From contig CAYGEH010000001.1 of the NCBI GenBank assembly GCA_964348895.1, forward strand, positions 246,610 through 310,609: 64,000 nt of DNA. Direction: 5' to 3'. Made by a program: the position numbers and the translations under genes. The DNA comes from an uncultured Gammaproteobacteria bacterium. Lineage in GTDB: Bacteria > Patescibacteriota > Microgenomatia > 0-14-0-10-38-17. The notes beneath the pieces are model-generated. The model saw only the letters and a list, made by a program, of their open reading frames with translations. It searched no databases and was not told the origin of the DNA. Below are positions 1 through 64,000 of the stretch, piece after piece (within the stretch, counting starts at the first letter, position 1; the number at the start of each line of letters is the position of its first letter).

Positions 1-2621
1 GCTACTCCCGCAAGTGTTGTCGTAACTCCCGTGTGCCTAACTTCGGCCGTAGGAACTCCCGTTCCCGTGTGTTTTCGGGGAAGATTAGCCGCCGACACCA
101 ATGTACCTAAAGAAGCGGCTGTCACTCTGCGCAAGGTTATTGGAATATAGCCGGGAGCTGTAAGAGCTGCGTTTCGCTTTGATTTAATTCCAATTCGCCT
201 GACAACATAGTTTGTGTTTGAGCCAACAGGATTAAAGAGAGTGGCGTAGACATAGTTAATACTAAGACTACCAGTAACAGGATTTGTAGTCATAAGATAT
301 TCTCTTTGCGAAGCGGGGGTACTGGCAAAAGCAACTTCTTCCCACTCAACAAGCATTTTTATCCGAATGGCAGTGCTAGTATTAACCTCTTGTCCAAGCG
401 CAAACCCTTCGCCCGGTTGTAAAATAATTCGTTCGTCAGTTTCAAAGAGAATTTCTCGATGGCCACTAATTGCTGGAGCCACTGCGGTTCCTGCCGCACC
501 TGGTGTTTCTATGTTAATAAAGTTGGCGTCTATCGTTTGCGCGTAGGTGTTGGCAACACCATTAAGCCGAATATCCATCGCGCTGTTTGCCGTTAGACTA
601 TGTTTTCGGGGAATGTCGGCCGCGACAATTTGAGTTCCCCCAGAGGCTGCAGTCGTACGCCTTAAGCGCAAAGGAATATAGGTGGCTGCAGCAGTTGCAT
701 CCACTCTCACTGCCACTCGTTTGACAATGGCTGTCCTGCCCGAAGCTGAGGGATTAAAGAATGAGGTGTGATTACGAGCACCGCCAGTCTGTCCAGGCAC
801 TGAGCCAATGTCTATCAAATACTCGTTTCGACTTGACGGAGCGGTCACCTCTTCGTCCCACTCAATTAGTATTTTCACAAAATGGTTAGCATTTCCAGCC
901 AGATAATTTATATAAAACCCCAGACCCTCACCTTCTCGCAAAATTAAATTCTCATTTTCGCCAAAAACAATTTCACGATGACCAATAATCTGCCCAATTG
1001 CCCCCGCACCATTGGCTTTGAATATGCCGGAGCCAGATGCAACACCAGCGGCAATACTGCGGTGCCCAACATAGGTCGTGGTGATCGCAGTTGCACAAGT
1101 TGATCCACACCAGCGCCACTGCATTGCCGAATTTCCTGTCCCAGTATGTTTTTTAGGAATATCCGCGGCGGCAATAAGTATGCCAGCAGAGGCCGCGCTG
1201 ATGCGCTGAAAATTCCAATCGGAATATGCTGCCGCCCCATCAGCGTCCACACGGATGACAAGACGCTTTACCACCGCCGTTCTGCCTGAACCAGTCGGAT
1301 TAAAAAAAGTGTGAAAAGTGGTACCAAGAACTCCTAACACTTCGGTCCGATTCGAAGCAAAAATGTACTCGCCCCGTGAAGCGGGCGTACTCCCCGAGGC
1401 AACCTCCTGCCACTCTATAATCATTCGATTAATCTGGGCTGTGCTGCCGGACGCTTCTGCAATAAGCGCTATTCCCTCGTTTGGTTGAAGAATGAGTTTT
1501 TCGTCGTTAGCGTGAAGATTAAGCTCCATAAAGCCGTGCGACTGTCCAGCGGCGCCACAGGGGGTAACATGACCGAGCCGACTATCAGCACTCCCCACCA
1601 GGGTTACAGTCACTCCAGTATGCCGTATATCCATAGCACTATTTGGGCTTCCAGTGTGTTTTCGGGGAATATCTGAACCCAACACCTGCGAGGCACCCGA
1701 GGCTGCAGAGGTCCGCCTAATAACAACATTATTAGCATAAACTGCGCCCGCAAGACAGGTCTCGCTGCCAAACCAAATTCGCTTAACAATCGCAGTTCTG
1801 CCAGAAGCGCCTGGATTGAAAAAAGAATTATAAACATAATTAGTACCGGCGGTGTTCTCTACTCGGGGAAAGGCAAAGAGAAATTCGCCTTGGGCTGTAG
1901 GCGCAACCGCAACCTCTTGCCACTCGACAGACATCCGTATGCGCTGATTCGCATTCCCAGCCGCCTCCTGATAAAGGGCTATTCCCTCACCCGGCTGAAG
2001 AATAAGTTGTTCGTCGCTAGTGCCAAAGGTAATTTCTCGGTAGCTATGAAACTCCCCAATTGCGCCAGGCATCGCCTGACCCAAAATCCGTGAATTAGTA
2101 ACTCCAACCCAAGTAACCGTCACTCCAGTGTGTCGCACCGTCATCACTGGATTTGTCGAGCCGCTATTTTTCTTGGGAATATTGGCCGCCACCACTTCTG
2201 TTCCTAGCGAAGAAGCGCTAATTCGCCTAACGGTCAAATTAACATAGTTTGCCGCCGCCACCGCATTGGCCCGAACCGCAATCCGCTTAACCACCGCTGT
2301 TCTTCCTGAACCACCAGGGTTAAAAAAAGCGGCGTAAACATAATTAGCGGCGGTTGAACCAGCTATTGGTCCAACATCAATCATATATTCCAGTTCTGCT
2401 GGATCAAGCGCAGCTTGAACCGAACGCGAACTTAAACGAAAATTATCAACTACATTTGTATCTTGGCGGGCCAAATAAGTCTTATCCACAATGTTTTCTC
2501 CTCTAATCGCATCCCTGCCAATCCGAAAGACTAGGTTAATTGCCACTAAACCAACATCGGCCGTTAATAATAAAACTACAAAAGCAATAACAGAAATTTT
2601 TTTAACGAAGGTTGGCAACAT
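1..2621 (-). CDS. Large secreted/surface tandem-repeat protein (5' portion; gene continues past window start). N-terminal signal-anchor MLPTFVKKISVIAFVVLLLTA followed by at least 5 degenerate repeats of about 175 aa
   Basis: Manual minus-strand translation from the ATG at 2621 (AGGAG RBS 10 nt upstream) shows no stop codon down to position 1. Recurring motifs each repeat: FFNPxxSGRTAxVKR, DIPRKHTG, HREIxFGxxExLILQPGEG, xEWxEV. DNA repeat period is about 520-540 nt (FFNP motifs near 2327, 1815, 1300, 760, 235). Absent from the ORF track only because there is no in-window stop. Confidence 0.6.
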   Translation of the reverse strand, partial: MLPTFVKKISVIAFVVLLLTADVGLVAINLVFRIGRDAIRGENIVDKTYLARQDTNVVDNFRLSSRSVQAALDPAELEYMIDVGPIAGSTAANYVYAAFFNPGGSGRTAVVKRIAVRANAVAAANYVNLTVRRISASSLGTEVVAANIPKKNSGSTNPVMTVRHTGVTVTWVGVTNSRILGQAMPGAIGEFHSYREITFGTSDEQLILQPGEGIALYQEAAGNANQRIRMSVEWQEVAVAPTAQGEFLFAFPRVENTAGTNYVYNSFFNPGASGRTAIVKRIWFGSETCLAGAVYANNVVIRRTSAASGASQVLGSDIPRKHTGSPNSAMDIRHTGVTVTLVGSADSRLGHVTPCGAAGQSHGFMELNLHANDEKLILQPNEGIALIAEASGSTAQINRMIIEWQEVASGSTPASRGEYIFASNRTEVLGVLGTTFHTFFNPTGSGRTAVVKRLVIRVDADGAAAYSDWNFQRISAASAGILIAAADIPKKHTGTGNSAMQWRWCGSTCATAITTTYVGHRSIAAGVASGSGIFKANGAGAIGQIIGHREIVFGENENLILREGEGLGFYINYLAGNANHFVKILIEWDEEVTAPSSRNEYLIDIGSVPGQTGGARNHTSFFNPSASGRTAIVKRVAVRVDATAAATYIPLRLRRTTAASGGTQIVAADIPRKHSLTANSAMDIRLNGVANTYAQTIDANFINIETPGAAGTAVAPAISGHREILFETDERIILQPGEGFALGQEVNTSTAIRIKMLVEWEEVAFASTPASQREYLMTTNPVTGSLSINYVYATLFNPVGSNTNYVVRRIGIKSKRNAALTAPGYIPITLRRVTAASLGTLVSAANLPRKHTGTGVPTAEVRHTGVTTTLAGV

Positions 2622-3603
2622 AGTTATATATCTCCTCTGAAATAGCGGTAAAAAGAGCCTTGTGATCTAGGGCTTTTTGAGCGGCGCCAGGTTTCTCTTG
2701 AATCATAACAGTAAGAAGATACTGACGGCGAGGTAGATAAACAATACCAGAATTTGTCCAGACCTGATTGTCTGTTCTGGTTCCAGTCTTGTGTGCAAAA
2801 GAAGTGTTTTCGGGTAAACCAAGGGCAAGATGTTCGCGAGGCGAATCTAAAAGAAGCTGTAAAATTTTTTGCGAATATTCAGGGGAAAGATAGGTTGCAT
2901 TATAAAGTGAACGAAAAAAAACAGAATAATTCTTAACTGTCATTCGATTGTCTAGGCCTGCACTCGCCGGAGATAATCTTAAGGTCTCCAGTATTTCGTT
3001 AAGACCTAGATGAACAAACACTTCTTCAAGTTCACTATTATTGAGGTTTCGTAAAAATACAAAATGGGCGGTATTATCAGAATTAACTAAAGATTCTCTA
3101 AATAGCCGCTCGATTGAAATTCGGGTCCCATTGGGCTCACGATAAAGATCACCAAACTGACTATCTTTATCTTCGTCAAAAATAACTAACTCATTCTCCA
3201 AGCGCCAATCGCCTCTCTCAACTTTCTTCATTGCTGCCATTGCCACTGGAATTTTAATTAGCGAGGCGGGCCAAATTCTTTCATTCTCGTTTATATTAAT
3301 GTTTACTCCAGTGGGCAGATACTCAAAATAAATGGCGACAAGATAATCGTCTCTTTTAGCGTAAGCATTTAACAAAGAATCGCGCAATGGCTGAAAACCA
3401 ACCAAATTATCTTGCTGATCAGCCACAGCAACAGCAGGACTTAAAGAAGAATAGCGCTTAAGCACATCTTGGTTTTCATTGTCGGGAAAAAACATGGTCG
3501 CAAGCAAAAAACCAACAGCAAGACCAATCCCTCCCCCAACCCCCATTAAAAGCACGGCAGAAAGCTTAGGTGTTTGCTGTAATTTAAATATGGTCTTCTT
3601 CAT
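2602..3603 (-). CDS. Class A beta-lactamase-fold serine hydrolase (penicillin-binding/beta-lactamase-like), membrane-anchored
   Basis: SxxK (ASLIK), SDN (VNSDNTA) and KTG (AHKTGT) motifs in canonical order. N-terminal TM. 20-nt overlap with the downstream repeat-protein start. Confidence 0.7.
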   Translation of the reverse strand: MKKTIFKLQQTPKLSAVLLMGVGGGIGLAVGFLLATMFFPDNENQDVLKRYSSLSPAVAVADQQDNLVGFQPLRDSLLNAYAKRDDYLVAIYFEYLPTGVNININENERIWPASLIKIPVAMAAMKKVERGDWRLENELVIFDEDKDSQFGDLYREPNGTRISIERLFRESLVNSDNTAHFVFLRNLNNSELEEVFVHLGLNEILETLRLSPASAGLDNRMTVKNYSVFFRSLYNATYLSPEYSQKILQLLLDSPREHLALGLPENTSFAHKTGTRTDNQVWTNSGIVYLPRRQYLLTVMIQEKPGAAQKALDHKALFTAISEEIYNYVANLR

Positions 3604-4364
3604 AGCTGATCAATGTTTAAGTCAACTGTTTCGGTGATAAAACCCAAAGCATTCATTTGTTCTGCAGGAACAAGTTGATGAAGGTTGTGTTGCGTGCCAA
3701 ATTCTTCTTTGGCGTCTGAGGAACCATCAGAAAAAACTTCGCCTGCTTCTTGGTTGAAAAAATAAAAACCAAAAGCGTCAATGATAATCTCCCATGAAAT
3801 TCCAGGAAAGCGGGCTTTTGCTCGTTCGCCTTTTGCCGGATCAAACTCAGAAATTCCCTGCCAGAAATACTCATCATGTTCTGGGCTGTAAACATGAAGG
3901 GTTTTTCTATCTTCTGACAGCCAAAAGAAAAAGCCATCCTTTAAGCCTACAGGAAAATCAGCGGCAACATCAACCGACATTTGTCGTTTATCTCCAGACG
4001 AATTATACAACCAAAGTTCCGACTTATCGGATCTTTCAATTACCACTGCCACCGCTTCCGGTGTAGCCGAATACACTCCCTTTAGTGGGTGTTTTGAAAA
4101 GTCAGGAGGAAGAATTGCTCCCAAAACCAAATCGGCCTCGGCTTCATCAACAAGCAAAACTTCCTCTGTTTCAATAAAAACCTCAGGTGTGGTCGTTGTT
4201 AGGGGGGTTGTAAGCGAGTGAACTGGTTGAATTTTAGTTGGTAACAAAAAACCTGTTAAATTTCCTAACCAAGCTAAAAAAATCGAAATAAAAACGGGTA
4301 GAAAAACTAAAATTTTTCTAAATTGACTGGTCATTATTTTCATTATACTTGTTTTTTTTCCCAA
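3600..4364 (-). CDS. Hypothetical membrane-anchored protein; 4-nt ATGA overlap with the downstream beta-lactamase-like gene (operon)
   Basis: 254-aa ORF with an N-terminal hydrophobic segment and no recognisable motif. Confidence 0.45.
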   Translation of the reverse strand: MGKKTSIMKIMTSQFRKILVFLPVFISIFLAWLGNLTGFLLPTKIQPVHSLTTPLTTTTPEVFIETEEVLLVDEAEADLVLGAILPPDFSKHPLKGVYSATPEAVAVVIERSDKSELWLYNSSGDKRQMSVDVAADFPVGLKDGFFFWLSEDRKTLHVYSPEHDEYFWQGISEFDPAKGERAKARFPGISWEIIIDAFGFYFFNQEAGEVFSDGSSDAKEEFGTQHNLHQLVPAEQMNALGFITETVDLNIDQL

Positions 4365-4426
4365 AAAAAATTAGCGAAGAAAAAATTCAACACAGTCTTT
4401 TTTTTCCAAAAAAATTGATTTGGGGT

Positions 4427-4502
4427 TGGTGCGCCTGCTTGGATTTGAACCAAGGACATCTACCTTATAAGAGTAGCGCTCTAACCACTGAGCTACAGGC
4501 GC
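4427..4502 (-). tRNA. tRNA-Ile with anticodon UAU (AUA-decoding), 76 nt with encoded CCA
   Basis: Hand-folded cloverleaf: 7-bp acceptor stem GCGCCTG/CAGGCGC, D-stem GCTC/GAGC, anticodon stem CTACT/GGTAG, loop CTTATAA (U33, anticodon TAT, A37), T-stem CTTGG/CCAAG with TTCAAAT loop, discriminator A, CCA. Strong similarity to canonical tRNA-Ile(GAU) except at position 34. Confidence 0.8.
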
Positions 4503-4563
4503 GTGCATCAGGCTTTTTTTGCTTCTCAAAAGAGCGTTCTTATTATATCTTAAAAAAAAGGGG

Positions 4564-6894
4564 TTATAGTCTTGCTCTTTTGGCAATTTCTGCTCCGACC
4601 AAAGCCTTATCTCGACCATATTTCAAGCGAGAAAGCTCAACAATGTTTTTGGCTAAATCCCAATTGTCCAGGGTTTTTTCTTTTACCATGTCTTTAGTTA
4701 AATCAAGAGAAAAAGGTGGCACAGGTTCGTTATTAACAATTGTTTTGATATAAGCATTATATCTTTCAATATTAAGAAGATCGTTTTCGGAAAAGTCTGG
4801 CTGAAACTCATGTTGAAGATAAGAAGCATCGGCCACTCCTACCCGAAAAGAAACCAAGGTGCCAACATTACCAAAAACAGCATTCTTAACTTCTTCTTCC
4901 ATTTGGCCAATAAACTGATTTGCCACTGTTAGGTTAAGACGATACTTTCGTGCTTCCGATAAAATTTGGGCAAAGTCTGGAGTGGCAAAGTTCTGAAATT
5001 CATCAACATAGAGATAAAAATCGCGTCGATTGTCTTCTGACACATCTTGTCGGCTCATTGCCGCAATTAACAATTTTGGCACTAAAACTAGGCCTAAAAA
5101 AGAAGAGTTCTCTTCCCCAATCTTGCCCTTAGCCAAATTAATCAACAAAATCTTGCCCTCGTCCATTGCTTGTCTGAAATCAAAAGCAGAGCGGGACTGA
5201 CCGATAATATTGCGCATCGCGGCGTCAGTTACAAATCGGCCAAACTTAGAAACAATGTAGTCTAACACTTCACTTTTGTGAAAATCACTGGTTTGGGCAA
5301 TTTGATCCGTCCAATATCGTCTAACCATTGGGTCGCTTACTTTGGGTAAAAGCTCCCGCACATACGAAGCATCAGTTAAGACCCGAACCACCTCAACAAA
5401 AGTTGCTCCAGGCTCCGTCATTACTGTTAACATCGCGTTTCTAATTGCGTGTTCAAAGCGAGGACCGATAATCCCAGTCTTATAGGGATCGTAAAGCTTA
5501 TACATTAGGTTAATAATTGAGGAGGCGACAAAATTTTTCTGTTCCTCAGTATAGGTTTCCAACAAATTAAGCCCCATTGGCCGACTAGTATCAGAAGGAT
5601 CAAAATAAATAACATCCTCGGCTCGTTCTGGGGGGATTCTGGGCAAAATTTTCTCAATTGTATCGTGGGGATCAATAAAACAAACCCCCTTACCCTCTTC
5701 AATGTCTTGAACAATCATTTGTTTTAACAGCTCTGATTTTCCCGTTCCAGTTTTTCCAATAATATAAATGTGACGGCGCCGATCGTCTTCGGTTAAAGAA
5801 ACCGGTCTTATTTCTCCTCGATAAACACTCCGACCCAAGTAAAGACCAGTGCGAGAAACCTCGGGAGGAACTGGGGCCCTTTTAGCGTTAAGCCAAGCAA
5901 TATTTGGGGTTATCACTGTTTTGTTGGGAAAATGAAAAATAGTTGCTAGTTCTTCTGAGTTAAGAATAATTTTATTGCCAAATCGTGACCAAAGTGGCCA
6001 ATAGCGATAAATAAAATTAATCATAAAGCCTCTTTTCCACCAAACCTTCTTAGTTTTAAGTCCGTTTTGATCCGAATTAAATTGCGATAGAGCGCTTTTA
6101 ATTGAAGATAAATGAGCCTTAGCCTGATCAATGTTTTTCGAACAAACAACCACCCTTAGCTCCACCTCAAACCCAGGTTTACTACATTTAATTTCAATTT
6201 TCTCTAAAGCCTTGCTATCAATTTTGAATTCCGCCTTTTCTGGATCAGCCTCTTTCTTTTTGGTAGAAGACAGAAATGATCTACCTAGTTTCTGCCACTT
6301 ACTGCCAAGGGGGGAAACTAAAATTTGAATCGCAATTCCTTCACCTTCAACCAGTTTAGACAGGGTTGAGGTTAAAGAAGATAAGGGATCAACAGAGAAA
6401 TCTTGATAAGTTTTAATCGGATAAAAGGGTGAGCTTTTAAACTCAAAGGCGGAGTAAACCACTTTTCCCTCTTTGGAAAAAATATTATATTCATCAATTC
6501 TCTTAATCACCGCCGAAGAATAAAGACCATAAATTTGTCGCTCTAAAAGATCAATTTTATTTTGAGGAATAACAAAATAAAACTTAATGCTGTCTGGAGT
6601 CCCAACAATTTCAGCGCTAAAAAAAAATTTTGGTTTTAGGTTTCCCCCCGTTTTTAGTGAGTGAAGATTGGCAAATAATTGTTCGGCGGCGTCAATTTTA
6701 ATTTCGTTTTCTCGAGGCAAAATTACCTGAAGCAAAACTAAGTCTAGTGAATATTTTTCTCGATTTCTTTCTCGCCAAAGTAAAAACAAAGCATAGCCCA
6801 GCAAAAATAAAACCCCCAAGCAGAGCAGAGTTATCACTCCTAAAACAAGAGAGCGAATTACTAAATAAACAAGATCGTTTAGGTTTTCAATCAT
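4564..6894 (-). CDS. Membrane-anchored P-loop ATPase of the TraD/TraG/VirD4 type IV secretion coupling-protein family (TrwB_AAD_bind-like)
   Basis: N-terminal TM helices, Walker A IIGKTGTGKSE, Walker B-like YLYVDEFQNF. Size and architecture typical of T4SS/conjugative coupling proteins. Confidence 0.55.
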   Translation of the reverse strand: MIENLNDLVYLVIRSLVLGVITLLCLGVLFLLGYALFLLWRERNREKYSLDLVLLQVILPRENEIKIDAAEQLFANLHSLKTGGNLKPKFFFSAEIVGTPDSIKFYFVIPQNKIDLLERQIYGLYSSAVIKRIDEYNIFSKEGKVVYSAFEFKSSPFYPIKTYQDFSVDPLSSLTSTLSKLVEGEGIAIQILVSPLGSKWQKLGRSFLSSTKKKEADPEKAEFKIDSKALEKIEIKCSKPGFEVELRVVVCSKNIDQAKAHLSSIKSALSQFNSDQNGLKTKKVWWKRGFMINFIYRYWPLWSRFGNKIILNSEELATIFHFPNKTVITPNIAWLNAKRAPVPPEVSRTGLYLGRSVYRGEIRPVSLTEDDRRRHIYIIGKTGTGKSELLKQMIVQDIEEGKGVCFIDPHDTIEKILPRIPPERAEDVIYFDPSDTSRPMGLNLLETYTEEQKNFVASSIINLMYKLYDPYKTGIIGPRFEHAIRNAMLTVMTEPGATFVEVVRVLTDASYVRELLPKVSDPMVRRYWTDQIAQTSDFHKSEVLDYIVSKFGRFVTDAAMRNIIGQSRSAFDFRQAMDEGKILLINLAKGKIGEENSSFLGLVLVPKLLIAAMSRQDVSEDNRRDFYLYVDEFQNFATPDFAQILSEARKYRLNLTVANQFIGQMEEEVKNAVFGNVGTLVSFRVGVADASYLQHEFQPDFSENDLLNIERYNAYIKTIVNNEPVPPFSLDLTKDMVKEKTLDNWDLAKNIVELSRLKYGRDKALVGAEIAKRARL

Positions 6895-6904
6895 TAGTGG
6901 TTTT

Positions 6905-7282
6905 TTAACTCTTAAACCCTATTTCTGATTCTAATAGCTTTATCAACCTTTTCGACCATTCCGCTAGCCAGCGCCAAGATTCCTCTAGCGACTCTTTTAG
7001 GCCGAAATGGTATTCGTCTAGGGTTAGTGGTAAAACAATTTTTGGTTTTTGAATTTGGGGAGAAGTAATTAGCGTTTGACCTGTTTGATCGTCTAAGACT
7101 TGATTTTTTAAAAAATAGTCCTCTTTTTCGACTCTTTCCAGGTATCCTTCTAGCTCAGGTGAAAGCTTCGGGGGCTGGCCAAGCTCAACAATATCTGCTT
7201 TTTCTTCTTGTCTTTCTGTTGAAGAAAATCGACCTGAATCCTTTTCTTTATTGGAAGATGTGTTTGGATTATTAGGTATCAT
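6905..7282 (-). CDS. Hypothetical protein, immediately upstream of and co-oriented with the coupling-protein-like ATPase
   Basis: 125-aa ORF, 10-nt gap to the next gene, no motif. Confidence 0.35.
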   Translation of the reverse strand: MIPNNPNTSSNKEKDSGRFSSTERQEEKADIVELGQPPKLSPELEGYLERVEKEDYFLKNQVLDDQTGQTLITSPQIQKPKIVLPLTLDEYHFGLKESLEESWRWLAEWSKRLIKLLESEIGFKS

Positions 7283-7384
7283 CTTTTGATAACATTCTAG
7301 CTTATCTTTCCAAGAAGATAAAGAGATTTTTCTTTTTATTTGACTTAAGAGCCTAGAACAAAAGATTTCTAAATCACAATTATT

Positions 7385-8113
7385 TTAAAAATCACCGCTA
7401 GTTTTAGGCAGAATTGATTGTGCCACCACCAGTAAAGATTCTAGCTTCTGACTACTAAAGGGAGATAAATTGTTGAACTTTGCCTTAAGACAATTTTGGG
7501 GTAAAAATTTTTGTAATCGCCAAACTAGGCTGTTGGGGTCGCCTCCGTTTTCTAGGGTCAAATCTTTTATTTCTTCAGCTAAAACAATCAGATTCTTTTT
7601 GTTGTGAATTGTTGGCACAAGAGTAGTTCGCAATTGATAGTTTAGCCCACTTGTAATAACCAGCCCCAGCGACTGGGCAACTTTTTCATAACTAATTTCT
7701 GTCATTAAGGCGTAGTTTTCTTTGTTTGATTTTATATCTAGGGCAACAAAATCAAGCAATTTACCACGAATCAGGGCCTCTAAAACCTCTGGTCTTCCCC
7801 CATTAGTATCAATTTTAAGCAAAAATCCCAAATCTTTGATTTTACGACAAAAGGAAATTAGATCTGGTTGAAGGGTTGGCTCTCCTCCAGTAAGACAAAC
7901 TCCGTCTAAAATTTTTTGACGCTTATTTAAAAATTCAAAGAAATCTTTTTCTTTAATTTCAACCAAAGAAGACTGAGCAAATCTTTTGCGAGAAACCAAG
8001 TCTTTATTGTGACAATAAGGACAGAAAAAATTACAACCAACAGTAAAAACAGCACAAGCAACTCTGTTGGGATAGTCAACTAGAGTTGTTTTTTGAAGAC
8101 CACCCAAAATCAC
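7385..8113 (-). CDS. nrdG: Anaerobic ribonucleoside-triphosphate reductase activating protein (radical SAM)
   Basis: CNFFCPYCHN CxxxCxxC radical-SAM cluster motif near the N-terminus. Sits downstream of nrdD. Confidence 0.85.
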   Translation of the reverse strand: MILGGLQKTTLVDYPNRVACAVFTVGCNFFCPYCHNKDLVSRKRFAQSSLVEIKEKDFFEFLNKRQKILDGVCLTGGEPTLQPDLISFCRKIKDLGFLLKIDTNGGRPEVLEALIRGKLLDFVALDIKSNKENYALMTEISYEKVAQSLGLVITSGLNYQLRTTLVPTIHNKKNLIVLAEEIKDLTLENGGDPNSLVWRLQKFLPQNCLKAKFNNLSPFSSQKLESLLVVAQSILPKTSGDF

Positions 8114-8223
8114 TTTCCGTTTAGCCTAACTTTTAACTTTCTTAAATTAAAAACTTTTTTTTAAATAATCCTTCCAAAAAAACAGTTTTTTTATCTATTT
8201 TTAGCGTGATTATTCTTTATCAA

Positions 8224-8364
8224 TCAAGCTTGATACTCTTTTCTTAGCTGATATTCCGCCACTTTTCCTTCATTCCACTGACCCACTGGTCGTAAATAAC
8301 CAACAACTCGAGAATAAACTTCACATGGGGTTCGATTTTTTTGAGTCATCTTCTTTTTTGTCAT
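8224..8364 (-). CDS. Stand-alone 46-aa peptide carrying the NrdD C-terminal glycyl-radical motif (MTKKKMTQKNRTPCEVYSRVVGYLRPVGQWNEGKVAEYQLRKEYQA)
   Basis: Matches the class III RNR C-terminal signature RVxGYLxxxxxWNxGKxxExxxR. Own ATG with AAGGA RBS. Separated from the nrdD stop by 87 nt that carry stops in all three frames. Below the ORF-track size cutoff. Confidence 0.55.
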   Translation of the reverse strand: MTKKKMTQKNRTPCEVYSRVVGYLRPVGQWNEGKVAEYQLRKEYQA

Positions 8365-8451
8365 AATTATCACCGTCCTTGTTTTAGTAAAAAAGCTAAA
8401 TAAGTTTTTGAAAAACTAAGCCTGCTTATGGTTTATTTTTTTCAAAAAACA

Positions 8452-10572
8452 TTACTTTTTCTGATAACCTATCTCCTCGTCACATTTAGGACAAAACTGC
8501 CACTCCCCCGCCAAATAACCATGCTTGGGACAAACTGAGAAAGTTGGCGTAATGGAAAAATAAGGCATTTTATAATTGGCTGTTACTTTTTGTAACAAGT
8601 TTTTAACGCTTTTAGTGTCGGGCAAACTTTCTCCCAAAAATCCATGAATCACTGTTCCGCCACTATATTTACGTTGAAGTTCGTCCTGATGGTCAAGAGC
8701 CTCAAACAGATCAGTGGTGTAATCAACTGGTAAATGGGTAGAGTTAGTATAAAAAGGAGCCTCGCCTTCCTTTTGATATCTTTCTTCGTTGGCGCAAACC
8801 ATTTTGGGAAATTGCTCTTTATCTAGTTTAGCGAAACGATAGGCGGTGCTCTCGGCTGGGGTCGCCTCAAGGTTAAACATTTCTCCCGTTTCTTGTTGGT
8901 AAATTAAAATTTTTTCCCTCATATAGTCCATTACTTCTAAAGCAAATTCTCGACCATTTTGGCTGGCAATGTCTTCCCCCATCAAATTAACTAAAGCCTC
9001 ATTCATCCCATTAATACCAATAGTGTTGAAATGATTTCGCCAATAAACTCCGTTACGCTGATAAATATCAGACAAATAATAACGACAATAAGGATAAAGT
9101 CCGCTGTGAGTAAATTCCTCTACCGCTTCTCTTTTAATCACCAAAGATTCTTTCGCCAAATCCATTAATCGTCCTAAAATAGAAAAGAATCTTCGTTTAG
9201 CGAAACCCTCGCTTCTTGATTCTGTTTTAGCCAGAAATCCAATTCGGGGTAAATTGATGGTCACTACTCCTAAAGAACCAGTTAGGGGATTGGCAGCAAA
9301 TAGTCCTCCCCGACGCCTTAGTTCTCGATTGTCTAGCTGTAGACGACAACACATACTTCTAACATCGTCAGGGTCCATATCCGAATTAACAAAATTAGAA
9401 AAATAAGGAATTCCATATTTTCTGGTCATCTCCCAGACTGGCTCCAAGTTTTTGTTGTCCCAATCAAAGTTTTTAGTAATTGAATAGGTGGGAATCGGAA
9501 AAGTAAAAACTCGTCCCTGAGAGTCTCCCTCCATCATTGTTTCAGCAAAGGCTCGATTAATCATGTCCATCTCTTTTTGAAAGTTTTTATATTTATCTTT
9601 GGTTGGCTTGCCACCAATGATGACCACTTCTTCACCCACCATTTTTGTCGGATGAATATCTAAAGAAATATTAGAAAATGGGGTTTGAAATCCTACTCGA
9701 GTCGGAACATTCATATTAAAAACAAACTCCTGTAGAGCTTGCTTTGTTTGTTTATAAGTTAGTCCGTCATAAGCAATAAACGGCGCCAAATAAGTATCAA
9801 AGTTAGACAAAGCAACTGCCCCCGCCACTTCTCCCTGAATGGTGTACATAAAATTAACAATTTGGCCCAGGGCAGAAGAAAGATGTTTGGGGGGAGCACT
9901 ATTAACTTTACCGGAAACACCGCCAAAACCCTTAATTAAAAAATCTTTAAGATCCCAGCCTGTACAATAGGCTGAAAGAGAAGACAGGTCGTGAATATGA
10001 AGGTCTCCTTGTCGATGAGCTTTTCTTACTTCTCTGGAATAAATTTTATTAAGCCAAAAATTAGCGGAAATAATACTAGCGACATGGTTATTCAACCCCT
10101 GAAGAGAATAAGTCATATTGGCATTCTCTTTGACTCGCCAATCGCCTCGATCAAGATATTTCTCAGTTAACTCGTCGGCATCTACTAAGCTACTAATGCT
10201 TCTTAGTTTTTGGTGAAGCTGACGATAGAGGGTAAAGGCACTATAAACTTCTTCGTGACCACGCTCAAGCAGGGTTTTTTCAACAATGTCCTGTACTTGT
10301 TCAACCTCAGGAATAAGTGAAGAGTTAAATCGCTTTTCTAGTTCCGCCACTACTTCTTGGGTTAAACGACGAATCTCTTCTTGGTCGTCGCTGCCTGAAG
10401 CCTTAAAGGCGCCCCTGATTGCCCGCTCAATTTTGCTTGGACTGAAGGCGACTATTCGTCCGCTTCTTTTTTTTATTTTACTAATTTTTGATTTAATTTT
10501 ACCTCTAACCATAATTAAAACCAAAAAAACCCATTCAAGATAATAAGAAATGGCCCTCTTTTTCAAAGACAA
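8452..10572 (-). CDS. nrdD: Anaerobic ribonucleoside-triphosphate reductase (class III) large subunit with N-terminal ATP-cone; C-terminal Zn-ribbon present but glycyl-radical segment absent. Likely true start at 10509 (MVRGKIK...)
   Basis: ATP-cone (RSGRIVAFSPSKIERAI), NrdD core, C-terminal CPKHG...CPKCD Zn-ribbon. The track start is probably too far upstream. Confidence 0.9.
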   Translation of the reverse strand: MSLKKRAISYYLEWVFLVLIMVRGKIKSKISKIKKRSGRIVAFSPSKIERAIRGAFKASGSDDQEEIRRLTQEVVAELEKRFNSSLIPEVEQVQDIVEKTLLERGHEEVYSAFTLYRQLHQKLRSISSLVDADELTEKYLDRGDWRVKENANMTYSLQGLNNHVASIISANFWLNKIYSREVRKAHRQGDLHIHDLSSLSAYCTGWDLKDFLIKGFGGVSGKVNSAPPKHLSSALGQIVNFMYTIQGEVAGAVALSNFDTYLAPFIAYDGLTYKQTKQALQEFVFNMNVPTRVGFQTPFSNISLDIHPTKMVGEEVVIIGGKPTKDKYKNFQKEMDMINRAFAETMMEGDSQGRVFTFPIPTYSITKNFDWDNKNLEPVWEMTRKYGIPYFSNFVNSDMDPDDVRSMCCRLQLDNRELRRRGGLFAANPLTGSLGVVTINLPRIGFLAKTESRSEGFAKRRFFSILGRLMDLAKESLVIKREAVEEFTHSGLYPYCRYYLSDIYQRNGVYWRNHFNTIGINGMNEALVNLMGEDIASQNGREFALEVMDYMREKILIYQQETGEMFNLEATPAESTAYRFAKLDKEQFPKMVCANEERYQKEGEAPFYTNSTHLPVDYTTDLFEALDHQDELQRKYSGGTVIHGFLGESLPDTKSVKNLLQKVTANYKMPYFSITPTFSVCPKHGYLAGEWQFCPKCDEEIGYQKK

Positions 10573-10793
10573 GGCCTTCTTTTTTCAAGCTGGGGCAGGT
10601 TACCTTTTGCCAGTCCTAATTAGAAAGCGGATCTTGGCTCGGGGTCTTTGATATCATCAATTAAAAATGAAAATTAGGTTTATGTCAACCGTTTTTTCTG
10701 TATCAAAAAGCGTCTAAAGACCAATTTTTTAGCTGTTTATTTTTTTAATCCAAACTGCTTGCTGGTTCTTCTTTTTAATATTTGGGCTTATTG

Positions 10794-13730
10794 TTATTCC
10801 CAAGCATCACAGACAATTTTAAAAGGACAGAAATCACACCAGAATCCAGCCTTAGGAGCAAAATCACTTTGATTAATCACCTCTACTGTCTTGATGAGTG
10901 CTTTTTTGGCCTTGTCTAGCTCTAGGGCTGTTTTCTTGACTGATATCCGCTGGCCTTCTTTTAAAAAATAAAAAGTCCCTGTTAAATAGTCGGGGTTAGC
11001 CCCCAAAATACCAGGGTCGGCGGCGGCCAAAAGATATAAGTTCATTTGTAGGCTTTTATCGGCTTGTTTTTGGTCTATCGCCTGACTGGTTTTATAGTCA
11101 ATAATCTCCCAAGCGTTATTTTCTTTGTCTACTCGATCAAAAATACCAGTAATTTTAACCTTTTCCGTCAAAAAAAAGTTAAACTTTCTTTCCAAAAAAA
11201 GTGGCTTCTTTTTTTGCTTAAAATCTTCTCGATAAAAACGAGCAAGCATTTTCTTGCCTTCGTTAAAAAACTTTTCTTCCTGAAAACGAGAAGAATAACC
11301 AAAAGAAAGCCAATTTTTTTGATAACAAGAAAATAAGTCTTTTAAGCTGGGGTTGCTGTTTTTTACCTGTTGATAAAATTGAGAAAGTGTCCGATGAATC
11401 GCCGTCCCAAAACTCTGGGCACCATTTGGGGTCGCCGGAATTTTTTGTCGATATTGGTAATGATATTGGGCTGGACAATGTTCAAAAGCGGTAATTTGAG
11501 AAAAAGACAAGTGGTTAATTTTTTTGGGCGAGGAAACATCTTCTTCTTTGTTTTCAATCGGCTTGAATCTTAATAAGGACAATTGGCCAGTCTTTTCTTC
11601 TGGTTGAACATTAATTTCGACTTTAGTTAGGGCCTGATAAACAAAGGGAGAAATCTTTCTGCTTCGTTTTTCTTCGCCATAAAGCTTTGAGGCGGTTAGA
11701 AACAATTTGTTTTTGGCTCGCGTCATACCAACGTAGAAAAGTCGCCTCTCTTCTTGATCATGATAATTTCCTTGAGGTAAAATTTCCTTGATTAACTCAT
11801 CTGGAATGGGAATTTGTTCTCGGCGACCATAAACAGGAAATCTTCCCGCCACGAGATTAACTAAAAAAACTATCTCAAACTCTAGGCCTTTGGCTGAATG
11901 AACCGTAAGAAGATTAACCTTGTTTTCTTGCAACCAATCATCATTATCAACCGAAGGCGATTCTCCTAGCTCAAGAGCCACCTTGATCCAATCTACCACA
12001 GCCCCAACGCTGGCATCTTCATGGCTTATTTCATATCGGAAAAGGCGATCAAAGAAGTAAGCGATGTTCTCTACTCTTCTTTCTTCTCGAGGAGACTTGA
12101 CCTTAACTAGCTCTTTCAACAAACCAGATTCTTCCAGATAGTAATAAAGAACTTGCCCAGCACTTTTTTCTTTACTCAACTCTAAGTGTCGATTGATCAT
12201 TTTTGTCATTTGGGTTAATTTCTGCCTTGCTTCCTCAGACAAGGATATTGACGGCAAACCTCCCTCAACTTTACTAGTCTTAGACTGACCCAAAACTAAC
12301 TCAATTGCCCCAAATAAGCTCAAATTAACCTTTCTCGCCCAGCTTGTCAGCTCAACTAAATCTCGACCAGAAAGACTAAGGGGCGAACGACCTAAAATCC
12401 GATAACAGGCTTGATCGTGATGAGGATCAGTTAATAATAATAAATAGGCAATCAGATTTTTTATTTCTTCTTGACGAAATAATTGCCCCGGTCCTAAAAA
12501 CTGATAAGGAATGCTCTTTTGAAGTAAAGCCTTCATAAAAGGAATGGCATGATTATTAGCCCTAACTAAAATGGCAAAATCACTCCAAGACAGGCTTGGT
12601 CGTTTTTCTTTTTCTTCCTTGATAATTCGAGCCACTTCTTCGGCTTCTTCCTCAACCTTCTTGGTATAAACAAAGCTAACTGGGCAACCCAAACCATTAA
12701 CGCTTACTAGGTTTTTATCAATTCCAAGCTTTACTTCTAGGGTATCAGGATTATTGTGTTGAATTAGTTGATAGGCACTATTTAGAATTGTTTGAGTAGA
12801 GCGATAATTTTCAATTAAAACCACCGATTTAGCCAAGGGATAGTCGCTCATAAATCGCAAAACATTAGAAACAGCTGCTCCCCTAAACCGATAAATTGAC
12901 TGAGAATCATCGGCCACAACCGAGAGCTGTGGTTTAGTCAGGGGAGGGGCTAGGAGCTTAATTAGTTGATACTGGGCGATATTGGTGTCTTGAAACTCAT
13001 CAACTAAGAAATATTTAAATTTTTTTCGATAATAAGCCAAAACATTGGGGCGCTTTCTAAATAATTTCAAGGTGTGGGCAATTAAATCAGCAAAATCAAA
13101 CCAGCCCTCTTTTTGTTTTAATCTCTCGTATTCCTGATAAGCAGCAGCTAGTTCCAAATATTTTTCTTGCTCGGCTTTTTCCTCTTTTTTGATTTCTGTT
13201 TTTTGATTTTTAAGGGCCAATTGCTTTGCCCAATCAAAATACTGCTTTGGGGTAACATCTTCATCCTTTAAACGAGAAAAGTGAGTCAATAAGCCAACCA
13301 CAAACTTGTTCGGGTTTCCCAGGGGGCGAAAATAGTCTAGCCTCAAATCAAAAAGATGTTTCAGCAAGAATTGAACTGACTCTGATTGGGTCATTAAATT
13401 AAATCCAGGATCTAAGCCAATTTGAGTCGCCTCGTCTTTTAAAACTCGATCACAAAAAGCATGAAAGGTCATAATCCAAGTGTCGGTATAGCCTAGGGGA
13501 AGGGCAACGTCAATTCGCTCCTCCATTTCAAGAGCCGCTTTTTCAGTAAAAGTCAGGGCCAAAATTTCTTCTGGTCGAGCCAGTTTGTTGGCAACTAAAT
13601 ATTTTATTTTCTCGGTAATTACCGTAGTCTTCCCAGTTCCAGCTCCAGCAATAATTAAAAGAGGTCCAGACAAATGTTCAACTGCTTGTCTTTGGGCTAG
13701 ATTTAATTCTTTTTTTTCTTTATTAGCCAC
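10794..13730 (-). CDS. UvrD/PcrA-family SF1 helicase fused to a C-terminal PD-(D/E)xK RecB/Cas4-like nuclease domain with Cys cluster (AddA-like helicase-nuclease)
   Basis: Walker A AGAGTGKTT at the N-terminus, UvrD helicase motifs. C-terminal FEHCPxxY...IIDYKTS...CDFCPFKIVC pattern of the Cas4/AddB-type Fe-S nuclease. Confidence 0.8.
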   Translation of the reverse strand: MANKEKKELNLAQRQAVEHLSGPLLIIAGAGTGKTTVITEKIKYLVANKLARPEEILALTFTEKAALEMEERIDVALPLGYTDTWIMTFHAFCDRVLKDEATQIGLDPGFNLMTQSESVQFLLKHLFDLRLDYFRPLGNPNKFVVGLLTHFSRLKDEDVTPKQYFDWAKQLALKNQKTEIKKEEKAEQEKYLELAAAYQEYERLKQKEGWFDFADLIAHTLKLFRKRPNVLAYYRKKFKYFLVDEFQDTNIAQYQLIKLLAPPLTKPQLSVVADDSQSIYRFRGAAVSNVLRFMSDYPLAKSVVLIENYRSTQTILNSAYQLIQHNNPDTLEVKLGIDKNLVSVNGLGCPVSFVYTKKVEEEAEEVARIIKEEKEKRPSLSWSDFAILVRANNHAIPFMKALLQKSIPYQFLGPGQLFRQEEIKNLIAYLLLLTDPHHDQACYRILGRSPLSLSGRDLVELTSWARKVNLSLFGAIELVLGQSKTSKVEGGLPSISLSEEARQKLTQMTKMINRHLELSKEKSAGQVLYYYLEESGLLKELVKVKSPREERRVENIAYFFDRLFRYEISHEDASVGAVVDWIKVALELGESPSVDNDDWLQENKVNLLTVHSAKGLEFEIVFLVNLVAGRFPVYGRREQIPIPDELIKEILPQGNYHDQEERRLFYVGMTRAKNKLFLTASKLYGEEKRSRKISPFVYQALTKVEINVQPEEKTGQLSLLRFKPIENKEEDVSSPKKINHLSFSQITAFEHCPAQYHYQYRQKIPATPNGAQSFGTAIHRTLSQFYQQVKNSNPSLKDLFSCYQKNWLSFGYSSRFQEEKFFNEGKKMLARFYREDFKQKKKPLFLERKFNFFLTEKVKITGIFDRVDKENNAWEIIDYKTSQAIDQKQADKSLQMNLYLLAAADPGILGANPDYLTGTFYFLKEGQRISVKKTALELDKAKKALIKTVEVINQSDFAPKAGFWCDFCPFKIVCDAWE

Positions 13731-13808
13731 GATTTAAATTATAGTAAGAAAGCTTTTTTTTCTTTAAGCTTAAGTTAAAAGAAAATAGAGAAACTGAAAA
13801 TTTCTTAA

Positions 13809-14585
13809 TTAAAAACTATTTCTAAAGAAAACAAGAATCGCCAGACCCAAGAAAAAGCAATAAAAAGAAAAATACCACATTTTATCGCTTAAAAATAAAC
13901 TCTTAAGAACCCTAAGCGCTAATAATCCAGATAAAAAAGAAACTAAAACTACAATTAGTCCTTCTTGAAGCTGCCAGCTACTAAATTGACTAATTTGGGG
14001 TATTTCATAAATTGCCGCCCCACCAATGGCAATTAACCCCAAAAGAAAAGAAAACTTAAAAGCCGCTTCTTTTTCTTCACCTAAAACCCTAGCTCCAACA
14101 ACAGTTGAAGCGGAACGAGAAATTCCAGGCACAATGGCGAGGGCCTGAAATAAACCTATTGCAAGAAATCGCCCTTTTCTAATCGGAAAGCGAAAGAATC
14201 GACCAACAACTAATAGCAGGGCCGTAATCCAAAAACAAATCGCCAAAATAGTTGGATTATTGGCGAGTGAAGAAACTTCTCCACCAAACAGCAGACCGAT
14301 TATCGCCACTGGGCCGCTAGCCAAAATTAAGTTGGCTAGTAATCGTCTTTGTTGATTGACTTGGTTTTTCTGACCCCAACCCAGGAGTCCTCGACCCAAA
14401 AAAACTAAATCCTTACGAAAAAACCAAGCAATCGCTATCAATGTTCCTATGTGGGCCAAAACATCAAGCGTTAAAGATGGCTCATAGCCCAATAGACGAT
14501 GAAATAAGACTAGATGACCAGAAGAAGAAATTGGCAAAAATTCGGTTACCCCTTGAACAAGCCCCAACACTATTGGCCTAATCAT
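13809..14585 (-). CDS. uppP: Undecaprenyl-diphosphatase
   Basis: EFLPISSSGHL signature, multi-TM. Confidence 0.9.
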   Translation of the reverse strand: MIRPIVLGLVQGVTEFLPISSSGHLVLFHRLLGYEPSLTLDVLAHIGTLIAIAWFFRKDLVFLGRGLLGWGQKNQVNQQRRLLANLILASGPVAIIGLLFGGEVSSLANNPTILAICFWITALLLVVGRFFRFPIRKGRFLAIGLFQALAIVPGISRSASTVVGARVLGEEKEAAFKFSFLLGLIAIGGAAIYEIPQISQFSSWQLQEGLIVVLVSFLSGLLALRVLKSLFLSDKMWYFSFYCFFLGLAILVFFRNSF

Positions 14586-14662
14586 TGCTTGATAATATCA
14601 AATCTTTTAAAGAATTTATCCGTAATTAGGTTTACTCTTTGTTTTGCTATTTTAAAGAGTCG

Positions 14663-15700
14663 CTAATCCTTAAGGGCTTTGAGATTAGCCTTACTGTCTT
14701 CGCCTTCGCCCAGCTGTCTGATGCCAGTCAACTTTTGACCCAGCAAGTTAAAGCTGTTGGTGACGCCATTCATTTGGTTATGAGCGTTAGTTAGGTGCCG
14801 AGAAAGAGTATTTAAATTGGTGTTAATTTTTTCATAATCTTTTTCTATTGATCCCAAAGAAGTTAGAATCTGTCTGGCTCGCTCTTCCACTTTTTGTCCC
14901 TCAAAGCTCATCAAAATTGCTTTCATATAAGCATAAAAAGTGGCAGGAGAAACAGCTAAAATTCGATTTCTACCGGCATAATCAAATAAGTCTGGATCGT
15001 TGGCAATCTCATAGTAAACCGCTTCCGAGGGAATATACATTAGGGCATAATCCAAGGTTCCTTCTTCGGGAAGAATATATTTACTAGTAATTGCCCTAAT
15101 GTGTTTGCGAACATCATTGGTAAATGCTTTTCGGGCCAAATCTTTCTCTTCGTCGGTTTTGGCTGCCATCATTTTACGAAAATTTTCCATTGGGAACTTA
15201 GAATCAACTGGAATTAAACCAGCCCCTGTTTTAATCACCGCATCAACAATTTCTCCTGATTTAAAAGAATATTGAAGGCTAAAAACTTTAGGGGGAAGCA
15301 TTTGAGCCAACAGTTCTCTTAAAATCATTTCGCCGATATTGCCACGTAATTTTGGTGAACGCAAAAATTCTTGAAGATCTTTCATTCCTCGACCAATTTC
15401 TGCCATCTGGCCCACTTCTTTTTTCACTCCAGCAATAAATTCAGCCGCTCTGTCAAGGCGGTCATTCATGCTTTCAGCGTTTTTTTGCAAAGAATCGGTA
15501 ACCGCCCGATTGGACTCTCTCATTGCTTGATTAAGATTGTCATTGGTTTTATCCAGCGACTGTTGCATTGATTTCAGCCATTCAGTTAAAGATTCGTCTT
15601 TTTGACTGGCCGATTCTATTTGGTTTAGTTTCTGTATTAAAAAGTAGCCTAAAAACACAATTAATAAAAACAAAACGCCTATTAATAAATACAAAATCAT
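14663..15700 (-). CDS. rmuC: DNA recombination protein RmuC family
   Basis: N-terminal TM plus coiled-coil, conserved RmuC core (GNIGEMILRELL..., DAVIKTGAGLIPVDSKFP). Confidence 0.75.
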   Translation of the reverse strand: MILYLLIGVLFLLIVFLGYFLIQKLNQIESASQKDESLTEWLKSMQQSLDKTNDNLNQAMRESNRAVTDSLQKNAESMNDRLDRAAEFIAGVKKEVGQMAEIGRGMKDLQEFLRSPKLRGNIGEMILRELLAQMLPPKVFSLQYSFKSGEIVDAVIKTGAGLIPVDSKFPMENFRKMMAAKTDEEKDLARKAFTNDVRKHIRAITSKYILPEEGTLDYALMYIPSEAVYYEIANDPDLFDYAGRNRILAVSPATFYAYMKAILMSFEGQKVEERARQILTSLGSIEKDYEKINTNLNTLSRHLTNAHNQMNGVTNSFNLLGQKLTGIRQLGEGEDSKANLKALKD

Positions 15701-15814
15701 AAAAGTTATTATAAAACAAAAGAATCTTCTCTGCCAATCCTCCCATTTTAAAAACTAACTAAAGAATAATTAATTTAAAACTTCTAGACAAATGCTAAAC
15801 TATAAAAAATTTAA

Positions 15815-16174
15815 ATGGCTAAAAAAACTGTTTGGCGACGCCAAAACTTAAGAAAACGAAAGGGTCTGGTTTTTAAGGCCTCCCCTCGTCGAACCTGGCT
15901 AATCGCCTTGCTCTCATGGTTTACTACAGTTGGTCTTATTTTTGTCTTGCCACCTCATTTCGCTTGGCAAATAGCTGTTGTTTTGTTACTTTTATTTTTT
16001 AGTCTAGTCCTAACCGTTAAAGCGATCAGCCAAAACACAGCCCTGTCTTTAACAATAGCAGGGCTTTTTATTCTTATCTCTGTTTTAAGAATTACTGGTT
16101 TTTTTACTTGGCCAATTTTTAGCCTTATTCTTTTCATAATTATTCTTAGGTTGCTATCTTTTTTTCTAAAATAA
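15815..16174 (+). CDS. Small multi-TM membrane protein, hypothetical
   Basis: 119 aa, 3 hydrophobic helices. Confidence 0.4.
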   Translation: MAKKTVWRRQNLRKRKGLVFKASPRRTWLIALLSWFTTVGLIFVLPPHFAWQIAVVLLLLFFSLVLTVKAISQNTALSLTIAGLFILISVLRITGFFTWPIFSLILFIIILRLLSFFLK

Positions 16175-16374
16175 CGGCTGTTTGTTTTTGTCGCCAAGAA
16201 TTCTCTCCTTTTTAAGAGAAAATCTTTCTTTTTAAGCTTAACTTTGGAGAAATTTTCTTCTCTCACCTGTCTTTTATTTACCAATAAGGCAATATCCAAA
16301 CAGGGTAGTCGTTTCAAATAAGCTGTCCAAGAGGAATCAAGAATTGACACTTGTGCTATCATATTTCTTAAATA

Positions 16375-17322
16375 GTGGAGAAATACGATTTAATCATCAT
16401 CGGGGCTGGTCCAGCTGGATTGGCGGCTTCAATTTATGCTAGTCGCTATAAAATTAATCATCTAGTTTTGGGTCAAACCCTAGGTGGAACTATCGTTTTG
16501 GCTCACAAAGTAGAAAATTATCCTGGCTATTCGTCTCTTTCCGGCTTTGAACTGGCGGAAAACTTCTTAAAACACGCTCAAGGGTTAGGAGGAAAAATCG
16601 TTAATCAAGAAGTGATTAACCTGGAAAAGGTTGATAATTTTTGGACTTTAACCGCTGGGGATCAAAAACAATATCAAGCCAAGGCGGTTATTATTGCCAC
16701 AGGCACCGAAAGAAAAAAGCTTAATGTCCCCGGAGAAGAAAAGTACTTAGGCAAGGGAGTTTCTTATTGCGCCACTTGTGACGCCGCCTTTTATAAAGAA
16801 AAAGACGTTGTTGTGGCGGGAGGAGCTAATTCCGCTTGTTCCGGTGCTCTATACTTATCTCGTTTTGCTCGTAAAGTCTATCTTATTTATCGAAAAGATA
16901 ATTTAAAAGCTGATCCTGTTTGGGTAAACGAAATTAAAACAGCCAAAAACATTGAGGTTATTTATCAAACCAATATTACTGCCATTTTAGGAAATGAACA
17001 GAAGGTCACTTCAATTAAAATTGATCAGCCCTATCAAAACCAAAACGAAATTTCCGTCGCAGGAGTTTTTATTGAAATTGGGGGAATTCCAATCATAAAT
17101 TTAGCCAAAAAACTAGGAATTAAAATTGATAAAGAAAACTTTGTTCTCGTCGATCAATCAATGGCCACCAATATTCCTGGAATCTTCTGTGCTGGTGATG
17201 TTAATGATTGGCAAAAACATCATCAACAAGTCGTTGTCGCCACAGCAGAGGGGGCTATCGCCGCTGCCAGCGCCTATCAGTTTCTTTGCAATCCCCAACA
17301 AAAAGATCGTTTTTCGTGTTAG
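16375..17322 (+). CDS. trxB: Thioredoxin-disulfide reductase
   Basis: FAD GxGxxG (IIGAGPAG), redox-active CATCD, NADPH site GGANSA. GTG start. Confidence 0.9.
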   Translation: MEKYDLIIIGAGPAGLAASIYASRYKINHLVLGQTLGGTIVLAHKVENYPGYSSLSGFELAENFLKHAQGLGGKIVNQEVINLEKVDNFWTLTAGDQKQYQAKAVIIATGTERKKLNVPGEEKYLGKGVSYCATCDAAFYKEKDVVVAGGANSACSGALYLSRFARKVYLIYRKDNLKADPVWVNEIKTAKNIEVIYQTNITAILGNEQKVTSIKIDQPYQNQNEISVAGVFIEIGGIPIINLAKKLGIKIDKENFVLVDQSMATNIPGIFCAGDVNDWQKHHQQVVVATAEGAIAAASAYQFLCNPQQKDRFSC

Positions 17323-17624
17323 CGAAGCCTACGTTTTTGATGATAAATTCTGAAATATACTCAAGAGAGTTGCCCTCAAAAAAATCAAAGAGGAAAAAAT
17401 TATTGAGAAGGTTAAGTCCGACCAGAGGGCTTTGGCTTTGCTAAAATTATCATGGAGCTTCCGATCGAATTATCTACGCTTGCCTATTACAACTCGCTCT
17501 TTTTCTGATTAATCTAGAAGATGTTTGCTGTTTTTATAACAGTAAAATTGCTCATAGTTTTTTATTTAAATCATCTCTTGCCTACCTGCTTAAGAAAAAA
17601 TAGCCAAAAAAAGTTGACTAGAGA

Positions 17625-18941
17625 ATGAAAAAAGTATATGATGTGCCTATATATGGATATATGGGCACTATTGAAAGTCCGATGACACAAAACACGCAAG
17701 AAAATCTATCAGAAAAAGATAGAATTGAAGAAGTTCTAACAAGAGGAGTGGTCGATATTGTGAATAGGGACCACTTATTAAATCGACTAACCTCTGGTGA
17801 CAAACTTAGAGTAAAGTTTGGCATTGATCCTACGGGACTAAATGTTCACATTGGAAGAGCATCTTCGGTAAGAAAATTATTACAATTTCAAGAATTGGGA
17901 CACCAAATAATATTAATTATAGGAGACTTTACTGCTACAATTGGGGATGCCTCTGACAAAACCGAGAGCAGAAGAATGCTTTCCAGAGAAGAAGTTTTTG
18001 TTAATGAACAAACATACCTTCAGCAAATAGGAAAAATATTAGACATATCAAGGGCTGAAGTTCGTCATAATAGCGAATGGCTTAGTAAACTGACACCTGG
18101 GGATTGGATTAAATTGGCCAGTAATTTTACGGTTCAGCAAATGATTTCAAGAGATAATTTTGCCGAGAGAATTAAAAACGGTGTCCCGGTAGGCCTTCAG
18201 GAGTTCTTATATCCTTTGGCCCAAGGATATGATTCAGTTATGGTGAAGTCAGATGTTGAAGTGGGGGGTACAGATCAGCTGTTTAATTTTATGGCGGGAA
18301 GAAAGTTACAAGAAGTTTATGGACAAGAACCACAAGATATATTAATGATTCAATTGCTTACAGGAACAGACGGAAGAAAAATGAGCACAAGTTGGGGAAA
18401 TGTAATTAACATCTTGTCTGATCCAAACGAAAAATACGGAAGAACAATGTCAATTCCTGATCAACTAATACCCGTTTATATGGAAATGGCCACTAATATC
18501 CCGATGCAAAGAGTAAAAGAGGTTGCAAGATTAATAGAAGATGGTTCTGTAAATCCAATAGAATTAAAAAAAGAACTAGCTTTTGAAATAGTTAGATCCC
18601 TAGATGGCCAGAAAGCTGCGGAAGAGGCTGCTTATAATTTTCAAAGAATAGTGCAAAACAAAGAGGTTCCTGATAGTCAAATTCCTATTGCTGTAGTAAC
18701 TACAGATAAATTAGAGGTTAGTACACTATTAAATATGTTAAAAAGCTATAACATTACTAAAAGTAAAAACGAGGGAAGAAGGTTGTTTGAGCAAGGTGGC
18801 ATTAGTGTCGGAGAAGCTGGAACACTGGATTCCCAAACTACCACAATTGATATTCCAGAAGCTGGACTAACATTTAGAATAGGAAAGAGAAGGTTCTTAA
18901 AAATTGTCAAAGAAAAGACTGGGTCTCTTAATGAGGCATAA
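17625..18941 (+). CDS. tyrS: Tyrosine--tRNA ligase (class I, KMSKS-type with C-terminal S4 domain); atypical AGA/AGG-rich codon usage
   Basis: GIDPTG..HIG class-I motif, KMSTS, C-terminal S4-like RNA-binding domain. A separate trpS lies at 47477. Confidence 0.7.
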   Translation: MKKVYDVPIYGYMGTIESPMTQNTQENLSEKDRIEEVLTRGVVDIVNRDHLLNRLTSGDKLRVKFGIDPTGLNVHIGRASSVRKLLQFQELGHQIILIIGDFTATIGDASDKTESRRMLSREEVFVNEQTYLQQIGKILDISRAEVRHNSEWLSKLTPGDWIKLASNFTVQQMISRDNFAERIKNGVPVGLQEFLYPLAQGYDSVMVKSDVEVGGTDQLFNFMAGRKLQEVYGQEPQDILMIQLLTGTDGRKMSTSWGNVINILSDPNEKYGRTMSIPDQLIPVYMEMATNIPMQRVKEVARLIEDGSVNPIELKKELAFEIVRSLDGQKAAEEAAYNFQRIVQNKEVPDSQIPIAVVTTDKLEVSTLLNMLKSYNITKSKNEGRRLFEQGGISVGEAGTLDSQTTTIDIPEAGLTFRIGKRRFLKIVKEKTGSLNEA

Positions 18942-19083
18942 TTAGCTCTCTATTATCCCAAAAATAAAATTACTCCACAATAACAAAACAATTAAACTGT
19001 CTTTTTTCTTTAACAGGTTCCTCTAAATATCGATCATGCCTTAGATATAATAATCCACTAATTATCAGTATCGCATATGTGTC

Positions 19084-19710
19084 TTATGCTTGTTTATACA
19101 TTGGTAAAAAAATGGCTGACAAAGGGCTCTTAGATATATTTCTGTGGGAAGCTATCATTGCCATTGTTCCTTCTCCTGCTAAGATCGTATTACTTTGTTG
19201 AGCTAAAAAATCTAAAAAAATGAGATTTTGTAGGGCATGTATTACTTCGTTTAAATTTAATGACGTTATTTTTTTTCTTTTTAATTCGGGTAGCATTGCG
19301 ACAAAATGATTTAGGCTTACTTTTCTTCCATTGATGACAAGTAGTTCCGAATAGTTCATTTCGGACAATGTTGCGCTGGTGAATAACACTCTCGCTTTTT
19401 GGGTGGATTCAAAGGCTTTTCTATAAGCTGAATTATATACTTCCTGTTCATGCTTGCTTCTGTCAAAAACTGCCATTGAAAGAACATCATCCACCAAAAC
19501 TAATAATTTTCCTGATGGGTTGATGTGGTGAGAAACCTCAATATAGCTTAAAAGGTAATCACTTGGAAGTTTTCTTGTCCATGTTGTGAAAGAAAAACTA
19601 TCATTGTCTTGTGGGTTTCCCATGACACCCTTTATCTTCCCTGTTTGTATCAACATATCAATTCGAGCTCTTCTGTTTTCTATGGTTTGTTTTCTTTCTT
19701 CATTGCTCAT
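19084..19710 (-). CDS. Hypothetical protein (AGA-rich codon usage, same compositional block as tyrS)
   Basis: 208-aa ORF, no motif. Confidence 0.4.
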   Translation of the reverse strand: MSNEERKQTIENRRARIDMLIQTGKIKGVMGNPQDNDSFSFTTWTRKLPSDYLLSYIEVSHHINPSGKLLVLVDDVLSMAVFDRSKHEQEVYNSAYRKAFESTQKARVLFTSATLSEMNYSELLVINGRKVSLNHFVAMLPELKRKKITSLNLNEVIHALQNLIFLDFLAQQSNTILAGEGTMAMIASHRNISKSPLSAIFLPMYKQA

Positions 19711-19764
19711 GTTTTTCCGCTCTCTATTGTTAAGTTTATATTGTAGTATAATACTACAAATAAA

Positions 19765-20577
19765 TTGAGCATAAAAAATAGAATAGTTGTTATAACAGAT
19801 TGTACTGATATAGCCGCCAATGAAATAAGGGCAGTTTTGATTTCAGAGCTTGAGAAAATCAATAAAATTGATTCTGTTGAGGTAGAACCATTTATTCACG
19901 CAAAAGAGTTCTCTTTAGTAAACGGAGCTTTTTTAGTACGGTTGATGGCTGACAACTATCGACCTAATACAACTACCTTCTTGGTCGTTCTTAATCCTCT
20001 TAAAACTAATCGCATCGATCGAGCAAGAATACTTGGAAAAACCAAAAACGGCTTCAGGTTTGTAGGAGAAAACACTGGTGTCTTTGGTTGGTTAATTCAG
20101 GAATTTGGCCTTAATGAGATTTACGAGTTTGGCAAAAAGGGACTAGATGGAAAAGGCTTCGTCTCTTTTGGTGGTAAATATATTCATTCCCCTGTTGCCG
20201 CCAGGGTGGCATCGGGAATTGACTTAAGCTTGCTTGGGTCTCGTTTCAATAAAGCAAGAGTAACAAATATCAGTTTTCCCGAGGGCACGGTCTTACATAT
20301 TGACAACTTTGGTATTCCCAAAATATATAAAGAAATTCCCGAGGAGCTAAAAGAAGGCACCATTGTAGAAATTATTGTAAACGGGATTAAAAGGTTAGAA
20401 GCTGTATATACTCATTCTATGAAAAATTTGCCAGACAACACTTGGGCATTATATAAAGGAAGTTCTTTAAACAATTTATCTGAAATTGGCAAAGTGCGAA
20501 GTCTTAATACTCAAAACGAACTGGGAATTTCTGTTGGTGATGTAATACAATGGAATCCCCTAAATAACAGCCGTTAG
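19765..20577 (+). CDS. S-adenosyl-L-methionine hydroxide adenosyltransferase family (DUF62; fluorinase/chlorinase-related SAM hydrolase)
   Basis: N-terminal IVVITDCTD and FGGKYIHSPVAARVASG resemble the DUF62 TDFG and TFHGRDIFAPVAAHLA signatures. Confidence 0.55.
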   Translation: MSIKNRIVVITDCTDIAANEIRAVLISELEKINKIDSVEVEPFIHAKEFSLVNGAFLVRLMADNYRPNTTTFLVVLNPLKTNRIDRARILGKTKNGFRFVGENTGVFGWLIQEFGLNEIYEFGKKGLDGKGFVSFGGKYIHSPVAARVASGIDLSLLGSRFNKARVTNISFPEGTVLHIDNFGIPKIYKEIPEELKEGTIVEIIVNGIKRLEAVYTHSMKNLPDNTWALYKGSSLNNLSEIGKVRSLNTQNELGISVGDVIQWNPLNNSR

Positions 20578-21427
20578 GCTTTGCCGATTCACAATATTTA
20601 TAGTTAAAATAAGCATTAAAAATGCATAAAAGCTACTTGTTGGTTTGTAAGATACGTTAATATGATATGCTAGCGTTCTTTTTTTATTTTAAGCGTTATG
20701 GTCGTTTCGCAACTTAAACCCTTGAGCCTATTTTTGTGGTTTTGATTGTCAATAAAATTCAAAGGCTTATTGTAGGTAGCCTAGAGAATACACCTCTGTC
20801 CCAAAACAAATTAAACTTTTGAAAACACAGATTTTCTTCTGTCCATATTCTTGGCACACTCTCCTTTAATATCTTCTTGAGAGTAAGGATTCATCAGGTT
20901 TCTTTTGCTTTCTTCTTATCTCGTCAGTTAATCGAGGAAAAAGACTATCATCGCTTAGTACTGGTCGAAATGAGCCCTGATCTAACTCCTGGATCTTCTT
21001 ATTTTTTTGTGCTTTGTATTCTGCCGTTAATCCTGGAAAGCCAATTTCTTTATCCATTAACTTCACCCCCCTTCCTTAATTTTTAACTAATATTATCCAT
21101 ATTATATCTTGAGCTTTTAAAACAAACAACTGCTTAACGGTCTCGTTTTAGGATCATGATTTTATCTCAAAAACATCTAACTTCTACAAGGATAAGCGTC
21201 TGTGATGGCTTTCATTTAATACAAGACATATCGTATTGTTCGCTTCATCACATCCCTCTGAAAAAATGTTTAGGCTGTATCAAACACAAGCCAAAAGAAC
21301 TTACAACTCTTAACCAACAGCTATTTGATAAATTGTCATAACTTTAAGAGTACCACTTGAAGGCCAGATCTTAAGAACTCCAGCTGAAGAGTTACTTGCC
21401 TTATTTGCCCCAAAAAGTATCGTTTGG

Positions 21428-21456
21428 TTGACATTATAGGCTCTTTAGACTATAAT
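21428..21456 (+). promoter_or_regulatory. Consensus sigma70-type promoter TTGACA-17nt-TATAAT
   Basis: TTGACA at 21428-21433, TATAAT at 21451-21456, exactly 17-nt spacer. Confidence 0.45.
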
Positions 21457-21465
21457 ACACTTCAA

Positions 21466-21490
21466 TCTACACTTAAAGTGTAGATTTTTT
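21466..21490 (+). terminator. Intrinsic-terminator-like hairpin (8-bp perfect stem TCTACACT/AGTGTAGA, 3-nt loop) plus T6, starting about 10 nt after the promoter -10
   Basis: Read directly from the sequence; sits immediately before the M23 peptidase ORF. Confidence 0.4.
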
Positions 21491-21491
21491 A

Positions 21492-22187
21492 ATGCGCGGG
21501 CGAATACCCCGCTTTATGATAAATATCATAAGCTCGTTCTTTAAGGGTAAAATCAACCCTTCCTTTCTTATTCCCCAAAATCTTAACCAGAGTTTTTTGC
21601 GACTTAAAAATATCCGTAAGGGTAGTCGACTTAGTCGCTTGGGGAGAATTATCACCCAGAAATTTCAAGCCAGTTTTTTGGCTGGACTACTTATTGCCAG
21701 TCTCTCCTTGGGGGGTTTAAATAGCTTGCCTTTTTTAAATAATCGACCAGTTGAGGCCGCCTACAGTTCTGTTATTGTGAGTCAGCCGATCAACATTACT
21801 ACTCAAACCGAAACTACGGTTCAGCTTCCCTTGGCCCCAGGTTCTTTTGGCTTAAGCCAGAGGTTTCATCTTTTCCATCTTGCGGTTGACTTGGCTGCGC
21901 CTATAGGTACACCAATTAAAGCAATTGCCGCTGGAAGAGTGATTATTGCCAATCGTAATGGTTTTGGCTTAGGCAACTACCTGGTTGTTAAGCATAGTGC
22001 TGATTTCTACTCAGTTTATGCTCACTTAAACGAGATCTTAGTCCAAAAAGACCAAGAAATCAACAAAGAGGTTGTTATTGGTACTGTTGGTAACACTGGC
22101 TTCTCTACTGGGCCCCACTTACATTTAGAGGTAATTGTTGACAATCAGAAAATCAACCCTCTAACCGTCCTGCCTGATCTTCGCTAA
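21492..22187 (+). CDS. M23 family (LytM-type) metallopeptidase; true start possibly downstream of the track start
   Basis: HLAVD and GNTGFSTGPHLHLE zinc-binding motifs of peptidase M23. Confidence 0.8.
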   Translation: MRGRIPRFMINIISSFFKGKINPSFLIPQNLNQSFLRLKNIRKGSRLSRLGRIITQKFQASFLAGLLIASLSLGGLNSLPFLNNRPVEAAYSSVIVSQPINITTQTETTVQLPLAPGSFGLSQRFHLFHLAVDLAAPIGTPIKAIAAGRVIIANRNGFGLGNYLVVKHSADFYSVYAHLNEILVQKDQEINKEVVIGTVGNTGFSTGPHLHLEVIVDNQKINPLTVLPDLR

Positions 22188-22306
22188 AACTTTTTGTCTT
22201 TACTTGTTTGGTCAGGTAAAGTAAAAAGCGCTGGTTTTTCTAATTAAGCTATTTTAACTAAAGAGGGCTTGGAGCAAAAAAGAAGCTAAAAAATAAAACA
22301 GAAGCA

Positions 22307-23965
22307 TTACATTCCCATTCCTGCCATGTCTCCCATACCACCAGGGATAGATCCAGAGGACTTTTCTTTCTCCTCAGGCTTCTCGACAATCATTGCTTCA
22401 GTTGTTAGGGCCATAATTCCCACTGAAACAGCATTTTGTAGAGCCAATCTAGTTACTTTTAACGGATCAATAATACCAGCTTGAGTTAAATTAACAAACT
22501 CTCCAGTTAGGGCATTATATCCATAATTTCCTTTTAGCTCTTTATTCTTTACCAGTTTTTCTTCAGTTTTGGCTACCACATAGCCTGCATCAGCTCCAGC
22601 GTTTTTAGCCAACCATCTGGCAGGTTGTTCTAGAGCTAGGTAAAGAATTTTAACACCTACTGCTTCTTCTTCGTTGTCGGTTTTTAGGTCCTTTAGCGCT
22701 TGACGAGCAAAAATTAAAGAAGATCCTCCGCCAGGAATAACTCCCTCTTCTACTGCCGCCTTGGTGGCCTCAACAGCATCTTTAACTCGCTCTTTTTTCT
22801 CTGACAACTCAACTTCGGTGGCCGCCCCAACATTAATTTGGGCCACTCCTCCAGCTAGTTTTGCCAATCGCTCTTCAAGTTTCTCTCGATCAAAGTCTGA
22901 ATCAGTTTCTTTAATTGACTGGCGAATTTGAGCAACTCTTTTAGCAATTTCTGCCTCTTTCCCTTTTCCTCCGATAATCCGTGTACTTTCTTTGTTGGCC
23001 CAAACTTTATCAGCCTGACCACAGTCTTCGGGTTTAATTGAATCAAGTTTACGACCTGTTTCTTCAGAAATTACTGTTCCTCCAGTTAGAATGGCAATAT
23101 CTGAAAGCATTTCCTTTTTACGATCACCAAAACCAGGAGCCTTAACTGCCAAAATACTAAAAGTACCACGAAGCTTGTTAACTACCAAGGTAGCTAAAGC
23201 TTCTCCATCAAGATCGTCAGCGATAATAACAATATTCTTAGAGGTTTGAATGAGTCTTTCAAGAGAGGGCAAAATATCGGAAATGGCGGAAATTTTTTGA
23301 TCAGTGATGATAATATAGGGATTTTCAATTTCAGCTTCCATTGTTTCTGCGTTAGTAACAAAATAGGGGGAAACATAGCCTTCGTCAAACTCCATTCCCT
23401 CTTTATATTCAATCTCTAGCTCCAAACCCTTAGATTCTTCAACAGTCACCACACCATCAGAACCCACTTTACTTATAGCTTCAGCAATCTTCTGGCCAAT
23501 ATTGGCATCACCAGCAGAGATAGTCGCGATATTCTCAATGTCAGAGTTGTCCTTGATCTCTTTTTTAATTTTTTCTAATTGACCAACTGCCGCCTCTAGA
23601 CCTTTTTCCAGCCCTCGACGAAGAACCATGGGGTTCGTTCCAGCAGTAACATTTTTCATTCCTTCAGCAATAATCGAGTAAGCCAAAAGAGTGGCGGTAG
23701 TAGTTCCGTCGCCAGCATTGTCGTTGGTTTTAGAAGCCGCTTCCTTTACCAACTGGGCTCCCATATTTTCAAATTTATCCTCTAATTCAACTTCTTTTGC
23801 TACGGTTACTCCATCATGAACCACTTGTGGGGACCCCCAAGACTTTTCAATCGCCACATTGCGACCACGGGGACCCAGGGTTGTTACTACCGCTTTAGAT
23901 AGAAGCTCTGCCCCTTTTAAAATTTTCTGTCTTGCTTCTGAGCCAAAAATAATTTGTTTTGCCAT
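22307..23965 (-). CDS. groEL: Chaperonin GroEL
   Basis: Full-length Cpn60 with C-terminal GGM repeats (MGDMAGMGM). Confidence 0.95.
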
Positions 23966-23991
23966 AATAATTTAATAAACTAAGTCTTTAG

Positions 23992-24294
23992 TCAACAAAC
24001 AACAGCTAAAATATCTTCAAATTTAATAAACAAATACTCTTTATCGCCCTCTTTGTATTCGTTTCCGCCCCACTCTTTATAAATAACCGTGTCACCCTTT
24101 TTACAAGGAGGGCTTACTTTAGCCCCAGACTCCGTTACTTGATCTGACCCTACTGCCAAAACCTGACCTTTTTGAGGTTTTTCTTCGTGAGAGTCAGGGA
24201 GAACAATACCAGAGGCGGTTCTTTTTTCCGTTTCAGCTGGCGAAACCAGAACATAACCAGAAGCGGGTTGTAGTTTAATCGTTTTCATTACCAT
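23992..24294 (-). CDS. groES: Co-chaperonin GroES
   Basis: Cpn10 fold, immediately upstream of groEL. Confidence 0.95.
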   Translation of the reverse strand: MVMKTIKLQPASGYVLVSPAETEKRTASGIVLPDSHEEKPQKGQVLAVGSDQVTESGAKVSPPCKKGDTVIYKEWGGNEYKEGDKEYLFIKFEDILAVVC

Positions 24295-24323
24295 AAATTT
24301 TTTTTAAGGAAGTTCAAAAAAAA

Positions 24324-24344
24324 TTATCACTTTTAAGGGTGATA
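24324..24344 (-). promoter_or_regulatory. CIRCE-like inverted repeat TTATCAC-N7-GTGATAA (putative HrcA operator) between the promoter -10 and groES
   Basis: 7-bp perfect arms. Same position and arrangement as the CIRCE TTAGCACTC-N9-GAGTGCTAA. Confidence 0.4.
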
Positions 24345-24353
24345 ATTGTCCCT

Positions 24354-24382
24354 ATTCTAATCACCAAGGTTAATCTTGTCAA
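24354..24382 (-). promoter_or_regulatory. groESL promoter TTGACA-17nt-TAGAAT (minus strand)
   Basis: Plus-strand tgtcaa at 24377-24382 and attcta at 24354-24359. Confidence 0.45.
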
Positions 24383-24405
24383 GGGGTTTTTTTTAAAATA
24401 ACCGC

Positions 24406-25317
24406 TTATATTAACTCTTTAGAACCGAAAAACGCCTCCCAATCTTTTTCAAAACGAGTCAAAATTCTCTGTCGCTGATCTTGAGGGTGAAAAAATAGTT
24501 GCCGATCTTTACTTTCTATTAGGCGACGATGTTGTTTGGCATAGGCCAACTGACCAGCCATCAGCACTTTCTCTAACCAGCTGCTCTTAGTTTTTTTACT
24601 TTCAAAAGTGGGTGATTGTGTTAAGAACTGTTCCCCTAAACGCTTCTGATAGATTTGCGGCAAATAATTGGCCAGCCAGCTATTATCAAGCAGAAATTGC
24701 TGATAAAGCTTTTTGTCTCCAGCAACAGGAAGTAGTTGCAGGGCTTCGTGGGCAGTATAAAAGTCTCGTCTTTTTTGGGGAAGATTTAAGTTATTGCTTT
24801 CCAAAAAGAGATTAAGACAAATTTTGTCAGGCGCTTCTTTTTTTTCAGGACGACGACGCAAGCCAAGAAGCTCTGTTAGTAAAATACTGGCCATTCTCGC
24901 CCGAAAAAGTGCTCCGGGTAGCCCAATAATCATTAAGTCAATATCATCTTTCTTTTCTGCCGCCCTCATCGCTAAATTCCCACTAATAGCCACCATTCCC
25001 ACCCAGGGTAGGCTTGCCAGTCTTTGGCCGATTAGCTTTGCTTTGACAATTTTAAGATCCGAAACAAGCTCTCTTTTAAGGCGACCGCTTATAATTTCTT
25101 TTTCTTGTTTTAAAAAGTAAAAGGGAGATTGATACCCAATCTTATTTTGCTCAACCAAAAAATTAAGCTGTTCATAAACTTTTTTTAATCTTGCTCTTTG
25201 GGGCAACCACAACCAAACTTCTTTTGCCGTTAGAGGATAAGAAAACAAATTAGAATAAATCAATGTCGCCAAAACAGCCCTTTCTAGGTTTAGAAACTTT
25301 TTATTAAAAAAGTTCAT
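24406..25317 (-). CDS. Nucleotidyltransferase-fold domain protein (minimal NTase motif GNLAMRAAEKKDDIDLMII)
   Basis: GS-x9-DxD-type motif only. Confidence 0.4.
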   Translation of the reverse strand: MNFFNKKFLNLERAVLATLIYSNLFSYPLTAKEVWLWLPQRARLKKVYEQLNFLVEQNKIGYQSPFYFLKQEKEIISGRLKRELVSDLKIVKAKLIGQRLASLPWVGMVAISGNLAMRAAEKKDDIDLMIIGLPGALFRARMASILLTELLGLRRRPEKKEAPDKICLNLFLESNNLNLPQKRRDFYTAHEALQLLPVAGDKKLYQQFLLDNSWLANYLPQIYQKRLGEQFLTQSPTFESKKTKSSWLEKVLMAGQLAYAKQHRRLIESKDRQLFFHPQDQRQRILTRFEKDWEAFFGSKELI

Positions 25318-26801
25318 AGCCTACCAGCCCGATATCTATCTAGTATTGAGGCTACTCCTTGCGTTACCGTTGTTTCCAGCTCTGAGTCAGCTCCCCTTAG
25401 AGATCGATTAACAGCATCCTCAAAATATTTGATAATACTATCATTGATGCCGTTATCAAAAGTACGTGATGACAAATACCAGCTTTTAGCGTCTTGGCCT
25501 TGTTCAATAAAAGGCGCCAAAAGTGGGTCACTTTTCAGTTGATCAGCCATATCAATTCGAGGATAGAGTTGACCAATATAATGAACCTGACTCCCCGCCT
25601 TAAAAATTCGCTCTAAAGACTCTTTGGTTGACAAGAACTCTAAAAATTTCCAAGCGGCGGCTTGTTTCTCAGACCGAACCGAAACTCCTTCTACCCAAAA
25701 GGTTGCCCAAGTTACCGCTTCCCTTCCTGGTAATTGAGGCACCGGCACCACCCCAAACTCCAGGTCGGGATTAAGCTCATTAATATTGATTATTCTCCAA
25801 GAGGGGGCAAAAAAAAGAGCCAGTTTACCTCCAGCAAAGGCCCGAGTAGAATTCGGTAGGGTTTCATCCCAAACTTGATCCTGCCTAGAAAATACCATAA
25901 AAAAGTCTAGAGCTTGTTGAGCGTCAACTCCATATGGCCCAGCAATTTGGGCACCATTTTGAATCATCATTAACCCCAGAATATCGCTCCAGTGGTCAAC
26001 ATTAGAAGCCGCCCCCATTGCCGCTCCAGCCTGCAAAATCCGACCATTTTCATCACGAACCGTGAGCTGGTTGGCAATTTGTCGAAACTGATCCCAATCC
26101 TGAGGAGGGCTAAGCTGATTCTCAGCAAAAATAGTTTTATTATAAAAAAGAGCTAGACTATCAAACATTAAAGGTAAACCATAAAAATTACCCTGAGAAA
26201 ACCATGACTCTCTAACAACTGGATAATAATTTGTTTCTAAAGACAAAGATTGAACTAAATCAGGCGGCACTGGAGCCAGGTCATTAATAAACATCGGCAA
26301 CCAAGTATTATGAATCCGAAAAATATCTGGTCCGGTTCCCGAAGCTAGGGCAGATTGAAGTCGCTGACGATAATCAATAACATTCTGTTGGGTATAGTTA
26401 ATCTTAATTCTAGGGTTTTCCTTTTCAAACTCCTCAATCAGGCCAGCCATAACTGACTCTGGCTCCCATAGTCCCCAGTAAGTAATCTGCGTTTCCTGGC
26501 CGGGAGCCAGCGGTGAGTCTTGATTCTGCCACCAAAAATAACCCCCCGCTCCCAAGATCAATAAAACAACAATTACCAATAATGGCTTTAACCAATTAAA
26601 TGACTTTTTGCTAGTCAAATCTTTTGTTGGCAGAGGATTTGCAGAAGAATCAGGACTGGTTACAGGCGGAGGAGCGCTTTCAACCGAGAAAGGCAGGGGA
26701 GTAGCAGACTCCACTGTTTGATTTGTGGTAGAAGCCGACTGCCCAAATGGGCCCCCACTTGATCGAGGCGGTCGATTGATTAAAGACTTAACGTCAATCA
26801 T
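25314..26801 (-). CDS. ABC transporter extracellular solute-binding protein (family 1, sugar-type) with Pro-rich N-terminus and TM anchor
   Basis: SBP_bac_1-like sequence after the TM. 4-nt overlap with the downstream gene. Confidence 0.65.
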   Translation of the reverse strand: MIDVKSLINRPPRSSGGPFGQSASTTNQTVESATPLPFSVESAPPPVTSPDSSANPLPTKDLTSKKSFNWLKPLLVIVVLLILGAGGYFWWQNQDSPLAPGQETQITYWGLWEPESVMAGLIEEFEKENPRIKINYTQQNVIDYRQRLQSALASGTGPDIFRIHNTWLPMFINDLAPVPPDLVQSLSLETNYYPVVRESWFSQGNFYGLPLMFDSLALFYNKTIFAENQLSPPQDWDQFRQIANQLTVRDENGRILQAGAAMGAASNVDHWSDILGLMMIQNGAQIAGPYGVDAQQALDFFMVFSRQDQVWDETLPNSTRAFAGGKLALFFAPSWRIININELNPDLEFGVVPVPQLPGREAVTWATFWVEGVSVRSEKQAAAWKFLEFLSTKESLERIFKAGSQVHYIGQLYPRIDMADQLKSDPLLAPFIEQGQDAKSWYLSSRTFDNGINDSIIKYFEDAVNRSLRGADSELETTVTQGVASILDRYRAGRL

Positions 26802-27027
26802 AAAGTTTAAGAATTAACCATTAATATCATATAATACAAACGGGCCAACAAACAAGAACAAATCCTTAAAAATTTTTTAAAGATTTATTTTTTGAAAACC
26901 TTTGATTTTTTTATTGCCCCTAAATCTATTTGATTATTCTTAAAAAGCTGTGTCTAGTTAAATAATGGTTTTTTCACTTTTTATTTGATTTTAAAAAACC
27001 TGCTTTTTTTCATTTTTTAAAAGAATT

Positions 27028-28758
27028 ATGATTAAAAAAATCACTAAATTGGCTTGTCTTGGGTTATTAGTCTTGGTCTTACTTGTCCCGATTGCTTATG
27101 AACTAGCTTATTACGGAAAAATTTATCCTGGCATTACTGTTTCGGGTATTAACTTAGGTAATTTAACCCCTCAACAGGCGCAAAGAAAGTTAGAAAAAGA
27201 AATTACTAAAAAAACTCCGCCCATCATTGAACTTCAATTTGAGGATCAAGAATGGCAGCTAACAACAGAAACAGTCAGGGTTAGATTTGATTTTGATCAG
27301 GCAATAAGCTCGGCTTACCAGTTGGGCAGAAGGGGTAATCTTCTTAATCGAACTAAAGAAAAGGTTAATGCCTGGAAAAACAAAACGAACCTTGAGCTAG
27401 AGTGGCAACTTGATCAGAAAGCCATCGAAACTAAGGTTAAAGAAATCGCCAAAACCTTCGATAATCCCGGCAAACCAACCGAAGTTTTCTACCGAGGAAC
27501 TAGAATCTTTATTAGTCCGGGTCAAGAAGGATTATTGGTTGAGCAAAAAGAGCTAACAAGGCTTATTGTCGAACACCTTACTACTTTAAGCACGAGAACA
27601 ATTCTTATTCCGACCAGAGTCGTCAATTCTGTTCCCGATCAAAACACCATTAGCCGTCTTCAGGAACAGGCTCTTTCCTTAACCGGAAAAAGATTAATTG
27701 TAAGTTTAGAAGAAGAGAACTTTATCATCAGTGATATTAGCTTAATTAGTTTCCTCCATTACAATCCCGCCACCGCTCAAAACAATATTACAAGATGGAT
27801 CGCTGACTTTGCTGGTCAAGTTGATCGGCTTCCCCAAAACGCCAGGTTTGGTTTTCAAGACGGAGAACTTAACGTAATCAGACCATCTTTCTCTGGTCAA
27901 AAGATAGACCAGGAGGCTTTGCTTACTTTAATTGAATCCAGTCAGCAGCAACTAATTGATCAAAATAACTCTGAGCTTAGTTTTCCTTTGCCTGTTCAAA
28001 CTATTTCGCCTCAAATCGAAGCCGAAGAGGCCGACTCGCTAGGAATTATTGAAAGAATTGGTCGAGGCGAGTCATACTACCGTGGCTCATCGGCTTCCCG
28101 AGTTAACAATATTAGAGTTGCCAGCGAAGAGTTAACTGGTCAACTAGTCGCCCCTGATGAGGTTTTTTCTTTTAATCTAGCTCTGGGGGAAATTTCTGTT
28201 CAAACTGGCTATCAAACTGGCTACATTATCAAAGATGGTCGAACCATTCCCGGCATTGGCGGTGGAGTTTGCCAGGTTTCTACTACTCTCTTTCGAACCA
28301 TTCTTGATGCTGGCTTGCCAATAAAAGAAAGACATCCCCATGCCTATCGGGTTGGCGTTTACGAACAAGAGTCCCGCCCAGGCCTAGACGCCACCGTATT
28401 CGCCCCCCAACCTGATTTTAAGTTTAAAAATGACACCAAACACTATATTCTAATTCAAACTCAATTTTTACCCAAAGAGTGGAAGCTAATCATCGATCTT
28501 TATGGTACTCACGATGGTCGTCGAAGCACTCTCTCTAATTTTCGCCTCTGGGACATCACCCCTCCCCCCCTGGCTCTTTATCTTGATGACCCCACCCTCC
28601 CTGCTGGAGAAATCAAACAAATTGATTGGGCTGCTTACGGTGCCAAAGCGGCCTTCGATTGGGAAGTTGTTCGCGATGACAAGATTTTACAAAAAGAAAC
28701 TTTTTATTCTTATTATCGAGCCTGGCAAGCCAAATACTTGCGAGGAACCAGAGAATAA
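27028..28758 (+). CDS. VanW family protein
   Basis: GIGGGVCQVSTTLF VanW core motif, N-terminal TM. Confidence 0.75.
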   Translation: MIKKITKLACLGLLVLVLLVPIAYELAYYGKIYPGITVSGINLGNLTPQQAQRKLEKEITKKTPPIIELQFEDQEWQLTTETVRVRFDFDQAISSAYQLGRRGNLLNRTKEKVNAWKNKTNLELEWQLDQKAIETKVKEIAKTFDNPGKPTEVFYRGTRIFISPGQEGLLVEQKELTRLIVEHLTTLSTRTILIPTRVVNSVPDQNTISRLQEQALSLTGKRLIVSLEEENFIISDISLISFLHYNPATAQNNITRWIADFAGQVDRLPQNARFGFQDGELNVIRPSFSGQKIDQEALLTLIESSQQQLIDQNNSELSFPLPVQTISPQIEAEEADSLGIIERIGRGESYYRGSSASRVNNIRVASEELTGQLVAPDEVFSFNLALGEISVQTGYQTGYIIKDGRTIPGIGGGVCQVSTTLFRTILDAGLPIKERHPHAYRVGVYEQESRPGLDATVFAPQPDFKFKNDTKHYILIQTQFLPKEWKLIIDLYGTHDGRRSTLSNFRLWDITPPPLALYLDDPTLPAGEIKQIDWAAYGAKAAFDWEVVRDDKILQKETFYSYYRAWQAKYLRGTRE

Positions 28759-28915
28759 AAGGTGTTGTTCTTTCTCAAACAAAAATAAAGTTGTCGTAAA
28801 GACTTTGCTTTCAAACTTAAGCCAAAAAAAACAATTAAATCAAAAAAATTAACTTTTCTTGTCTTAATTTTAAACTTGTTAATTATATAGTGTCGTTAAA
28901 AATTAAAAATTAATT

Positions 28916-29950
28916 ATGATAATTTTGGGCATTGAAACTTCTTGTGACGAAACTTCGGTGGCAATAGTCAAAGACGGTCGCCAAACGCTATCCATCACCA
29001 CTGCTTCGTCAGAGTGGTTACATCAAAAGACTAGTGGCATTGTTCCCGAATTAGCCGCCAGAGAACAGCTTTCCTGTATTCTTCCAGTTTTAATAGAGAC
29101 TCTGGTTCAATTTCAACCTAAAATAAAACCACAAAAAGCCCTAGAAAAAATTGATGCCCTAGCGGTTACCTCTACTCCAGGATTAATTGGTTCGCTGTTG
29201 GTTGGGATAGAAACAGCCAAAACCCTAAGCCTGATAACCAACAAACCTCTTGTGCCAATCAATCATTTAGAGGCTCATATTTTTGCTAACTGGCTAGACA
29301 AAAAGCCTGGCCAGTTTCCTCAAATGCCAGCCCTGGCTTTAATTGCCTCTGGTGGTCACACTGAATTAGTTTTAATTAATAAAGCCAAGAAAAAATATCA
29401 GTTTTCTTTTCTTGGTGGTACCAGAGATGATGCCTCTGGAGAATGTTTTGACAAATGTGCCCGAATCTTGACTTTGGGTTATCCAGGTGGACCGATAATT
29501 GCCAAAATCGCCGAGAAAGCACCAAGAAAACTGATCAATAGCCCTCCTTTTAGGCTTCCTCGACCAATGGTTAACCAAAACAACCTTGATTTTTCTTTTT
29601 CTGGTTTAAAAACTGCTGTTGTTGATCAATTTCGAAAGCTTCAACAACAAAACCTTTTAGATGAAAAAACCAAAAGTTTCTTTGCCTGGGAGATTCAAGA
29701 TGCCATTACTGATTGCTTGGTTAAAAAAACTATTCAGGCCATTCAGAAGCACTCTGTTGGGTCGTTGCTTTTGGGTGGGGGGGTTACTGCCAACCAAGTA
29801 TTAAGAGAAAAGTTTAAAGAAGAAGCCAAGAAGTTAAACCTTAACCTTTTTATTCCTGAAATTCGCCACTGCACCGATAATGGTGCCATTGTGGCCGCCG
29901 CTGCTTATTTTAATTATTCTCCTCTTCACTGGTCGAAAATCACGAGCTAG
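28916..29950 (+). CDS. tsaD: tRNA N6-adenosine threonylcarbamoyltransferase
   Basis: N-terminal ILGIETSCDETSVAIV Kae1/TsaD signature. Confidence 0.9.
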   Translation: MIILGIETSCDETSVAIVKDGRQTLSITTASSEWLHQKTSGIVPELAAREQLSCILPVLIETLVQFQPKIKPQKALEKIDALAVTSTPGLIGSLLVGIETAKTLSLITNKPLVPINHLEAHIFANWLDKKPGQFPQMPALALIASGGHTELVLINKAKKKYQFSFLGGTRDDASGECFDKCARILTLGYPGGPIIAKIAEKAPRKLINSPPFRLPRPMVNQNNLDFSFSGLKTAVVDQFRKLQQQNLLDEKTKSFFAWEIQDAITDCLVKKTIQAIQKHSVGSLLLGGGVTANQVLREKFKEEAKKLNLNLFIPEIRHCTDNGAIVAAAAYFNYSPLHWSKITS

Positions 29951-30219
29951 TTATTTTAAAAAAAGCGTTTTGAATTACCATTTAAGTATTAAAAAATTTT
30001 TTCGACCTCGTCTTAAACCCTCAGTGTTTTTGTTTTTACGATTAACTTAACAAAAAAATTTGGCAAAGAAAACAAAGAGTGGTAAAAAATAATTAAGCTG
30101 ATATAAAAATTATCACTTTGCCCTCATTTCAATCATTGTATAATGTTGGTGTATAACTAGTTTTAGTCTTGAAGGACTAAATAGCCTAAAGTTTCACCAA
30201 TCTGTTTTCTTTGACAAAA

Positions 30220-32496
30220 ATGGATAAGCACTATCAACCTCAAAAGGCCGAAAAGGAGCTTATTTCTCTTTGGGAAAAAGGCAAGTATTTTACACCTAAG
30301 GTTAATCCAAAAAAAAGGCCATTTTCTATTATTCTTCCTCTTCCTAATGCCAACGACCCCATGCACATTGGTCACGCCTTATTTGTTGTTCAGGACATTA
30401 TGTGTCGCTACCAGCGAATGCTAGGTCGGCCCACCCTTTGGCTTCCAGGCAGTGATCATGCCGGTATTGAAACTCAATTTGTTTTTGAAAAAAGGTTGGC
30501 TGAAGAGGGAAAAAGTCGATTTGACTTTGACCGAAATACTCTTTATCAAAAAATTTGGAGTTTTGTTGAGGAAAATCGACAACTGAACATTAGTCAAATG
30601 AAAAGACTGGGTTTTTCATTAGATTGGAGTCGATATCATTATAGCCTAGAACCAAAAATCATTGATAATGTTTTGGCTGTTTTTAAAAAGCTATATCAGG
30701 ATGGCTTAATTTATCGAGACAGCAAGATTGTTAATTATTGCACTCATTGCGGGACTGCTTTTTCTGATTTAGAAATTGATTATCAAGAAAAAGACGATCA
30801 GCTTTACTTTTTGGACTATGGCACGATCACCATTGCTACCACTCGACCAGAAACTATTTTTGCTGATGTGGCAGTGGCCATTCACCCAAAAGATTCTCGC
30901 TACATTAAATTGCTTGATCAAAAAGCCTTGGTTCCCATTATTAACAAAGAAATTCCCATTATTGCTGACGAACTAGTTAAGCCTGATTTTGGTAGTGGCG
31001 CCTTAAAGATTACTCCCGGCCACGATCCAATTGATTATCAAATTGGTCAAAAACACCGTCTGCCCAGTCTTTCCTGTATTGACTCAGCGGGAAAAATGAT
31101 TAATGTTCCTAAAAACTTTGCTGGTCTTTATCCAAAACAGGCTCGTCAAAAAACAGTTGAAGCTTTAGTTAAAACTGGAAAGTTAGTCAAAGTTCAGCCT
31201 CTTCGTCATCTCGTCGGTTTTTGTTATCGCTGTAAAAATGTTATTGAACCCTTGCTTATGCCACAATGGTTTGTCAAAATTAAACCTCTGGCTAGTCCTG
31301 CTGTTAGGGCCGCTAAAAGTGGTCAAATTAAATTCTTCCCTCCTCGATTTAAAAAACAATTTCTTGACTGGTTAATCAACATTCATGATTGGAACATCAG
31401 TCGACAAATAGTTTGGGGACCACAAATACCCGCCTGGTATTGTCTTGATTGTAATCCTAAAATAAAAATTAATTTCTTAAATAACAATCAGCTAATCACC
31501 AACACCTATGATCAAATCAAAGATAAATACTCTTTTGCTAAAATCAAGGCTGGCCTTCAATCTCTGGTCGCTCCAGTAGAAACCAAATTTATTCTTGATA
31601 AGCCAGATCGCTGCCCTGATTGTGGTAAAAAACATCTTCTTCAGGAAACAGACACTTTTGACACTTGGTTTTTGTCTGGTCAATGGCCCCTAAACACTCT
31701 TGGTTTCAACTTTGTTAACCCCCAAAAAAGCAAGCCTGATTTCAAATATTTTTATCCTACTTCTGTTTTAGACACAATGTGGGACATTCTTTTTTTCTGG
31801 GTCGCCAGAATGGTTATGTTTGGGATTTATCTTGCTGGCGATGTTCCCTTTAAGTTGGTACACCTACATGCTCGGGTGGTTGACGAAAAAGGTCAGAAAA
31901 TGAGTAAAAGTAAGGGTAATGTCGCCAATCCCTTAATTATGGCTGAAAAATATGGGACTGATGCTTTAAGAATGTCTTTGGTTTATGGCATTGCTCCTGC
32001 TAGTGACTTTGTCATTGCAGAAAAGAAAATTGAAGCAATGCGTAACTTTACCAACAAAATTTGGAACGCTTCTCGGTTTATTATAATGAATCTAAAAGAT
32101 TCTAAGAATAAAACTAGAGACCTACACAAGCTACAGCTTGCTAATTACAAAACCAAGAATCAAGATGATCAAAAAATTCTAAAATCACTAGAAGCAACCA
32201 TTAATAGCGTAACCAAGCACATTGACAACTATCGCTTTGGTCAGGCAAGTGAAGAAATTTATGCTTTTTTCTGGCATGAATTTTGCGATATTTACCTTGA
32301 ACAAACCAAGGACCGCCTTTATAACCAAGCCAATTCTGACGACAAACAAGAGGCTTTGTCGGTTCTGCTTTTTGTTTTAAAAAGTAGTCTAAAGTTAATT
32401 CATCCCTTTGCTCCCTTTATTAGTGAAGAAATTTGGACTAACCAGCTGGGTGAAAAAACTCCCCTAACGATTTCGTCTTGGCCAAAAATAAAGTAA
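30220..32496 (+). CDS. valS: Valine--tRNA ligase (short form lacking the C-terminal coiled-coil); the track start at 30211 is a TTG, ATG at 30220 is more likely
   Basis: HIGH-type PMHIGHA, WLPGSDHAGIETQ (ValRS-typical), KMSKSKGN. Confidence 0.75.
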   Translation: MDKHYQPQKAEKELISLWEKGKYFTPKVNPKKRPFSIILPLPNANDPMHIGHALFVVQDIMCRYQRMLGRPTLWLPGSDHAGIETQFVFEKRLAEEGKSRFDFDRNTLYQKIWSFVEENRQLNISQMKRLGFSLDWSRYHYSLEPKIIDNVLAVFKKLYQDGLIYRDSKIVNYCTHCGTAFSDLEIDYQEKDDQLYFLDYGTITIATTRPETIFADVAVAIHPKDSRYIKLLDQKALVPIINKEIPIIADELVKPDFGSGALKITPGHDPIDYQIGQKHRLPSLSCIDSAGKMINVPKNFAGLYPKQARQKTVEALVKTGKLVKVQPLRHLVGFCYRCKNVIEPLLMPQWFVKIKPLASPAVRAAKSGQIKFFPPRFKKQFLDWLINIHDWNISRQIVWGPQIPAWYCLDCNPKIKINFLNNNQLITNTYDQIKDKYSFAKIKAGLQSLVAPVETKFILDKPDRCPDCGKKHLLQETDTFDTWFLSGQWPLNTLGFNFVNPQKSKPDFKYFYPTSVLDTMWDILFFWVARMVMFGIYLAGDVPFKLVHLHARVVDEKGQKMSKSKGNVANPLIMAEKYGTDALRMSLVYGIAPASDFVIAEKKIEAMRNFTNKIWNASRFIIMNLKDSKNKTRDLHKLQLANYKTKNQDDQKILKSLEATINSVTKHIDNYRFGQASEEIYAFFWHEFCDIYLEQTKDRLYNQANSDDKQEALSVLLFVLKSSLKLIHPFAPFISEEIWTNQLGEKTPLTISSWPKIK

Positions 32497-32555
32497 GAGA
32501 TTTCTCAAGTCTTAATTTTTTAATTATTAAAAACTTTAAAAAAGGAGGTGAAAAA

Positions 32556-32816
32556 ATGAACAGAATTCAAGTTCAAAAAAAAGATGGCCGAATCGAGGAC
32601 TTCAGTCAGGAAAAATTATTAAAAAGTCTTCTCGGAGCGGGTGCCACTCAAGACCAGGCTCAAGTAGTCGTTCAAGAAATAGAAAGATGGCTAGGTGATC
32701 TTTATTCTGAGGAGATTGTTGAAACCAAAATGATTAGAAATAAAGTCATTGGTTTCTTAAACGAAAAAAATCCTAGAGCCGCAAAAAGCTACCAAGAATA
32801 TAAAAAAGAGGCTTAA
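32556..32816 (+). CDS. Stand-alone ATP-cone domain protein (start at the ATG after a GGAGG RBS, not the track start 32478)
   Basis: IQVQKKDGRIEDFSQEKLLKSL... ATP-cone; AAAGGAGGTG RBS 6 nt upstream. Confidence 0.6.
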   Translation: MNRIQVQKKDGRIEDFSQEKLLKSLLGAGATQDQAQVVVQEIERWLGDLYSEEIVETKMIRNKVIGFLNEKNPRAAKSYQEYKKEA

Positions 32817-33682
32817 GTTAAATATTTCTTGGCGACAAGGGCCGTGACTTGGGCTAAGTCATCAGCATTGTAAAAGGTTTCTCTTTGCTTAAACAGCTCT
32901 TGAGAGGCCTTTTTGAATAGCCAAACTGCCACCGCTGAAGAAATTAAAGGAGAAGTGGTTTTGGCTGATAGAGCCATTACTAGTCCTGCCAGGACATCTC
33001 CTGTTCCACCTTTTTCCAGTCCTCGGTTACCGCCTGAAACCACCAAGTATCCCTCTCTTGAGGCAACGATAGAGTCTGGATTTTTAGAAATAATCAAACA
33101 GTTGTTTTCTTTAGCTTTCTGGCTAACAACCCTAATTTGATCGTCTAAAGAAAGAAGATTTAAGTTTTCACCAAAAAGCAAAGCAAACTCTTCGTTATTG
33201 GGAGTAATAATTGATTTGGGAGGAAGGGTTTTTTTGTCGATTACCTGAAGAGACCCAGCATCAATTACCCAAGGAAGAGAAGAAAATTTTTTTAACAATC
33301 TTTCGGTAATCTTCTTTGTTTTTTTTCCTGCCCTTCGATCTGGCTTTTGATAATATTTTTTGGCTTGTTTTTGCTTGAAATAACGCATAAATCCTGGGCC
33401 AATCAGGGCAATATCGACTGAAACTAAATAATCATCAACCTGATCAAAGGGCGCCCAAATAAAAGCAAAAAGCCTGCTTTTGGCTTCTTGAGCAACCCGA
33501 AGCAAATCTTCTTCTGGAGAAACAAAAAAAACAGTTTTGTTGAATCGAGAGGCCACCTGAAGACTCAAAAGAGGCGCCCCATGAAAAAGGCTGGAGCCAC
33601 CGATAATCATTGACTCCCCAGTTAAAAAATCAGCTTTTTTCAAAAAGTCCTTAATTTGGTCTTCTTCTAAACGCTTAACCAT
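32813..33682 (-). CDS. nnr: ADP-dependent NAD(P)H-hydrate dehydratase (YjeF C-terminal carbohydrate-kinase domain)
   Basis: GGTGDVLAG signature. Confidence 0.8.
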   Translation of the reverse strand: MVKRLEEDQIKDFLKKADFLTGESMIIGGSSLFHGAPLLSLQVASRFNKTVFFVSPEEDLLRVAQEAKSRLFAFIWAPFDQVDDYLVSVDIALIGPGFMRYFKQKQAKKYYQKPDRRAGKKTKKITERLLKKFSSLPWVIDAGSLQVIDKKTLPPKSIITPNNEEFALLFGENLNLLSLDDQIRVVSQKAKENNCLIISKNPDSIVASREGYLVVSGGNRGLEKGGTGDVLAGLVMALSAKTTSPLISSAVAVWLFKKASQELFKQRETFYNADDLAQVTALVAKKYLT

Positions 33683-33749
33683 TCTTCTTTAGAAAATAAG
33701 TTTAGCAAAAAATTTCTCTATTACCAAACTTTTTTTTAGTTTAAAAGGA

Positions 33750-34445
33750 ATGTTAAAATTAAACTTAATGACTGATCCAAAGAAGAAGACCGCTAAGGTT
33801 AATAGGGTTGTTAAGAAAAAAATTTTAAAAAATTTTTTCTTAAAAAAACAAAAATGGGCTAAGAGTAAACTTGGCGACAAGCTGATTTGGAAAGAAAGAT
33901 GGTCAAGCTTAGGCATTAAATTACCGCAAGTTTACCGCAAGTTTACCGCAAAAACAAAAAAAATTATAACTTTATTGCTTTTCGTTGTTATTTTTGCCAT
34001 CAATTTTATTCTTCCTGCCAGTCAAGAGGAAAAAACCAGACAAGCCTTCTTGGCTCAACCCAATGTTTTTAATAATCGGATGAATATGATTAGGGTTCTT
34101 ATTAGCAATGGTTACTTTGAAACCGCCAAAAAAGAATTAAATAAAGTTGGTAGTCCTGAATTTTTAGCCGAACAGGAAATGATTTACTGGCAAGAAAATT
34201 ATTTATTTTGGGCACACGCTTCGCCCCAAGGACAGAGAATGTTAATCAATAATTGGCAAAATTTTTTAGAAAAATACCCTGACTATAAAATTGGCTGGAT
34301 TTATCTTGGTTATTTTCAGCTTTTAAATGGAAAAGAAGAAGAAGCCAAAAGTTCTTTCCAAAGGGCTAAAAAAATTGATCCTAGTTTAGAAGAACAAATA
34401 AAAGAACTTAGCGAAAGAACATCAAGCCTAGCAACTAGTCAATAA
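33750..34445 (+). CDS. TPR-like repeat protein with N-terminal TM; contains an 11-nt x3 tandem DNA repeat at 33920-33951
   Basis: TPR-like helical repeats in the C-terminal half. Confidence 0.45.
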   Translation: MLKLNLMTDPKKKTAKVNRVVKKKILKNFFLKKQKWAKSKLGDKLIWKERWSSLGIKLPQVYRKFTAKTKKIITLLLFVVIFAINFILPASQEEKTRQAFLAQPNVFNNRMNMIRVLISNGYFETAKKELNKVGSPEFLAEQEMIYWQENYLFWAHASPQGQRMLINNWQNFLEKYPDYKIGWIYLGYFQLLNGKEEEAKSSFQRAKKIDPSLEEQIKELSERTSSLATSQ

Positions 34446-34580
34446 AACTAAAGTCATACTTTTTTAGTGATGGCAAATACTAACAGCAATGGCTTTTTTG
34501 GGGTATTTATAGCTTCGAAAACTAGAACTTCTCTTGAAGATTAGGAACAAAAAAACGAAGAAGATGTTTCTTTGTTTAAG

Positions 34581-35258
34581 TTATCCTGCTTTATTTTCTT
34601 CTTTTTCTGATTTCACTTGTTCAGGCGATCCCTCTTCGTCTTTCTTTTCTCCCTCGCCAATCACTTCCGGCTCCTCTGTGGGCGCCACTACCTCTTCTTT
34701 AATGGGGGTTTCTATTTTTGCTACTACTTCATTTTCGTTCGCTTTAATAATAATTCCTGAGCTAAGTTTAAGATCAGAAACTCTAATGACATCGTTGATT
34801 TTTTGCAAAGAAGAAATGTCGGCCTCAAGACGATCGGGAAGTTCTTCTGGTAGGGCTTCTACCTCCACCTCTAGAAGGGTTTGGATTAAAACACCCTCTC
34901 CTCCTTCCGCACCTGGAGCTTGACCAACTAGCTCGATGGGGACAGCTACTTGAGTCTTCTTGGTCAAATCAACTTGCCGAAAATCAACATGAAGAATTTT
35001 GTCAGTCACTGGGTCAACTTGAATATCTCCCACTAGAACTGGACAAGCAGTTTTTGCTTGACCAACAAATAAGTCAATCAAGCCGCTCTCCCCAGTTTTT
35101 TCAAAAATAGAGAAAAAGCTTTGATAGTCAACCTGAAGTCCTTGGGACTTAATTCCTTGACCATAAAGGTTAGCGGGTAAAATCCCCTCCCGACGCAAGG
35201 CCTTAACCTTACGACCAGTAACAATTCTTTCGTCAACAACTAATTTTGGTCTTACCAT
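34581..35258 (-). CDS. rplY: 50S ribosomal protein L25 / general stress protein Ctc (long form with acidic C-terminal extension)
   Basis: N-terminal RxxxGKxxxxxLRxxGxxPAxxYG L25 signature. Confidence 0.85.
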   Translation of the reverse strand: MVRPKLVVDERIVTGRKVKALRREGILPANLYGQGIKSQGLQVDYQSFFSIFEKTGESGLIDLFVGQAKTACPVLVGDIQVDPVTDKILHVDFRQVDLTKKTQVAVPIELVGQAPGAEGGEGVLIQTLLEVEVEALPEELPDRLEADISSLQKINDVIRVSDLKLSSGIIIKANENEVVAKIETPIKEEVVAPTEEPEVIGEGEKKDEEGSPEQVKSEKEENKAG

Positions 35259-35386
35259 AACGAGAGTATTTTAACTAAAAAAAGCCAAGAAAGCAAATGA
35301 TAATAAAAATAGTGTTTTTCTTTCTTTTTGTTTAGCCTCTGTGTTTTTCATTTTTAGGCGTTAAAATCTTATTATTAAAATAATAA

Positions 35387-38380
35387 TTATGGCTCTCCCC
35401 ACTCAAACTCAAATAAACGATTTCGATCAAGAATGTTTCGATAAGTAATTGCACCTTGAGAAATTTCTCCTTCTGGAGAAACAATTAGCGGCAACCAACT
35501 GTTTGGATAAGAAATCAAAGTAATGTCTTCATCCCAAGTTGTTCCGGCCTGTTTTTGAACTAAAAATGCCAATTTTTTTCTATTTTCTCCAAATTGATGC
35601 TCTATTTGGTAATTAACCTCTATTGTAATTTGTGAGTTAATCGGCACCTCAATTAGTTGACTTAAAACTTTTTTCCCCAATTCCTGATCAGTTCCCAAAT
35701 CAAGCACCTGTCTTTGGCCAACATTGTTTTCTAAAAAAGCTCCTTGCAAAACTGCCTCCTTGGGTAAATAAAGTCGCCAAAAATTCCTGTAGGTTCCCGC
35801 TGGCCAAATTTCGGTTTTAGCTGTGTTTTGCCAAGTTAGTCTTAGAGAATGATTAACCTGACTATCACTTATTCCTAATCGTTGAACTAGTCTTTTTTTA
35901 AGAAAGAAATTGGCTTTATTGGCACCAACGTTGGTATCAACGCTCCATAGATAATTTGACAAGCAGTTTTCTTGCGGACAAACAACTTCTTTAATACCAC
36001 CATCAAAACCCAAAGTCATTACCTGTTCCGCCAAAGAAGAGTCAGCAAAATGAATCATAATTTCTCCCGTTAACAAAGATTGCTGTAAAGCCAAAAATAG
36101 TGAGGTTGGTAGATTTTCTCGACGTTTAATTTCAGCCAAAATTTCAAAAGCAAGACTGCCTAAGAAATCTTTTTTTTGAGTTGAACCAGGAAAGAATCCA
36201 ACATCAGAATGGTATTCGGCTCGTTCAAATAAATTTTGGGCGGTAATTGTTTCTTGATAATCAGGCAAATAAACCCCCCCCAAAGAAGACAGAATTTTTT
36301 CCACTACTCGCAAGTTAATGGCAATAACCCCATCTGCCCTTCGGTCCAGTTGCTTTTCCCAAAACCACAAAACCTGACGGGCGGTTTTAGGGAAATCTGG
36401 CGACCAATTAGAGTCTCTTAAATACCAGGTTTCTTCACCTAGATATCTTTCTAGGGTTTCTGGTGGTTCAACTTGGCCCTTTAATTGACCATCAGCCTCA
36501 TAAACATCTTTAACGCTAAAATCAATCAACCGACCAGATTGAAAATTCATTATCCCCAAAGAGCCGATAAAACCCCCCGTTGGTCGTAACTCCATATTGT
36601 TTTGTAATAATAAAATTATTGTTTGTTGGTCTTTAGACAGAAAATCCGCCAAAAGGGGCAGCGAGTCTAGTGTCATCTTGGTTGCTTCAATTGCTGTCGG
36701 TAGTTGATCTAAAGACTCCCCAACTAAAGAATTGGGCAATCCTTTTCCTGTTGCGGCAGCATTAGTTAGCTTAAAATAAGCCCTTTGCGCCGAACGCTGA
36801 CTAGCAGTAATTAGGTCGGAAAAATTTACTTCTTCAAGGCCAATAACTGCCCTAAAGACCTTTTCTAGGTTCTTAGCCAAGTCAGAAAAATAAACAAAGG
36901 CTTCTGCCGATTCTTGTCCTAAGGCTAAAACCCTAGTCGCTCCAGATAAGCTTTCATCACCAAGAACAAAGGCTAAAACTGGTGCCAGCCTTCCTGAGAC
37001 ATTTTGAGCTAAATAAAAATGTCTTTGGGCTACTTGAGAGGCCTCTTGACAATCAGACAGTTGGTTGGCCAAACAAAACTTTTGAGCTCGATTCAAGTGA
37101 ACAATACCAAAAATTAAATCTTTAGCTAAAAAAAGTAAGGGGGATAGAAAAATTAATAAAATTAGTCCGCCCAGTCCAGCAAACAACCAGCGCCTATTGC
37201 CTTTGCCAAGCTTCGTCTTTAAATTATTATCGAGCTTACTTTGTTCTTTTCTTTCTTTCTTTTTAGTGCTTTTTGTTGTGCTACCAATCTCTAATTCGGT
37301 GATTGAAAAAGAAACTTCTGTTTCTTTTTTCGGCTCTGATCGGCGAGAGAGCCATAATCCCTCATTGTTATTTTCCTCATCAGCCAACAAAGGGGTTTCA
37401 AATTTTTTTGCTTCGATTGGTTCTGTTTTAGTTTCTGCTGGAGGCAAAGGCTCGATGGTCTCGATCTCGGTTTCTCTCTCTTCTTCCTGTGTTTTGTTGA
37501 GAGAGTCAATCCTAACTGAGGGGCTGTCAACAAAAACAGTTTTTTTGTTAATTTCTTTAGTCTTCGAAAAACCATTGGCAGATAGCAAGCGGGAAACATC
37601 AGGGCGGTTGAGCCAACTTATTGTGGCCAAAACTGCTTCTGAGTGAGAAAAATTTGTCTTCCATCCCAATTCCTGTTGAGACAGAACTACTTCTTTTTGA
37701 TAGTTAATTCTGGGCGGAGATTTTTGTTCGTCAAATTTAATTTCTAAATCGCTAAACTGGTCCGACCAAAGCTTAGCAAAGGAAAACAGGGTAATTTCTT
37801 CTCCAGCAAAATAAAAAATTTGACCCTGTGATTGAGGCATAAACAAGGCTGAGGTTAAACCTGCCACTAAATCTTTAATAAACAGAGGGTAAACCAAGGC
37901 CGACCCATCTCCAGCCAAGCGAATCCGCCGTCGAAAGAAAATATCGCTAATCAACTTAGTTGTCCAAGAGGGGTAATTTAAATCTATTCGTGGCCCAAAA
38001 AATCCATCGGCACAAACAAAGCGATAGTTGATCGCTCGTTTATGCGCCTGATCAAAAACATTCTGATCAAGTTCCTGGCCCCAAAAAAGCCAACGACTTT
38101 CAGAAAATTGATCTAAATAACCAGACCAATCACTGGTTAAACAGAAAACATAATTAACTTCTTCTTCGATTCTTGTAATTTTCTCTGTTGCTTCAAAGTT
38201 TCTCCCCCCCAACAGATGAGAAATGTTATTTTCTTTTAAGACATCAAACTGATCAAGACAAATAACCCGACAACCTTGAGCAATTAAAGAATCACACAAA
38301 TAAGAACCAACTGCACCAGCTCCGCCTAAAATCAAAGCAAGAGGGTTTCCGTTTTGAGAAGAAATCGCCGCCTTCATCAA
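35387..38380 (-). CDS. Fusion protein: N-terminal NAD-dependent epimerase/dehydratase-like Rossmann domain, charged low-complexity linker, central TM, C-terminal DUF4012-like extracytoplasmic domain
   Basis: GxGxxG LILGGAGAVGSYL. E/K/T-rich linker. TM RWLFAGLGGLILLIFLSPLLFLA. C-terminal region resembles DUF4012. Confidence 0.5.
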   Translation of the reverse strand: MMKAAISSQNGNPLALILGGAGAVGSYLCDSLIAQGCRVICLDQFDVLKENNISHLLGGRNFEATEKITRIEEEVNYVFCLTSDWSGYLDQFSESRWLFWGQELDQNVFDQAHKRAINYRFVCADGFFGPRIDLNYPSWTTKLISDIFFRRRIRLAGDGSALVYPLFIKDLVAGLTSALFMPQSQGQIFYFAGEEITLFSFAKLWSDQFSDLEIKFDEQKSPPRINYQKEVVLSQQELGWKTNFSHSEAVLATISWLNRPDVSRLLSANGFSKTKEINKKTVFVDSPSVRIDSLNKTQEEERETEIETIEPLPPAETKTEPIEAKKFETPLLADEENNNEGLWLSRRSEPKKETEVSFSITELEIGSTTKSTKKKERKEQSKLDNNLKTKLGKGNRRWLFAGLGGLILLIFLSPLLFLAKDLIFGIVHLNRAQKFCLANQLSDCQEASQVAQRHFYLAQNVSGRLAPVLAFVLGDESLSGATRVLALGQESAEAFVYFSDLAKNLEKVFRAVIGLEEVNFSDLITASQRSAQRAYFKLTNAAATGKGLPNSLVGESLDQLPTAIEATKMTLDSLPLLADFLSKDQQTIILLLQNNMELRPTGGFIGSLGIMNFQSGRLIDFSVKDVYEADGQLKGQVEPPETLERYLGEETWYLRDSNWSPDFPKTARQVLWFWEKQLDRRADGVIAINLRVVEKILSSLGGVYLPDYQETITAQNLFERAEYHSDVGFFPGSTQKKDFLGSLAFEILAEIKRRENLPTSLFLALQQSLLTGEIMIHFADSSLAEQVMTLGFDGGIKEVVCPQENCLSNYLWSVDTNVGANKANFFLKKRLVQRLGISDSQVNHSLRLTWQNTAKTEIWPAGTYRNFWRLYLPKEAVLQGAFLENNVGQRQVLDLGTDQELGKKVLSQLIEVPINSQITIEVNYQIEHQFGENRKKLAFLVQKQAGTTWDEDITLISYPNSWLPLIVSPEGEISQGAITYRNILDRNRLFEFEWGEP

Positions 38381-38547
38381 CTTTAATGATAACAGAAAAG
38401 AGCCTTCTTTTTTAATTTTTTTATCTTGATTTTATTGTTGATGTTTTAATTTGCCCTTGTTATTTTTTTATACCAAAAAATCAAACAGTCCCGCCAATAA
38501 TCTAATAGATCATAAAAACAGTTGGAGTCTTGGTGTAAAATGAGGCT

Positions 38548-39792
38548 ATGAGTAACACTTCCTTGGTGGCAAAAAATACTTTTTGGCAAGCCCTTGGTCG
38601 ACTTGTCATGTTAATTTGCTCTCTTTTAGCAGCTAGTTTTTTAACTCGATTTCTTGGGGTGGAGTCTTGGGGTAATTATATTTTTATCACTAACATTATT
38701 TTAATAACTTTCAATTTAGCTGATTTTGGCACTGGAACTATCACCATCAAAAAACTGGCAGAACCAGAAATTGACCTCAAGAAAAAACGTTTTATTCTCA
38801 ATCAAGCCTTAACCTTGAAAATATTTTTTTCCATTGTCAGCCTAACGGTTTTAACTGGATTAGTTTTAACTCTAAATCAGTTTCAAAATATTGAGATTTT
38901 AACTTTATTTGCCTCTTTAGCGATTATTTTTTTAACCTTAAGAACCCTAGCGGAAGCCTTCTTTATGGCAAATCTCAATTTTGTCGCCAAAGCAGTTTTT
39001 GAAACTAGTGCCTCAATAATCTCAATTACTGGCATTGTTTTACTTGTTCAGGTTTTTGGTCAAATTAACTTAAGCCAAGCTCTAACTGTTTGGATTTTTT
39101 CGGCCGCCACTAGCACTCTGGCTGCCCTTGCCTTTTTATATAAACAAACCTCTTTTTCTTTTGCTCCAACCAAAAAAGGATTAAAAAGATTTTTAGAACA
39201 ATCAGCTCCATTGGGAACAAGACAGTTAGTTTTTGCTCTATATGATGCCGGTATTGACAACTTTTTCTTAAAAACCTTCATTGGTTCTGGTGCGGTTGGA
39301 CTTTACGGCCTGTCATACAAAATCTACACCAATCTAATTTTGGGGGCGGCTTTTTTTATGAACAGCTTATTTCCAATCATCCTCAAAAAACACCCAAAAC
39401 AACTTTCGAGTATCCTAAAGCGTGGGGCTCTATCGCTGTTGTTGGGAGGGTTATTAATTAGTTTATTAACCGCTATTTTTGCTCCAATTGTCATTGGCTT
39501 AATTGGTGGTGAAGCGTTTATCCCCTCTATTCGCGTTTTACGAATTCTAGCCCTAGCCTTAGTTTTTGGTTATTTAAATCATTTAACTGGCTACACTATG
39601 ATTGTTTTGGGAGCTCAAAAGCAACTACTTCTCTTTTCTTTACTAGCCCTGACTATTAATTTGGCTGGCAATTTGGTTTTTATTCCAAAATTTGGCATCA
39701 ACGGCGCCGCTTGGGTTACGGTTGCAACCGAAGGATCAATTTTGATTACTACTGGTATTTTTTTGATCAAAAAGCTAAAATCAAGCTCGTAA
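38548..39792 (+). CDS. Polysaccharide biosynthesis protein / oligosaccharide flippase (Wzx/MOP superfamily)
   Basis: About 12 predicted TM helices, Wzx-like N-terminus. Confidence 0.7.
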   Translation: MSNTSLVAKNTFWQALGRLVMLICSLLAASFLTRFLGVESWGNYIFITNIILITFNLADFGTGTITIKKLAEPEIDLKKKRFILNQALTLKIFFSIVSLTVLTGLVLTLNQFQNIEILTLFASLAIIFLTLRTLAEAFFMANLNFVAKAVFETSASIISITGIVLLVQVFGQINLSQALTVWIFSAATSTLAALAFLYKQTSFSFAPTKKGLKRFLEQSAPLGTRQLVFALYDAGIDNFFLKTFIGSGAVGLYGLSYKIYTNLILGAAFFMNSLFPIILKKHPKQLSSILKRGALSLLLGGLLISLLTAIFAPIVIGLIGGEAFIPSIRVLRILALALVFGYLNHLTGYTMIVLGAQKQLLLFSLLALTINLAGNLVFIPKFGINGAAWVTVATEGSILITTGIFLIKKLKSSS

Positions 39793-39802
39793 GGGCCAAA
39801 AA

Positions 39803-40237
39803 ATGAACAGTTTAAATGTTTTTACCGATGGTGGTGCTAGGGGTAATCCTGGTCCAGCCGGAATTGGTGTAATTATTAAAGATAGACAGAAAACAATCTT
39901 TTCTTATTGTGCTTATATCGGTCAAGCCACTAACAACGAGGCTGAATATCGAGCCCTGGAAAAGGCTTTTGATTGGTTAAGCCAGAATCGGTCCCTTCTT
40001 GCTGGCTTTGATTGTCTTAATTGCTATCTTGACTCGCTGCTTGTTGTTTCTCAGCTTTCTGGTCGCTATAAAATTAAAGCCATTAACCTTATAAATTTTA
40101 TAACCAAAATTAAAAATATTGAAAAAAGCTTATCGATTGAGGTTTTCTATCATTATATTCCCAGAAACAAAAACCAAGAGGCCGACGCCTTGGTTAATCA
40201 GGCCTTAGACGAAGCACTTACAAAAGATGGTTTTTGA
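39803..40237 (+). CDS. rnhA: Ribonuclease HI
   Basis: FTDGGARGNPGPAG DEDD-fold signature. Confidence 0.8.
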   Translation: MNSLNVFTDGGARGNPGPAGIGVIIKDRQKTIFSYCAYIGQATNNEAEYRALEKAFDWLSQNRSLLAGFDCLNCYLDSLLVVSQLSGRYKIKAINLINFITKIKNIEKSLSIEVFYHYIPRNKNQEADALVNQALDEALTKDGF

Positions 40238-41487
40238 TTGATTAGGTCTTCTTTCCCTCCATCTTTTGGGGAGACAAGAGTAATCGCTATCGCTATTCCC
40301 AAAAGTAAAAAGTTTTGTTGCAGGGTTAGCCAATAGTGATCAAATAAACCAGAAAAAATTATCATAAAAAACATCCAGCGCCAACCAACCTCAATCTTCA
40401 ACCAAAGCCTTTTGCCCCAAAAATAAGCCAGGATTAAGCCCAAAAGACCAGCTTCAGCCAATATTAATAAAAATAAATTGTGAACTGGCTGATAAAAATC
40501 AAAGGTTCCCCGAGAAAAAAATAACTGTCCTTGGGCTGGAATAAAGTTTCCTAAACCCCAACCAAAAAGTGGTCGCCGAACAAACAGTTGCCAAGCATTA
40601 TCAAGTAAAAACTGACGCTCCAAAACAGAGCGCCAAGCTACTATCTCCCAAGACAGCATCAGCCAAGTAAAAACGGCCAATAAAAAACCAGAAATTAAAA
40701 AGAACCACCAGCGGCCTAATTTTTTTAACCAAAAAAGTAAACCAGCAACCATTATCGTTAGCCAAACTGTTCCCGAAAAAGTAATTATTAAACAGCTACC
40801 AATAATGCTTAACCCTAAATAAAAAAGCTTCCCTAGTTTTTTAGTAAAAAAGCTTCTAAATCGCCAAAAAATAACTAAACTCACCAAAACAAAGCCTGCC
40901 AAAGAGTTGGCATGGGAGAAAGTAGCCATCGGCTGAACAAACAAGCGATCAAATAGGGTCATTTTTGCTACTCCTATAGTGCTAAGATTAAAAGATCTTT
41001 CTCCTAGCCACCAAAAGAATCCCTGAAAAGAACGCTGATAAAGAAGTTGTCCCCAAGATAAAAAGCTGGTTAGTAATAAACTGAAGAAAAGAGGCAACAA
41101 GAAAACTGGTAAAAAATTCTTGCGAAAATAAATAATCAAAAAACAAAACTCTAACCATTTAATTAAGCGATATCCTGCCAATAAGGGGCGATATGCCAGA
41201 AAAACACCAATCAACAACAAGAAAACGCTGGCTAAAATTAACCTCCAAGAAGCTTTTTTTTCTAACCAAAACGAAGACTCTAGGGCTAGTCTTAGAAGCC
41301 AAAATAATAACAAAAAGAAAATAATAATATCGGTAAAAAAAATCGTTGGCGACAAGAAGTCAACTCTTATTCCCCAAAAAAAAGACCAGCTCGGCCAAAA
41401 GAAATAGGCTAACTGGGTCGGCAGAAAAAAAAATAATAATCCCGCTAAGAAAAACTCAAACTTTTTTAGCGTCTTAATTGCTAGCAC
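40198..41487 (-). CDS. O-antigen ligase-like (Wzy_C family) polytopic membrane protein
   Basis: More than 10 TM helices with a large central loop. Flanks the flippase/epimerase locus. Confidence 0.5.
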   Translation of the reverse strand: MLAIKTLKKFEFFLAGLLFFFLPTQLAYFFWPSWSFFWGIRVDFLSPTIFFTDIIIFFLLLFWLLRLALESSFWLEKKASWRLILASVFLLLIGVFLAYRPLLAGYRLIKWLEFCFLIIYFRKNFLPVFLLPLFFSLLLTSFLSWGQLLYQRSFQGFFWWLGERSFNLSTIGVAKMTLFDRLFVQPMATFSHANSLAGFVLVSLVIFWRFRSFFTKKLGKLFYLGLSIIGSCLIITFSGTVWLTIMVAGLLFWLKKLGRWWFFLISGFLLAVFTWLMLSWEIVAWRSVLERQFLLDNAWQLFVRRPLFGWGLGNFIPAQGQLFFSRGTFDFYQPVHNLFLLILAEAGLLGLILAYFWGKRLWLKIEVGWRWMFFMIIFSGLFDHYWLTLQQNFLLLGIAIAITLVSPKDGGKEDLINQKPSFVSASSKA

Positions 41488-41953
41488 TCTCTGTTTGCTT
41501 AACGCTAATAATCAATTGTCTGCTTCTTCCTTCACCCTCAGAATAGGTTTCTATACTAGGATCCTCTTTAAACAGTAAATGGACTTGCCGTCTTTCTCCA
41601 GAGCTAAGATTGGCGATGGCGATTGACTGTCCGGTTGCTTTGGCTTGATCAATTGCTCGCTGAGCCATTTCTTTTATTTGAGACTGACGCTTTTCCCGAT
41701 AATTATCAACATCAACAACAATATGAAGCCATTGTCCGATTTTCTTATAAACCATTAGTCCCAAAATTGTCTGAATTGCTGACAGATTTCTGCCATGATA
41801 TCCAACCAAGAGAGCGTTATCACTTGAAGACAGCTTGGCCAAGGCGGTAGAACTGTCTTTGTCAAAGCTAACTTCGACTTGAGCTGAAACACCCATTCTC
41901 TCCAATAGCTCTTCCAGGGTTTTGGCAACACTTGTTAGTGTTTTTTTATTCAT
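41474..41953 (-). CDS. jag: Jag/KhpB (KH + R3H domain RNA-binding protein)
   Basis: Position after yidC and R3H-type C-terminus. Confidence 0.8.
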   Translation of the reverse strand: MNKKTLTSVAKTLEELLERMGVSAQVEVSFDKDSSTALAKLSSSDNALLVGYHGRNLSAIQTILGLMVYKKIGQWLHIVVDVDNYREKRQSQIKEMAQRAIDQAKATGQSIAIANLSSGERRQVHLLFKEDPSIETYSEGEGRSRQLIISVKQTESASN

Positions 41954-41957
41954 AAGT

Positions 41958-42713
41958 TCACTCTCCTTTTTCTTTTAAGCTTTTCTTTCTGACTATATAT
42001 TGTTGAATCAAGCCGGCAACAGAAAAAACAAACCAGTAAAGAGTTAAACCAGAGGGAAAACTAAAGCCAATAATAATTGTCATTAGGGGCATTAGATATG
42101 TCATTTGCTTCTGCATCGAGACCATCATATCGTCGCTTTTAGGGGGGGTTTTGTCCGCACTAATTTTTGCGCCCTTAATCGTCGGAGAGGATAGTCGAGC
42201 CGTAAAAACTTGAGCTGCCGCCGAAAGAACTAAAAAAACACCTGGTATTGTCCCCATTAATAAGTCTGGTTTAGTTAAATCAAGGTACCAAAAAGAAAAG
42301 TTTAAGCCTCCTTCTGGTAAAAAAATACCTCGATAAAGAAGATTAGAAAGCTGATCGGTCGTTTCAGGATTAAGAACTTTATTGAAAACCTGAAATAAAG
42401 CAATTAAGATTATCAATTGGGCAACAGAGGGTAAGCAACCAGCCGCTGGACTAACACCCTCAGATCGATACAATTCCATTTGAGCACGAGCAAGTTTTTC
42501 TTTGTTACCTTTATATTTCTTTTTTAGTTTCTCTAATCTAGGTGCCAACTGTCTCATTTTTTCGCCTGACTTCAAGCTGGGAATCATTACTGGTATTAAA
42601 ATTAATTTAATTAGAATTGTAACGACAACAATTCCCCAACCTAATGAACCAAAGAAGTTGGCAAATAAGACTAATAAATTCGCTAGAGGTTGAATAAAAA
42701 TTGCTTCAAACAT
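41958..42713 (-). CDS. yidC: Membrane protein insertase YidC (short Gram-positive-type)
   Basis: 5-TM Oxa1/YidC core, canonical synteny. Confidence 0.85.
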   Translation of the reverse strand: MFEAIFIQPLANLLVLFANFFGSLGWGIVVVTILIKLILIPVMIPSLKSGEKMRQLAPRLEKLKKKYKGNKEKLARAQMELYRSEGVSPAAGCLPSVAQLIILIALFQVFNKVLNPETTDQLSNLLYRGIFLPEGGLNFSFWYLDLTKPDLLMGTIPGVFLVLSAAAQVFTARLSSPTIKGAKISADKTPPKSDDMMVSMQKQMTYLMPLMTIIIGFSFPSGLTLYWFVFSVAGLIQQYIVRKKSLKEKGE

Positions 42714-42727
42714 AGAAATTTTTTAAT

Positions 42728-42964
42728 TTATTTTTTATCCCTAAAGACCCTTGTTGTCGGCGAAGGAAGATCAACTCCTCCTTTACTCCAAGGATGACAG
42801 CGCAAAACTCGAGCCAATCCCATTAAGCTGCCCCGTAGTATACCACGCTCCTCAATCGCCCAAGAACAATATTCCGAACAAGTCGGGGTAAACCGACAAG
42901 ATCGACCTAAAATCGGTGGCAGGGCTTGATAGAAAGAAATTAACTTAAGAAACAGCTTATTCAT
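42728..42964 (-). CDS. yidD: Membrane protein insertion efficiency factor YidD
   Basis: FTPTCSEYCSWAIE DUF37 signature. Confidence 0.85.
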   Translation of the reverse strand: MNKLFLKLISFYQALPPILGRSCRFTPTCSEYCSWAIEERGILRGSLMGLARVLRCHPWSKGGVDLPSPTTRVFRDKK

Positions 42965-43310
42965 CTTCCTTAAATAGTTTTATTTTTCTAAAAGCCTCTT
43001 CTACTGTTTCTGCTAACAAATCCTTGCTTTGACCTAAGGCTGCTCGCTTAATCAAAAAAACAACCCAGTGTCCATCTTTTAGGTTGTTTATTAGCTGGCG
43101 AACAGAACCAGCAATTAATCTTTTAGTTTTATTTCTAATCGTTGCTTGCTTACTAACCCGTCTAGACAGAACAAAGGCAAATTGACTTGGAGTTTTTTGA
43201 TCAGACAAATAAACAACCGCAAAAAATGGGGTTTGATAATGGCGACCACCACCCTTAACTCTGTCAATGCTTTTTTCAGGCAACCGGTGTTTCTTGGTTA
43301 ACATAGGCAT
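42957..43310 (-). CDS. rnpA: Ribonuclease P protein component
   Basis: Basic RnpA N-terminus KKHRLPEKSIDRV; synteny rpmH-rnpA-yidD-yidC. Confidence 0.85.
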   Translation of the reverse strand: MPMLTKKHRLPEKSIDRVKGGGRHYQTPFFAVVYLSDQKTPSQFAFVLSRRVSKQATIRNKTKRLIAGSVRQLINNLKDGHWVVFLIKRAALGQSKDLLAETVEEAFRKIKLFKEDE

Positions 43311-43342
43311 TGTTTGTCCTCTTTAAAGAAAGAAGAGGGTTG

Positions 43343-43495
43343 TTATTTACTTGAAGAAACCGTCAGTTGCCGTCTTCCTTTGCTGCGACGTTTTTTTAGA
43401 ATTTTGCGACCACCGACACTCTTCATTCGGCTTAAAAAGCCATGTCTTCTGGCTCGACGCTTTTTTTTAGGTTGGTAGGTTCTTTTGGTTGCCAT
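43343..43495 (-). CDS. rpmH: 50S ribosomal protein L34 (50 aa: [50 protein letters not shown])
   Basis: Hand-translated; near-invariant L34 N-terminus MxxKRTYQPxxxxRxRxHGF. Below the ORF-track size cutoff. Confidence 0.85.
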
Positions 43496-43735
43496 AAATT
43501 ACTCTCAATTTATATCACAATTTGAAATTTGATTCAACCTGAAGTTTTAAGTTAATTTTTTGTTTCAAAATAAAACTAATCAAAAAAAATTAAAAACGTC
43601 AATCTCTTAAGATGAGAAAAATATTTTTTAGTTTCGCCGTTTCGGTTTTTTTAACTTTCTCCTCTCTTTAATCGTAATTATTTCGCTTCTTGTACTCTAT
43701 CAGAGAATCCTTTATTATAAAAACTTAAGGCAAAT

Positions 43736-45145
43736 ATGTTAACTCGCCAGTCCCTCCTCAAATTATTAAAAATTCCGTCGCTCTTAAATAAAAAATGGTT
43801 TGTTAGTTCTCTTTTTTTTGCCCTTGTTGTTCTCCTTTCTTTAGGTCTGGGGGCAACGGGTGGCTTTCTTTATCAAAACTGGCAAAACAGAAATAAAACT
43901 GATGCTGTCTTGGGCCAAGAGAGAAGCTCGTATTTGGTTTTTACCGAAGAAATTTATCATAAAATTAAAAATAATCACTGGAAGGTAACTTCCGAAGAAG
44001 ATCTGGTTAATCTTTATTTCTTGGCAATTGAAAAACTAACTGGTCAAATTCAGGCCTCCTCCCCTCAAGATTTGTCTTCTCTTTTGGTTTCAGTTGAAAA
44101 TATCTTAGAACAAATTGAAACAGAAGAGGCGAGAGAAGATTTTGTTGTTCAACTTAATAATTTAGTTCTTAACAATCTAGAACCTTTCGGACGAAGTCAG
44201 CTTTATCGTCAAAAAGAGGAACAAGAATTAAACGACATGGTTCTTAATGTGGCCAAACAAGATCATTATCAAGTTCTAGGCCTTAATAAAGAAGCTTCTC
44301 AAGAAGAAATATCTCAAGCTCACCAAAACCTAAACCAAACCCTAAGTCAAGACAGTACCCCCGAAGCCAAAGAAAAATTAGCTCAAGTTGGCCAAGCCTA
44401 TCGAATTTTAGGTAATGAATCTGCTCGCCAAATTTATGATGTTTCTGGCGTTGAGCCTACTATAGAGTATCGGCTTATTCGCAACAACATTTTTCATCTT
44501 CATTTGAAAAGCTTTTCTCCTGCCACCTTCGACGAATTACAAAGAGCAACTCAGAAAGTTCAGGGATTACCAGGAGTTGACACTCTAGTTCTCGACCTTC
44601 GCAACAATATTGGCGGAGCAATCGACAACCTGCCCTACCTTCTGGGACCCTTTATTGGCCAAGACAGACACGCCTACCAGTTCTTTCATCAAGGAAAAAG
44701 AATCGACTATAAAACTCGTATTGGTTGGCTCCCCAGTTTATTTCAGTATAAAAAAGTGGTTATTTTAATCAACGAAAACTCTCAAAGTTCGGCCGAAGTA
44801 GTCGCCTCTGTTTTGAAAAAATATAATGTTGGTGTTTTAGTTGGTAATACTACTCGTGGTTGGGGAACCGTAGAAAAAATTTTCCGATTAGAAACCCAAA
44901 TTAATCAAAACGAAACCTATTCTTTGTTTTTGGCGCATAGTCTTACTCTAAGAGAAGATGGTCAGCCAATCGAGGGACTAGGGGTTGAGCCACACATTTT
45001 TACCTCAAACCCTAATTGGCAAAGAGACCTTTATTCTTATTTGCCAGATCAAAACATTGTTGACACAGTAGAGCAAATTCTAGCAGAAAGCAATCCGACC
45101 CCTCTTGAACTCAATAAAGAAACTCCCAGCGAAGACAAAGAATAA
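43736..45145 (+). CDS. Membrane-anchored protein with a J-like domain (no HPD) fused to an S41 (C-terminal processing) peptidase domain
   Basis: J-like DHYQVLGLNKEASQEEISQAHQNL...QAYRILGNESARQIYD. S41 LDLRNNIGG and SQSSAEV serine motif. Confidence 0.65.
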   Translation: MLTRQSLLKLLKIPSLLNKKWFVSSLFFALVVLLSLGLGATGGFLYQNWQNRNKTDAVLGQERSSYLVFTEEIYHKIKNNHWKVTSEEDLVNLYFLAIEKLTGQIQASSPQDLSSLLVSVENILEQIETEEAREDFVVQLNNLVLNNLEPFGRSQLYRQKEEQELNDMVLNVAKQDHYQVLGLNKEASQEEISQAHQNLNQTLSQDSTPEAKEKLAQVGQAYRILGNESARQIYDVSGVEPTIEYRLIRNNIFHLHLKSFSPATFDELQRATQKVQGLPGVDTLVLDLRNNIGGAIDNLPYLLGPFIGQDRHAYQFFHQGKRIDYKTRIGWLPSLFQYKKVVILINENSQSSAEVVASVLKKYNVGVLVGNTTRGWGTVEKIFRLETQINQNETYSLFLAHSLTLREDGQPIEGLGVEPHIFTSNPNWQRDLYSYLPDQNIVDTVEQILAESNPTPLELNKETPSEDKE

Positions 45146-45274
45146 GTCTTTTTTTAAGCTAAAAGCTATCAAAAATTAAAAGAATTATTATTTTAGTTTA
45201 AAGCCTTGAAAATCCCCCCAGTTTCTGATATTATAGGTAATTAGCCTGCCTTGTTGATCGCTCTATAAAACATA

Positions 45275-45817
45275 ATGGCTAACGAAACAGAAAGAATTGT
45301 TCCTCCAGGAGTTAAATTATTTCAAGCAACCACTAAAGCTGTTAATGAATGGGGGCAGAGACGACAAAAAAGACTAGAGGAGACCAAGATTGAGAAGCAC
45401 GGTGGCCACCCTCGATCAAGAAGAGAAATAGCTCAAATTCAAAAAACGGGATCTACAGAAAGAGGCTCATTTATTGCTCGAGAAATGTCTTCGGTTCTAC
45501 CAGGAGCAAGCAAGGGGTTTCTTGAAGATTTTGGCGACCATATTAATAGTTGTCTTCAAGGAGATAATTTATCTGAACAATTAAAAAAAGTTGGACAAGG
45601 TCTAGAAACTCTAAATGAGGAACAAATTAATTTAGCTTTTGAATTTCATAAATTAAGACAGGGTCTTGCCCAAAATTCTAGTCAAGCTAGTTTTTTTCGA
45701 CAAGAACTAGCTAAATTTAACTCGGCAAGTATTAATCAAATACCAGAGAATAGTTTTTTATCTGGTCTTTTTAGAAGCATCAGTAATCGCTATCCTGATC
45801 CCAGAAGCATAAGGTAA
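45275..45817 (+). CDS. Hypothetical protein
   Basis: 180-aa ORF, no motif. Confidence 0.35.
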   Translation: MANETERIVPPGVKLFQATTKAVNEWGQRRQKRLEETKIEKHGGHPRSRREIAQIQKTGSTERGSFIAREMSSVLPGASKGFLEDFGDHINSCLQGDNLSEQLKKVGQGLETLNEEQINLAFEFHKLRQGLAQNSSQASFFRQELAKFNSASINQIPENSFLSGLFRSISNRYPDPRSIR

Positions 45818-45970
45818 AATATCGTTAATTATAAAAAGCTTTTTTACTTCTTTTAGTAGATCTTTCCTATAGAATTATAAAGATCATGTCTTTTTTTTAA
45901 TAATTCTTTAATAATTCCTTGTAATTTAAGTTCTTGTTAATCTAAGTTTTTTTCTATAAAATAATTTATT

Positions 45971-46441
45971 ATGATCAAAAAGACAGAAACCAAAAACTCT
46001 TCTTCTAAAATTTATCGGTCGGAACAAAATCGTATTTTAGCTGGAGTTGCTGGGGGAATTGGCGAATATTTTACTCTTGACCCTGTTTTAATTAGAATCA
46101 TTCTTGTTTTAATTGGTTTATCTGGTGGAGGTGGAATAATTCTTTATTTGGTTTTGTGGCTAATTATCCCTGGTCAACCAGAAAACAGCGCTTCAAACAA
46201 TCAGGAAAACTTAAAGAAAAACGCCCAAGAAATTAAAGATCAAACTAAAAAATATCTCGAGGACGCTCGAGGAGTTTTTCAAAAAAAAGAAGCTAGGGTT
46301 TGGCTTGGCTTTAGTTTAGTTTTCTTGGGTTTTTATTTTATTTTGATGAACTTTGGTTTTTTAACAAGATTTTTAAGTTTTTTTCAGCTTTGGCCACTAT
46401 TATTGGTCGGTCTTGGTCTGGCTCTGCTTTTCCGCTCTTAA
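45971..46441 (+). CDS. PspC domain-containing membrane protein
   Basis: RSEQNRILAGVAGGIGEYFTLDPVLIRIILV PspC signature. Confidence 0.75.
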   Translation: MIKKTETKNSSSKIYRSEQNRILAGVAGGIGEYFTLDPVLIRIILVLIGLSGGGGIILYLVLWLIIPGQPENSASNNQENLKKNAQEIKDQTKKYLEDARGVFQKKEARVWLGFSLVFLGFYFILMNFGFLTRFLSFFQLWPLLLVGLGLALLFRS

Positions 46442-46447
46442 AATCTT

Positions 46448-47425
46448 ATGAGAAAAATTGTCTGGCCCCGAATCTTTATTCTTGTTGGAATTCTTTTTCT
46501 CTCTAATAGTCTTGGTTTTTTTTCTTGGTCAACCTGGAGCTTTCTTTGGCGTTTTTGGCCCATTGTTTTGGTTTTGGCTGGTCTGAGGTTAATCTTTAGT
46601 CGTTCTTTTTGGACAAAGTTTGTTCTTATTTCTCTCAACCTAATTATAGCTGGAAGTATTTTTTCTTTATTTTTAGCCTGGGCTAAACCAGTTATAGCTC
46701 CTCACTGGCTCTCTTTTAGAAAAGAAACAGCTCGCTGGTCAAAAGAGGCTTTCCCTCAAGAAAGAAAACAAGAATTTATTATTACCGACAAAGACTATCC
46801 CAATTTAAGCAAAAAAAGTGTCACTATTGATCTTGATTTTGGCCAACTAGATCTTTCTGATCAACAGGACAGTCCGAATTTATTTTGGCTTTTTTCTCAA
46901 TACCAATACCCCTTTGGTGTTCCCCAAGTAAACACTGATCTCATCCAAAAAGAAGAAAAAATCATCATTAATTTTAGCAATTATCAAGGGGGGGTTATCC
47001 CTCCTAGTCGATTAACCAACAAAATGCGCTACCAAGCAGTTTTGGGTAAAACTAATTTACCCCTCCAGCTTACACTAAACACAAATATTGGCCAAGCTCA
47101 AATCCATCTAAAAGAAACTCCAGTTGAAAAACTAACTCTTGGAGTTGGCACTGGAAAAACTAAAATTGAATTATCTAAATTCTCCTTGCCTCAAGATAAG
47201 CTCATAATTAATTTAGAGGCCGGCGAAGCAGAGGTCACTCTCCCTGCAAAAACCAAAATCAAGCTTCACTACAGCCTAGAGACTGGAAGAATTAACCTCA
47301 ACGAAGAAAGGCTTATCGAGTCAGACCAAAGCAAAAGCCTCTCTTTTGGTCAAAACGACTGGCCTGAAGTGATAATTGAGGCTAGGGTTGGCAGTGGCGC
47401 CCTTACAATAAAAAATCGCCAATAA
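46448..47425 (+). CDS. Membrane protein with C-terminal beta-rich domain (LiaF/DUF4097-like partner of PspC)
   Basis: 3-4 N-terminal TMs. Adjacent to, and 6 nt after, the PspC gene. Confidence 0.4.
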   Translation: MRKIVWPRIFILVGILFLSNSLGFFSWSTWSFLWRFWPIVLVLAGLRLIFSRSFWTKFVLISLNLIIAGSIFSLFLAWAKPVIAPHWLSFRKETARWSKEAFPQERKQEFIITDKDYPNLSKKSVTIDLDFGQLDLSDQQDSPNLFWLFSQYQYPFGVPQVNTDLIQKEEKIIINFSNYQGGVIPPSRLTNKMRYQAVLGKTNLPLQLTLNTNIGQAQIHLKETPVEKLTLGVGTGKTKIELSKFSLPQDKLIINLEAGEAEVTLPAKTKIKLHYSLETGRINLNEERLIESDQSKSLSFGQNDWPEVIIEARVGSGALTIKNRQ

Positions 47426-47476
47426 AGGTTTGCTCTTTTATCGGTAGATAAAAACGTTAATGTTATAATCTTTTTA

Positions 47477-48460
47477 ATGACTAATCGGCCACGAGTCTTT
47501 TCTGGCATCAAACCCACTGGCAATCTTCATTTGGGGAATTACATTGGCGCTATCAGTCAGTGGATAAAAATACAAGATCAATATGACTGTTTTTTCTGTA
47601 TTGTTGATCTTCATGCTATTACCGTTTCTCAAGACCCCAAACAATTAGCCGAAAAAACCAAGGAGCTCGCCTCTTTATATCTTGCTTGTGGGCTTGATCC
47701 AAAAAAATCAACCATTTTTATTCAATCTCATAATCCTGACCATACTAGCTTAGCCTGGATTTTGAATTGTCTTGCTTCAATGGGCCAATTGGCAAGAATG
47801 ACTCAATATAAAGCTAAAATTAAAAAAACTAATGCTGGTGTTGGTCTTTTTAATTATCCTCTTCTGATGGCGGCTGATATTTTGCTTTACCAAACTGATT
47901 TGGTTCCAGTAGGAGAAGATCAAAAACAACACATAGAATTGGCTCGAGACTTGGCAGAAAAGTTTAATTCTTCTTTCGGATCAGCCTTTAAAATACCAAA
48001 ACCAAAAATACTCTCAATGGGGGCAAAAATTATGTCCTTACAAAACCCAACTCAAAAAATGAGCAAATCTTTTCAGGATAAAAAGGGAACAATCGATTTG
48101 CTGGACACACCAAAGGAAATATCAACTAAAGTTATGGCCGCAATTACTGATTCTGATCAAGAAATTAAAGCCAGTGTTGAAAAACCAGGAATCACTAATT
48201 TATTAGTTCTTTACTCTGCTGTTAGTGGTCAAACCATTAACCAGCTAGAACAACAATATCAAAACAAAAACTATGGTCAGCTTAAAGCTAATCTCGCAAA
48301 AACAATCGTTGATTTTCTAGCACCAATTCAACAGCGATATCAAATAATTCGCCAAAACGAAAAAGAGCTAAACACCATTCTTAAAGAGGGGGCAGAGAGA
48401 GCTAAAAGAATTTCTCGAATAACCCTAAGTGAGGCTCAGAAAAAAATGGGACTAGAATAA
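47477..48460 (+). CDS. trpS: Tryptophan--tRNA ligase
   Basis: GIKPTGNLHLGNY and KMSKS motifs. Confidence 0.9.
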   Translation: MTNRPRVFSGIKPTGNLHLGNYIGAISQWIKIQDQYDCFFCIVDLHAITVSQDPKQLAEKTKELASLYLACGLDPKKSTIFIQSHNPDHTSLAWILNCLASMGQLARMTQYKAKIKKTNAGVGLFNYPLLMAADILLYQTDLVPVGEDQKQHIELARDLAEKFNSSFGSAFKIPKPKILSMGAKIMSLQNPTQKMSKSFQDKKGTIDLLDTPKEISTKVMAAITDSDQEIKASVEKPGITNLLVLYSAVSGQTINQLEQQYQNKNYGQLKANLAKTIVDFLAPIQQRYQIIRQNEKELNTILKEGAERAKRISRITLSEAQKKMGLE

Positions 48461-48504
48461 ACTTGCTACTTGAAAAATAAAGCTTATAGTAGTATCATTC
48501 CTCT

Positions 48505-49260
48505 ATGTCTAGAAGAATAGAATCGGCTTCAGGCTTGGGTGAAACACAAGATCCGTTTCGTTTGCCCCTTTCAAGTTCTGATTTAGCTAGGCAACTGCCT
48601 GAACAATCTTGGCCTAATTCTCTCAAATCGTCTTCTAATTACGAAACAGCAAGAACTCTTTTTTGTAGAACAAGTCTTTCTCCTGAAGAAGGCGACGGAG
48701 AAAGTAAAGCGTTGGGCAAGACTGGTCAAGCCCTTGAAGGTTTGGGCATTCGTCAAAGAGTAGAAGAGCTTTTTATTTTTTATTTGACTCTCTTTGGTGA
48801 TGAGACAGACAGGCTAAATTCGAAAGGGAAAATAAGACCCAATAATCAATCCATCGAACAAATAATAAGCGCTGTTTGTTCTAGCTATGGGACTAAACAG
48901 AATTCTGACCTTATTATCGCGGATGGGGCAACCATTAACACCCCTAGAAATGGGGTTCTTCAAGACAACGCTTCCCCAAATCAACCTATTCCAGAGATTT
49001 ACTATCGTGATCCAGGAACATTTATTGCTGAATGCTTAAAACAACTTGATGAAAGCGGGGTCCTTCTGGCCAAAGAAAGAGCTATAATCACTAAATGCTT
49101 TTGTTCTTTAGTTGGGTCTCTCGTCAACGAAAAATTCAAAATTTCTAAAAAACCTGAAAGCCAAGTAGCACATTTGGGAACTGTTCCTGGTCGTCGATCA
49201 CACACAAATGGTGGTCAAAGACAAAATGGCACTGGATTTCGTAGAAATCCTTCTTTGTAG
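48505..49260 (+). CDS. Hypothetical protein containing an internal block homologous to the duplicated 411-aa secreted protein
   Basis: ADGATINTPRNGVLQDNASPNQ versus AAGGATINTFRNGVLQDNTSPDTW, with about 85% nucleotide identity over about 60 nt. Confidence 0.35.
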   Translation: MSRRIESASGLGETQDPFRLPLSSSDLARQLPEQSWPNSLKSSSNYETARTLFCRTSLSPEEGDGESKALGKTGQALEGLGIRQRVEELFIFYLTLFGDETDRLNSKGKIRPNNQSIEQIISAVCSSYGTKQNSDLIIADGATINTPRNGVLQDNASPNQPIPEIYYRDPGTFIAECLKQLDESGVLLAKERAIITKCFCSLVGSLVNEKFKISKKPESQVAHLGTVPGRRSHTNGGQRQNGTGFRRNPSL

Positions 49261-49315
49261 TTCTCTATATCACCAGTCGATCTTTTCTTCCTTGCAAAAA
49301 GCATTAAGTGTAATC

Positions 49316-49747
49316 TTAGCGATTAACAACTAACTGTTTTTCTTCATCCCAACACTCTCTGGCAAGATTATTCGGAAAGTTAGTTTCTGTCAAAACCTGA
49401 CAACTTGGCAACCCTTGACCGTCATGAACTAGTTGCCAATTTTCACCTTGACGAGCCAGCCACAACCAAACCCTGTCGTCACCAGAAAAACTAACCGAAC
49501 CACGAGCATAATTTCCCTCAATCTCCCAGGAAGAAAGATTAATCTTGTCTTGAGATTGATTATGATTTTTTAATAAAGCGTTTTTTATGGCAGTTTGGTC
49601 AAATTCAACCCCTGGTTCTGGTGAATCAACAGCATCTCTTAGCGAAATCGGAGCAAAATTGTCTCCTTGTCGATTAAACCACCAAAAGAACCCTAAAATT
49701 AAAAAAACTAAAACAAAAAGAGCAACCAAAACTCCATTTTCTTTCAT
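49316..49747 (-). CDS. Hypothetical membrane-anchored small secreted protein
   Basis: N-terminal TM VLVALFVLVFLILGFFWWF. Confidence 0.4.
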   Translation of the reverse strand: MKENGVLVALFVLVFLILGFFWWFNRQGDNFAPISLRDAVDSPEPGVEFDQTAIKNALLKNHNQSQDKINLSSWEIEGNYARGSVSFSGDDRVWLWLARQGENWQLVHDGQGLPSCQVLTETNFPNNLARECWDEEKQLVVNR

Positions 49748-49897
49748 TGCTTGACTTTGATTTTAGCACAAAAATAATTAATCTTAAAAAGAATTCTTTA
49801 CCTGCCCAACTTTATTCTCACTCGTTTAAAGACGAAGCTGTCTTGAAAATTTTTGGAGCGAAGCAGATCTTCTGTTTGCCCTTCCCTTTCTTCTCTA

Positions 49898-51016
49898 TTA
49901 CTCTTTCTGTTCCGAAGTTCTAATTTGTCTTAATTCTTCCTCTAAAACCTTCTTTTCGTCTAATTGGCGCTTGATAGAGAGAATAAGTAAGATAACAATT
50001 GCCAGAGCCAGTAAAACAGCCAAGATTATCTTCCAAGGCATAACCCAAAAGAACAGGGTGTGGGTAATGGTTTGACCGTCTCCATAAAGAGCGCTTAGGG
50101 TGGCCGAGTAGCGACCAAAGTGCCATCTACCACCAAATTCGGCTTCATATTGTCTTTGGGCTTGGGGGAGAATGTTCTGTCTTTCAAGTCGAACTAGACT
50201 GGGTTGCTCTAAACCCCAAGTATTTCTCACTTCTATCTCTAGGATAGGCTTGATGTGAACTGTGCTTAAATTTAGGATTCGGGCCACAAAGGGAACTGGG
50301 CCGTATTCAAATAAAACTCTGGGGGTAGAGAATTCGGTAATATTAGCGCTGTATTCTACCGGACCCTCAACTGTAACCAGGTTTAGTGAGGCGACATTAA
50401 GATTAACAAACGCCCCAGTAGTGATTTGATCAGTTTGACCAACTAAGTCAGTCTCGCCAGATAAAAGAGCGGTGACGGCAAAGTAAAATCCTCCCGGTTC
50501 GGCATTTTGGGGAATAACAATAGTATAGGCAACGTCAACTTGCTCTCCTGCTTCTAGGGTAACTCTATTGGGATTAATTACTACCCAGTTGTGAGAATCG
50601 GGTAGAGGGTCGTCGTCTACTTCAACACCGCCAGTATCACCAGAGGCAATAAAAGGTGAAGCCCGTAAAACTAGGGTTACCGTTCTATCGCTTTGATTAA
50701 GAAGCGACATCTGATAAGAGTTGGCGCTTCCTCGAGGTAACTCAAGTTCTCTTACTGGTGGACTAATAGTGATTAAACTACTTAACCCTCCCTGCTGTTC
50801 TGGGGCGGCTACTGGCCGAGGCTCAGCATAGGGAGTCATTGTCGCCTCTTTGGTAACTTCAACCACCTCTCTGGTTCTGGCTGGTTGATTGGTCTCTGTT
50901 TCTTCTTGAGCGAGGGTGACTTTAGTCAAAGCAAAGCCTAAGGCTAGGAAGCCAAGCAGAATGATTACTAGGGCAGTTTTTTTAATCATTTGTTTTTTTA
51001 ATAACGACCAGTACAA
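49898..51016 (-). CDS. Surface protein, copy 1: cleavable N-terminal signal, beta-rich ectodomain, single C-terminal TM anchor and charged tail (KRQLDEKKVLEEELRQIRTSEQKE)
   Basis: 372 aa; 19-nt overlap with the upstream 411-aa gene (translational coupling). Architecture of type-I surface-anchored proteins. Confidence 0.6.
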   Translation of the reverse strand: MYWSLLKKQMIKKTALVIILLGFLALGFALTKVTLAQEETETNQPARTREVVEVTKEATMTPYAEPRPVAAPEQQGGLSSLITISPPVRELELPRGSANSYQMSLLNQSDRTVTLVLRASPFIASGDTGGVEVDDDPLPDSHNWVVINPNRVTLEAGEQVDVAYTIVIPQNAEPGGFYFAVTALLSGETDLVGQTDQITTGAFVNLNVASLNLVTVEGPVEYSANITEFSTPRVLFEYGPVPFVARILNLSTVHIKPILEIEVRNTWGLEQPSLVRLERQNILPQAQRQYEAEFGGRWHFGRYSATLSALYGDGQTITHTLFFWVMPWKIILAVLLALAIVILLILSIKRQLDEKKVLEEELRQIRTSEQKE

Positions 51017-52233
51017 AGGTAAGAGACAACATTAGAATAAACGCCGGCTTCCTGTAGTCCAGAAATCTCAACCCGATAAACAATGTAGGCCTGGCCGTTA
51101 GGATCAGCTCCACCAACACCATTGGCTGGAGCGTTGTGGCTCAAGATAGCCTCGTAAAGATTTGATAGCCCAGCAAACCTGGCTCCAGTAAAGCGGTTAC
51201 CGGCTCCAGCTCCAGCAAGGTCGTCAAGGGCAAGATCAGTTGTTCCATAACCAAGGTGACCATAGGTGTCAAGGGAGCCAGGGGTACCCAAAGGAGCAGC
51301 CCAAGTGTCAGGAGAAGTGTTGTCTTGGAGAACTCCATTTCTAAAAGTGTTAATGGTTGCCCCGCCCGCGGCAGTAAGATCAGAATACTGTCTGACGGCA
51401 AAGTGGAATCCATTGGCCCCATTAGTGCTAACCCTGATCATCTGTCCTGATTGAGAGGAGGCGCCGCTGTTGATAACTCCAAAGGGAATCGCGGTTGCTG
51501 TCGTGGCAAATCCGGCTGCTCCATAAGTGTTGCCCAGGGTGTTAAAGTTTTCGGCGGGGGCAACTCCAGCCACCTGACAAGAGAGAGTCGCCTTTACTTC
51601 GGCGGTAATGGTAACTGCGTCAATAATGGCCGCTCTCACCGAGGCAGTGTCTATGGTCACGGCAGAAGCGTTCTGGGTTTGATATTCAATTAAGTAGGTA
51701 TCGGCAGTCCCCGCCGCAGCCACCTTGGTTGGATTCTGAACATCGTTTAAGCCACCAGCCGCTCCATCCCCCATGGTGATTTCAACAAATTGGTTGGCAG
51801 CAAGACCAGAGCAGGCTCCTGAAGGAGCCAGGGTTAGGGTAATTATTTCATCAGCATTGTTAATGGCCACTCCAACTACACCCGCCGCTGGAGTGGCAGC
51901 AAGGGTACAAGTGGTCGGGCTAGACATATCAGCGTTAACACTGTGTCTCATCGTCATATCGGTAAAAGAATGGCCTACTCCCAAGTCAAATGGAGCTCCG
52001 GCTCCAGGAGCAAGGTCGATGACAATTCTGCCTGAGGTGGGAACAACAAGGGTGGTTCTAAAATAGTGGACGTGTCTAGTGTTGGCAAAAAGAGGGCGAG
52101 AATCAGAGATTGTAATTTGGGCGTTTCTCAAGCTACTAAAAGAGGCACTAAGGTTAGGGTAGGTTAAGAACAGGACCAGAGTCAGCAAGAAAAACAAGCT
52201 TTTTTTAGAGAAGAAGTTTTTGATCATTGGCAA
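50998..52233 (-). CDS. Secreted Ala/Gly/Thr-rich protein, copy 1 (signal peptide; GC-rich relative to the window)
   Basis: 411 aa, N-terminal signal MPMIKNFFSKKSLFFLLTLVLFLTYPNLSASF, low-complexity A/G/T-rich body. Confidence 0.6.
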   Translation of the reverse strand: MPMIKNFFSKKSLFFLLTLVLFLTYPNLSASFSSLRNAQITISDSRPLFANTRHVHYFRTTLVVPTSGRIVIDLAPGAGAPFDLGVGHSFTDMTMRHSVNADMSSPTTCTLAATPAAGVVGVAINNADEIITLTLAPSGACSGLAANQFVEITMGDGAAGGLNDVQNPTKVAAAGTADTYLIEYQTQNASAVTIDTASVRAAIIDAVTITAEVKATLSCQVAGVAPAENFNTLGNTYGAAGFATTATAIPFGVINSGASSQSGQMIRVSTNGANGFHFAVRQYSDLTAAGGATINTFRNGVLQDNTSPDTWAAPLGTPGSLDTYGHLGYGTTDLALDDLAGAGAGNRFTGARFAGLSNLYEAILSHNAPANGVGGADPNGQAYIVYRVEISGLQEAGVYSNVVSYLCTGRY

Positions 52234-52331
52234 GAGGTTTTTTGCTTGTTTATTAATGCTTCCTACAAGTTAAGAATAAACAAGTTTTGGGGTGTTTGTC
52301 AAGGGGTTTTTCTTTCCCCCTTCTTCTCTGG

Positions 52332-53450
52332 TTACTCTTTCTGTTCCGAAGTTCTAATTTGTCTTAATTCTTCCTCTAAAACCTTCTTTTCGTCTAATTG
52401 GCGCTTGATAGAGAGAATAAGTAAGATAACAATTGCCAGAGCCAGTAAAACAGCCAAGATTATCTTCCAAGGCATAACCCAAAAGAACAGGGTGTGGGTA
52501 ATGGTTTGACCGTCTCCATAAAGAGCGCTTAGGGTGGCCGAGTAGCGACCAAAGTGCCATCTACCACCAAATTCGGCTTCATATTGTCTTTGGGCTTGGG
52601 GGAGAATGTTCTGTCTTTCAAGTCGAACTAGACTGGGTTGCTCTAAACCCCAAGTATTTCTCACTTCTATCTCTAGGATAGGCTTGATGTGAACTGTGCT
52701 TAAATTTAGGATTCGGGCCACAAAGGGAACTGGGCCGTATTCAAATAAAACTCTGGGGGTAGAGAATTCGGTAATATTAGCGCTGTATTCTACCGGACCC
52801 TCAACTGTAACCAGGTTTAGTGAGGCGACATTAAGATTAACAAACGCCCCAGTAGTGATTTGATCAGTTTGACCAACTAAGTCAGTCTCGCCAGATAAAA
52901 GAGCGGTGACGGCAAAGTAAAATCCTCCCGGTTCGGCATTTTGGGGAATAACAATAGTATAGGCAACGTCAACTTGCTCTCCTGCTTCTAGGGTAACTCT
53001 ATTGGGATTAATTACTACCCAGTTGTGAGAATCGGGTAGAGGGTCGTCGTCTACTTCAACACCGCCAGTATCACCAGAGGCAATAAAAGGTGAAGCCCGT
53101 AAAACTAGGGTTACCGTTCTATCGCTTTGATTAAGAAGCGACATCTGATAAGAGTTGGCGCTTCCTCGAGGTAACTCAAGTTCTCTTACTGGTGGACTAA
53201 TAGTGATTAAACTACTTAACCCTCCCTGCTGTTCTGGGGCGGCTACTGGCCGAGGCTCAGCATAGGGAGTCATTGTCGCCTCTTTGGTAACTTCAACCAC
53301 CTCTCTGGTTCTGGCTGGTTGATTGGTCTCTGTTTCTTCTTGAGCGAGGGTGACTTTAGTCAAAGCAAAGCCTAAGGCTAGGAAGCCAAGCAGAATGATT
53401 ACTAGGGCAGTTTTTTTAATCATTTGTTTTTTTAATAACGACCAGTACAA
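52332..53450 (-). CDS. Surface protein with N-signal and C-terminal TM anchor, copy 2 (identical to 49898-51016)
   Basis: Identical translation. Confidence 0.6.
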   Translation of the reverse strand: MYWSLLKKQMIKKTALVIILLGFLALGFALTKVTLAQEETETNQPARTREVVEVTKEATMTPYAEPRPVAAPEQQGGLSSLITISPPVRELELPRGSANSYQMSLLNQSDRTVTLVLRASPFIASGDTGGVEVDDDPLPDSHNWVVINPNRVTLEAGEQVDVAYTIVIPQNAEPGGFYFAVTALLSGETDLVGQTDQITTGAFVNLNVASLNLVTVEGPVEYSANITEFSTPRVLFEYGPVPFVARILNLSTVHIKPILEIEVRNTWGLEQPSLVRLERQNILPQAQRQYEAEFGGRWHFGRYSATLSALYGDGQTITHTLFFWVMPWKIILAVLLALAIVILLILSIKRQLDEKKVLEEELRQIRTSEQKE

Positions 53451-54667
53451 AGGTAAGAGACAACATTAGAATAAACGCCGGCTTCCTGTAGTCCAGAAAT
53501 CTCAACCCGATAAACAATGTAGGCCTGGCCGTTAGGATCAGCTCCACCAACACCATTGGCTGGAGCGTTGTGGCTCAAGATAGCCTCGTAAAGATTTGAT
53601 AGCCCAGCAAACCTGGCTCCAGTAAAGCGGTTACCGGCTCCAGCTCCAGCAAGGTCGTCAAGGGCAAGATCAGTTGTTCCATAACCAAGGTGACCATAGG
53701 TGTCAAGGGAGCCAGGGGTACCCAAAGGAGCAGCCCAAGTGTCAGGAGAAGTGTTGTCTTGGAGAACTCCATTTCTAAAAGTGTTAATGGTTGCCCCGCC
53801 CGCGGCAGTAAGATCAGAATACTGTCTGACGGCAAAGTGGAATCCATTGGCCCCATTAGTGCTAACCCTGATCATCTGTCCTGATTGAGAGGAGGCGCCG
53901 CTGTTGATAACTCCAAAGGGAATCGCGGTTGCTGTCGTGGCAAATCCGGCTGCTCCATAAGTGTTGCCCAGGGTGTTAAAGTTTTCGGCGGGGGCAACTC
54001 CAGCCACCTGACAAGAGAGAGTCGCCTTTACTTCGGCGGTAATGGTAACTGCGTCAATAATGGCCGCTCTCACCGAGGCAGTGTCTATGGTCACGGCAGA
54101 AGCGTTCTGGGTTTGATATTCAATTAAGTAGGTATCGGCAGTCCCCGCCGCAGCCACCTTGGTTGGATTCTGAACATCGTTTAAGCCACCAGCCGCTCCA
54201 TCCCCCATGGTGATTTCAACAAATTGGTTGGCAGCAAGACCAGAGCAGGCTCCTGAAGGAGCCAGGGTTAGGGTAATTATTTCATCAGCATTGTTAATGG
54301 CCACTCCAACTACACCCGCCGCTGGAGTGGCAGCAAGGGTACAAGTGGTCGGGCTAGACATATCAGCGTTAACACTGTGTCTCATCGTCATATCGGTAAA
54401 AGAATGGCCTACTCCCAAGTCAAATGGAGCTCCGGCTCCAGGAGCAAGGTCGATGACAATTCTGCCTGAGGTGGGAACAACAAGGGTGGTTCTAAAATAG
54501 TGGACGTGTCTAGTGTTGGCAAAAAGAGGGCGAGAATCAGAGATTGTAATTTGGGCGTTTCTCAAGCTACTAAAAGAGGCACTAAGGTTAGGGTAGGTTA
54601 AGAACAGGACCAGAGTCAGCAAGAAAAACAAGCTTTTTTTAGAGAAGAAGTTTTTGATCATTGGCAA
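53432..54667 (-). CDS. Secreted Ala/Gly/Thr-rich protein, copy 2 (identical to 50998-52233)
   Basis: Identical translation. Confidence 0.6.
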   Translation of the reverse strand: MPMIKNFFSKKSLFFLLTLVLFLTYPNLSASFSSLRNAQITISDSRPLFANTRHVHYFRTTLVVPTSGRIVIDLAPGAGAPFDLGVGHSFTDMTMRHSVNADMSSPTTCTLAATPAAGVVGVAINNADEIITLTLAPSGACSGLAANQFVEITMGDGAAGGLNDVQNPTKVAAAGTADTYLIEYQTQNASAVTIDTASVRAAIIDAVTITAEVKATLSCQVAGVAPAENFNTLGNTYGAAGFATTATAIPFGVINSGASSQSGQMIRVSTNGANGFHFAVRQYSDLTAAGGATINTFRNGVLQDNTSPDTWAAPLGTPGSLDTYGHLGYGTTDLALDDLAGAGAGNRFTGARFAGLSNLYEAILSHNAPANGVGGADPNGQAYIVYRVEISGLQEAGVYSNVVSYLCTGRY

Positions 54668-54819
54668 GAGGTTTTTTGCTTGTTTATTAATGCTTCCTAC
54701 AAGTTAAGAATAAACAAGTTTTGGGGTGTTTGTCAAGCATCAACTGAATATTTATGCCCAGTGGATGAGAAATTTTAACAATTGCTTACATTTAAAAAGA
54801 TTTCTTATTTCTGATCCAA

Positions 54820-55053
54820 TTATTTATTTGCCATCGCCAGTTCTTTGGCCATTTTTTTTTGAAGATCGTCTTTTAATTCTTTAATTTCTGCCTTTAATCG
54901 AACAGCTTCTTCTTCGCCAATTTTAATTGTCTTACCGACTTGCTTTCCAATCTTTTTTCGCATATCTTCGTTCAATAGAATTGCCACCCCTGCCCCAACT
55001 AAGGCTCCCACCAAAGCGGCGGTTAAAAAATTGTTCTCACGGTGATCGCTCAT
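54820..55053 (-). CDS. YtxH-like small protein (N-terminal TM + coiled-coil)
   Basis: AALVGALVGAGVAILL followed by a K/E-rich helix. Confidence 0.55.
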   Translation of the reverse strand: MSDHRENNFLTAALVGALVGAGVAILLNEDMRKKIGKQVGKTIKIGEEEAVRLKAEIKELKDDLQKKMAKELAMANK

Positions 55054-55059
55054 TTTAAG

Positions 55060-55266
55060 TCACCTTCCCAAAAATTTTAAGAATGTTTCCAAAATCTTAA
55101 TTTTAATTCCAGTGCCAGCTTCGCTTGCCAAGCGCTGAAAGGATTTAACTACTTTTCTTAAAGAAATTAAAAAAGTTATTACCCAAACAGAAACAATAAG
55201 TGTGGTTAAAATTAGCAAAACAAAGAAAATCGTCCCTGTGTAATAAAAAAGTTCGCTTGCTATCAT
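55060..55266 (-). CDS. DUF948-like small membrane protein (usual partner of YtxH)
   Basis: Single TM plus amphipathic C-terminus; adjacent to the YtxH-like gene. Confidence 0.45.
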   Translation of the reverse strand: MIASELFYYTGTIFFVLLILTTLIVSVWVITFLISLRKVVKSFQRLASEAGTGIKIKILETFLKFLGR

Positions 55267-55401
55267 AAGAAATTCCTTTTATGTTAATGTTATGTCCTTC
55301 TTTATATATTAAAACTAAAAAAACTAATTAGTTCAAGAGGTAAAATTTTTCTCAAGATTACTGCTTAAGCGATAGAGGGCTTGTTTTTGTTTTAAAGAAC
55401 T

Positions 55402-55435
55402 AAAAAAGCGCCCAAAGAAATTTTCTTTGAGCGCT
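55402..55435 (-). terminator. Rho-independent terminator downstream of the RRM gene (15-bp stem AAGCGCCCAAAGAAA/TTTCTTTGAGCGCTT with one mismatch, 4-nt loop, then T-run on the minus strand)
   Basis: Read directly from the sequence. Confidence 0.55.
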
Positions 55436-55469
55436 TCTTCGTTTAAAAATAACTCTTAAGATTTAAGAA

Positions 55470-55727
55470 TTATCGGGATTTTTGCGGTTTAGCAAAATCA
55501 ACTTTAATTGTTCTGCCGTCAAAGTCTTTCCCATTAAACATTTCTACCGCTTTTTGTGCTTGACTTTCGTCAGCAAACTCAACAAAACCAAATCCCTTGG
55601 AACGACCAGTGGCTCGGTCAGTGATAACTACGCTATCAACTACCTCACCAGCCTCAGAAAAGAAATCTCTTAACTGATCACGATCAGCTCCATAACTAAG
55701 ATTACCAACATAGAGTTTTTTAACCAT
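55470..55727 (-). CDS. RRM-domain RNA-binding protein
   Basis: RNP2 LYVGNL and RNP1 KGFGFVEF motifs. Confidence 0.85.
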   Translation of the reverse strand: MVKKLYVGNLSYGADRDQLRDFFSEAGEVVDSVVITDRATGRSKGFGFVEFADESQAQKAVEMFNGKDFDGRTIKVDFAKPQKSR

Positions 55728-55971
55728 TATTAATCACCCCCCTAAAAATGGAATATTCAATTAGAAGAAATAAAAATAAAAAGATAAAAGGTATTAAAGA
55801 GAGGTTTCGGCACGAAAAAACAGTTAATTGAACTTTATTATAACAATTCATTAACAAAAGTAAAGGGGTAAATTATCAAAAAAAGAGTTTTAGAGTTAAA
55901 CCTTCTCTTTCTCGTCTTGAGTTTAATTAGGGATCGAAGAAATTTAAACAAGTCTTTTTTTTGTTTTTATC

Positions 55972-56000
55972 TTGACAGTGCCCCTAGACAGGAGTAATAT
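55972..56000 (+). promoter_or_regulatory. Consensus sigma70 promoter TTGACA-17nt-TAATAT for the csoR-copA operon
   Basis: TTGACA 55972-55977, TAATAT 55995-56000. Confidence 0.55.
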
Positions 56001-56011
56001 GCTTCTAAACC

Positions 56012-56023
56012 CCCCCTAGGGGG
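56012..56023 (+). promoter_or_regulatory. Perfect GC-rich palindrome CCCCCTAGGGGG just downstream of the -10 (putative CsoR operator); a related CCCCTAG half-site lies at 55981-55987 inside the spacer
   Basis: CsoR operators are GC-tract inverted repeats overlapping the promoter. Read directly from the sequence. Confidence 0.5.
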
Positions 56024-56042
56024 ATGTAGGTTAAGTATAGAA

Positions 56043-56321
56043 ATGAATCACAATAAGAAAAATCTCGATAAAAGAATAAACTATATCCTGGGACATCTTA
56101 AGGGAGTTAAAAAAATGATTGCTGAAGAAAAGTATTGTATTGATATTATTCAACAAAATCGAGCCATCATCGCCGCTCTAAAAAAAACCAACAAAATAAT
56201 TTTAGAAAAACACTTAAACACCTGTCTTATTCAGGCGGCTAAAGGCAAAGACCATCAAGAGATCCAAAAAAAAATAGAAGAAATTCTTCTTCTCTTTGAA
56301 GACTCTGAAAATGACCGCTGA
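56043..56321 (+). CDS. csoR: CsoR/RcnR-family metal-sensing transcriptional repressor
   Basis: DUF156 fold with conserved Cys/His positions (YCIDII ... H ... C). Confidence 0.75.
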   Translation: MNHNKKNLDKRINYILGHLKGVKKMIAEEKYCIDIIQQNRAIIAALKKTNKIILEKHLNTCLIQAAKGKDHQEIQKKIEEILLLFEDSENDR

Positions 56322-56904
56322 TAATTTCAGAAAACAAAGTCTTCTGTCAGCATTGTTTTCTGGCTTAATCCCTCACCTTTTCTGTATTCTCTTTCTTCTT
56401 TTTGCCGCTCTAGGGACAACTGCCATAACCGCCTTAATAAAACCACTCTTGCTTTCCTCTGGTTTTTTTTATTTTCTTATTTTTGCTTCTTTGCTTTTTG
56501 CTACTATTTCGGCCATTATTTACCTAAAGAGGTGTCGGTTTCTTTCTTGGCAGGGAGTCAGAAAAAAGTGGCGCTATCTTAGTCTTCTTTATCTTGTCAC
56601 TGTTACAACTAACTTAGTATTTTTTTTAATAATTTTCCCAAAAGCTGCCAATCTTGACTTTAACAAGAGTCAGGTTTTAGGGGAAATCGATGAACCCTCT
56701 TCTTCAATAACGGTCGCAGTTGAAATTCCCTGTTCTGGTCACGCACCTTTAATTATTAATGAAATAGAAAAGACTTCTGGAATTAAGAATGTTATTTTTA
56801 GTTTTCCCAACTTATTTAAAATTATTTTTCTTCCTCAACAAATTACTCCCGAAAAGATTTTAAGTTTGCCTATTTTTAATAATTTTCCAGCCAAACTACA
56901 ATGA
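56296..56904 (+). CDS. Membrane protein of the copper operon with C-terminal soluble domain (single PCSGH Cys/His motif)
   Basis: 4 TMs; overlaps csoR by 26 nt and copA by 4 nt. Confidence 0.4.
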   Translation: MKTLKMTADNFRKQSLLSALFSGLIPHLFCILFLLFAALGTTAITALIKPLLLSSGFFYFLIFASLLFATISAIIYLKRCRFLSWQGVRKKWRYLSLLYLVTVTTNLVFFLIIFPKAANLDFNKSQVLGEIDEPSSSITVAVEIPCSGHAPLIINEIEKTSGIKNVIFSFPNLFKIIFLPQQITPEKILSLPIFNNFPAKLQ

Positions 56905-59060
56905 AAAAAATTACTTTATCGGTTTTGGGGATGAGCTGTCTTGCTTGTGCTCAAGCAATTGAAACCAAGCTAAAAAAACATCCTGGTGTCATTAATGCCA
57001 GTGTCAATTTCACTACTGGCCTTCTTCTGATTCAAGCTCAAAAATCAGTTTCCCGAAGCGAATTAATTCAAGTCATTCGCCAGCTTGGTTACGAGGCCGA
57101 AGAGCCAAGACCAGCCCTAAGTCACAAAATAGCCCAGAAAGCCAAAAACCAGGCCCTTGTCGCTCTTTTTCTTAGTTTGGCTCTTATGGCAATAATGGCA
57201 GGAGAACACCTCTTGGGAATGGATCTAAAAAAAGAATTCGGATCTCTTCGCTTAGCCGTTGAGGCCATTCTTACTTTCTTGGTAGTTTATGTTTTGGGTT
57301 GGCCAATTCATCTTTCTGGCTGGAGAGCGATTAAAAAAGCCTACCCCAACATGGATACCTTAATTTCTTTGGGGGCATCGGCAGCTTTTTGGTTTGGAGT
57401 AGCCGCATTTTTTTGGAAAATTCCGGTCTTTTTTGAAGTAGCCGCCTTTATTATTTCTTTTCAGCTAATCGGCCATTATCTGGAAGTCAGAGCTAGAGGT
57501 AAAGCCTCTCAGGCCATAAAAGAACTTCTTGCCCTAAAACCCAAAAACGCCAGAGTTTTAAAAAACGGTCAAGAAAAAATAATTCCCTTAAAAAATTTAA
57601 CTATCGGGGATGTTGTTTTGGTTAAGCCAGGGGAAATGATCCCTGCTGACGGAGAAGTAATTGCTGGTCAATCAACCATTAATGAAGCTATTGCCACCGG
57701 AGAATCACAACCAATCATCAAAGCCGTGGGCAGTAAGGTTCTTCAATCAACTATTAACCAAAATGGTTGGCTTAAAATTAAAATTAATAAAACTGGTCAA
57801 GAAACTTTTCTATCACAAATAATTAAATTAATTGAAGAGGCTCAAGGCAATAAAATCCCAATTCAAAAATTGGCCGACCAGGTTACTGCTCGCTTTGTTC
57901 CTGTTATTTTGTTTATTGCTCTTGCCACCTTTGTTTTCTGGGCCGCAATGGGTCAATGGCCTAAGGGAATATTATCTGCTATTACCGTTTTAATTATCGC
58001 TTGTCCTTGTGCTTTGGGTTTAGCAACTCCAACTGCTCTAACAGTTGCCATTGGCGAAGGAGCCAAAATGGGCATTTTAATCCGTCGAGGCGAGGCAGTC
58101 GAAAAGCTAAGTAAGATTAAAACAATTGTTTTAGACAAAACCGGAACTATCACTGAAGGAAAACTAACCATTTCTGATATTCAATCTTTTTCGGTTAATC
58201 AAAAAAAAGTTCTCACCATTGCCGCTAGCCTGGAAAACTATTCAGAGCACCCTATTGCTGAGGCTATTTTGAAAAAAGCCAAAAATGAAAAAGTAAAACT
58301 ACTTCCTGTTGATAGCTTTCAGGCAATACCAGGACAGGGAGTTAGGGGAATAATTGATCAAAAAGAAACCCTAATTGGAACTGAAAGCCTTTTGACAGAA
58401 AACAGCGTTGATCTTTCCGCGATAAAAAGAAAGATTATCGCACTAGAAAAAAAGGGGAAAACGGTTATTGTTCTTGCTCAAAATCAAAAACCGCTTGGTC
58501 TATTTGCTCTTGCTGATTCTCCGAAGGAAAACGCAGCTGGGGCTGTTAGAGGTCTAAAGGAAATGGGTTTCAAAGTAATAATGTTAACTGGTGATCATCA
58601 TCGAGCTGCCAAGCTAATTGCCGATCAAGTAAAAATAAATAATATAATCGCCCGGGTTTTGCCCAAAGAGAAAGTAGCTGTTATTAAAAAATTGCAAGAA
58701 AAAGGCGAGGGGGTAATTATGGTCGGCGACGGCATTAATGATGCGCCAGCCCTGACTCAAGCTAATGTTGGAATTGCTATGGGTTCTGGGGCCGATGTTA
58801 CTGCTGAAGCTGGTGATATTGTTCTTGTTGCCTCTAATCCTGAAGCTATTGTCAAAGCGATTAATCTTAATCAAAAAGCTTTTAGAGTTATCAAGCAAAA
58901 TCTTTTCTGGGCTTTCCTTTATAATACTCTAGCAATTCCTGCGGCGGCGGCGGGAATATTGGCAACTCCCCTTGGTCCCATTATTGCTGCTGGAGCAATG
59001 ACTCTTAGCTCTCTCTCTGTCATCTTAAATTCTCTAAGAATAAAGCTTCAGTTAAATTAA
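56901..59060 (+). CDS. copA: Copper-translocating P1B-type ATPase with N-terminal HMA domain
   Basis: GMSCLAC metal-binding motif, CPC, DKTGTIT, GDGINDAPAL. Confidence 0.9.
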   Translation: MKKITLSVLGMSCLACAQAIETKLKKHPGVINASVNFTTGLLLIQAQKSVSRSELIQVIRQLGYEAEEPRPALSHKIAQKAKNQALVALFLSLALMAIMAGEHLLGMDLKKEFGSLRLAVEAILTFLVVYVLGWPIHLSGWRAIKKAYPNMDTLISLGASAAFWFGVAAFFWKIPVFFEVAAFIISFQLIGHYLEVRARGKASQAIKELLALKPKNARVLKNGQEKIIPLKNLTIGDVVLVKPGEMIPADGEVIAGQSTINEAIATGESQPIIKAVGSKVLQSTINQNGWLKIKINKTGQETFLSQIIKLIEEAQGNKIPIQKLADQVTARFVPVILFIALATFVFWAAMGQWPKGILSAITVLIIACPCALGLATPTALTVAIGEGAKMGILIRRGEAVEKLSKIKTIVLDKTGTITEGKLTISDIQSFSVNQKKVLTIAASLENYSEHPIAEAILKKAKNEKVKLLPVDSFQAIPGQGVRGIIDQKETLIGTESLLTENSVDLSAIKRKIIALEKKGKTVIVLAQNQKPLGLFALADSPKENAAGAVRGLKEMGFKVIMLTGDHHRAAKLIADQVKINNIIARVLPKEKVAVIKKLQEKGEGVIMVGDGINDAPALTQANVGIAMGSGADVTAEAGDIVLVASNPEAIVKAINLNQKAFRVIKQNLFWAFLYNTLAIPAAAAGILATPLGPIIAAGAMTLSSLSVILNSLRIKLQLN

Positions 59061-59179
59061 AAATGTTTTTCCTCTATCAGCTAACATCAAATCTCTCTTA
59101 CCGGCCTCGCTAAAAAAAATAACAACCGTCTAAAAGAGCAGAGAGACTAACCTCTATTCCTTAAATATTAATTGGTTAC

Positions 59180-59500
59180 TTAAAAGTTAAACTTGTCAGC
59201 AAATTGACCAATGAAAGGAAGGGGCTTCTTTTCACCATTTAAAACATTCATAATCCCCATCACTGCCAGCACTAAACAAGCTAACCACCCTAAAAGGCCA
59301 ATCATCGGACCCAAAACAGGAATTACTCCCACCATACTAATGGCTATTAGTACGATCAGAAGAACCAAGCCCTGTTTGGCATGAAACTGAACAAATTCAT
59401 CTTCTTTGACAGTCAAAAGGGGAATTAAAACTAAAATCCCAATATAGCTTAAAATGGTAACCGCTTTATTATCGTTAACTTTCTTTGTTATTTCAGCCAT
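59180..59500 (-). CDS. DUF4870-family small membrane protein
   Basis: TILSYIGILVLIPLL ... FHAKQGL pattern. Confidence 0.5.
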   Translation of the reverse strand: MAEITKKVNDNKAVTILSYIGILVLIPLLTVKEDEFVQFHAKQGLVLLIVLIAISMVGVIPVLGPMIGLLGWLACLVLAVMGIMNVLNGEKKPLPFIGQFADKFNF

Positions 59501-59847
59501 TTTTTAATAATTTTCACCCCCTTAAATTAATTTAACAACAGAATAGCATAAAAAAAGTTCTTTCACCAATCGGGCTTATTTTAATCTTAACTATTCCCCA
59601 GTCTTCACCAAAGAGCCACATCAATCTTCTTGTTTTGTACTCTTAATTCTTCTTAAAATAACCAGGGGCGGACTTAAAGTTTTAGGCAAAAAAATATTGT
59701 CTTTAACAGCAAAACAACATCTTTATTTCAAAATTCAATTGAAATGAATTATTCTGCTTTTTTAGGGCCACAAAACAATTCAAGTCAACTTTCTTTTCTT
59801 TGTGTTTATTTTTCTAGCTTTCTCTGCTAACAAGCCTCGACTTTTTA

Positions 59848-60234
59848 TTAATGGTGGTGGTTGGCTTCAGCTCGATCAGCCTCAGTCTTAGTTTTGTGAA
59901 CTGTGCCGTCTGGATGATTAGCTGGAGAATAAATGGTATAAAGTTTTAACTTTTCTGAAGCTGAAACATTAACAATGTTATGCTCTGTTCCAGCGGGAAT
60001 AATCACTGCGTCGCCATCACCAACTAGTCTTTCTTCTCCCTCAATAATCACCTTGCCTTCACCGGCCTCAAAGCGAAAAAACTGGTCAACATCACCATGA
60101 ACTTCTTGTCCAATTTCTTCACCAGGGGCAATCGCCATCACGACTAATTGACTATGATCACCAGTAAATAAAACTCGACGAAAGTCCTCATTTTCTAAAG
60201 TTTCCCTTTCAATGTTATTTTGATATCCAATCAT
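59848..60234 (-). CDS. Cupin domain protein (native C-terminal HHH)
   Basis: Two-motif cupin G(X)5HXH...G(X)5PxG..H pattern. Confidence 0.65.
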   Translation of the reverse strand: MIGYQNNIERETLENEDFRRVLFTGDHSQLVVMAIAPGEEIGQEVHGDVDQFFRFEAGEGKVIIEGEERLVGDGDAVIIPAGTEHNIVNVSASEKLKLYTIYSPANHPDGTVHKTKTEADRAEANHHH

Positions 60235-60418
60235 TTCTTTCTCACCTCCTTGTTTTTTTAGCTTATAGTCAAGATAATAAATTAAACGAAGAGTAAAAAG
60301 AGAACTCCTTTGTTAGCCCCTTAGGTTTCTTTACAATAAAGATTATTAATTGATCTTGTCAAGCTTAATGAGCCAAAACAATAAAATATCTTTGGGTAGT
60401 TCTTTTGCAGTTCATTTT

Positions 60419-60928
60419 TTAGTAAACTCTTTTCAGGCCTTCTCCCACCGCTAATCTAAGAAAAACTTGAAATATCGCCGGATCAAGGCTATAAATAATG
60501 GCAAAGGAGGTTATTAGTATTACCACCGCTAACCAGCGAGTGTAAATTCCTCTAGTCCTAACAAACAAAATTACTGACAAAACTGCCATTATCGCTGGTC
60601 CAACTACTTTAACATCGCCCAAGGGAACTAAATAGCCACCGATATATTGCTGGTCGGTTCCCAAAAATTCGGCTAAATTAAAATCAATGTTAAAAAAAAT
60701 TAAAAATATTTCTGCCACCAAAACAACTAGCAACAAAAGCGAAGCCGCTTTAGTTGATCTTCCTTCAGTCCGATAGGCCTCGTAAATAGCTGCTGGTAAA
60801 AGAAAAACAACCATTATCAACGGAGAAGACCGCCAAAAACCCAAACCTATTCCTAAAAGCGCCAAAATAGTACAAGCAACACAAACATGGGGAGCAAATC
60901 TGGTTGGTTTAACCATTAACTTAATCAT
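60419..60928 (-). CDS. Hypothetical polytopic membrane protein
   Basis: 5 predicted TMs. Confidence 0.4.
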   Translation of the reverse strand: MIKLMVKPTRFAPHVCVACTILALLGIGLGFWRSSPLIMVVFLLPAAIYEAYRTEGRSTKAASLLLLVVLVAEIFLIFFNIDFNLAEFLGTDQQYIGGYLVPLGDVKVVGPAIMAVLSVILFVRTRGIYTRWLAVVILITSFAIIYSLDPAIFQVFLRLAVGEGLKRVY

Positions 60929-60962
60929 ATCAGAAAAGTTAAAAAGTGAAAGGGTAAAATAT

Positions 60963-62645
60963 TTGCTATTTTTCCAAACTTTACCTATACTGATGTTTAC
61001 TACTAGGTTAGTCTTGTCTTGGCCAGAAATGTTTAAAATTTTTCAATTTACCGAAAAAAAATCTTTTCAAAATAAAAATATTTTTTTCTGCCATCAACAA
61101 AAAAATATTTATTTTTTAATTACTAACAAAAAAACTGGTCGCATTTTAAAATCTTTCATCAGTCAAGACGGATTTGATTATCAAAGTCATCAACTCAAAA
61201 GCTTAGCTGTCAAAATTTATCCTAAGATTAAGGCCCGCAAAGAATCTTTCCTAAACGAGCGCTACCTTAGCCTGCTTACCCCTGGCAGTGAATATCTTAA
61301 CCCCAAACAATTACAAATTGAAAACGCCTTCGCCACCAGCGAGGGCCTGATAGTTTTCTTTCATTTTCAAGCTGGAAACAAACTTGAGGTGGGGGTGGTC
61401 GCCTTCACTAAAGAAAGCCCTCCTCGACTTCTTTGGCGACACAGCGAACCAGTTTTTTCTTTTGATTCCCTTCCTGAACAAAAAGCTCCCCTTTTTATCG
61501 ATTTAGTTAAATTCAAAAATCGCTATTTGTCTTACTGGCTAATTGATGAGGCTCTTTGGGTGGTTACCTATCCCAACTATCGCATAACCGAACAAATTAA
61601 AATCAGAAAAAAATATCAATTGACTAAACCAAAACAAAACCCCTTAATCAAACCTGAATCTAAAAATGATTGGGAGGCCTTTAATACTTTTAACCCAGCC
61701 GCTATTTATGAAGCTGGAAAAGTTCACATCTTCTATCGAGCTCAGGGTTTTGATTATGTTTCTTCGATCGGTTACGCCACTAGCAGTGACGGTCTCACAA
61801 TTGACGAACGCTTAGACAAACCAGTCTTTGTTCCCATTCAACCCTTTGAAAGCCCTCAAAAACCAGGACAACTAACCTCTTCTTATATTTCTGGTGGCTG
61901 TGGTGGCTGCGAAGACCCTCGACTAACCCGAATTGAAGATCGAGTTTATATGACCTATGTTGCCTTTGATGGGGTAACCGAACCTAGAATCGCCTTAACC
62001 TCAATTAGCATTAAAAACTTTTTAAACCGTAATTGGCTTTGGAAAAAACCTGTTCTTATTTCACCTCCTGGTTTGGTTGATAAAAGTGCTTGTCTTTTAC
62101 CAGAAAAAATTAACGGTCAATATGTTGTTTTTCATCGAATTTTTCCCAACATCTTGATTGATTTTGTTGACTCTCTAGACTTTTCTTCTGGAAAATATTT
62201 AAAAGGAGAATATCGGATTAAGCCTCGATCGCCAATGTGGTGGGACAGTCGAAAAATCGGTGCTGGTGCTCCGCCTCTAAAAACCAAAGAAGGTTGGTTA
62301 TTAATTTATCAAGCTGTTGACGACAAAGAAGGTCATCGCTATAAAGTTGGAGCAATGCTTTTGGATTTAGATAATCCCACCAAAGAGCTTTGTCGTTCTC
62401 GAGAACCAATTATTGAACCAGATCAGTGGTACGACAACGATGGGTTCAAGGCTGGAGTGGTTTATCCCTGCGGGGCGGTTATTATTAACGACACTCTTTT
62501 TGTTTATTACGGCGGAGCCGACTCCTATGTTTGCGTTGCCACTGCTAATTTAGAAGAATTTCTCTATCAGCTAAAAACCAATCAACCTGCTACAATGAAA
62601 AACGCTGTTATTAAACCAAAAAAATTATCCGCCAGAAATGACTAG
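60963..62645 (+). CDS. Glycoside hydrolase family 130-like (beta-mannoside phosphorylase/DUF377 fold) with a roughly 230-aa N-terminal extension
   Basis: FNTFNPAAIYEAGKVHIFYRAQG ... GGCEDPRLTRIEDRVYMTYVAFDG GH130 signatures. Confidence 0.7.
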   Translation: MLFFQTLPILMFTTRLVLSWPEMFKIFQFTEKKSFQNKNIFFCHQQKNIYFLITNKKTGRILKSFISQDGFDYQSHQLKSLAVKIYPKIKARKESFLNERYLSLLTPGSEYLNPKQLQIENAFATSEGLIVFFHFQAGNKLEVGVVAFTKESPPRLLWRHSEPVFSFDSLPEQKAPLFIDLVKFKNRYLSYWLIDEALWVVTYPNYRITEQIKIRKKYQLTKPKQNPLIKPESKNDWEAFNTFNPAAIYEAGKVHIFYRAQGFDYVSSIGYATSSDGLTIDERLDKPVFVPIQPFESPQKPGQLTSSYISGGCGGCEDPRLTRIEDRVYMTYVAFDGVTEPRIALTSISIKNFLNRNWLWKKPVLISPPGLVDKSACLLPEKINGQYVVFHRIFPNILIDFVDSLDFSSGKYLKGEYRIKPRSPMWWDSRKIGAGAPPLKTKEGWLLIYQAVDDKEGHRYKVGAMLLDLDNPTKELCRSREPIIEPDQWYDNDGFKAGVVYPCGAVIINDTLFVYYGGADSYVCVATANLEEFLYQLKTNQPATMKNAVIKPKKLSARND

Positions 62646-64000
62646 TCAAATAAGAATCTTTCGTCATCCCCAAAATCCAATTCTTTCCCCTGATCCAAAG
62701 AATGCCTTTGAAAAAGAAGCTGTTTTTAATCCCACTGTTGTCAAAGACGGTAAACAATACCACCTTTTATATCGGGCAATGTCAGAAAAAAAAGTTCATC
62801 AAGGACAAGAGTTAAGCCTATCCACTATTGGTCATGCTATAAGTCAAGACGGCGTTAATTTTGTCAAAAAAGGACAGTTAATTAAGCCAGAAAAAGAATG
62901 GGAAAAATATGGCTGTGAAGATCCTCGCATTACTAAAATTGATGGGCAGTATTTTATTCTTTATACTGCCTTGTCAGAATATCCTCCTAGACCAGAGGGA
63001 ATCAGGGTTGGTTTGGCTATCAGCAAAGACTTGAAAACAATTCAAGCCAAGCATCTTGTGACCCATTTTAACGCTAAAGCAATGGCTCTGTTCCCAGAAA
63101 AAATTGGCAATCAATATGCGGCCATTTTGACCGCTGATACCGATCGACCCCCCGCTCGAATTGGCCTAGCCTGCTTTAATCAACTTTCTGATCTATGGTC
63201 GCCAGGATTCTGGAATAAATGGTATAAGTGCTTGGATCATTACCGCCACTCAATTAACTTGCGCCGCTTAAATTCTGATCAAATTGAGGTTGGGGCGGTG
63301 CCGGTTAAAACTGAACACGGTTGGCTCTTAGTCTATGCCCATATTCAAAACTACTATAACCCCCAAAAACGTCTTTTTGGTATTGAAGTCGCTCTTTTGG
63401 ATAAAAATAACCCCAGAGAAATTATTGCTCGAACCGATGAGCCGATAATTTCTCCTAGCGTTAAATACGAGCAAAAGGGGGCAGTCGAAAATGTTATTTT
63501 TCCCTCTGGCGCTCTAATAGAAAAAAACACTTTACGAATTTATTACGGAGCCACTGACAACTACAGCGCTTTGGCCGAGGTTAATATGGAAGATTTATTT
63601 TTGGCGATGAGGAAAAATCCTATTAAAGAAGTCTTTTTAATGACTAAACATCATCATAATCCTATTCTCACCCCTCGGAAAGAAAATTTCTGGGAAGCTA
63701 ATTCTGTTTTTAATCCAGCCGCCATCTACGAAGGAGAAAAATTCTATTTGGTTTATCGAGCCCAATCTTTGGATCATACTTCTACTCTTGGTTTGGCCGA
63801 AAGTGACGACGGCTTTCATTTTAAACGCTTTAATGATCCGATCTATTCTCCACGCCGTGACTTTGAGCAGAAAAAAGAACCAGGAAGACTCTCTGGATGC
63901 GAAGATCCTCGCATCACCAAAATGGGCAAAGATTTCTATATGTTTTATACCGCCTATAATGGCATTGATCACCCTAGAGTCGCTATGTCTTCAATTTCCG
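62638..64000 (+). CDS. Protein with two tandem GH130-like modules in one ORF (5' partial; continues past window end); ATGACTAG start/stop overlap with the preceding GH130 gene
   Basis: Module 1 VFNPTVVKDGKQYHLLYRA...GCEDPRITKIDGQYFILYTA. Module 2 from about 63640 VFNPAAIYEGEKFYLVYRA...GCEDPRITKMGKDFYMFYTA. No stop between the modules. Confidence 0.7.
   Translation, partial: MTSQIRIFRHPQNPILSPDPKNAFEKEAVFNPTVVKDGKQYHLLYRAMSEKKVHQGQELSLSTIGHAISQDGVNFVKKGQLIKPEKEWEKYGCEDPRITKIDGQYFILYTALSEYPPRPEGIRVGLAISKDLKTIQAKHLVTHFNAKAMALFPEKIGNQYAAILTADTDRPPARIGLACFNQLSDLWSPGFWNKWYKCLDHYRHSINLRRLNSDQIEVGAVPVKTEHGWLLVYAHIQNYYNPQKRLFGIEVALLDKNNPREIIARTDEPIISPSVKYEQKGAVENVIFPSGALIEKNTLRIYYGATDNYSALAEVNMEDLFLAMRKNPIKEVFLMTKHHHNPILTPRKENFWEANSVFNPAAIYEGEKFYLVYRAQSLDHTSTLGLAESDDGFHFKRFNDPIYSPRRDFEQKKEPGRLSGCEDPRITKMGKDFYMFYTAYNGIDHPRVAMSSIS

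Follow-up and report, generated by a model that had tools for sequence, protein, structure and literature searches.

To our knowledge, the catalytic chain of glycyl-radical enzymes is thought to bear the radical itself, and GrcA, which repairs pyruvate formate-lyase (PFL), is the only exception known. In class III ribonucleotide reductase (RNR), every NrdD characterised so far carries the radical loop covalently, as its C-terminus, and the canonical NrdD and NrdG of T4, E. coli, T. maritima, and P. copri (PDB 1H79, 4COI/4U3E, 8P23) share family and fold with the locus analyzed here. Split catalytic subunits are known from other RNR classes. The class I NrdA of phage Aeh1 is split by mobE, a homing-endonuclease gene. 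The class II NrdJa/NrdJb of Pseudomonas aeruginosa is cited as a split RNR in PMC9669993 (Crona et al. 2015). As at our locus, the catalytic subunit of both systems comes from two adjacent genes, and there the products reassemble into an active enzyme; the breaks lie at other positions, however, and leave the radical-harbouring element undetached. Small stand-alone proteins with a glycyl-radical loop were described in GrcA/YfiD (E. coli) and Y06I (phage T4), which are autonomous cofactors of PFL. GrcA is of the PFL type (PF01228), has about 127 aa, is encoded away from pflB, and is optional, PFL keeping its own radical domain. According to a 2026 review, no spare-part radical proteins are known beyond the formate lyases, and none of the open-access papers that we found describes a split NrdD.

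The locus lies on the minus strand of the window (the whole stretch of DNA analyzed, 64,000 nucleotides of a bacterium with a small genome) and has the ATP-cone, the Zn-ribbon, the RVxGY loop, and the adjacent radical-SAM activase of canonical class III RNRs, with the difference that the radical loop is on a separate 46-aa product. Analysis of the ORF, together with Pfam and PRK08270, revealed that the nrdD core gene encodes the class III RNR catalytic subunit without the glycyl-radical segment. The frame is open from a TTG at 10572 (8452..10572), which yields the 706 aa originally reported, but the real start is likely the ATG at 10512, giving a gene at 8452..10512 and a product of 686 aa (MVRGKIK...) that is 100% identical to database protein P0122. 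This core scored 985 bits against PRK08270 (cutoff 548; profile positions 3 to 651 of 684), 506 bits against TIGR02487 (cutoff 326), and 598.7 bits (1.5e-179) against the Pfam NRDD family (PF13597; profile positions 1 to 529 of 562). Its N-terminus is an ATP-cone, the allosteric activity domain (10210..10479, minus strand; PF03477, residues 32 to 121 of the 706-aa ORF, E = 3.4e-21), and an invariant Cys388-Cys389 pair in alignment A3 is probably the thiyl-radical site. The last folded element is a predicted Zn-ribbon, CPKH-x9-CPKC (8482..8532, minus strand), formed by C661, H664, C674, and C677 in the 686-aa numbering; among 84 sequences, C661 and C674 were invariant and C677 was at least 90% conserved, and position 664 was H or C among relatives.

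The C-terminus of the core reads ...CPKHGYLAGEWQFCPKCDEEIGYQKK-TAA, with the stop codon at 8452..8454. As the earlier note had pointed out, NrdD stops directly after the Zn-ribbon without an RVxGY motif, which is seen both in the profile coverage and in the ORF, whose end is 9 residues past the Zn-ribbon, leaving no RVxGY in cis with the catalytic barrel. These 9 residues, DEEIGYQKK (8455..8481, minus strand), contain a D-[EKQ]-E-I-G-[YWF] motif that is found in nearly all truncated cores of the clade, where a basic tail comes after it whose length varies. Almost all of the 98 truncated cluster representatives end in CPKCD-EEIG-Y/W/F plus a basic tail, whereas contiguous NrdDs with short linkers are without such a tail.

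Downstream of the core, a noncoding spacer of 87 nt (8365..8451, minus strand) is closed by stop codons in each of the three frames, with TAA and then TAG when the core frame is read on; the gap with stops in every frame that had been read from the sequence is thereby confirmed. No mobile gene is present in this spacer, unlike in the Aeh1 split, and no terminator-like site was found between nrdD and the small ORF. The small ORF has 46 aa plus a stop codon, MTKKKMTQKNRTPCEVYSRVVGYLRPVGQWNEGKVAEYQLRKEYQA (8224..8364, minus strand), and starts with ATG; an ORF listing starts it farther upstream, with the GTG at 8373, and so gives 49 aa. It is composed of a basic leader, MTKKKMTQKNRTP, and of an NrdD glycyl-radical segment, CEVYSRVVGYLRPVGQWNEGKVAEYQLRKEYQA. 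RVxGY is established as the NrdD glycyl-radical motif, with Gly580 as the radical glycine in T4, and on this basis the predicted glycyl-radical site is Gly22 of RVVG22Y, encoded by GGT at 8299..8301 (minus strand). In the joined sequence, these G708 and Y709 residues of RVVGY are at least 90% conserved.

The peptide, which is identical to database protein P0001, matched the C-terminal end of NrdD, as anticipated: it aligned with profile positions 529 to 562 of 562 of PF13597 (36.4 bits, cutoff 26.2) and with positions 642 to 682 of 684 of PRK08270. Since the two ORFs cover PRK08270 and NRDD end to end, their pairing is not due to chance, and core and small ORF together constitute one complete NrdD with no part missing. 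Only NrdD models matched the small ORF, the PFL-type Gly_radical family (PF01228) giving no match at E <= 0.1. None of the curated families models the small radical peptide, and a PDB sequence search gave no match at E <= 1 because a peptide of 46 aa is too short.

A Shine-Dalgarno (SD)-like sequence, AAGGACGGTGAT (8369..8380, minus strand), lies 4 nt upstream of the ATG, and its positional equivalents in relatives are AGGAGGTGGTGAT (L001), GAGGAGGTGA (L017), and GGGAGGTGTGA (L002). A GGTG..AATTATG block is kept in all four closest relatives, and the remaining spacer is not. The SD of the window, AAGGAcGGTGAT, is weaker than those of the relatives. Looking at loci split like the window (termed type A), we found an AGGAGG-like SD 3 to 11 nt before an ATG or GTG for 15 of 21 small ORFs and no recognisable SD for the other 6; several small ORFs of this type overlap the core stop codon (ATGA), and one (L076) has ATA at the expected start. 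The glycyl-radical segment is thus on a separately initiated 46-aa ORF with its own SD and ATG, which was the headline claim of the earlier note. Downstream, after a gap of 110 nt from the small ORF, comes nrdG (7385..8113, minus strand), which encodes a radical-SAM activating enzyme of 242 aa (TIGR02495 NrdG2, 176 bits, cutoff 131; Radical_SAM and Fer4_12).

The junction was identical in the ERR3094287, ERZ27247794, and ERR3094288 assemblies and near-identical in SRR34485632, the stop codon, the spacer, and the small ORF being present in all four independent assemblies. A search of related genomes for the same split was positive, with 36 of 78 informative loci split (23 of type A and 13 of type B). 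In 35 of these 36 split loci, nrdG was located immediately downstream (within 600 nt, on the same strand), and the order nrdD-peptide-nrdG was also found on L083, L084, and L090. A recheck by tblastn identified the Gly motif in every locus extending far enough; in 15 loci, the WN motif was an F, Y, or H variant or the contig ended. A radical segment was missing from 98 of the 120 closest NrdD clusters. Among the top 150 representatives at the 50%-identity level, about 70 ended after the Zn-ribbon region without such a segment. Stand-alone NrdD-type radical peptides of 43 to 85 aa numbered more than 480 (481 found). The split is therefore genuine and reproducible, with a conserved operon and a conserved initiation signal, and it occurs in many lineages.

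The break is in the linker that leads from the Zn-ribbon to the radical loop and that would first have expanded into a basic and probably disordered stretch. Expanded basic linkers are present in some contiguous relatives (for example, L022, L038, and P0157), so that the K-rich insertion with a nonsense codon suggested earlier is a fair account of the likely origin of the split. In another split family (L027, L033, and L090), the core tail and the peptide leader are both heptad-like helices, which fits the expectation for a noncovalent tether.

We then modeled the covalently joined core and peptide with AF2. The more diverse alignment, A3, was chosen, as the shallow alignment of 50 sequences (A2) gave a pLDDT of 65, with the C-terminus below 50. 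The resulting model had a pLDDT of 90.3 and a pTM of 0.81. The radical segment (residues 701 to 732) reached pLDDT values of 87 to 96, the basic leader (peptide residues 1 to 13, residues 687 to 700 of the joined chain) ranged from <50 to 76, and the minimum (<50) was at residues 687 to 689, which correspond to the junction. By this low confidence, the leader resembles the disordered N-terminal leader of GrcA. The model superposed on all solved NrdDs (Foldseek E down to 2e-32; TM-score, normalised to the target, up to 0.77) and, compared with them, contained the ten-stranded barrel and the finger loop. Since it was obtained with a joined chain, it supports the compatibility of the pieces and does not bear on trans assembly. 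A Zn ion bridging both chains via Cys14 of the peptide was considered and rejected, as the core already holds four ligands (C, H/C, C, and C) and as some relatives have T, A, or N in place of the peptide Cys.

We propose that the locus encodes a genuine, evolutionarily maintained two-gene class III RNR, in which the peptide supplies the radical loop in trans, and we assign this reading a probability of about 0.8. Another RNR class in the source genome would make a working NrdD less necessary. Among the options listed in the earlier note, the functional reading with the best support is that the radical domain is provided in trans, the core having no radical segment of its own; for the same reason, the 46-aa peptide would have to be an obligate subunit, and the enzyme would be an obligate two-subunit class III RNR. 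In the mechanism that we envisage, nrdD, the peptide gene, and nrdG would be on one transcript, from which the 686-aa core (ATP-cone, catalytic barrel, and Zn-ribbon) would be translated up to its TAA and the 46-aa peptide independently from its own SD and ATG. NrdG would abstract hydrogen from Gly22 of the free or docked peptide, and the RVVG22Y loop would be delivered in trans by noncovalent assembly, the peptide filling the barrel position held by the covalent C-terminal segment in ordinary NrdD. By analogy with GrcA, such activation by the cognate activase and insertion into the barrel in trans are to be expected. The radical would then pass from the peptide to the active-site cysteine, yielding a catalytically competent enzyme. 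A speculative benefit concerns damage by O2, which cleaves the chain at the radical glycine: organisms with tiny genomes might achieve a cheap repair by swapping a 46-aa "fuse" and not the 686-aa enzyme.

The alternative that survives best, which we nevertheless consider improbable, is that the small protein is an optional spare part like GrcA/YfiD for O2-damaged enzyme, the main radical domain being encoded elsewhere. GrcA establishes that PFL can be repaired by a stand-alone radical-domain protein, one relative (L063) pairs a contiguous NrdD with an additional downstream ORF for a radical domain, and NrdD-type peptides are also found as orphans in phage or mobile settings. Against it, the absence of a radical segment from the window core and from most of its closest relatives leaves nothing to spare, no second segment encoding RVxGY was found within 4 kb of any type A split locus, and the peptide is of the NrdD type, not of the PFL type. 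The comparison with GrcA/YfiD made in the earlier note thus holds for a stand-alone radical protein that would act in trans but not for its optional nature or its PFL type, and the position also differs, since the gene lies between nrdD and nrdG.

Recoding could in principle join the two ORFs of the window, through read-through, frameshifting, slippage of the ribosome or of RNA polymerase on an A-run, or a bypass like that of T4 gene 60 from AAA-AAG to AAA-AAG. The junction is A-rich, with AAA-AAG just before the core TAA and again just after the ATG of the small ORF, and the two ORFs of the window are in the same relative frame. We regard recoding as very unlikely given that any read-through would meet two in-frame stops, in addition to the stops in all frames, and given how freely the junction varies. 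Split loci display all three relative frames (0, +1, and +2), and even between two strains of one species the frame changes: L086, a strain variant, lacks 1 nt of the A-run of the spacer and carries a synonymous GAA>GAG substitution in the small ORF, with both ORFs intact. Among split loci, 10 to 361 nt separate the core stop codon from the RVxGY motif; among relatives, the start of the small ORF lies anywhere from an overlap with the core stop to about 300 nt away from it, and the window spacer is unalignable with those of the relatives (41 to about 300 nt). What is conserved is the SD and the ATG. The RNA structure of the window spacer was not significant (fold z = -1.3), and neither the window nor the long L001 and L017 spacers matched an Rfam family. 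A programmed bypass of the gene 60 type was rejected on the same grounds, namely, the variable gap length and frame, even between strains, and the lack of a significant stem-loop.

A decaying pseudogene, in which a nonsense mutation broke nrdD and function was lost, appears just as implausible. Broken genes do accumulate in small symbiotic genomes, the gene callers behind the Logan/ENA assemblies missed the small ORF on L085 and L086, and P0001 is found in Logan and ENA only, not in NCBI. However, both halves are strongly conserved and under purifying selection, with the same synonymous bias as contiguous genes: pN/pS in the 31-codon radical core was 0.24 for type A, 0.17 for type B, and 0.23 for contiguous loci, and the comparison of the window with L002 gave 10.5/19.7 synonymous and 4.5/73.3 nonsynonymous changes. 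In addition, the core scored 985 bits with the NrdD equivalog, nrdG is retained, and most of a large, old clade (70 to 89% identity range) has the split.

A homopolymer indel introduced by sequencing or assembly, which the earlier note had kept as an option, is suggested by the A/T-rich junction with its A7 and T6 runs but is refuted, at the level of assemblies, by the four independent assemblies and by dozens of related genomes with the same architecture, and with stops in each of the three frames no single indel could yield one continuous ORF. Inteins and introns are known to be frequent in NrdD, and many relatives carry inteins (PF14890/PF14528), yet the chance that an excised element, either a small intron or a split intein with protein trans-splicing, restores a single chain here is negligible, as the spacer has just 87 nt without conserved sequence, structure, or Rfam match, the 13-aa leader of the peptide and the 9-aa tail of the core are far too short for split-intein halves, and no intein Pfam domain matched the core and small ORFs of the window.

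The two-gene nrdD arrangement is conserved, occurs in hundreds of uncultured microbes, and seems to have escaped description so far. If our proposal of a two-gene class III RNR is correct, a class III RNR that is always given its radical loop as a 5-kDa peptide would extend the exception to the DNA-precursor enzyme of anaerobes. Beyond this locus, we lean slightly towards the view that an unrecognised large branch of class III RNRs is natively two-component, with a radical-less core and a radical subunit of 45 to 120 aa that was detached several times independently. This branch would be abundant in Patescibacteria and DPANN archaea and present in at least one non-CPR diderm, with lineage-specific tethers (basic leader, paired amphipathic helices, or extra Zn-ribbon), and the orphan peptides of phages and mobile elements would serve as NrdD spare parts or in a takeover of host dNTP synthesis. 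On this view, these would be the first autonomous glycyl-radical cofactors beyond formate lyases. How the activase gains access to a glycine buried in the barrel is a long-standing problem, for which a free peptide would offer a natural system to study NrdG, by structure and EPR. Since the small ORF is often missed by annotation pipelines and has no curated family, reconstructions of CPR and DPANN metabolism may wrongly score nrdD as truncated or broken. As a side observation on the 46-aa peptide, its sequence contains the tryptic fragment VVGYLRPVGQWNEGK.

The nrdD open frame of the window is on the minus strand and runs from a TTG at 10572 down to a TAA at 8452..8454 (706 aa); an ATG at 10512 is the likelier start and gives a 686-aa product identical to database protein P0122. 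This core ends in CPKHGYLAGEWQFCPKCDEEIGYQKK, with its stop nine residues past the Zn-ribbon. An 87-nt spacer (8365..8451), in which all three frames are closed by stops (a TAA first and a TAG second in the frame of the core), separates it from a small ORF at 8224..8364, MTKKKMTQKNRTPCEVYSRVVGYLRPVGQWNEGKVAEYQLRKEYQA, which has 46 aa, or 49 aa with the GTG at 8373 as start. AAGGACGGTGAT is found upstream of the small ORF (8369..8380), and nrdG lies 110 nt 3' of it (7385..8113; NrdG2, TIGR02495, 176 bits versus a cut-off of 131). In PRK08270, an NrdD equivalog of 684 positions, the large ORF covers positions 3 to 651 (985 bits) and the small ORF positions 642 to 682; the corresponding ranges in Pfam NRDD (562 positions) are 1 to 529 and 529 to 562. 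The two ORFs therefore sum to exactly one NrdD in two pieces, and the break falls after the Zn-ribbon and before the glycyl-radical loop. The claim of an earlier note that the radical domain is encoded by a separately initiated 46-aa ORF was thus borne out in every detail (ORFs, 87-nt spacer, stops, and profile coverage), and the small ORF does match the C-terminal ends of the NrdD profiles.

The same note had allowed for a sequencing or assembly error, which is refuted by matching junctions in independent assemblies. Nine contigs carry the identical 686-aa core, and we compared the junctions of four independent samples or assemblies (ERR3094287, SRR34485632, ERZ27247794, and ERR3094288); both ORFs are intact in each. 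Three of the four have the window sequence throughout the stop, spacer, and small ORF. The fourth, from the same-species assembly L086, is a strain variant with a 1-nt deletion in the A-run of the spacer, a synonymous GAA>GAG change within the small ORF, and two substitutions farther downstream. Since this indel puts the two ORFs into a different frame relative to each other and leaves both intact, it shows that the spacer is not read across. The window small ORF was found in the Logan and ENA collections only and is absent from NCBI; gene callers skipped it on L085 (also the same species) and L086. In GenBank, the automatic name of some small ORFs is "anaerobic ribonucleoside-triphosphate reductase".

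We then looked for the same split in related genomes, taking one genome per species (80 NrdD loci) and locating the Zn-ribbon and the RVxGY segment in each. It was present in 36 of the 78 informative loci, the other 42 being contiguous, with the radical segment on the NrdD chain; three others stop at a contig edge. Every truncated core in the survey is followed downstream by a radical-segment ORF, and nrdG comes next, on the same strand and within 600 nt, in 35/36 split loci. Two layouts were found. Type A (23 loci, including the window) covers Shapirobacteria, Woesebacteria and relatives, plus scattered others; its core ends in CPKCD-EEIG-Y/W/F and a basic tail, and its small ORF (43 to 60 aa) has a basic leader and then R-T/Q-x-CEV[YF]SR[IV]VGY. 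Type B (13 loci, monophyletic, Nealsonbacteria-like) has a second ORF of ∼100 to 120 aa with its own extra Zn-ribbon before the radical segment; the loci named as type B are L042 to L046, L048, L051, L054, L057, L061, L064, L066, L067, and L072. One locus, L055, has two nrdD genes, one contiguous with an unusual RVVGK for RVVGY and the other a split type-A pair.

Among the 120 closest NrdD cluster representatives (68 to 100% identity), 98 end past the Zn-ribbon and a DEEIGY tail and only 22 are contiguous. A wider sample, the 150 most similar 50%-identity representatives from a 1.8-billion-protein library, was classified from protein ends alone: 65 fit the Gly-motif pattern and four more have variant motifs, ∼49 stop soon after the Zn-ribbon without a radical segment, a further ∼20 have a variant CPYPHTEE... 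tail as their end, and about a dozen others are fragments or unclassified. With the 49-aa ORF as query, we found 481 stand-alone proteins of 43 to 85 aa with PF13597, many on long contigs (up to 467 kb). Their leaders form K-rich and "MSPIETKR" families and a helical-leader form of ∼60 aa, in which the tail is often Cys-rich; Cys-rich ends (CxC, CC, CGC) occur on many helical-leader peptides (P0280, P0319, P0322, P0360, P0377, P0380, and P0387). The order nrdD-peptide-nrdG was confirmed individually in L083 (a 277-kb contig), L084, and L090, the last on a contig with TonB-dependent receptor genes, a gene content that places its source in a non-CPR diderm.

Recoding across the junction is made very unlikely by varying frames and distances, a conserved Shine-Dalgarno (SD) sequence and ATG, and a spacer with no significant fold. 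Relative frames of 0, +1, and +2 are all found in type A, and the distance from core stop to small-ORF start goes from an overlap (ATGA, -4) up to ∼300 nt. An AGGAGG-like SD lies 3 to 11 nt before the ATG or GTG in 15/21 type-A small ORFs. In the closest relatives (cores 86 to 89% identical), coding is conserved on either side, with changes mostly at third positions, and a GGTG..AATT-ATG block is kept, the remaining spacer (41 to ∼300 nt) being unalignable. The window spacer yielded no terminator, no Rfam family, and no significant RNA fold (z = -1.3). Judged by these features, the peptide is very probably translated independently rather than by recoding. The small ORF of L076 (1900-1950) lacks an ATG, GTG, or TTG start; the ATA that stands 5 nt past a perfect AAGGAGGTG is either a recently mutated codon or a non-canonical start. 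In contrast to the 87-nt AT-rich spacer of the window, those of L001 (6061-6364) and L017 (6103-6351) have ∼250 to 300 nt and several GC-rich hairpin-like stretches; Rfam gave nothing for them beyond a weak, far sub-threshold RF02671 (Ysr35) in L017 (24 bits versus a gathering score of 428), and they may derive from a MITE or a small RNA.

The 31-codon radical core had a pN/pS of 0.24 in type A splits, 0.23 when contiguous, and 0.17 in type B; with synonymous sites almost saturated, all are upper bounds. The window and L002 differ at 10.5 of 19.7 synonymous sites and 4.5 of 73.3 non-synonymous sites. By this measure, constraint on the detached segment equals that on the attached one, which excludes a decaying pseudogene.

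We modeled the two window proteins with AF2 as one chain joined head to tail. An earlier shallow alignment was uninformative; a diverse 84-sequence alignment gave a mean pLDDT of 90.3 and a pTM of 0.81. The radical segment (joined residues 701 to 732, peptide 15 to 46) has a pLDDT of 87 to 96. The sole weak C-terminal stretch is 681 to 700, with its minimum (<50) at 687 to 689, precisely the K686|M687 junction, so that the break is located in a probably disordered linker. The model matches all solved class III RNRs (P. copri 8P23, S. thermophilus 9D3X, T. maritima 4U3E/4COI, and T4 1H79; E down to 2e-32), other glycyl-radical enzymes ranking after them, and it shows that the pieces, as one joined chain, are compatible with the canonical NrdD fold.

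Conservation, selection, and recurrence support a separately encoded radical segment, as the earlier note had mainly proposed, and on this sequence evidence the window system is a real, conserved, and selected two-gene class III RNR. Action of the peptide in trans is a well-motivated, putative mechanism. We propose that the nrdD-peptide-nrdG operon would give a single transcript, on which core translation would end at the TAA and ribosomes would re-initiate at the SD and ATG of the peptide; in many relatives, overlapping stop and start codons would couple the two steps. The radical loop of the peptide would then be the substrate of NrdG, and the peptide would sit in the barrel with Gly22 in the role of T4 Gly580. 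Core and peptide are probably held together by lineage-specific means. In the window family, the conserved acidic DEEIGY core tail could face the basic peptide leader, and in type B, the peptide would supply its own Zn-ribbon. In L027, L033, and L090, the core tail (e.g., EEINKEIERLKTMLNKMEEKKAV) and the peptide leader (MTREEILRKIKELEEKKKQIKGTP) are both amphipathic helices of heptad-like pattern, suggestive of a coiled-coil tether. A plausible, speculative advantage is cheap replacement of a chain cut by oxygen at the radical glycine.

By sequence and fold, the window core is a bona fide NrdD that lacks the defining radical loop in cis. The peptide may be likened in its putative mode of working to GrcA/YfiD, the stand-alone glycyl-radical spare part of pyruvate formate-lyase, yet it falls outside that family: its domain is of the NrdD type and not PF01228, it would be an obligate subunit and not a spare part, and its gene lies within the operon. 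According to a 2026 review, radical spare parts have been described for formate lyases and for no other enzymes. The class I NrdA of phage Aeh1 is a split RNR; class III is not known to include any. We found no report of a split NrdD in the open-access literature and no curated family for the small peptide alone in Pfam, NCBIfam, or PHROG. For class II, the split NrdJa/NrdJb is cited in PMC9669993.

In a neighbor-joining tree of cores, the split state is clustered, not monophyletic: contiguous L010, L016, and L018 are nested within the type-A clade, split L023 is sister to contiguous L022, and L019 to L021, L027/L033, and L078 are further separate split cases. This distribution implies several independent splits, some re-fusions, or both. 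The last Zn-ribbon Cys and the radical Gly are separated by a median of 14 residues in contiguous genes; in a few relatives that are also contiguous (L022, L038, and the P0157 type), the linker has 29 to 42 residues and opens with the same D-x-E-[IL]-G motif, and in split genes, core tail and peptide leader together make ∼30 to 45 residues. The likely order of events is linker expansion, then interruption. Type B may have taken another route. At locus L063, a contiguous NrdD that has a radical loop of its own (ending at ∼5019) is accompanied by an extra downstream ORF of ∼90 aa (∼5014-5281), which adds another Zn-ribbon and another radical loop, resembling GrcA in being a stand-alone loop in addition to that of the enzyme. 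L063 belongs to the contiguous-gene group sister to the 13-locus type-B clade, in which the core loop is gone and the ∼100- to 120-aa Zn-ribbon-plus-radical ORF alone remains. This layout and tree position suggest a duplication, after which the cis copy was lost. Inteins, one to three per protein, occur in a very large proportion of the NrdD relatives (P0128, P0130 to P0134, P0149, and others, and most of P0241 to P0390), as judged from lengths of 1000 to 1880 aa, PF14890/PF14528 matches, and multiple matched stretches; intein insertion and the C-terminal split are found together in the same genes.

Orphan NrdD-type radical peptides of 62 to 71 aa, with a helical leader and no adjacent nrdD, were found in three settings: P0063 (L081/L082, 4001-4198) at a prophage-like border with phage lysozyme, integrase, and NYN genes; P0020 (L091, 3501-3689) in a phage-like block, where a head-tail connector gene follows it directly; and P0078 (L089, 3501-3716) amid WYL, DUF2924, and N6/N4-methyltransferase genes. 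Phages or mobile elements may carry them as spare parts, or as radical subunits, for the host class III RNR; if so, they would constitute a new kind of auxiliary gene.

Immediately upstream of the window nrdD lies a gene for a 978-aa UvrD-helicase/PD-(D/E)XK nuclease fusion (10794-13730, minus strand), found in the same position in the same-species assemblies L085 to L088. The minus strand also carries a tRNA-Ile with anticodon TAT (4427-4502) and a 776-aa TraG/VirD4/TrwB-like coupling-protein ATPase with weak Pfam matches (4564-6894). A unit made up of a 372-aa and a 411-aa ORF, both Pfam-negative, stands twice in tandem on the minus strand (49898-52233 and 52332-54667; 2434-nt spacing); the two copies of the 372-aa product, with a hydrophobic N-terminal segment and a TM-like C-terminal segment, are 100% identical, and the repeat either arose by duplication very recently or is an artefact of assembly.

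Follow-up and report, generated by a model that had tools for sequence, protein, structure and literature searches.

The closest described systems to the locus considered here are the WxL/WxLIP (DUF916-DUF3324, "Csc") clusters, which are known from Firmicutes and combine one or more WxLIPs with two or more WxL proteins in a span of four genes (Hassan et al., 2023; PMC10599100). The locus lies in a 64-kb stretch of DNA (hereafter, the window) and consists of a two-gene cassette whose host is a Shapirobacteria-like Patescibacterium rather than a member of the Firmicutes. Its protein B resembles a WxLIP, whereas the partner, protein A, carries neither a WxL domain nor WxL motifs. Chaperone-usher pili offer a second comparison, with their PapD-like chaperone and subunit pairs, but in the cassette B is membrane-anchored, the host is of the monoderm type and no usher gene lies adjacent. 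A third is given by the MSCRAMM-type and pilin Ig-fold adhesins of Gram-positive bacteria (ClfA, SdrD, FnBPA, the AgI/II C-domains and sortase pilins), which match the cassette proteins in their generic Ig-like fold, with TM-scores that are low because the domain arrangement differs. However, sequence similarity to these adhesins is absent, and inspection of the protein A translation found neither an LPXTG sorting signal nor a C-terminal TM segment.

The cassette is present twice. When each base was compared with the base 2434 nt downstream, positions 49898-52303 equalled positions 52332-54737 in one unbroken identical run of 2406 nt, for which a chance origin is not possible; the direct head-to-tail repeat with a 2434-nt period and no internal mismatch, as put forward in the original prediction, is thereby confirmed. 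The left edge falls at 49898 and not at 49883, and the junction between the copies, previously given as 12-13 nt, is a spacer of 28 nt. No further long direct repeats were found within the window. Each unit forms a small minus-strand operon, composed of a promoter-like site, gene A and gene B, and the features of the locus are the following:

52332-54737, minus strand: upstream cassette copy in gene orientation (the "Y position"), adjoining the native upstream flank, with promoter-like site, gene A and gene B.
49898-52303, minus strand: downstream cassette copy (the "X position"), preceded by the spacer; exact repeat.
52304-52331, minus strand: spacer, or duplication junction, of 28 nt; plus strand gggtttttctttcccccttcttctctgg, gene strand CCAGAGAAGAAGGGGGAAAGAAAAACCC.
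49870-49897, minus strand: native sequence 3' of gene B; alignments and the comparison with relative L001 show its homology to the spacer.
54707-54736, minus strand: promoter-like site of copy 2 (TTGACA-18-TATTCT), 10/12 match, with a sequence identical in L001.
52273-52302, minus strand: promoter-like site of copy 1 (TTGACA-18-TATTCT), 10/12 match.
53432-54661, minus strand: gene A copy 2, 409 aa plus stop; secreted two-domain Ig-like, adhesin/pilin-like protein.
50998-52227, minus strand: gene A copy 1, identical to copy 2.
52332-53423, minus strand: gene B copy 2, 363 aa plus stop; WxLIP-like, with a signal peptide, a disordered linker, two Ig-like domains, a C-terminal TM helix and a charged tail.
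49898-50989, minus strand: gene B copy 1, identical to copy 2.

The expectation that each copy keeps its own promoter-like site held, with TTGACA at 54736-54731 and 52302-52297 followed by an 18-nt gap and TATTCT, and no terminator-like site was found between the two copies. The products had been read as 411 and 372 aa; these are mechanical TTG ORFs, and the likely proteins start at ATG and measure 409 and 363 aa, as called in relatives. The exact gene B product is also encoded on an independent contig (L034) that ends at the gene B stop codon.

A collinear relative, L001, with 97.4% nucleotide identity, carries one cassette copy between the same neighbour genes, and the duplicated unit maps by BLAST to its positions 5675-8105. 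Thus, the proposal of a copy-number-variable locus stands between lineages only. The spacer, which is unique in the window when up to four mismatches are allowed, matches the L001 downstream flank at 21 of 25 positions without gaps and departs from the native flank at 4-6 positions. These alignments identify it as a diverged duplicate of the sequence natively found immediately 3' of gene B, and 49870-49897 marks where the 2.43-kb unit that was originally duplicated ends on its 3' side. Since the spacer and the native flank differ at these positions, the duplication is not brand new. The unit extends from the -35 hexamer to about 25-28 nt beyond the gene B stop codon, and its duplication probably arose after the split from this closest sampled, single-copy relative.

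The unit could be thought a mobile element (an IS or a transposon) present in two adjacent copies, given its sharp boundaries and a G+C content (about 0.47-0.49, against a background of 0.37) above that of its surroundings; GC3 is 0.45 in gene A and 0.38 in gene B, compared with 0.26-0.33 in the neighbouring genes. However, Pfam and NCBIfam searches found no transposase or integrase domain in either ORF, inspection of the unit ends (CTTGACAAAC... and ...AAAGAGTAA) and flanks revealed neither terminal inverted repeats nor a target-site duplication, L001 carries a single copy in a syntenic position with the same neighbours, and the family is a conserved chromosomal surface-protein cluster. With transposase, inverted repeats and target-site duplication all missing, an IS or transposon identity was rejected, and we regard it as hardly credible.

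Independent short-read assemblies of the same strain allow the junction to be judged apart from the window. The flanks are shared exactly, with L035 and L041 being 100% identical to the window over 10,723 and 9,293 nt, respectively. A MEGAHIT contig from sample ERZ27247794 (L038) joins the cassette end, the identical 28-nt spacer and the cassette start, and the same arrangement is found on the 641-nt L039 (ERZ27247798 and three further samples), so that the identical spacer junction occurs in independent assemblies from at least five samples. Because this spacer joins cassette end to start in independent MEGAHIT assemblies, the tandem junction is real and not an artefact. Other contigs stop where a graph loop is expected to break: L035, L036 and L037 begin with exactly the final 141 nt (= k) of the cassette, L034 stops exactly at the TAA of gene B, and L041 (Logan, k=31) stops 30 nt inside the cassette. 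Scans of JGI metagenomes for the junction pattern and the cassette promoter sequence gave no match. Directly adjacent copies in the same orientation, a novel junction and its reproducibility in independent data are the marks of a tandem (head-to-tail) segmental duplication, and the predicted duplication of a two-gene cassette is in this respect borne out. Perfect repeats are a well-known reason for caution in metagenome assemblies, and the close relative L001 is single-copy, which would fit a duplication created wholly by assembly error in a genome that likewise has one copy. Against this, the unique spacer is identical across the independent assemblies of at least five samples and MEGAHIT and Logan contigs alike break base-exactly at the two edges of the repeat, making such an error very improbable.

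The number of copies is a separate question, since loop turns are not countable from short-read graphs. L038 measures 2575 nt (141+28+2406), and its first 141 nt equal its last 141 nt. It thus closes on itself after exactly one period (2434 + 141 overlap) and was assembled separately from the flanks; in its sample the flank contig (L042) reaches only 924 nt, hinting at a higher depth of the loop than of its connections. An array of at least three units, or an excised 2434-bp circle coexisting with one or more chromosomal copies, could produce this pattern, the two copies of the window then being the assembler's choice. Yet replication, integrase and transposase genes are absent from the cassette, and no more than two 5' haplotypes occur, each tied to its own junction type, as fits two copies; we give this alternative a low probability.

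In the same contigs the copies differ. Phased differences at 19 sites in the first 331 nt distinguish the flank-linked from the spacer-linked copies of the independent same-strain assemblies: the flank-linked copy (L040/L042) carries C, C, C and G at cassette coordinates 89, 90, 169 and 186, and the spacer-linked copy (L038/L039) carries a 15-SNP patch at coordinates 281-331. Among their effects are six amino-acid replacements in protein A, within a variable loop at residues 69-85, giving the two loop variants IVIDLAPGAGAPFDLGVGH and IFINLNPLGGAPFDLGVAH. In the window, both copies are of the spacer type at 89-186 and of the flank type at 281-331, and the window cassette is thus a mosaic of two 5' haplotypes, written identically twice. 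L040 differs from the window by four mismatches in all, every one inside the cassette. Taken as a property of the genome, the "zero divergence" of the original prediction is contradicted by these 19 sites. Among the three explanations it had offered for the identity, an assembly artefact comes closest, as a description that fits the identity but not the duplication itself.

Collapsed or homogenised near-identical tandem repeats occur in graph-based or polished metagenome assemblies. The window resembles such cases in holding two byte-identical copies that mix haplotypes kept apart by independent assemblies, and in that other assemblers break exactly at the repeat edges; it differs from a plain collapsed-repeat artefact in that the underlying duplication is real and only the identity, possibly also the copy number, is artefactual. 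We consider it likely that a 2.43-kb operon has truly been duplicated in tandem, to at least two copies that are near-identical in reality, the perfect identity having most likely been made by assembly. In the organism, the copies would be near-identical paralogs and not perfect ones. The assembler may have resolved the variant bubbles between them singly to one consensus edge, which would then have been written twice on traversal of the loop; alternatively, both copies may have been polished with the same mixed read pile. Either course would leave an identical mosaic haplotype in both copies.

Alternatively, the copies might be truly 100% identical in the sequenced strain, through a very recent duplication or through gene conversion to one mosaic, with the differing copies belonging to sister sub-populations. 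The window sequence itself agrees with this reading, as does L034 (ERZ27247823), which equals the window cassette at all but one site across coordinates 332-2406; the mosaic patches, with the L001 allele in several of them, also show the locus to be subject to recombination or conversion. Conversion would nevertheless have to have occurred several times and in both directions, the flank-linked copy gaining spacer-type 89-186 and the spacer-linked copy gaining flank-type 281-331, and 20 kb of flank show no substitution relative to the other assemblies. Moreover, L040 ends at coordinate 472 (331+141) in ERZ27247823, a sample with long contigs identical to the window, so that a second path differing up to site 331 is required. 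A very recent duplication is further opposed by the 4-6 differences between spacer and native flank. True identity is in our judgement unlikely, and assembly-made identity of near-identical copies remains the preferred explanation.

Further polymorphic patches, at cassette coordinates 736, 862-958, 1360-1381 and 2196, are not phased to a copy. Alleles beyond coordinate 331 could be strain polymorphism and not copy differences, because the nearest phased site is over 141 nt away and bubbles are merged by MEGAHIT. Two sources of variation were considered and set aside. DGR-type mutagenesis of the 281-331 patch was rejected, as the substitutions affect every base, most of them going from GC to AT, and show no adenine specificity. 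An 81-nt A-like relic in a 251-aa ORF is not supported as the conversion source of the 862-958 patch, as it fits the alleles about equally (67/81 for the window, 68/81 for L038 and 69/81 for L001). The contig collection, in which this strain is represented by many samples, has no record of the window-type full-length 409-aa A, and exact-product look-ups with the 409-, 411- and 396-aa forms found no contig. The sole record with the window-type A sequence is an NCBI 396-aa call on a 691-kb contig, and protein A as deposited is probably chimeric, combining two paralogs. The locus is in this sense a caution that a 2.4-kb tandem repeat which is byte-perfect in a near-complete genome recovered from metagenomes can stand for a real duplication whose true copies probably differ; taking "zero divergence" for recent duplication or concerted evolution would mislead analyses.

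The surface-type character predicted for the products was upheld by their signal peptides, Ig-like adhesin folds and WxLIP-like membrane anchor. Protein A is secreted and adhesin-like, with two Ig-like domains and a conserved C-terminus (...SYLCTGRY), and in gene B a second Ig-like domain is followed by the C-terminal TM helix. The WxL domain (PF13731) had no match in the window protein A or 23 homologs (E<=1), nor in 26 distant A-like sequences (E<=0.1). For DUF916 (PF06030), the window's own B gave nothing at E<=0.01, its Pfam scores being sub-threshold only; 6 of 21 close B homologs match, with a best E of 4.2e-4 that is below threshold, and so do 11 of 37 distant B paralogs (best E 1.6e-8), which places homology on transitivity only. 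The second WxLIP domain (HBD, DUF3324, PF11797) was not detected in B by sequence, and PDB profile searches with A and with B gave no match. A literature search returned no report tying WxL to Patescibacteria, and the distant WxLIP link appears mildly new. By analogy with WxLIP, which holds WxL proteins in Firmicutes, B may hold A, a putative secreted Ig-fold adhesin-like subunit, at the cell surface, possibly by beta-strand complementation. Two copies would then give a higher dosage and two loop variants of a surface protein. A widespread, uncharacterised surface-protein pair linked to WxLIP/PapD-like strand-complemented assemblies could offer a lead on adhesin display by ultrasmall episymbionts.

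A single-protein scan of the genome collection found no relative, whereas an alignment-based scan of it did, and A-B pairs and A-B-B-A-B clusters occur across Patescibacteria. In this light the biology is ordinary. The tandem duplication is a young one, in a family whose paralogs are arranged as A-B-B-A-B clusters across the phylum, and the locus represents the youngest stage of a recurrent process whose diverged clusters are seen elsewhere in Patescibacteria. A bolder proposal, which we hold to be quite unlikely, is a dynamic tandem array that grows, shrinks and undergoes gene conversion and that encodes a WxLIP-like surface complex specific to Patescibacteria, with copy number and the mosaic loop variants of A shifting within populations; were it true, the episymbiont could vary a host-contact or phage-exposed surface. 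As an observation touching on such an array, one copy is present in L001 and two or more here, and L038 hints at an amplified or circular 2434-bp form. Elsewhere in the window, positions 1-2600, GC-rich, with no listed ORF and no Rfam match, were considered as a large ncRNA, but they are actually an 888-codon minus-strand open frame that leaves the window at its start.

When each base of the window was compared with the base 2434 nt downstream, a single unbroken run of 2406 identical nucleotides was obtained, in which 49898-52303 equals 52332-54737, and no further long direct repeat was detected in the 64-kb window. The exact tandem repeat at a 2434-nt period put forward in the original prediction is thus borne out, with two corrections: its left edge lies at 49898 instead of 49883, and the copies are separated by a spacer of 28 nt (52304-52331) instead of a junction of 12-13 nt. 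Within each copy, gene A is followed after 8 nt by gene B, both on the minus strand, and the predicted TTGACA on the gene strand is present in both, with TATTCT after 18 nt. If the ATG start codons annotated in relatives are used, the features are as follows:

50998-52227 and 53432-54661, minus strand, gene A, 409 aa
49898-50989 and 52332-53423, minus strand, gene B, 363 aa
54736-54707 and 52302-52273, minus strand, promoter-like TTGACA-18 nt-TATTCT at the start of each copy

No terminator-like sites were found between the two copies. The G+C content of the cassette is about 0.47-0.49 vs about 0.37 in its surroundings, and GC3 reaches 0.45 in gene A and 0.38 in gene B, compared with 0.26-0.33 in neighbouring genes.

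Same-strain contigs from independent assemblies, recovered through exact-product look-ups, show that the duplication itself is real. Three of them are identical to the window, namely L035/L037, a 279-kb MEGAHIT k141 contig from sample ERZ27247823 (100.000% over 10.7 kb), L036 (100% over 4.1 kb) and the Logan contig L041 from ERR3094290 (100% over 9.3 kb). L035, L036 and L037 open with the terminal 141 nt of the cassette, precisely k, and continue into the native downstream flank, L034 (2075 nt) terminates precisely at the gene B TAA, and L041 (k = 31) stops 30 nt inside the cassette. A cassette forming a loop would force a de Bruijn graph to branch at precisely these breakpoints. L038 (ERZ27247794) measures 2575 nt, i.e., 141 + 28 + 2406, and comprises the cassette end, the identical spacer and a full cassette; the same 141 nt stand at both of its ends, which makes it a cycle closed after one period. 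In L039 (641 nt, four samples), the cassette end is likewise joined to the identical spacer and 472 nt of cassette. Since both contain the spacer junction, the head-to-tail arrangement exists in the reads of at least five samples, and misassembly was set aside as its source. Short-read graphs look alike for two units, more units or a circular form. The L038 cycle (ENA ERZ27247794 k141_209484; 2434 nt plus the 141-nt overlap) was assembled apart from its flanks, and the flank contig of the same sample, L042, is merely 924 nt long; the loop may have a depth above that of its connections, either because the array has more than two units or because a circular form exists.

The unit can be delimited in the closest relative, L001, a 23-kb Logan contig collinear with the window at 97.4% nucleotide identity, which has one cassette between the same neighbours (an RRM protein and two small membrane proteins upstream, and a 143-aa gene downstream). 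By BLAST, the duplicated unit maps to L001 5675-8105, beginning at the C of CTTGACA and reaching about 25 nt beyond the gene B stop codon; the spacer is therefore a copy of native downstream sequence. It has diverged, agreeing with the L001 flank at 21 of 25 positions and with the window's own flank at fewer, and it occurs once in the window. Also unchanged in L001 is a perfect 10-bp inverted repeat, CTTGTTTATT-20 nt-AATAAACAAG (minus strand, 54679-54718 and 52245-52284), whose left arm CTTGTTTATT overlaps the -10 hexamer of each cassette promoter and which is a candidate dimeric-regulator operator or 5'-leader hairpin.

The zero divergence between the copies is probably not biological, as phased differences between them are found in the independent same-strain contigs. 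With the cassette numbered from the C of CTTGACA (1) to the final A of TAA (2406), L040, L042 and similar contigs, which hold the copy joined to the native upstream flank, depart from the window sequence at 89, 90, 169 and 186, and L038 and L039, which hold the spacer-linked copy, depart from it at 15 sites within 281-331. Neighbouring variants lie less than 141 nt apart, so k-mers phase these two 5' haplotypes to their own junctions, and both L040 and L039 stop at coordinate 472 (331 + 141), the first k-mer common to both haplotypes. Both window copies carry spacer-type alleles at 89-186 and flank-type alleles at 281-331, a mosaic seen in none of the independent contigs, and a window-type full-length A is recorded only as an NCBI 396-aa call on a 691-kb contig, presumably from the source genome. 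True identity of the copies appears unlikely. The mosaic could have a real origin if gene conversion acted twice in the source sample, but this would require events in both directions without any other change in 20 kb, and over 20 kb of flank the window and the independent contigs show zero differences. We favor, with fair though incomplete confidence, an artefactual origin of the identity: bubbles could have been resolved independently at a k of about 88 or less and one consensus edge then traversed twice, or both copies could have been polished with one mixed read pile, and either route would write identical mosaics. Further differences between L038 and the window occur at 736, 862-958 (13 sites), 1360-1381 (6 sites) and 2196, with the L001 allele at 12 of these sites; they are not assigned to either copy, since bubbles are merged by MEGAHIT and the distance to the phased sites exceeds k.

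The phased changes are F5P and Q37R in the flank-linked A, and V69F, D71N, A73N, G75L, A76G and G85A in the spacer-linked A, the latter group sitting in a loop with variable indels among members of the A family. Judging from these substitutions, the organism most likely produces two A variants with minor differences. Unphased changes comprise M263I, I264L and A271S in A, and A16T and K23Q in B.

The reading of the cassette products as surface-type proteins is supported. Protein A carries a signal peptide, is rich in Ala, Gly and Thr, and matched nothing in Pfam, NCBIfam or PDB sequences. AlphaFold predicts an all-beta protein of two sandwich domains (pLDDT 81), whose structural neighbours are YweA/BslA, SdrD, ClfA/B, FnBPA, AgI/II C-domains and sortase pilins, as well as the chaperone-usher tip adhesins CsuE and CfaE; these are generic Ig-fold adhesin matches. 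Neither a WxL domain nor an LPXTG motif was found in A. In the definition of Hassan et al. (PMC10599100), a WxL cluster combines one or more WxLIP with two or more WxL proteins; the same authors propose that a hairpin of WxLIP inserts into the WxL domain. Lacking a WxL domain, the window locus falls outside this definition. By analogy, the WxLIP-like B could plausibly use strand complementation to hold secreted A on the cell surface. No report of a WxLIP-like link for Patescibacteria was found in the literature search; this link is mildly new, and the overall novelty of the locus is modest.

The homologs found for A and B come from Candidatus Shapirobacteria and other Patescibacteria and are hypothetical proteins. 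Across 29 genome loci (Shapirobacteria, Microgenomates, Nomurabacteria, Saccharibacteria, Kaiserbacteria and others), B normally comes next after A, and in many of these loci the order is A-B-B-A-B, with about 25-35% identity between the paralogs. Tandem duplication of the cassette is thus a recurrent theme, of which the window represents the youngest stage. The order of diverged A-B-B-A-B paralogs is conserved in distant Patescibacteria classes (L017, L026, L030, L031, L032 and other loci), which suggests a multi-component surface assembly, uncharacterised according to Pfam and literature searches.

Elsewhere in the window, an 81-nt gene A fragment (48897-48977, plus strand) lies within a 251-aa ORF (48505-49260). 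It corresponds to cassette coordinates 913-993 (A residues about 276-307), is inverted relative to the cassette, in frame and 83-85% identical at the nucleotide level, and L001 has it too. The fragment may be what is left of an earlier inverted A copy within an otherwise unrelated hypothetical ORF. It does not account for the variant patches. Additionally, a tRNA-Ile with anticodon TAT (UAU) is located at 4427-4502 (minus strand). In most bacteria, AUA is read by a lysidine-modified CAU tRNA, so UAU tRNA-Ile is uncommon; this gene may bear on AUA decoding or tilS status in the lineage. Finally, an 888-codon stop-free frame (3-2666, minus strand) extends past the window start, has a G+C content of about 0.5 vs the 0.37 background and gave nothing significant against Pfam; it probably encodes another large, compositionally atypical protein, possibly a surface protein.

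Follow-up and report, generated by a model that had tools for sequence, protein, structure and literature searches.

An exactly duplicated gene pair in a Patescibacterium encodes a WxLIP homologue and a candidate secreted partner

Results

Organisation of the locus

The stretch of DNA analysed here (the window) is 64 kb long, and its sole large direct repeat is a 2,406-bp unit that carries two genes, A and B, on the minus strand. Comparison of the window with itself shows that 49898-52303 and 52332-54737 are exact tandem copies; the earlier note on this DNA described one copy only and missed the duplication. The features of the locus are as follows.

49898..52303, minus strand: repeat unit copy 1, with promoter-like site, gene A and gene B (100% identity to 52332-54737)
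52304..52331, minus strand: junction spacer between the units, 28 nt, a diverged form of the downstream flank
52332..54737, minus strand: repeat unit copy 2 (the upstream copy), with promoter-like site, gene A and gene B (by identity to copy 1)
52273..52302, minus strand: candidate sigma-70-like promoter, TTGACA-18-TATTCT, at the 5' boundary of copy 1 (10/12 consensus match only)
54707..54736, minus strand: identical candidate promoter at the 5' boundary of copy 2 (consensus match only)
50998..52227, minus strand: gene A copy 1, 409 aa from ATG (maximal ORF from 52233; start as in the 409-aa relative P0001)
52227-52144, minus strand: A copy 1, predicted signal peptide, residues 1-28
52143-51613, minus strand: A copy 1, N-domain, residues about 29-205 (AF2)
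51612-51001, minus strand: A copy 1, C-domain, residues about 206-409 (AF2)
53432..54661, minus strand: gene A copy 2, identical protein (ORF and repeat identity)
49898..50989, minus strand: gene B copy 1, 363 aa from ATG (maximal ORF from 51016; start as in relatives)
50989-50909, minus strand: B copy 1, predicted signal peptide, residues 1-27
50908-50780, minus strand: B copy 1, disordered acidic/Pro linker, residues 28-70 (domain layout)
50779-50459, minus strand: B copy 1, Ig-like domain 1 (DUF916/PGBD-like), residues 71-177 (AF2 and WxLIP homology)
50458-50399, minus strand: B copy 1, low-confidence loop, residues 178-197 (AF2; low pLDDT at 180-195)
50398-50042, minus strand: B copy 1, Ig-like domain 2 (DUF3324/HBD-like), residues 198-316 (AF2 and WxLIP homology)
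50041-49967, minus strand: B copy 1, TM helix, residues about 317-341 (hydropathy KD up to 3.5)
49966-49901, minus strand: B copy 1, charged tail, residues 342-363, 22 aa (composition)
52332..53423, minus strand: gene B copy 2, identical protein (ORF and repeat identity)
48897..48977, plus strand: 81-nt inverted copy of the GATINTxRNGVLQDNxSP block of gene A, inside the ORF 48505-49260 (83% complementary to 51311-51391 and 53745-53825)

The maximal ORFs of copy 1 run from 50998 to 52233 for A (411 aa) and from 49898 to 51016 for B (372 aa) on the minus strand, while the closest relatives are called at 409 aa (A; P0001) and 363 aa (B), corresponding to ATG starts at 52227 and 50989. With these starts the two genes are separated by an 8-nt gap, TAA-AAAAACAA-ATG. 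The 19-nt overlap of A and B described previously thus holds for the maximal, TTG-started ORFs only, and the translational coupling deduced from it is probably wrong. Our analysis confirmed the other elements of that description: both ORFs, their N-terminal signals, the C-terminal TM segment, the Ala/Gly/Thr bias, the elevated GC content and the GATINT block.

Each unit has its own TTGACA-18-TATTCT candidate site, and the repeat unit of copy 2 starts exactly at the TTGACA of this site. The 28-nt spacer is similar, with 4-5 mismatches, to the 26 nt that lie downstream of copy 1 and of the single copy in a close relative (L001, 96-98% identity), and is then followed by TTGACA; the outer upstream flank of copy 2 also matches L001, which was assembled with one copy in the same context. 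This single-copy assembly, the complete identity of the two units over 2,406 bp and the lack of an exact match to the junction among metagenome contigs would all fit an assembly artefact, in which a mis-joined or over-expanded repeat conceals a true genome with one cassette. We regard such an artefact as unlikely, though with some real chance of being correct: the unique spacer is a diverged downstream flank and not a simple read-overlap join, other large repeats are absent from the 64 kb, and A-B-A-B arrays are common among relatives. The single copy in L001 says little, because short-read assemblies of this kind collapse exact repeats. If genuine, the exact duplication would double the dosage of both genes and recreate the A-B-A-B layout common in relatives.

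Composition and evolution of the pair

The GC content of A (0.50) and B (0.45) exceeds that of the window (0.388), and reaches 0.57 at 51480-51560, in agreement with the GC-rich DNA noted there before. GC3 is also raised, at 0.45 in A and 0.38 in B against 0.20-0.33 in the neighbouring genes. Part of the GC excess is a matter of amino-acid composition, being carried at GC1 and GC2 by the Ala/Gly/Thr content. Horizontal transfer as the explanation of the GC excess is accordingly supported only in part, since GC3 of the pair is hardly raised in the Shapirobacteria relatives L014-L016. As the genomic context here also differs from that of L014-L016, relocation or import of the pair into its present context is possible.

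The picture of a fast-evolving module drawn previously is only partly true: against a 96% relative the folded domains of B are unchanged and the changes in A are mostly synonymous. The divergent GATINT copy, which had been counted as part of that module, does exist in the ORF 48505-49260, where it matches gene A at 21/32 aa and, as an inverted repeat, over 81 nt at 83%; the ORF that hosts it shows no purifying selection. We considered and rejected the idea that this ORF is a decayed inverted gene A, as the block of roughly 30 aa alone matches the A profile, no other frame does so, and outside the block the ORF bears no relation to A.

Protein A is a predicted secreted protein with a conserved C-terminal domain

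Protein A is predicted to be secreted, and consists of a variable 'head', folded as a beta-sandwich at the N-terminus, and a second, conserved beta-sandwich at the C-terminus, with which the protein ends. It has a single N-terminal hydrophobic segment, is acidic (pI 4.9) and is rich in Ala (14.4%), Gly (10.5%) and Thr (10.3%); its AF2 model (pLDDT 86) comprises two beta-sandwich domains. No Pfam, NCBIfam, PHROG or PDB sequence match was found for A, its family profile found no PDB sequence, and the exact protein is absent from the contig index. Scans of the pair and its neighbours with NCBIfam, PHROGs and Rfam gave no useful match, and a Foldseek search of the model against the viral BFVD library returned noise-level matches only. 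Against the PDB, Foldseek recovers Ig-like adhesin and pilin domains, among them the CsuE and CfaE tip adhesins, CfaB, BcpA, a GBS pilin and BslA; the TM-scores to pilins and adhesins over the whole protein are low (0.15-0.28), and the similarity is therefore of a generic Ig-like kind.

The A family comprises at least 2,263 representatives (clusters at 50% identity), with no Pfam model and no named member. In 202 of 205 proteins no more than 3 aa separate the end of the C-domain from the C-terminus, and the domain bears the signature Y-[ST]-x-T-[LIV]-[TS]-Y-[IVL]-[AC]-T-P-x-[YF]. Small forms consist of the C-domain only (223-257 aa), and large forms carry Laminin_G_3 or long N-terminal extensions; both occur together in the clusters of relatives (L004, L014, L016, L026 and many metagenome loci). 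The window has the large, 409-aa form only, with no small A and no second B paralogue.

Protein B is a full-length WxLIP homologue

WxL/WxLIP (Csc) clusters are found in Lactobacillales, Listeria and Bacillus, and comprise WxL proteins (PF13731) and a WxLIP made up of DUF916 (PF06030), DUF3324 and a TM segment (Siezen 2006; Hassan & Williamson 2022/2023). Descriptions of these clusters treat them as characteristic of low-GC Gram-positive commensals and pathogens and assign them a part in adhesion and virulence. The earlier note had likened the pair to DUF916/DUF3324 systems by architecture only; for B the resemblance proves to be real homology. B is a full-length WxLIP homologue, with signal peptide, linker, DUF916-like and DUF3324-like Ig domains, TM helix and tail. 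The family profile matches EfmWxLIP1 in the PDB over the DUF916/PGBD domain (E 5e-5), and the best Foldseek PDB matches of the AF2 model are the E. faecium WxLIP chains 9i1y_A and 9i25_C (E 1e-12), with 246-252 columns of B aligned to WxLIP chains of 251-267 residues. In hhalign, the B family aligns with nine Firmicute DUF916/DUF3324 proteins at 98.7% (E 1.6e-16) over 266 columns that cover both Ig domains and the TM helix. PF06030 (WxLIP_PGBD) is matched by 16 of 38 B-family members (best E 1.3e-8); the B protein of the window taken alone falls below the threshold in the Pfam scan, and B has no Pfam DUF3324 match. Below WxLIP, the Foldseek matches of B are the pilus chaperones CfaA, CsuC, FimC and Caf1M (E 1e-10 to 1e-7).

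The AF2 model of B has a helix at 2-25, beta structure at 73-316, with the second sandwich at 199-316, and a helix at 319-362. The predicted signal peptide, MIKKTALVIILLGFLALGFALTKVTLA before QEE, contains hydrophobic 19-mers from residues 1-10 (KD 2.4) and coincides with the first helix, while basic residues (KR) of the tail adjoin the TM helix. The conserved N-terminal motif of WxLIPs, NQIDKxxxYFDLK (PMC10599100), is absent from B, which has LITISPPVRELELPRGS at the aligned position and retains only the 'x-[DE]-L' strand part. Two findings that the earlier note had named as fatal to its reading did not emerge: neither A nor B shows homology to a cytoplasmic enzyme, and both have N-terminal signals.

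A and B form a conserved pair

A-then-B is a conserved gene pair, often arranged A-B-A-B. An A-family ORF lies upstream on the same strand, within 400 nt, of 75 of the 92 B-family ORFs that have upstream sequence; the other 17 have no adjacent A-family ORF at the thresholds used. The order A then B is found at 62/64 testable metagenome loci and at all nine loci in GTDB genomes (9/9), and A-B-A-B at 23 of 80 loci. The two genes stay adjacent even in relatives of only about 30% identity, and one relative has an in-frame B::A fusion (P0202/L026).

Comparison of A with WxL proteins

The WxLIP gene is immediately preceded by the WxL gene in Listeria, B. thuringiensis, L. plantarum and pXO1, just as B is preceded by A here. 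A motif search found no W-x-L in A, whose sole Trp is W309; at the WxL motif positions A has G-[FY]-x-[FILV] and Y-[IVL]-[AC]. WxL motif 2 is Y-x-[ST]-x-L-T-W-x-L, with YESKLTYSI as the pXO1 variant. PF13731 matched none of the 40 members of the A alignment at E<=1, nor the small forms, and hmmsearch between A and WxL gave nothing significant in either direction. Against a WxL alignment of nine sequences from annotated plasmid loci, hhalign yields weak collinear local matches (motif 2, P 0.02; motif 1, P 0.1; probability <3%) with a score that was reached by 1 of 60 block shuffles, and no alignment in global mode; taken alone, this profile-profile similarity is far below significance. The 50 best Foldseek matches of the A model do not include the WxL chain of 9i25. 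[quoted passage not shown]

A homologue search from Listeria Lmo0551 recovered near-identical Listeria sequences only. A small WxL protein of E. gilvus found almost no match by tblastn against plasmids, because WxL proteins are too divergent.

Discussion

Our study describes an anchor-like protein and its conserved upstream partner, encoded as an exact tandem duplication. We consider it moderately probable that A and B correspond, in Patescibacteria, to the WxL/WxLIP complex and that B tethers the secreted A. On the same, moderately probable reading, each repeat unit would be a self-contained expression cassette (candidate promoter, gene A, gene B) for such a two-protein surface complex of the Csc type. 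The pairing of a secreted with a C-terminally anchored partner in a surface complex, proposed earlier, is supported as a reading, the complex itself being a proposal. In our model, Sec export and signal-peptide cleavage would leave B in the cytoplasmic membrane, from which it would project two Ig domains through the wall on its flexible linker and capture A non-covalently via the A C-domain. For WxLIP, prediction assigns the completion of the WxL sandwich to a disordered hairpin, a mechanism that is largely in silico (PMC10599100). After this AlphaFold prediction for WxLIP-WxL, the likely route here would be that the disordered loop of B at about 178-197 becomes a beta-strand completing the A sandwich. 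The N-domain of A would then face outwards and could serve adhesion, for instance to a host cell or polymer.

A different division of labour would make A a self-polymerising surface subunit, in a pilus-like fibre or an S-layer lattice, and B a membrane-anchored assembly chaperone or base, priming A through donor-strand complementation much as in chaperone-usher systems but with no usher. The chaperone matches of B and the pilin, tip-adhesin and BslA matches of A are consistent with this, as are the acidic, Ala/Thr/Gly-rich composition of A, which is like that of many S-layer and fibre proteins, the very wide spread of the family, and the raised GC3 of A and the duplicated cassette with its own promoter-like site, which would fit high expression. 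We nevertheless find this arrangement improbable. WxLIP outranks the chaperones among the matches of B, the fold matches of A are generic, and AF2 models A with high confidence as a monomer complete in itself. Furthermore, a scan of A, B and ten neighbouring proteins revealed no usher, sortase/LPXTG or SLH signal, a regex search found no LPXTG-type sorting signal in A or B, and usher domains were likewise absent from the neighbours of the relatives. That A and B share a transcript but are otherwise independent envelope proteins that form no physical complex, B for example being a wall- or PG-binding scaffold alone, would suit the 17 unpaired B-family ORFs but is very unlikely given the adjacency kept to about 30% identity, the B::A fusion, and the reported binding of homologous WxLIPs to their upstream partner, as in PDB 9i25, 'WxLIP bound to long WxL'.

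Returning to the WxL/WxLIP-type complex, surface display of this type was known from Firmicutes alone and now seems widespread in Patescibacteria; no paper linking Patescibacteria with DUF916 was found in the literature searched. Surface construction and host attachment are poorly understood in ultra-small episymbiotic bacteria, and the conserved anchor-plus-cargo cassette offers concrete candidates for both. More speculatively, the A/B module may represent a hitherto overlooked surface-display or attachment system of major importance in Patescibacteria, in which the A C-domain is a cryptic, Trp-less WxL type loaded on a WxLIP-type anchor by beta-strand complementation, forming the adhesive or S-layer-like structures with which episymbionts hold their hosts; we put this forward as a long shot. 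If true, WxL/WxLIP would be an ancient monoderm invention common to CPR bacteria and Firmicutes, and not a speciality of gut Firmicutes. The A family is worth defining as a new domain family, for which a testable functional hypothesis is now available.

Comparison with known systems

Among Ig-like coat proteins, BslA and TTHA1873 give the best single-domain superpositions of A (target-normalised TM-score 0.55-0.65, rmsd 4.5-5.7 Å), although one A domain only is matched, without sequence similarity or evidence of a hydrophobic cap. Like the sortase-assembled pilins and MSCRAMM adhesins (BcpA, SAK_1440, ClfB, Cna, AgI/II; Foldseek E 1e-6 to 1e-3), A is a predicted secreted surface protein built of beta-sandwiches; unlike them, it has neither LPXTG nor pilin motif, there is no sortase among the neighbours scanned, and the TM-scores are low.

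B has two Ig-like domains, as do the chaperones CfaA, CsuC and FimC of chaperone-usher systems, and A is a two-domain Ig-like protein that resembles the tip adhesins among their subunits (CfaE, CsuE); the binding proposed here is also by beta-strand complementation, as in CfaA/CfaE, CsuC/CsuE and FimC/FimA. The similarity is at the level of the fold only, however, with no sequence relationship, and the present system has no outer membrane and no usher, B being anchored by a C-terminal TM helix.

In contrast to the WxL/WxLIP clusters, the partner A lacks WxL motifs and a PF13731 match, the A/B cluster has no LPXTG protein, B carries a long, disordered acidic/Pro linker but no NQIDKxxxYFDLK, and the host is a Patescibacterium from environmental metagenomes rather than a low-GC gut commensal; here, moreover, one A type and one B type are exactly duplicated. 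What the two systems share is a full-length WxLIP homologue, a partner gene directly upstream on the same strand, (predicted) signal peptides on all components, and a partner whose conserved domain is C-terminal (202/205), occurs in small and large forms among relatives, and looks alike at the motif positions.

Duplication of a two-gene unit

An earlier note on this DNA had described a pair of open reading frames of 411 and 372 aa; both are present on the minus strand, and they encode an Ala/Gly/Thr-rich secreted protein (A) and a membrane-anchored partner (B). Shift comparison places the pair within an exact direct repeat of 2,406 bp (49898-52303 = 52332-54737), the sole large direct repeat across the 64 kb.

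Features of the A-B locus (window coordinates)
49898-51016, minus strand: B ORF of copy 1, 372-aa maximal ORF
50998-52233, minus strand: A ORF of copy 1, 411-aa maximal ORF
52304-52331: junction spacer, 28 nt between the two repeat units
52332-53450, minus strand: B ORF of copy 2, translation identical to copy 1
53432-54667, minus strand: A ORF of copy 2, translation identical to copy 1
48505-49260, plus strand: ORF around the GATINT block, 251 aa

On its coding strand each unit opens with a promoter-like site (TTGACA-18-TATTCT, 10/12 match) and closes at the stop codon of gene B, and thus, judged from sequence, appears to form a self-contained expression cassette. The 19-nt overlap reported for A and B holds for the maximal, TTG-started ORFs only; the genes of the nearest relatives are called as 409 aa and 363 aa, and the ATG starts consistent with these lengths (52227 for A, 50989 for B) leave an 8-nt gap instead (TAA AAAAACAA ATG). 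Runs of A7 at 52204-52198, 50999-50993 and 50982-50976, and at the equivalent sites of copy 2, fall within Lys codons of the A and B signal peptides and in this gap; they are probably merely the Lys-rich n-regions of an AT-rich genome, and phase variation is not claimed.

Whereas the units are 100% identical, the spacer between them copies the 26 nt just 3' of copy 1 with 4-5 mismatches. The same 26 nt also lie 3' of the single A-B copy in L001, the closest relative (96-98% identical, with a matching neighbourhood), and the spacer has diverged from this sequence. This pattern suggests either gene conversion that homogenises the units or an error-prone junction. A diverged flank is unlike a trivial assembly join, which argues against the duplication being an artefact of assembly; the single copy in L001 would favour such an artefact, but L001 is a short-read assembly in which one copy could be a collapsed repeat, and on balance we consider this explanation unlikely. 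The junction sequence had no exact match elsewhere in the metagenome contigs searched. Among other relatives, the short-read contigs L015/L020 and L021 stop inside or just after gene B, and repeated A-B units could be what breaks these assemblies.

Conservation of the A-B pair

The A and B genes form a conserved unit. A is directly followed by B in 9/9 GTDB genome loci. In 80 metagenome loci retrieved by the B family, where B ORFs were counted if they had at least 700 nt of upstream sequence, a same-strand A-family ORF lies no more than 400 nt upstream of 75 of the 92 B-family ORFs; the A-then-B pair occurs in 62 of 64 testable loci, and the order A-B-A-B in 23 of the 80. In locus L026 the protein P0202 (5001-7001) is an in-frame B::A fusion, in which B-type sequence through the TM helix is followed by 'RWLKQRSTR', the A signal peptide and a complete A-type protein. 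The L026 cluster further holds a 996-aa large A, plus another B and A.

In four Shapirobacteria loci (L014, L015, L016 and L018) the pair sits within a larger conserved cluster beside LeuRS, which runs from a 241-aa polytopic membrane protein through a TPR protein, (small A), a B2 paralogue, A, B and (small A) to a protein of ~310 aa with signal peptide and TM segment and a Big_1/Invasin_D3 protein. None of these extra genes was found within the 64-kb window.

Homology of protein B to WxLIP

The layout of B was derived from its sequence and an AF2 model (pLDDT 83).

Layout of protein B
Residues 1-27: signal peptide
Residues 28-70: disordered acidic/Pro linker
Residues 73-176: first beta-sandwich
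Residues about 180-195: low-confidence loop
Residues 199-316: second beta-sandwich
From residue 319: TM helix
Last 22 residues: charged tail

Searched alone against Pfam, the B of the window gives nothing beyond a weak fn3_5 match. PF06030 is present in distant B homologues, and WxLIP_PGBD is matched by 16 of 38 aligned family members (best E 1.3e-8). The family profile matches EfmWxLIP1 (PDB 9i25_C, 9i1y_A; E 5e-5), a Firmicute WxL-interacting protein, and the same two chains are the top Foldseek matches of the B model (E 1e-12), with pilus chaperones and RbmA lower. Aligned by hhalign with nine annotated Firmicute 'DUF916 and DUF3324' proteins, the B family scores 98.7% probability (E 1.6e-16) over 266 columns that cover the TM helix as well as the two Ig-like domains. 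B lacks NQIDKxxxYFDLK, a motif of the Firmicute proteins. The profile, fold and hhalign matches together mark the resemblance as true homology, so that a likeness to DUF916/DUF3324 proteins first proposed on architecture only can, for B, be raised to common descent: B is a membrane-anchored WxLIP homologue with two Ig domains.

Protein A belongs to a large family

A is a secreted protein, modelled by AF2 (pLDDT 86, pTM 0.53) as a signal-peptide helix followed by beta-rich domains at ~30-205 and ~206-409. Neither the window protein nor any of the 40 aligned members matches Pfam, and A has no match in NCBIfam, PHROGs or PDB sequences; Foldseek returns generic Ig-like adhesin/pilin domains only, at low TM-scores (AgI/II, CsuE, CfaE, ClfB, BcpA, BslA). 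Searched with the family profile, 1.84 billion representative proteins yield 2,263 clusters at E<=1e-3, of which 359 remain at E<=1e-30; ten sampled clusters had no name or just 'hypothetical protein', and the named homologues and genome loci belong to MAGs of Shapirobacteria, Microgenomates and other Patescibacteria.

Alignment columns are on average less conserved in the N-domain (0.66) than in the C-domain (0.73), which ends no more than 3 residues from the C-terminus in 202 of 205 proteins. Clusters of relatives also contain 'small A' forms of signal peptide and C-domain only (223-257 aa), 'large' forms with other N-terminal domains (Laminin_G_3, or extensions of ~1,000 aa), A N-domains followed by fn3, Big, dockerin or CarboxypepD_reg domains, and second B paralogues.

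Divergence and composition of the locus

The flanks match L001 at 98-100% identity, whereas a zone from ~55000 to 48400 is more divergent (87-97%): the upstream spacer is 91% identical, A 94-97%, the A/B junction and B linker 92%, and the ORF at 48505-49260 87-93%. By codon position, A differs by [9,7,35] substitutions, B by [8,3,19] and trpS by [0,0,4], a pattern that indicates purifying selection on A and B. Their synonymous divergence is ~7-fold above that of trpS, which suggests local recombination or import at this locus. The nine amino-acid changes in B are confined to signal peptide, linker and tail. The description of the module as fast-evolving is thus only partly right: the folded domains of B are unchanged, and most changes in A are synonymous.

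The raised GC that had been claimed was confirmed, at 0.50 in gene A and 0.45 in gene B against 0.388 in the window. The excess lies largely at codon positions 1 and 2 and stems from the Ala (14%), Gly (10.5%) and Thr (10%) content of A. GC3 is 0.45 (A) and 0.38 (B), whereas nine genes nearby have 0.20-0.33; in distant Shapirobacteria relatives, where the pair has another, conserved genomic context, GC3 of the A gene is 0.35-0.38, near that of LeuRS at the same locus (0.31-0.35). Since GC3 is raised here and hardly at all in these relatives, and the context differs, the pair may have been imported or relocated in the source lineage; expression-linked codon bias is an alternative.

A copy of the GATINT block (GATINTxRNGVLQDNxSP in gene A) was likewise found as noted: 81 nt at 48897-48977 repeat, in inverted orientation and at 83% identity, the loop that is best conserved in the A C-domain (counterparts at 51311-51391 and 53745-53825). 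The ORF around this copy lacks a signal peptide and matches no family. Its frame is open in both the window genome and L001, with substitutions of [16,25,14], no third-position bias and C-terminal indels. Beyond the block it is unrelated to A, and a decayed copy of A was rejected; candidate readings are a silent donor cassette, a pseudogene of recent origin and a rapidly evolving gene.

Other genes in the window

A 469-aa protein (43736-45145, plus strand) carries an N-terminal TM segment and an unusual fusion, kept in L001, of DnaJ (J) (E 3e-11) and Peptidase_S41 (E 1.5e-26) domains. Adjoining PspC-domain and LiaF-like membrane proteins (45971-47425, plus strand), just upstream of trpS, are an envelope-stress module. 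A CsoR-like Trns_repr_metal repressor, a 202-aa membrane protein and an HMA-domain P-type ATPase (56043-59060, plus strand; domain names from the L001 orthologues) form a copper or metal resistance set.

Comparison with WxL clusters

In the Firmicute loci used as reference, from Listeria (lmo0551), B. thuringiensis, L. plantarum and B. anthracis pXO1, WxLIP is immediately preceded by a WxL gene. WxL is a C-terminal domain whose two WxL motifs lie on neighbouring strands, and its clusters combine small and large forms with one WxLIP (PMC9772566, PMC10599100). A resembles WxL in its C-terminal position, in gene order and in occurring in small and large forms; it differs in having neither a W-x-L motif nor a match to PF13731, which is also not matched by A-family alignment members or small forms.

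Motifs of A and WxL
A, C-terminal: Y(98%)-[ST]-x-T-[LIV]-[TS]-Y(93%)-[IVL]-[AC]-T(94%)-P-x-[YF]-COOH
WxL, C-terminal: Y-x-[ST]-x-L-T-W-x-L-x-x-x-P; pXO1 variant YESKLTYSIVTGP
A, upstream: [ST][ST]N-x-G-[FY]-x-[FILV]-x-V
WxL, upstream: D-x-R-G-x-x-G-W-x-L-x-V

When a 102-sequence alignment of the A C-domain was compared by hhalign with nine WxL sequences, two weak, collinear local matches (probability <3%) fell exactly at both motif positions (P 0.02 for motif 2, P 0.1 for motif 1), and a score as high as the real one arose in only 1 of 60 block-shuffled controls. Homology of the A C-domain to WxL is a possibility that we entertain with some reserve; functional equivalence is likely. The annotated WxL-domain protein of B. 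anthracis pXO1 (L012 4298-4903), beside a DUF916/DUF3324 gene, ends YESKLTYSIVTGP; its second 'WxL' motif reads Y-S-I, so Trp-less variants exist within the Firmicute family. A plasmid WxL/WxLIP locus of E. faecium (pDMEA1, L005 2223-3590) contains a lytic polysaccharide monooxygenase gene.

These comparisons suggest a model in which B stays in the membrane, would reach through the wall on its flexible linker and may bind the C-domain of A, with the more variable N-domain displayed outwards. Binding would probably resemble that predicted by AlphaFold for WxLIP-WxL, where a disordered hairpin of the DUF916 domain turns into a strand completing the sandwich of the partner (PMC10599100); PDB 9i25 contains WxLIP bound to a long WxL, and the low-confidence loop in the AF2 model of B is comparable to this hairpin. 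The cargo family A is Trp-less and so far unannotated, and the module here is exactly duplicated. It supplies candidates for the surface and attachment machinery of CPR bacteria, and our data support its description as a Patescibacteria anchor/cargo module akin to the WxL clusters of Firmicutes.
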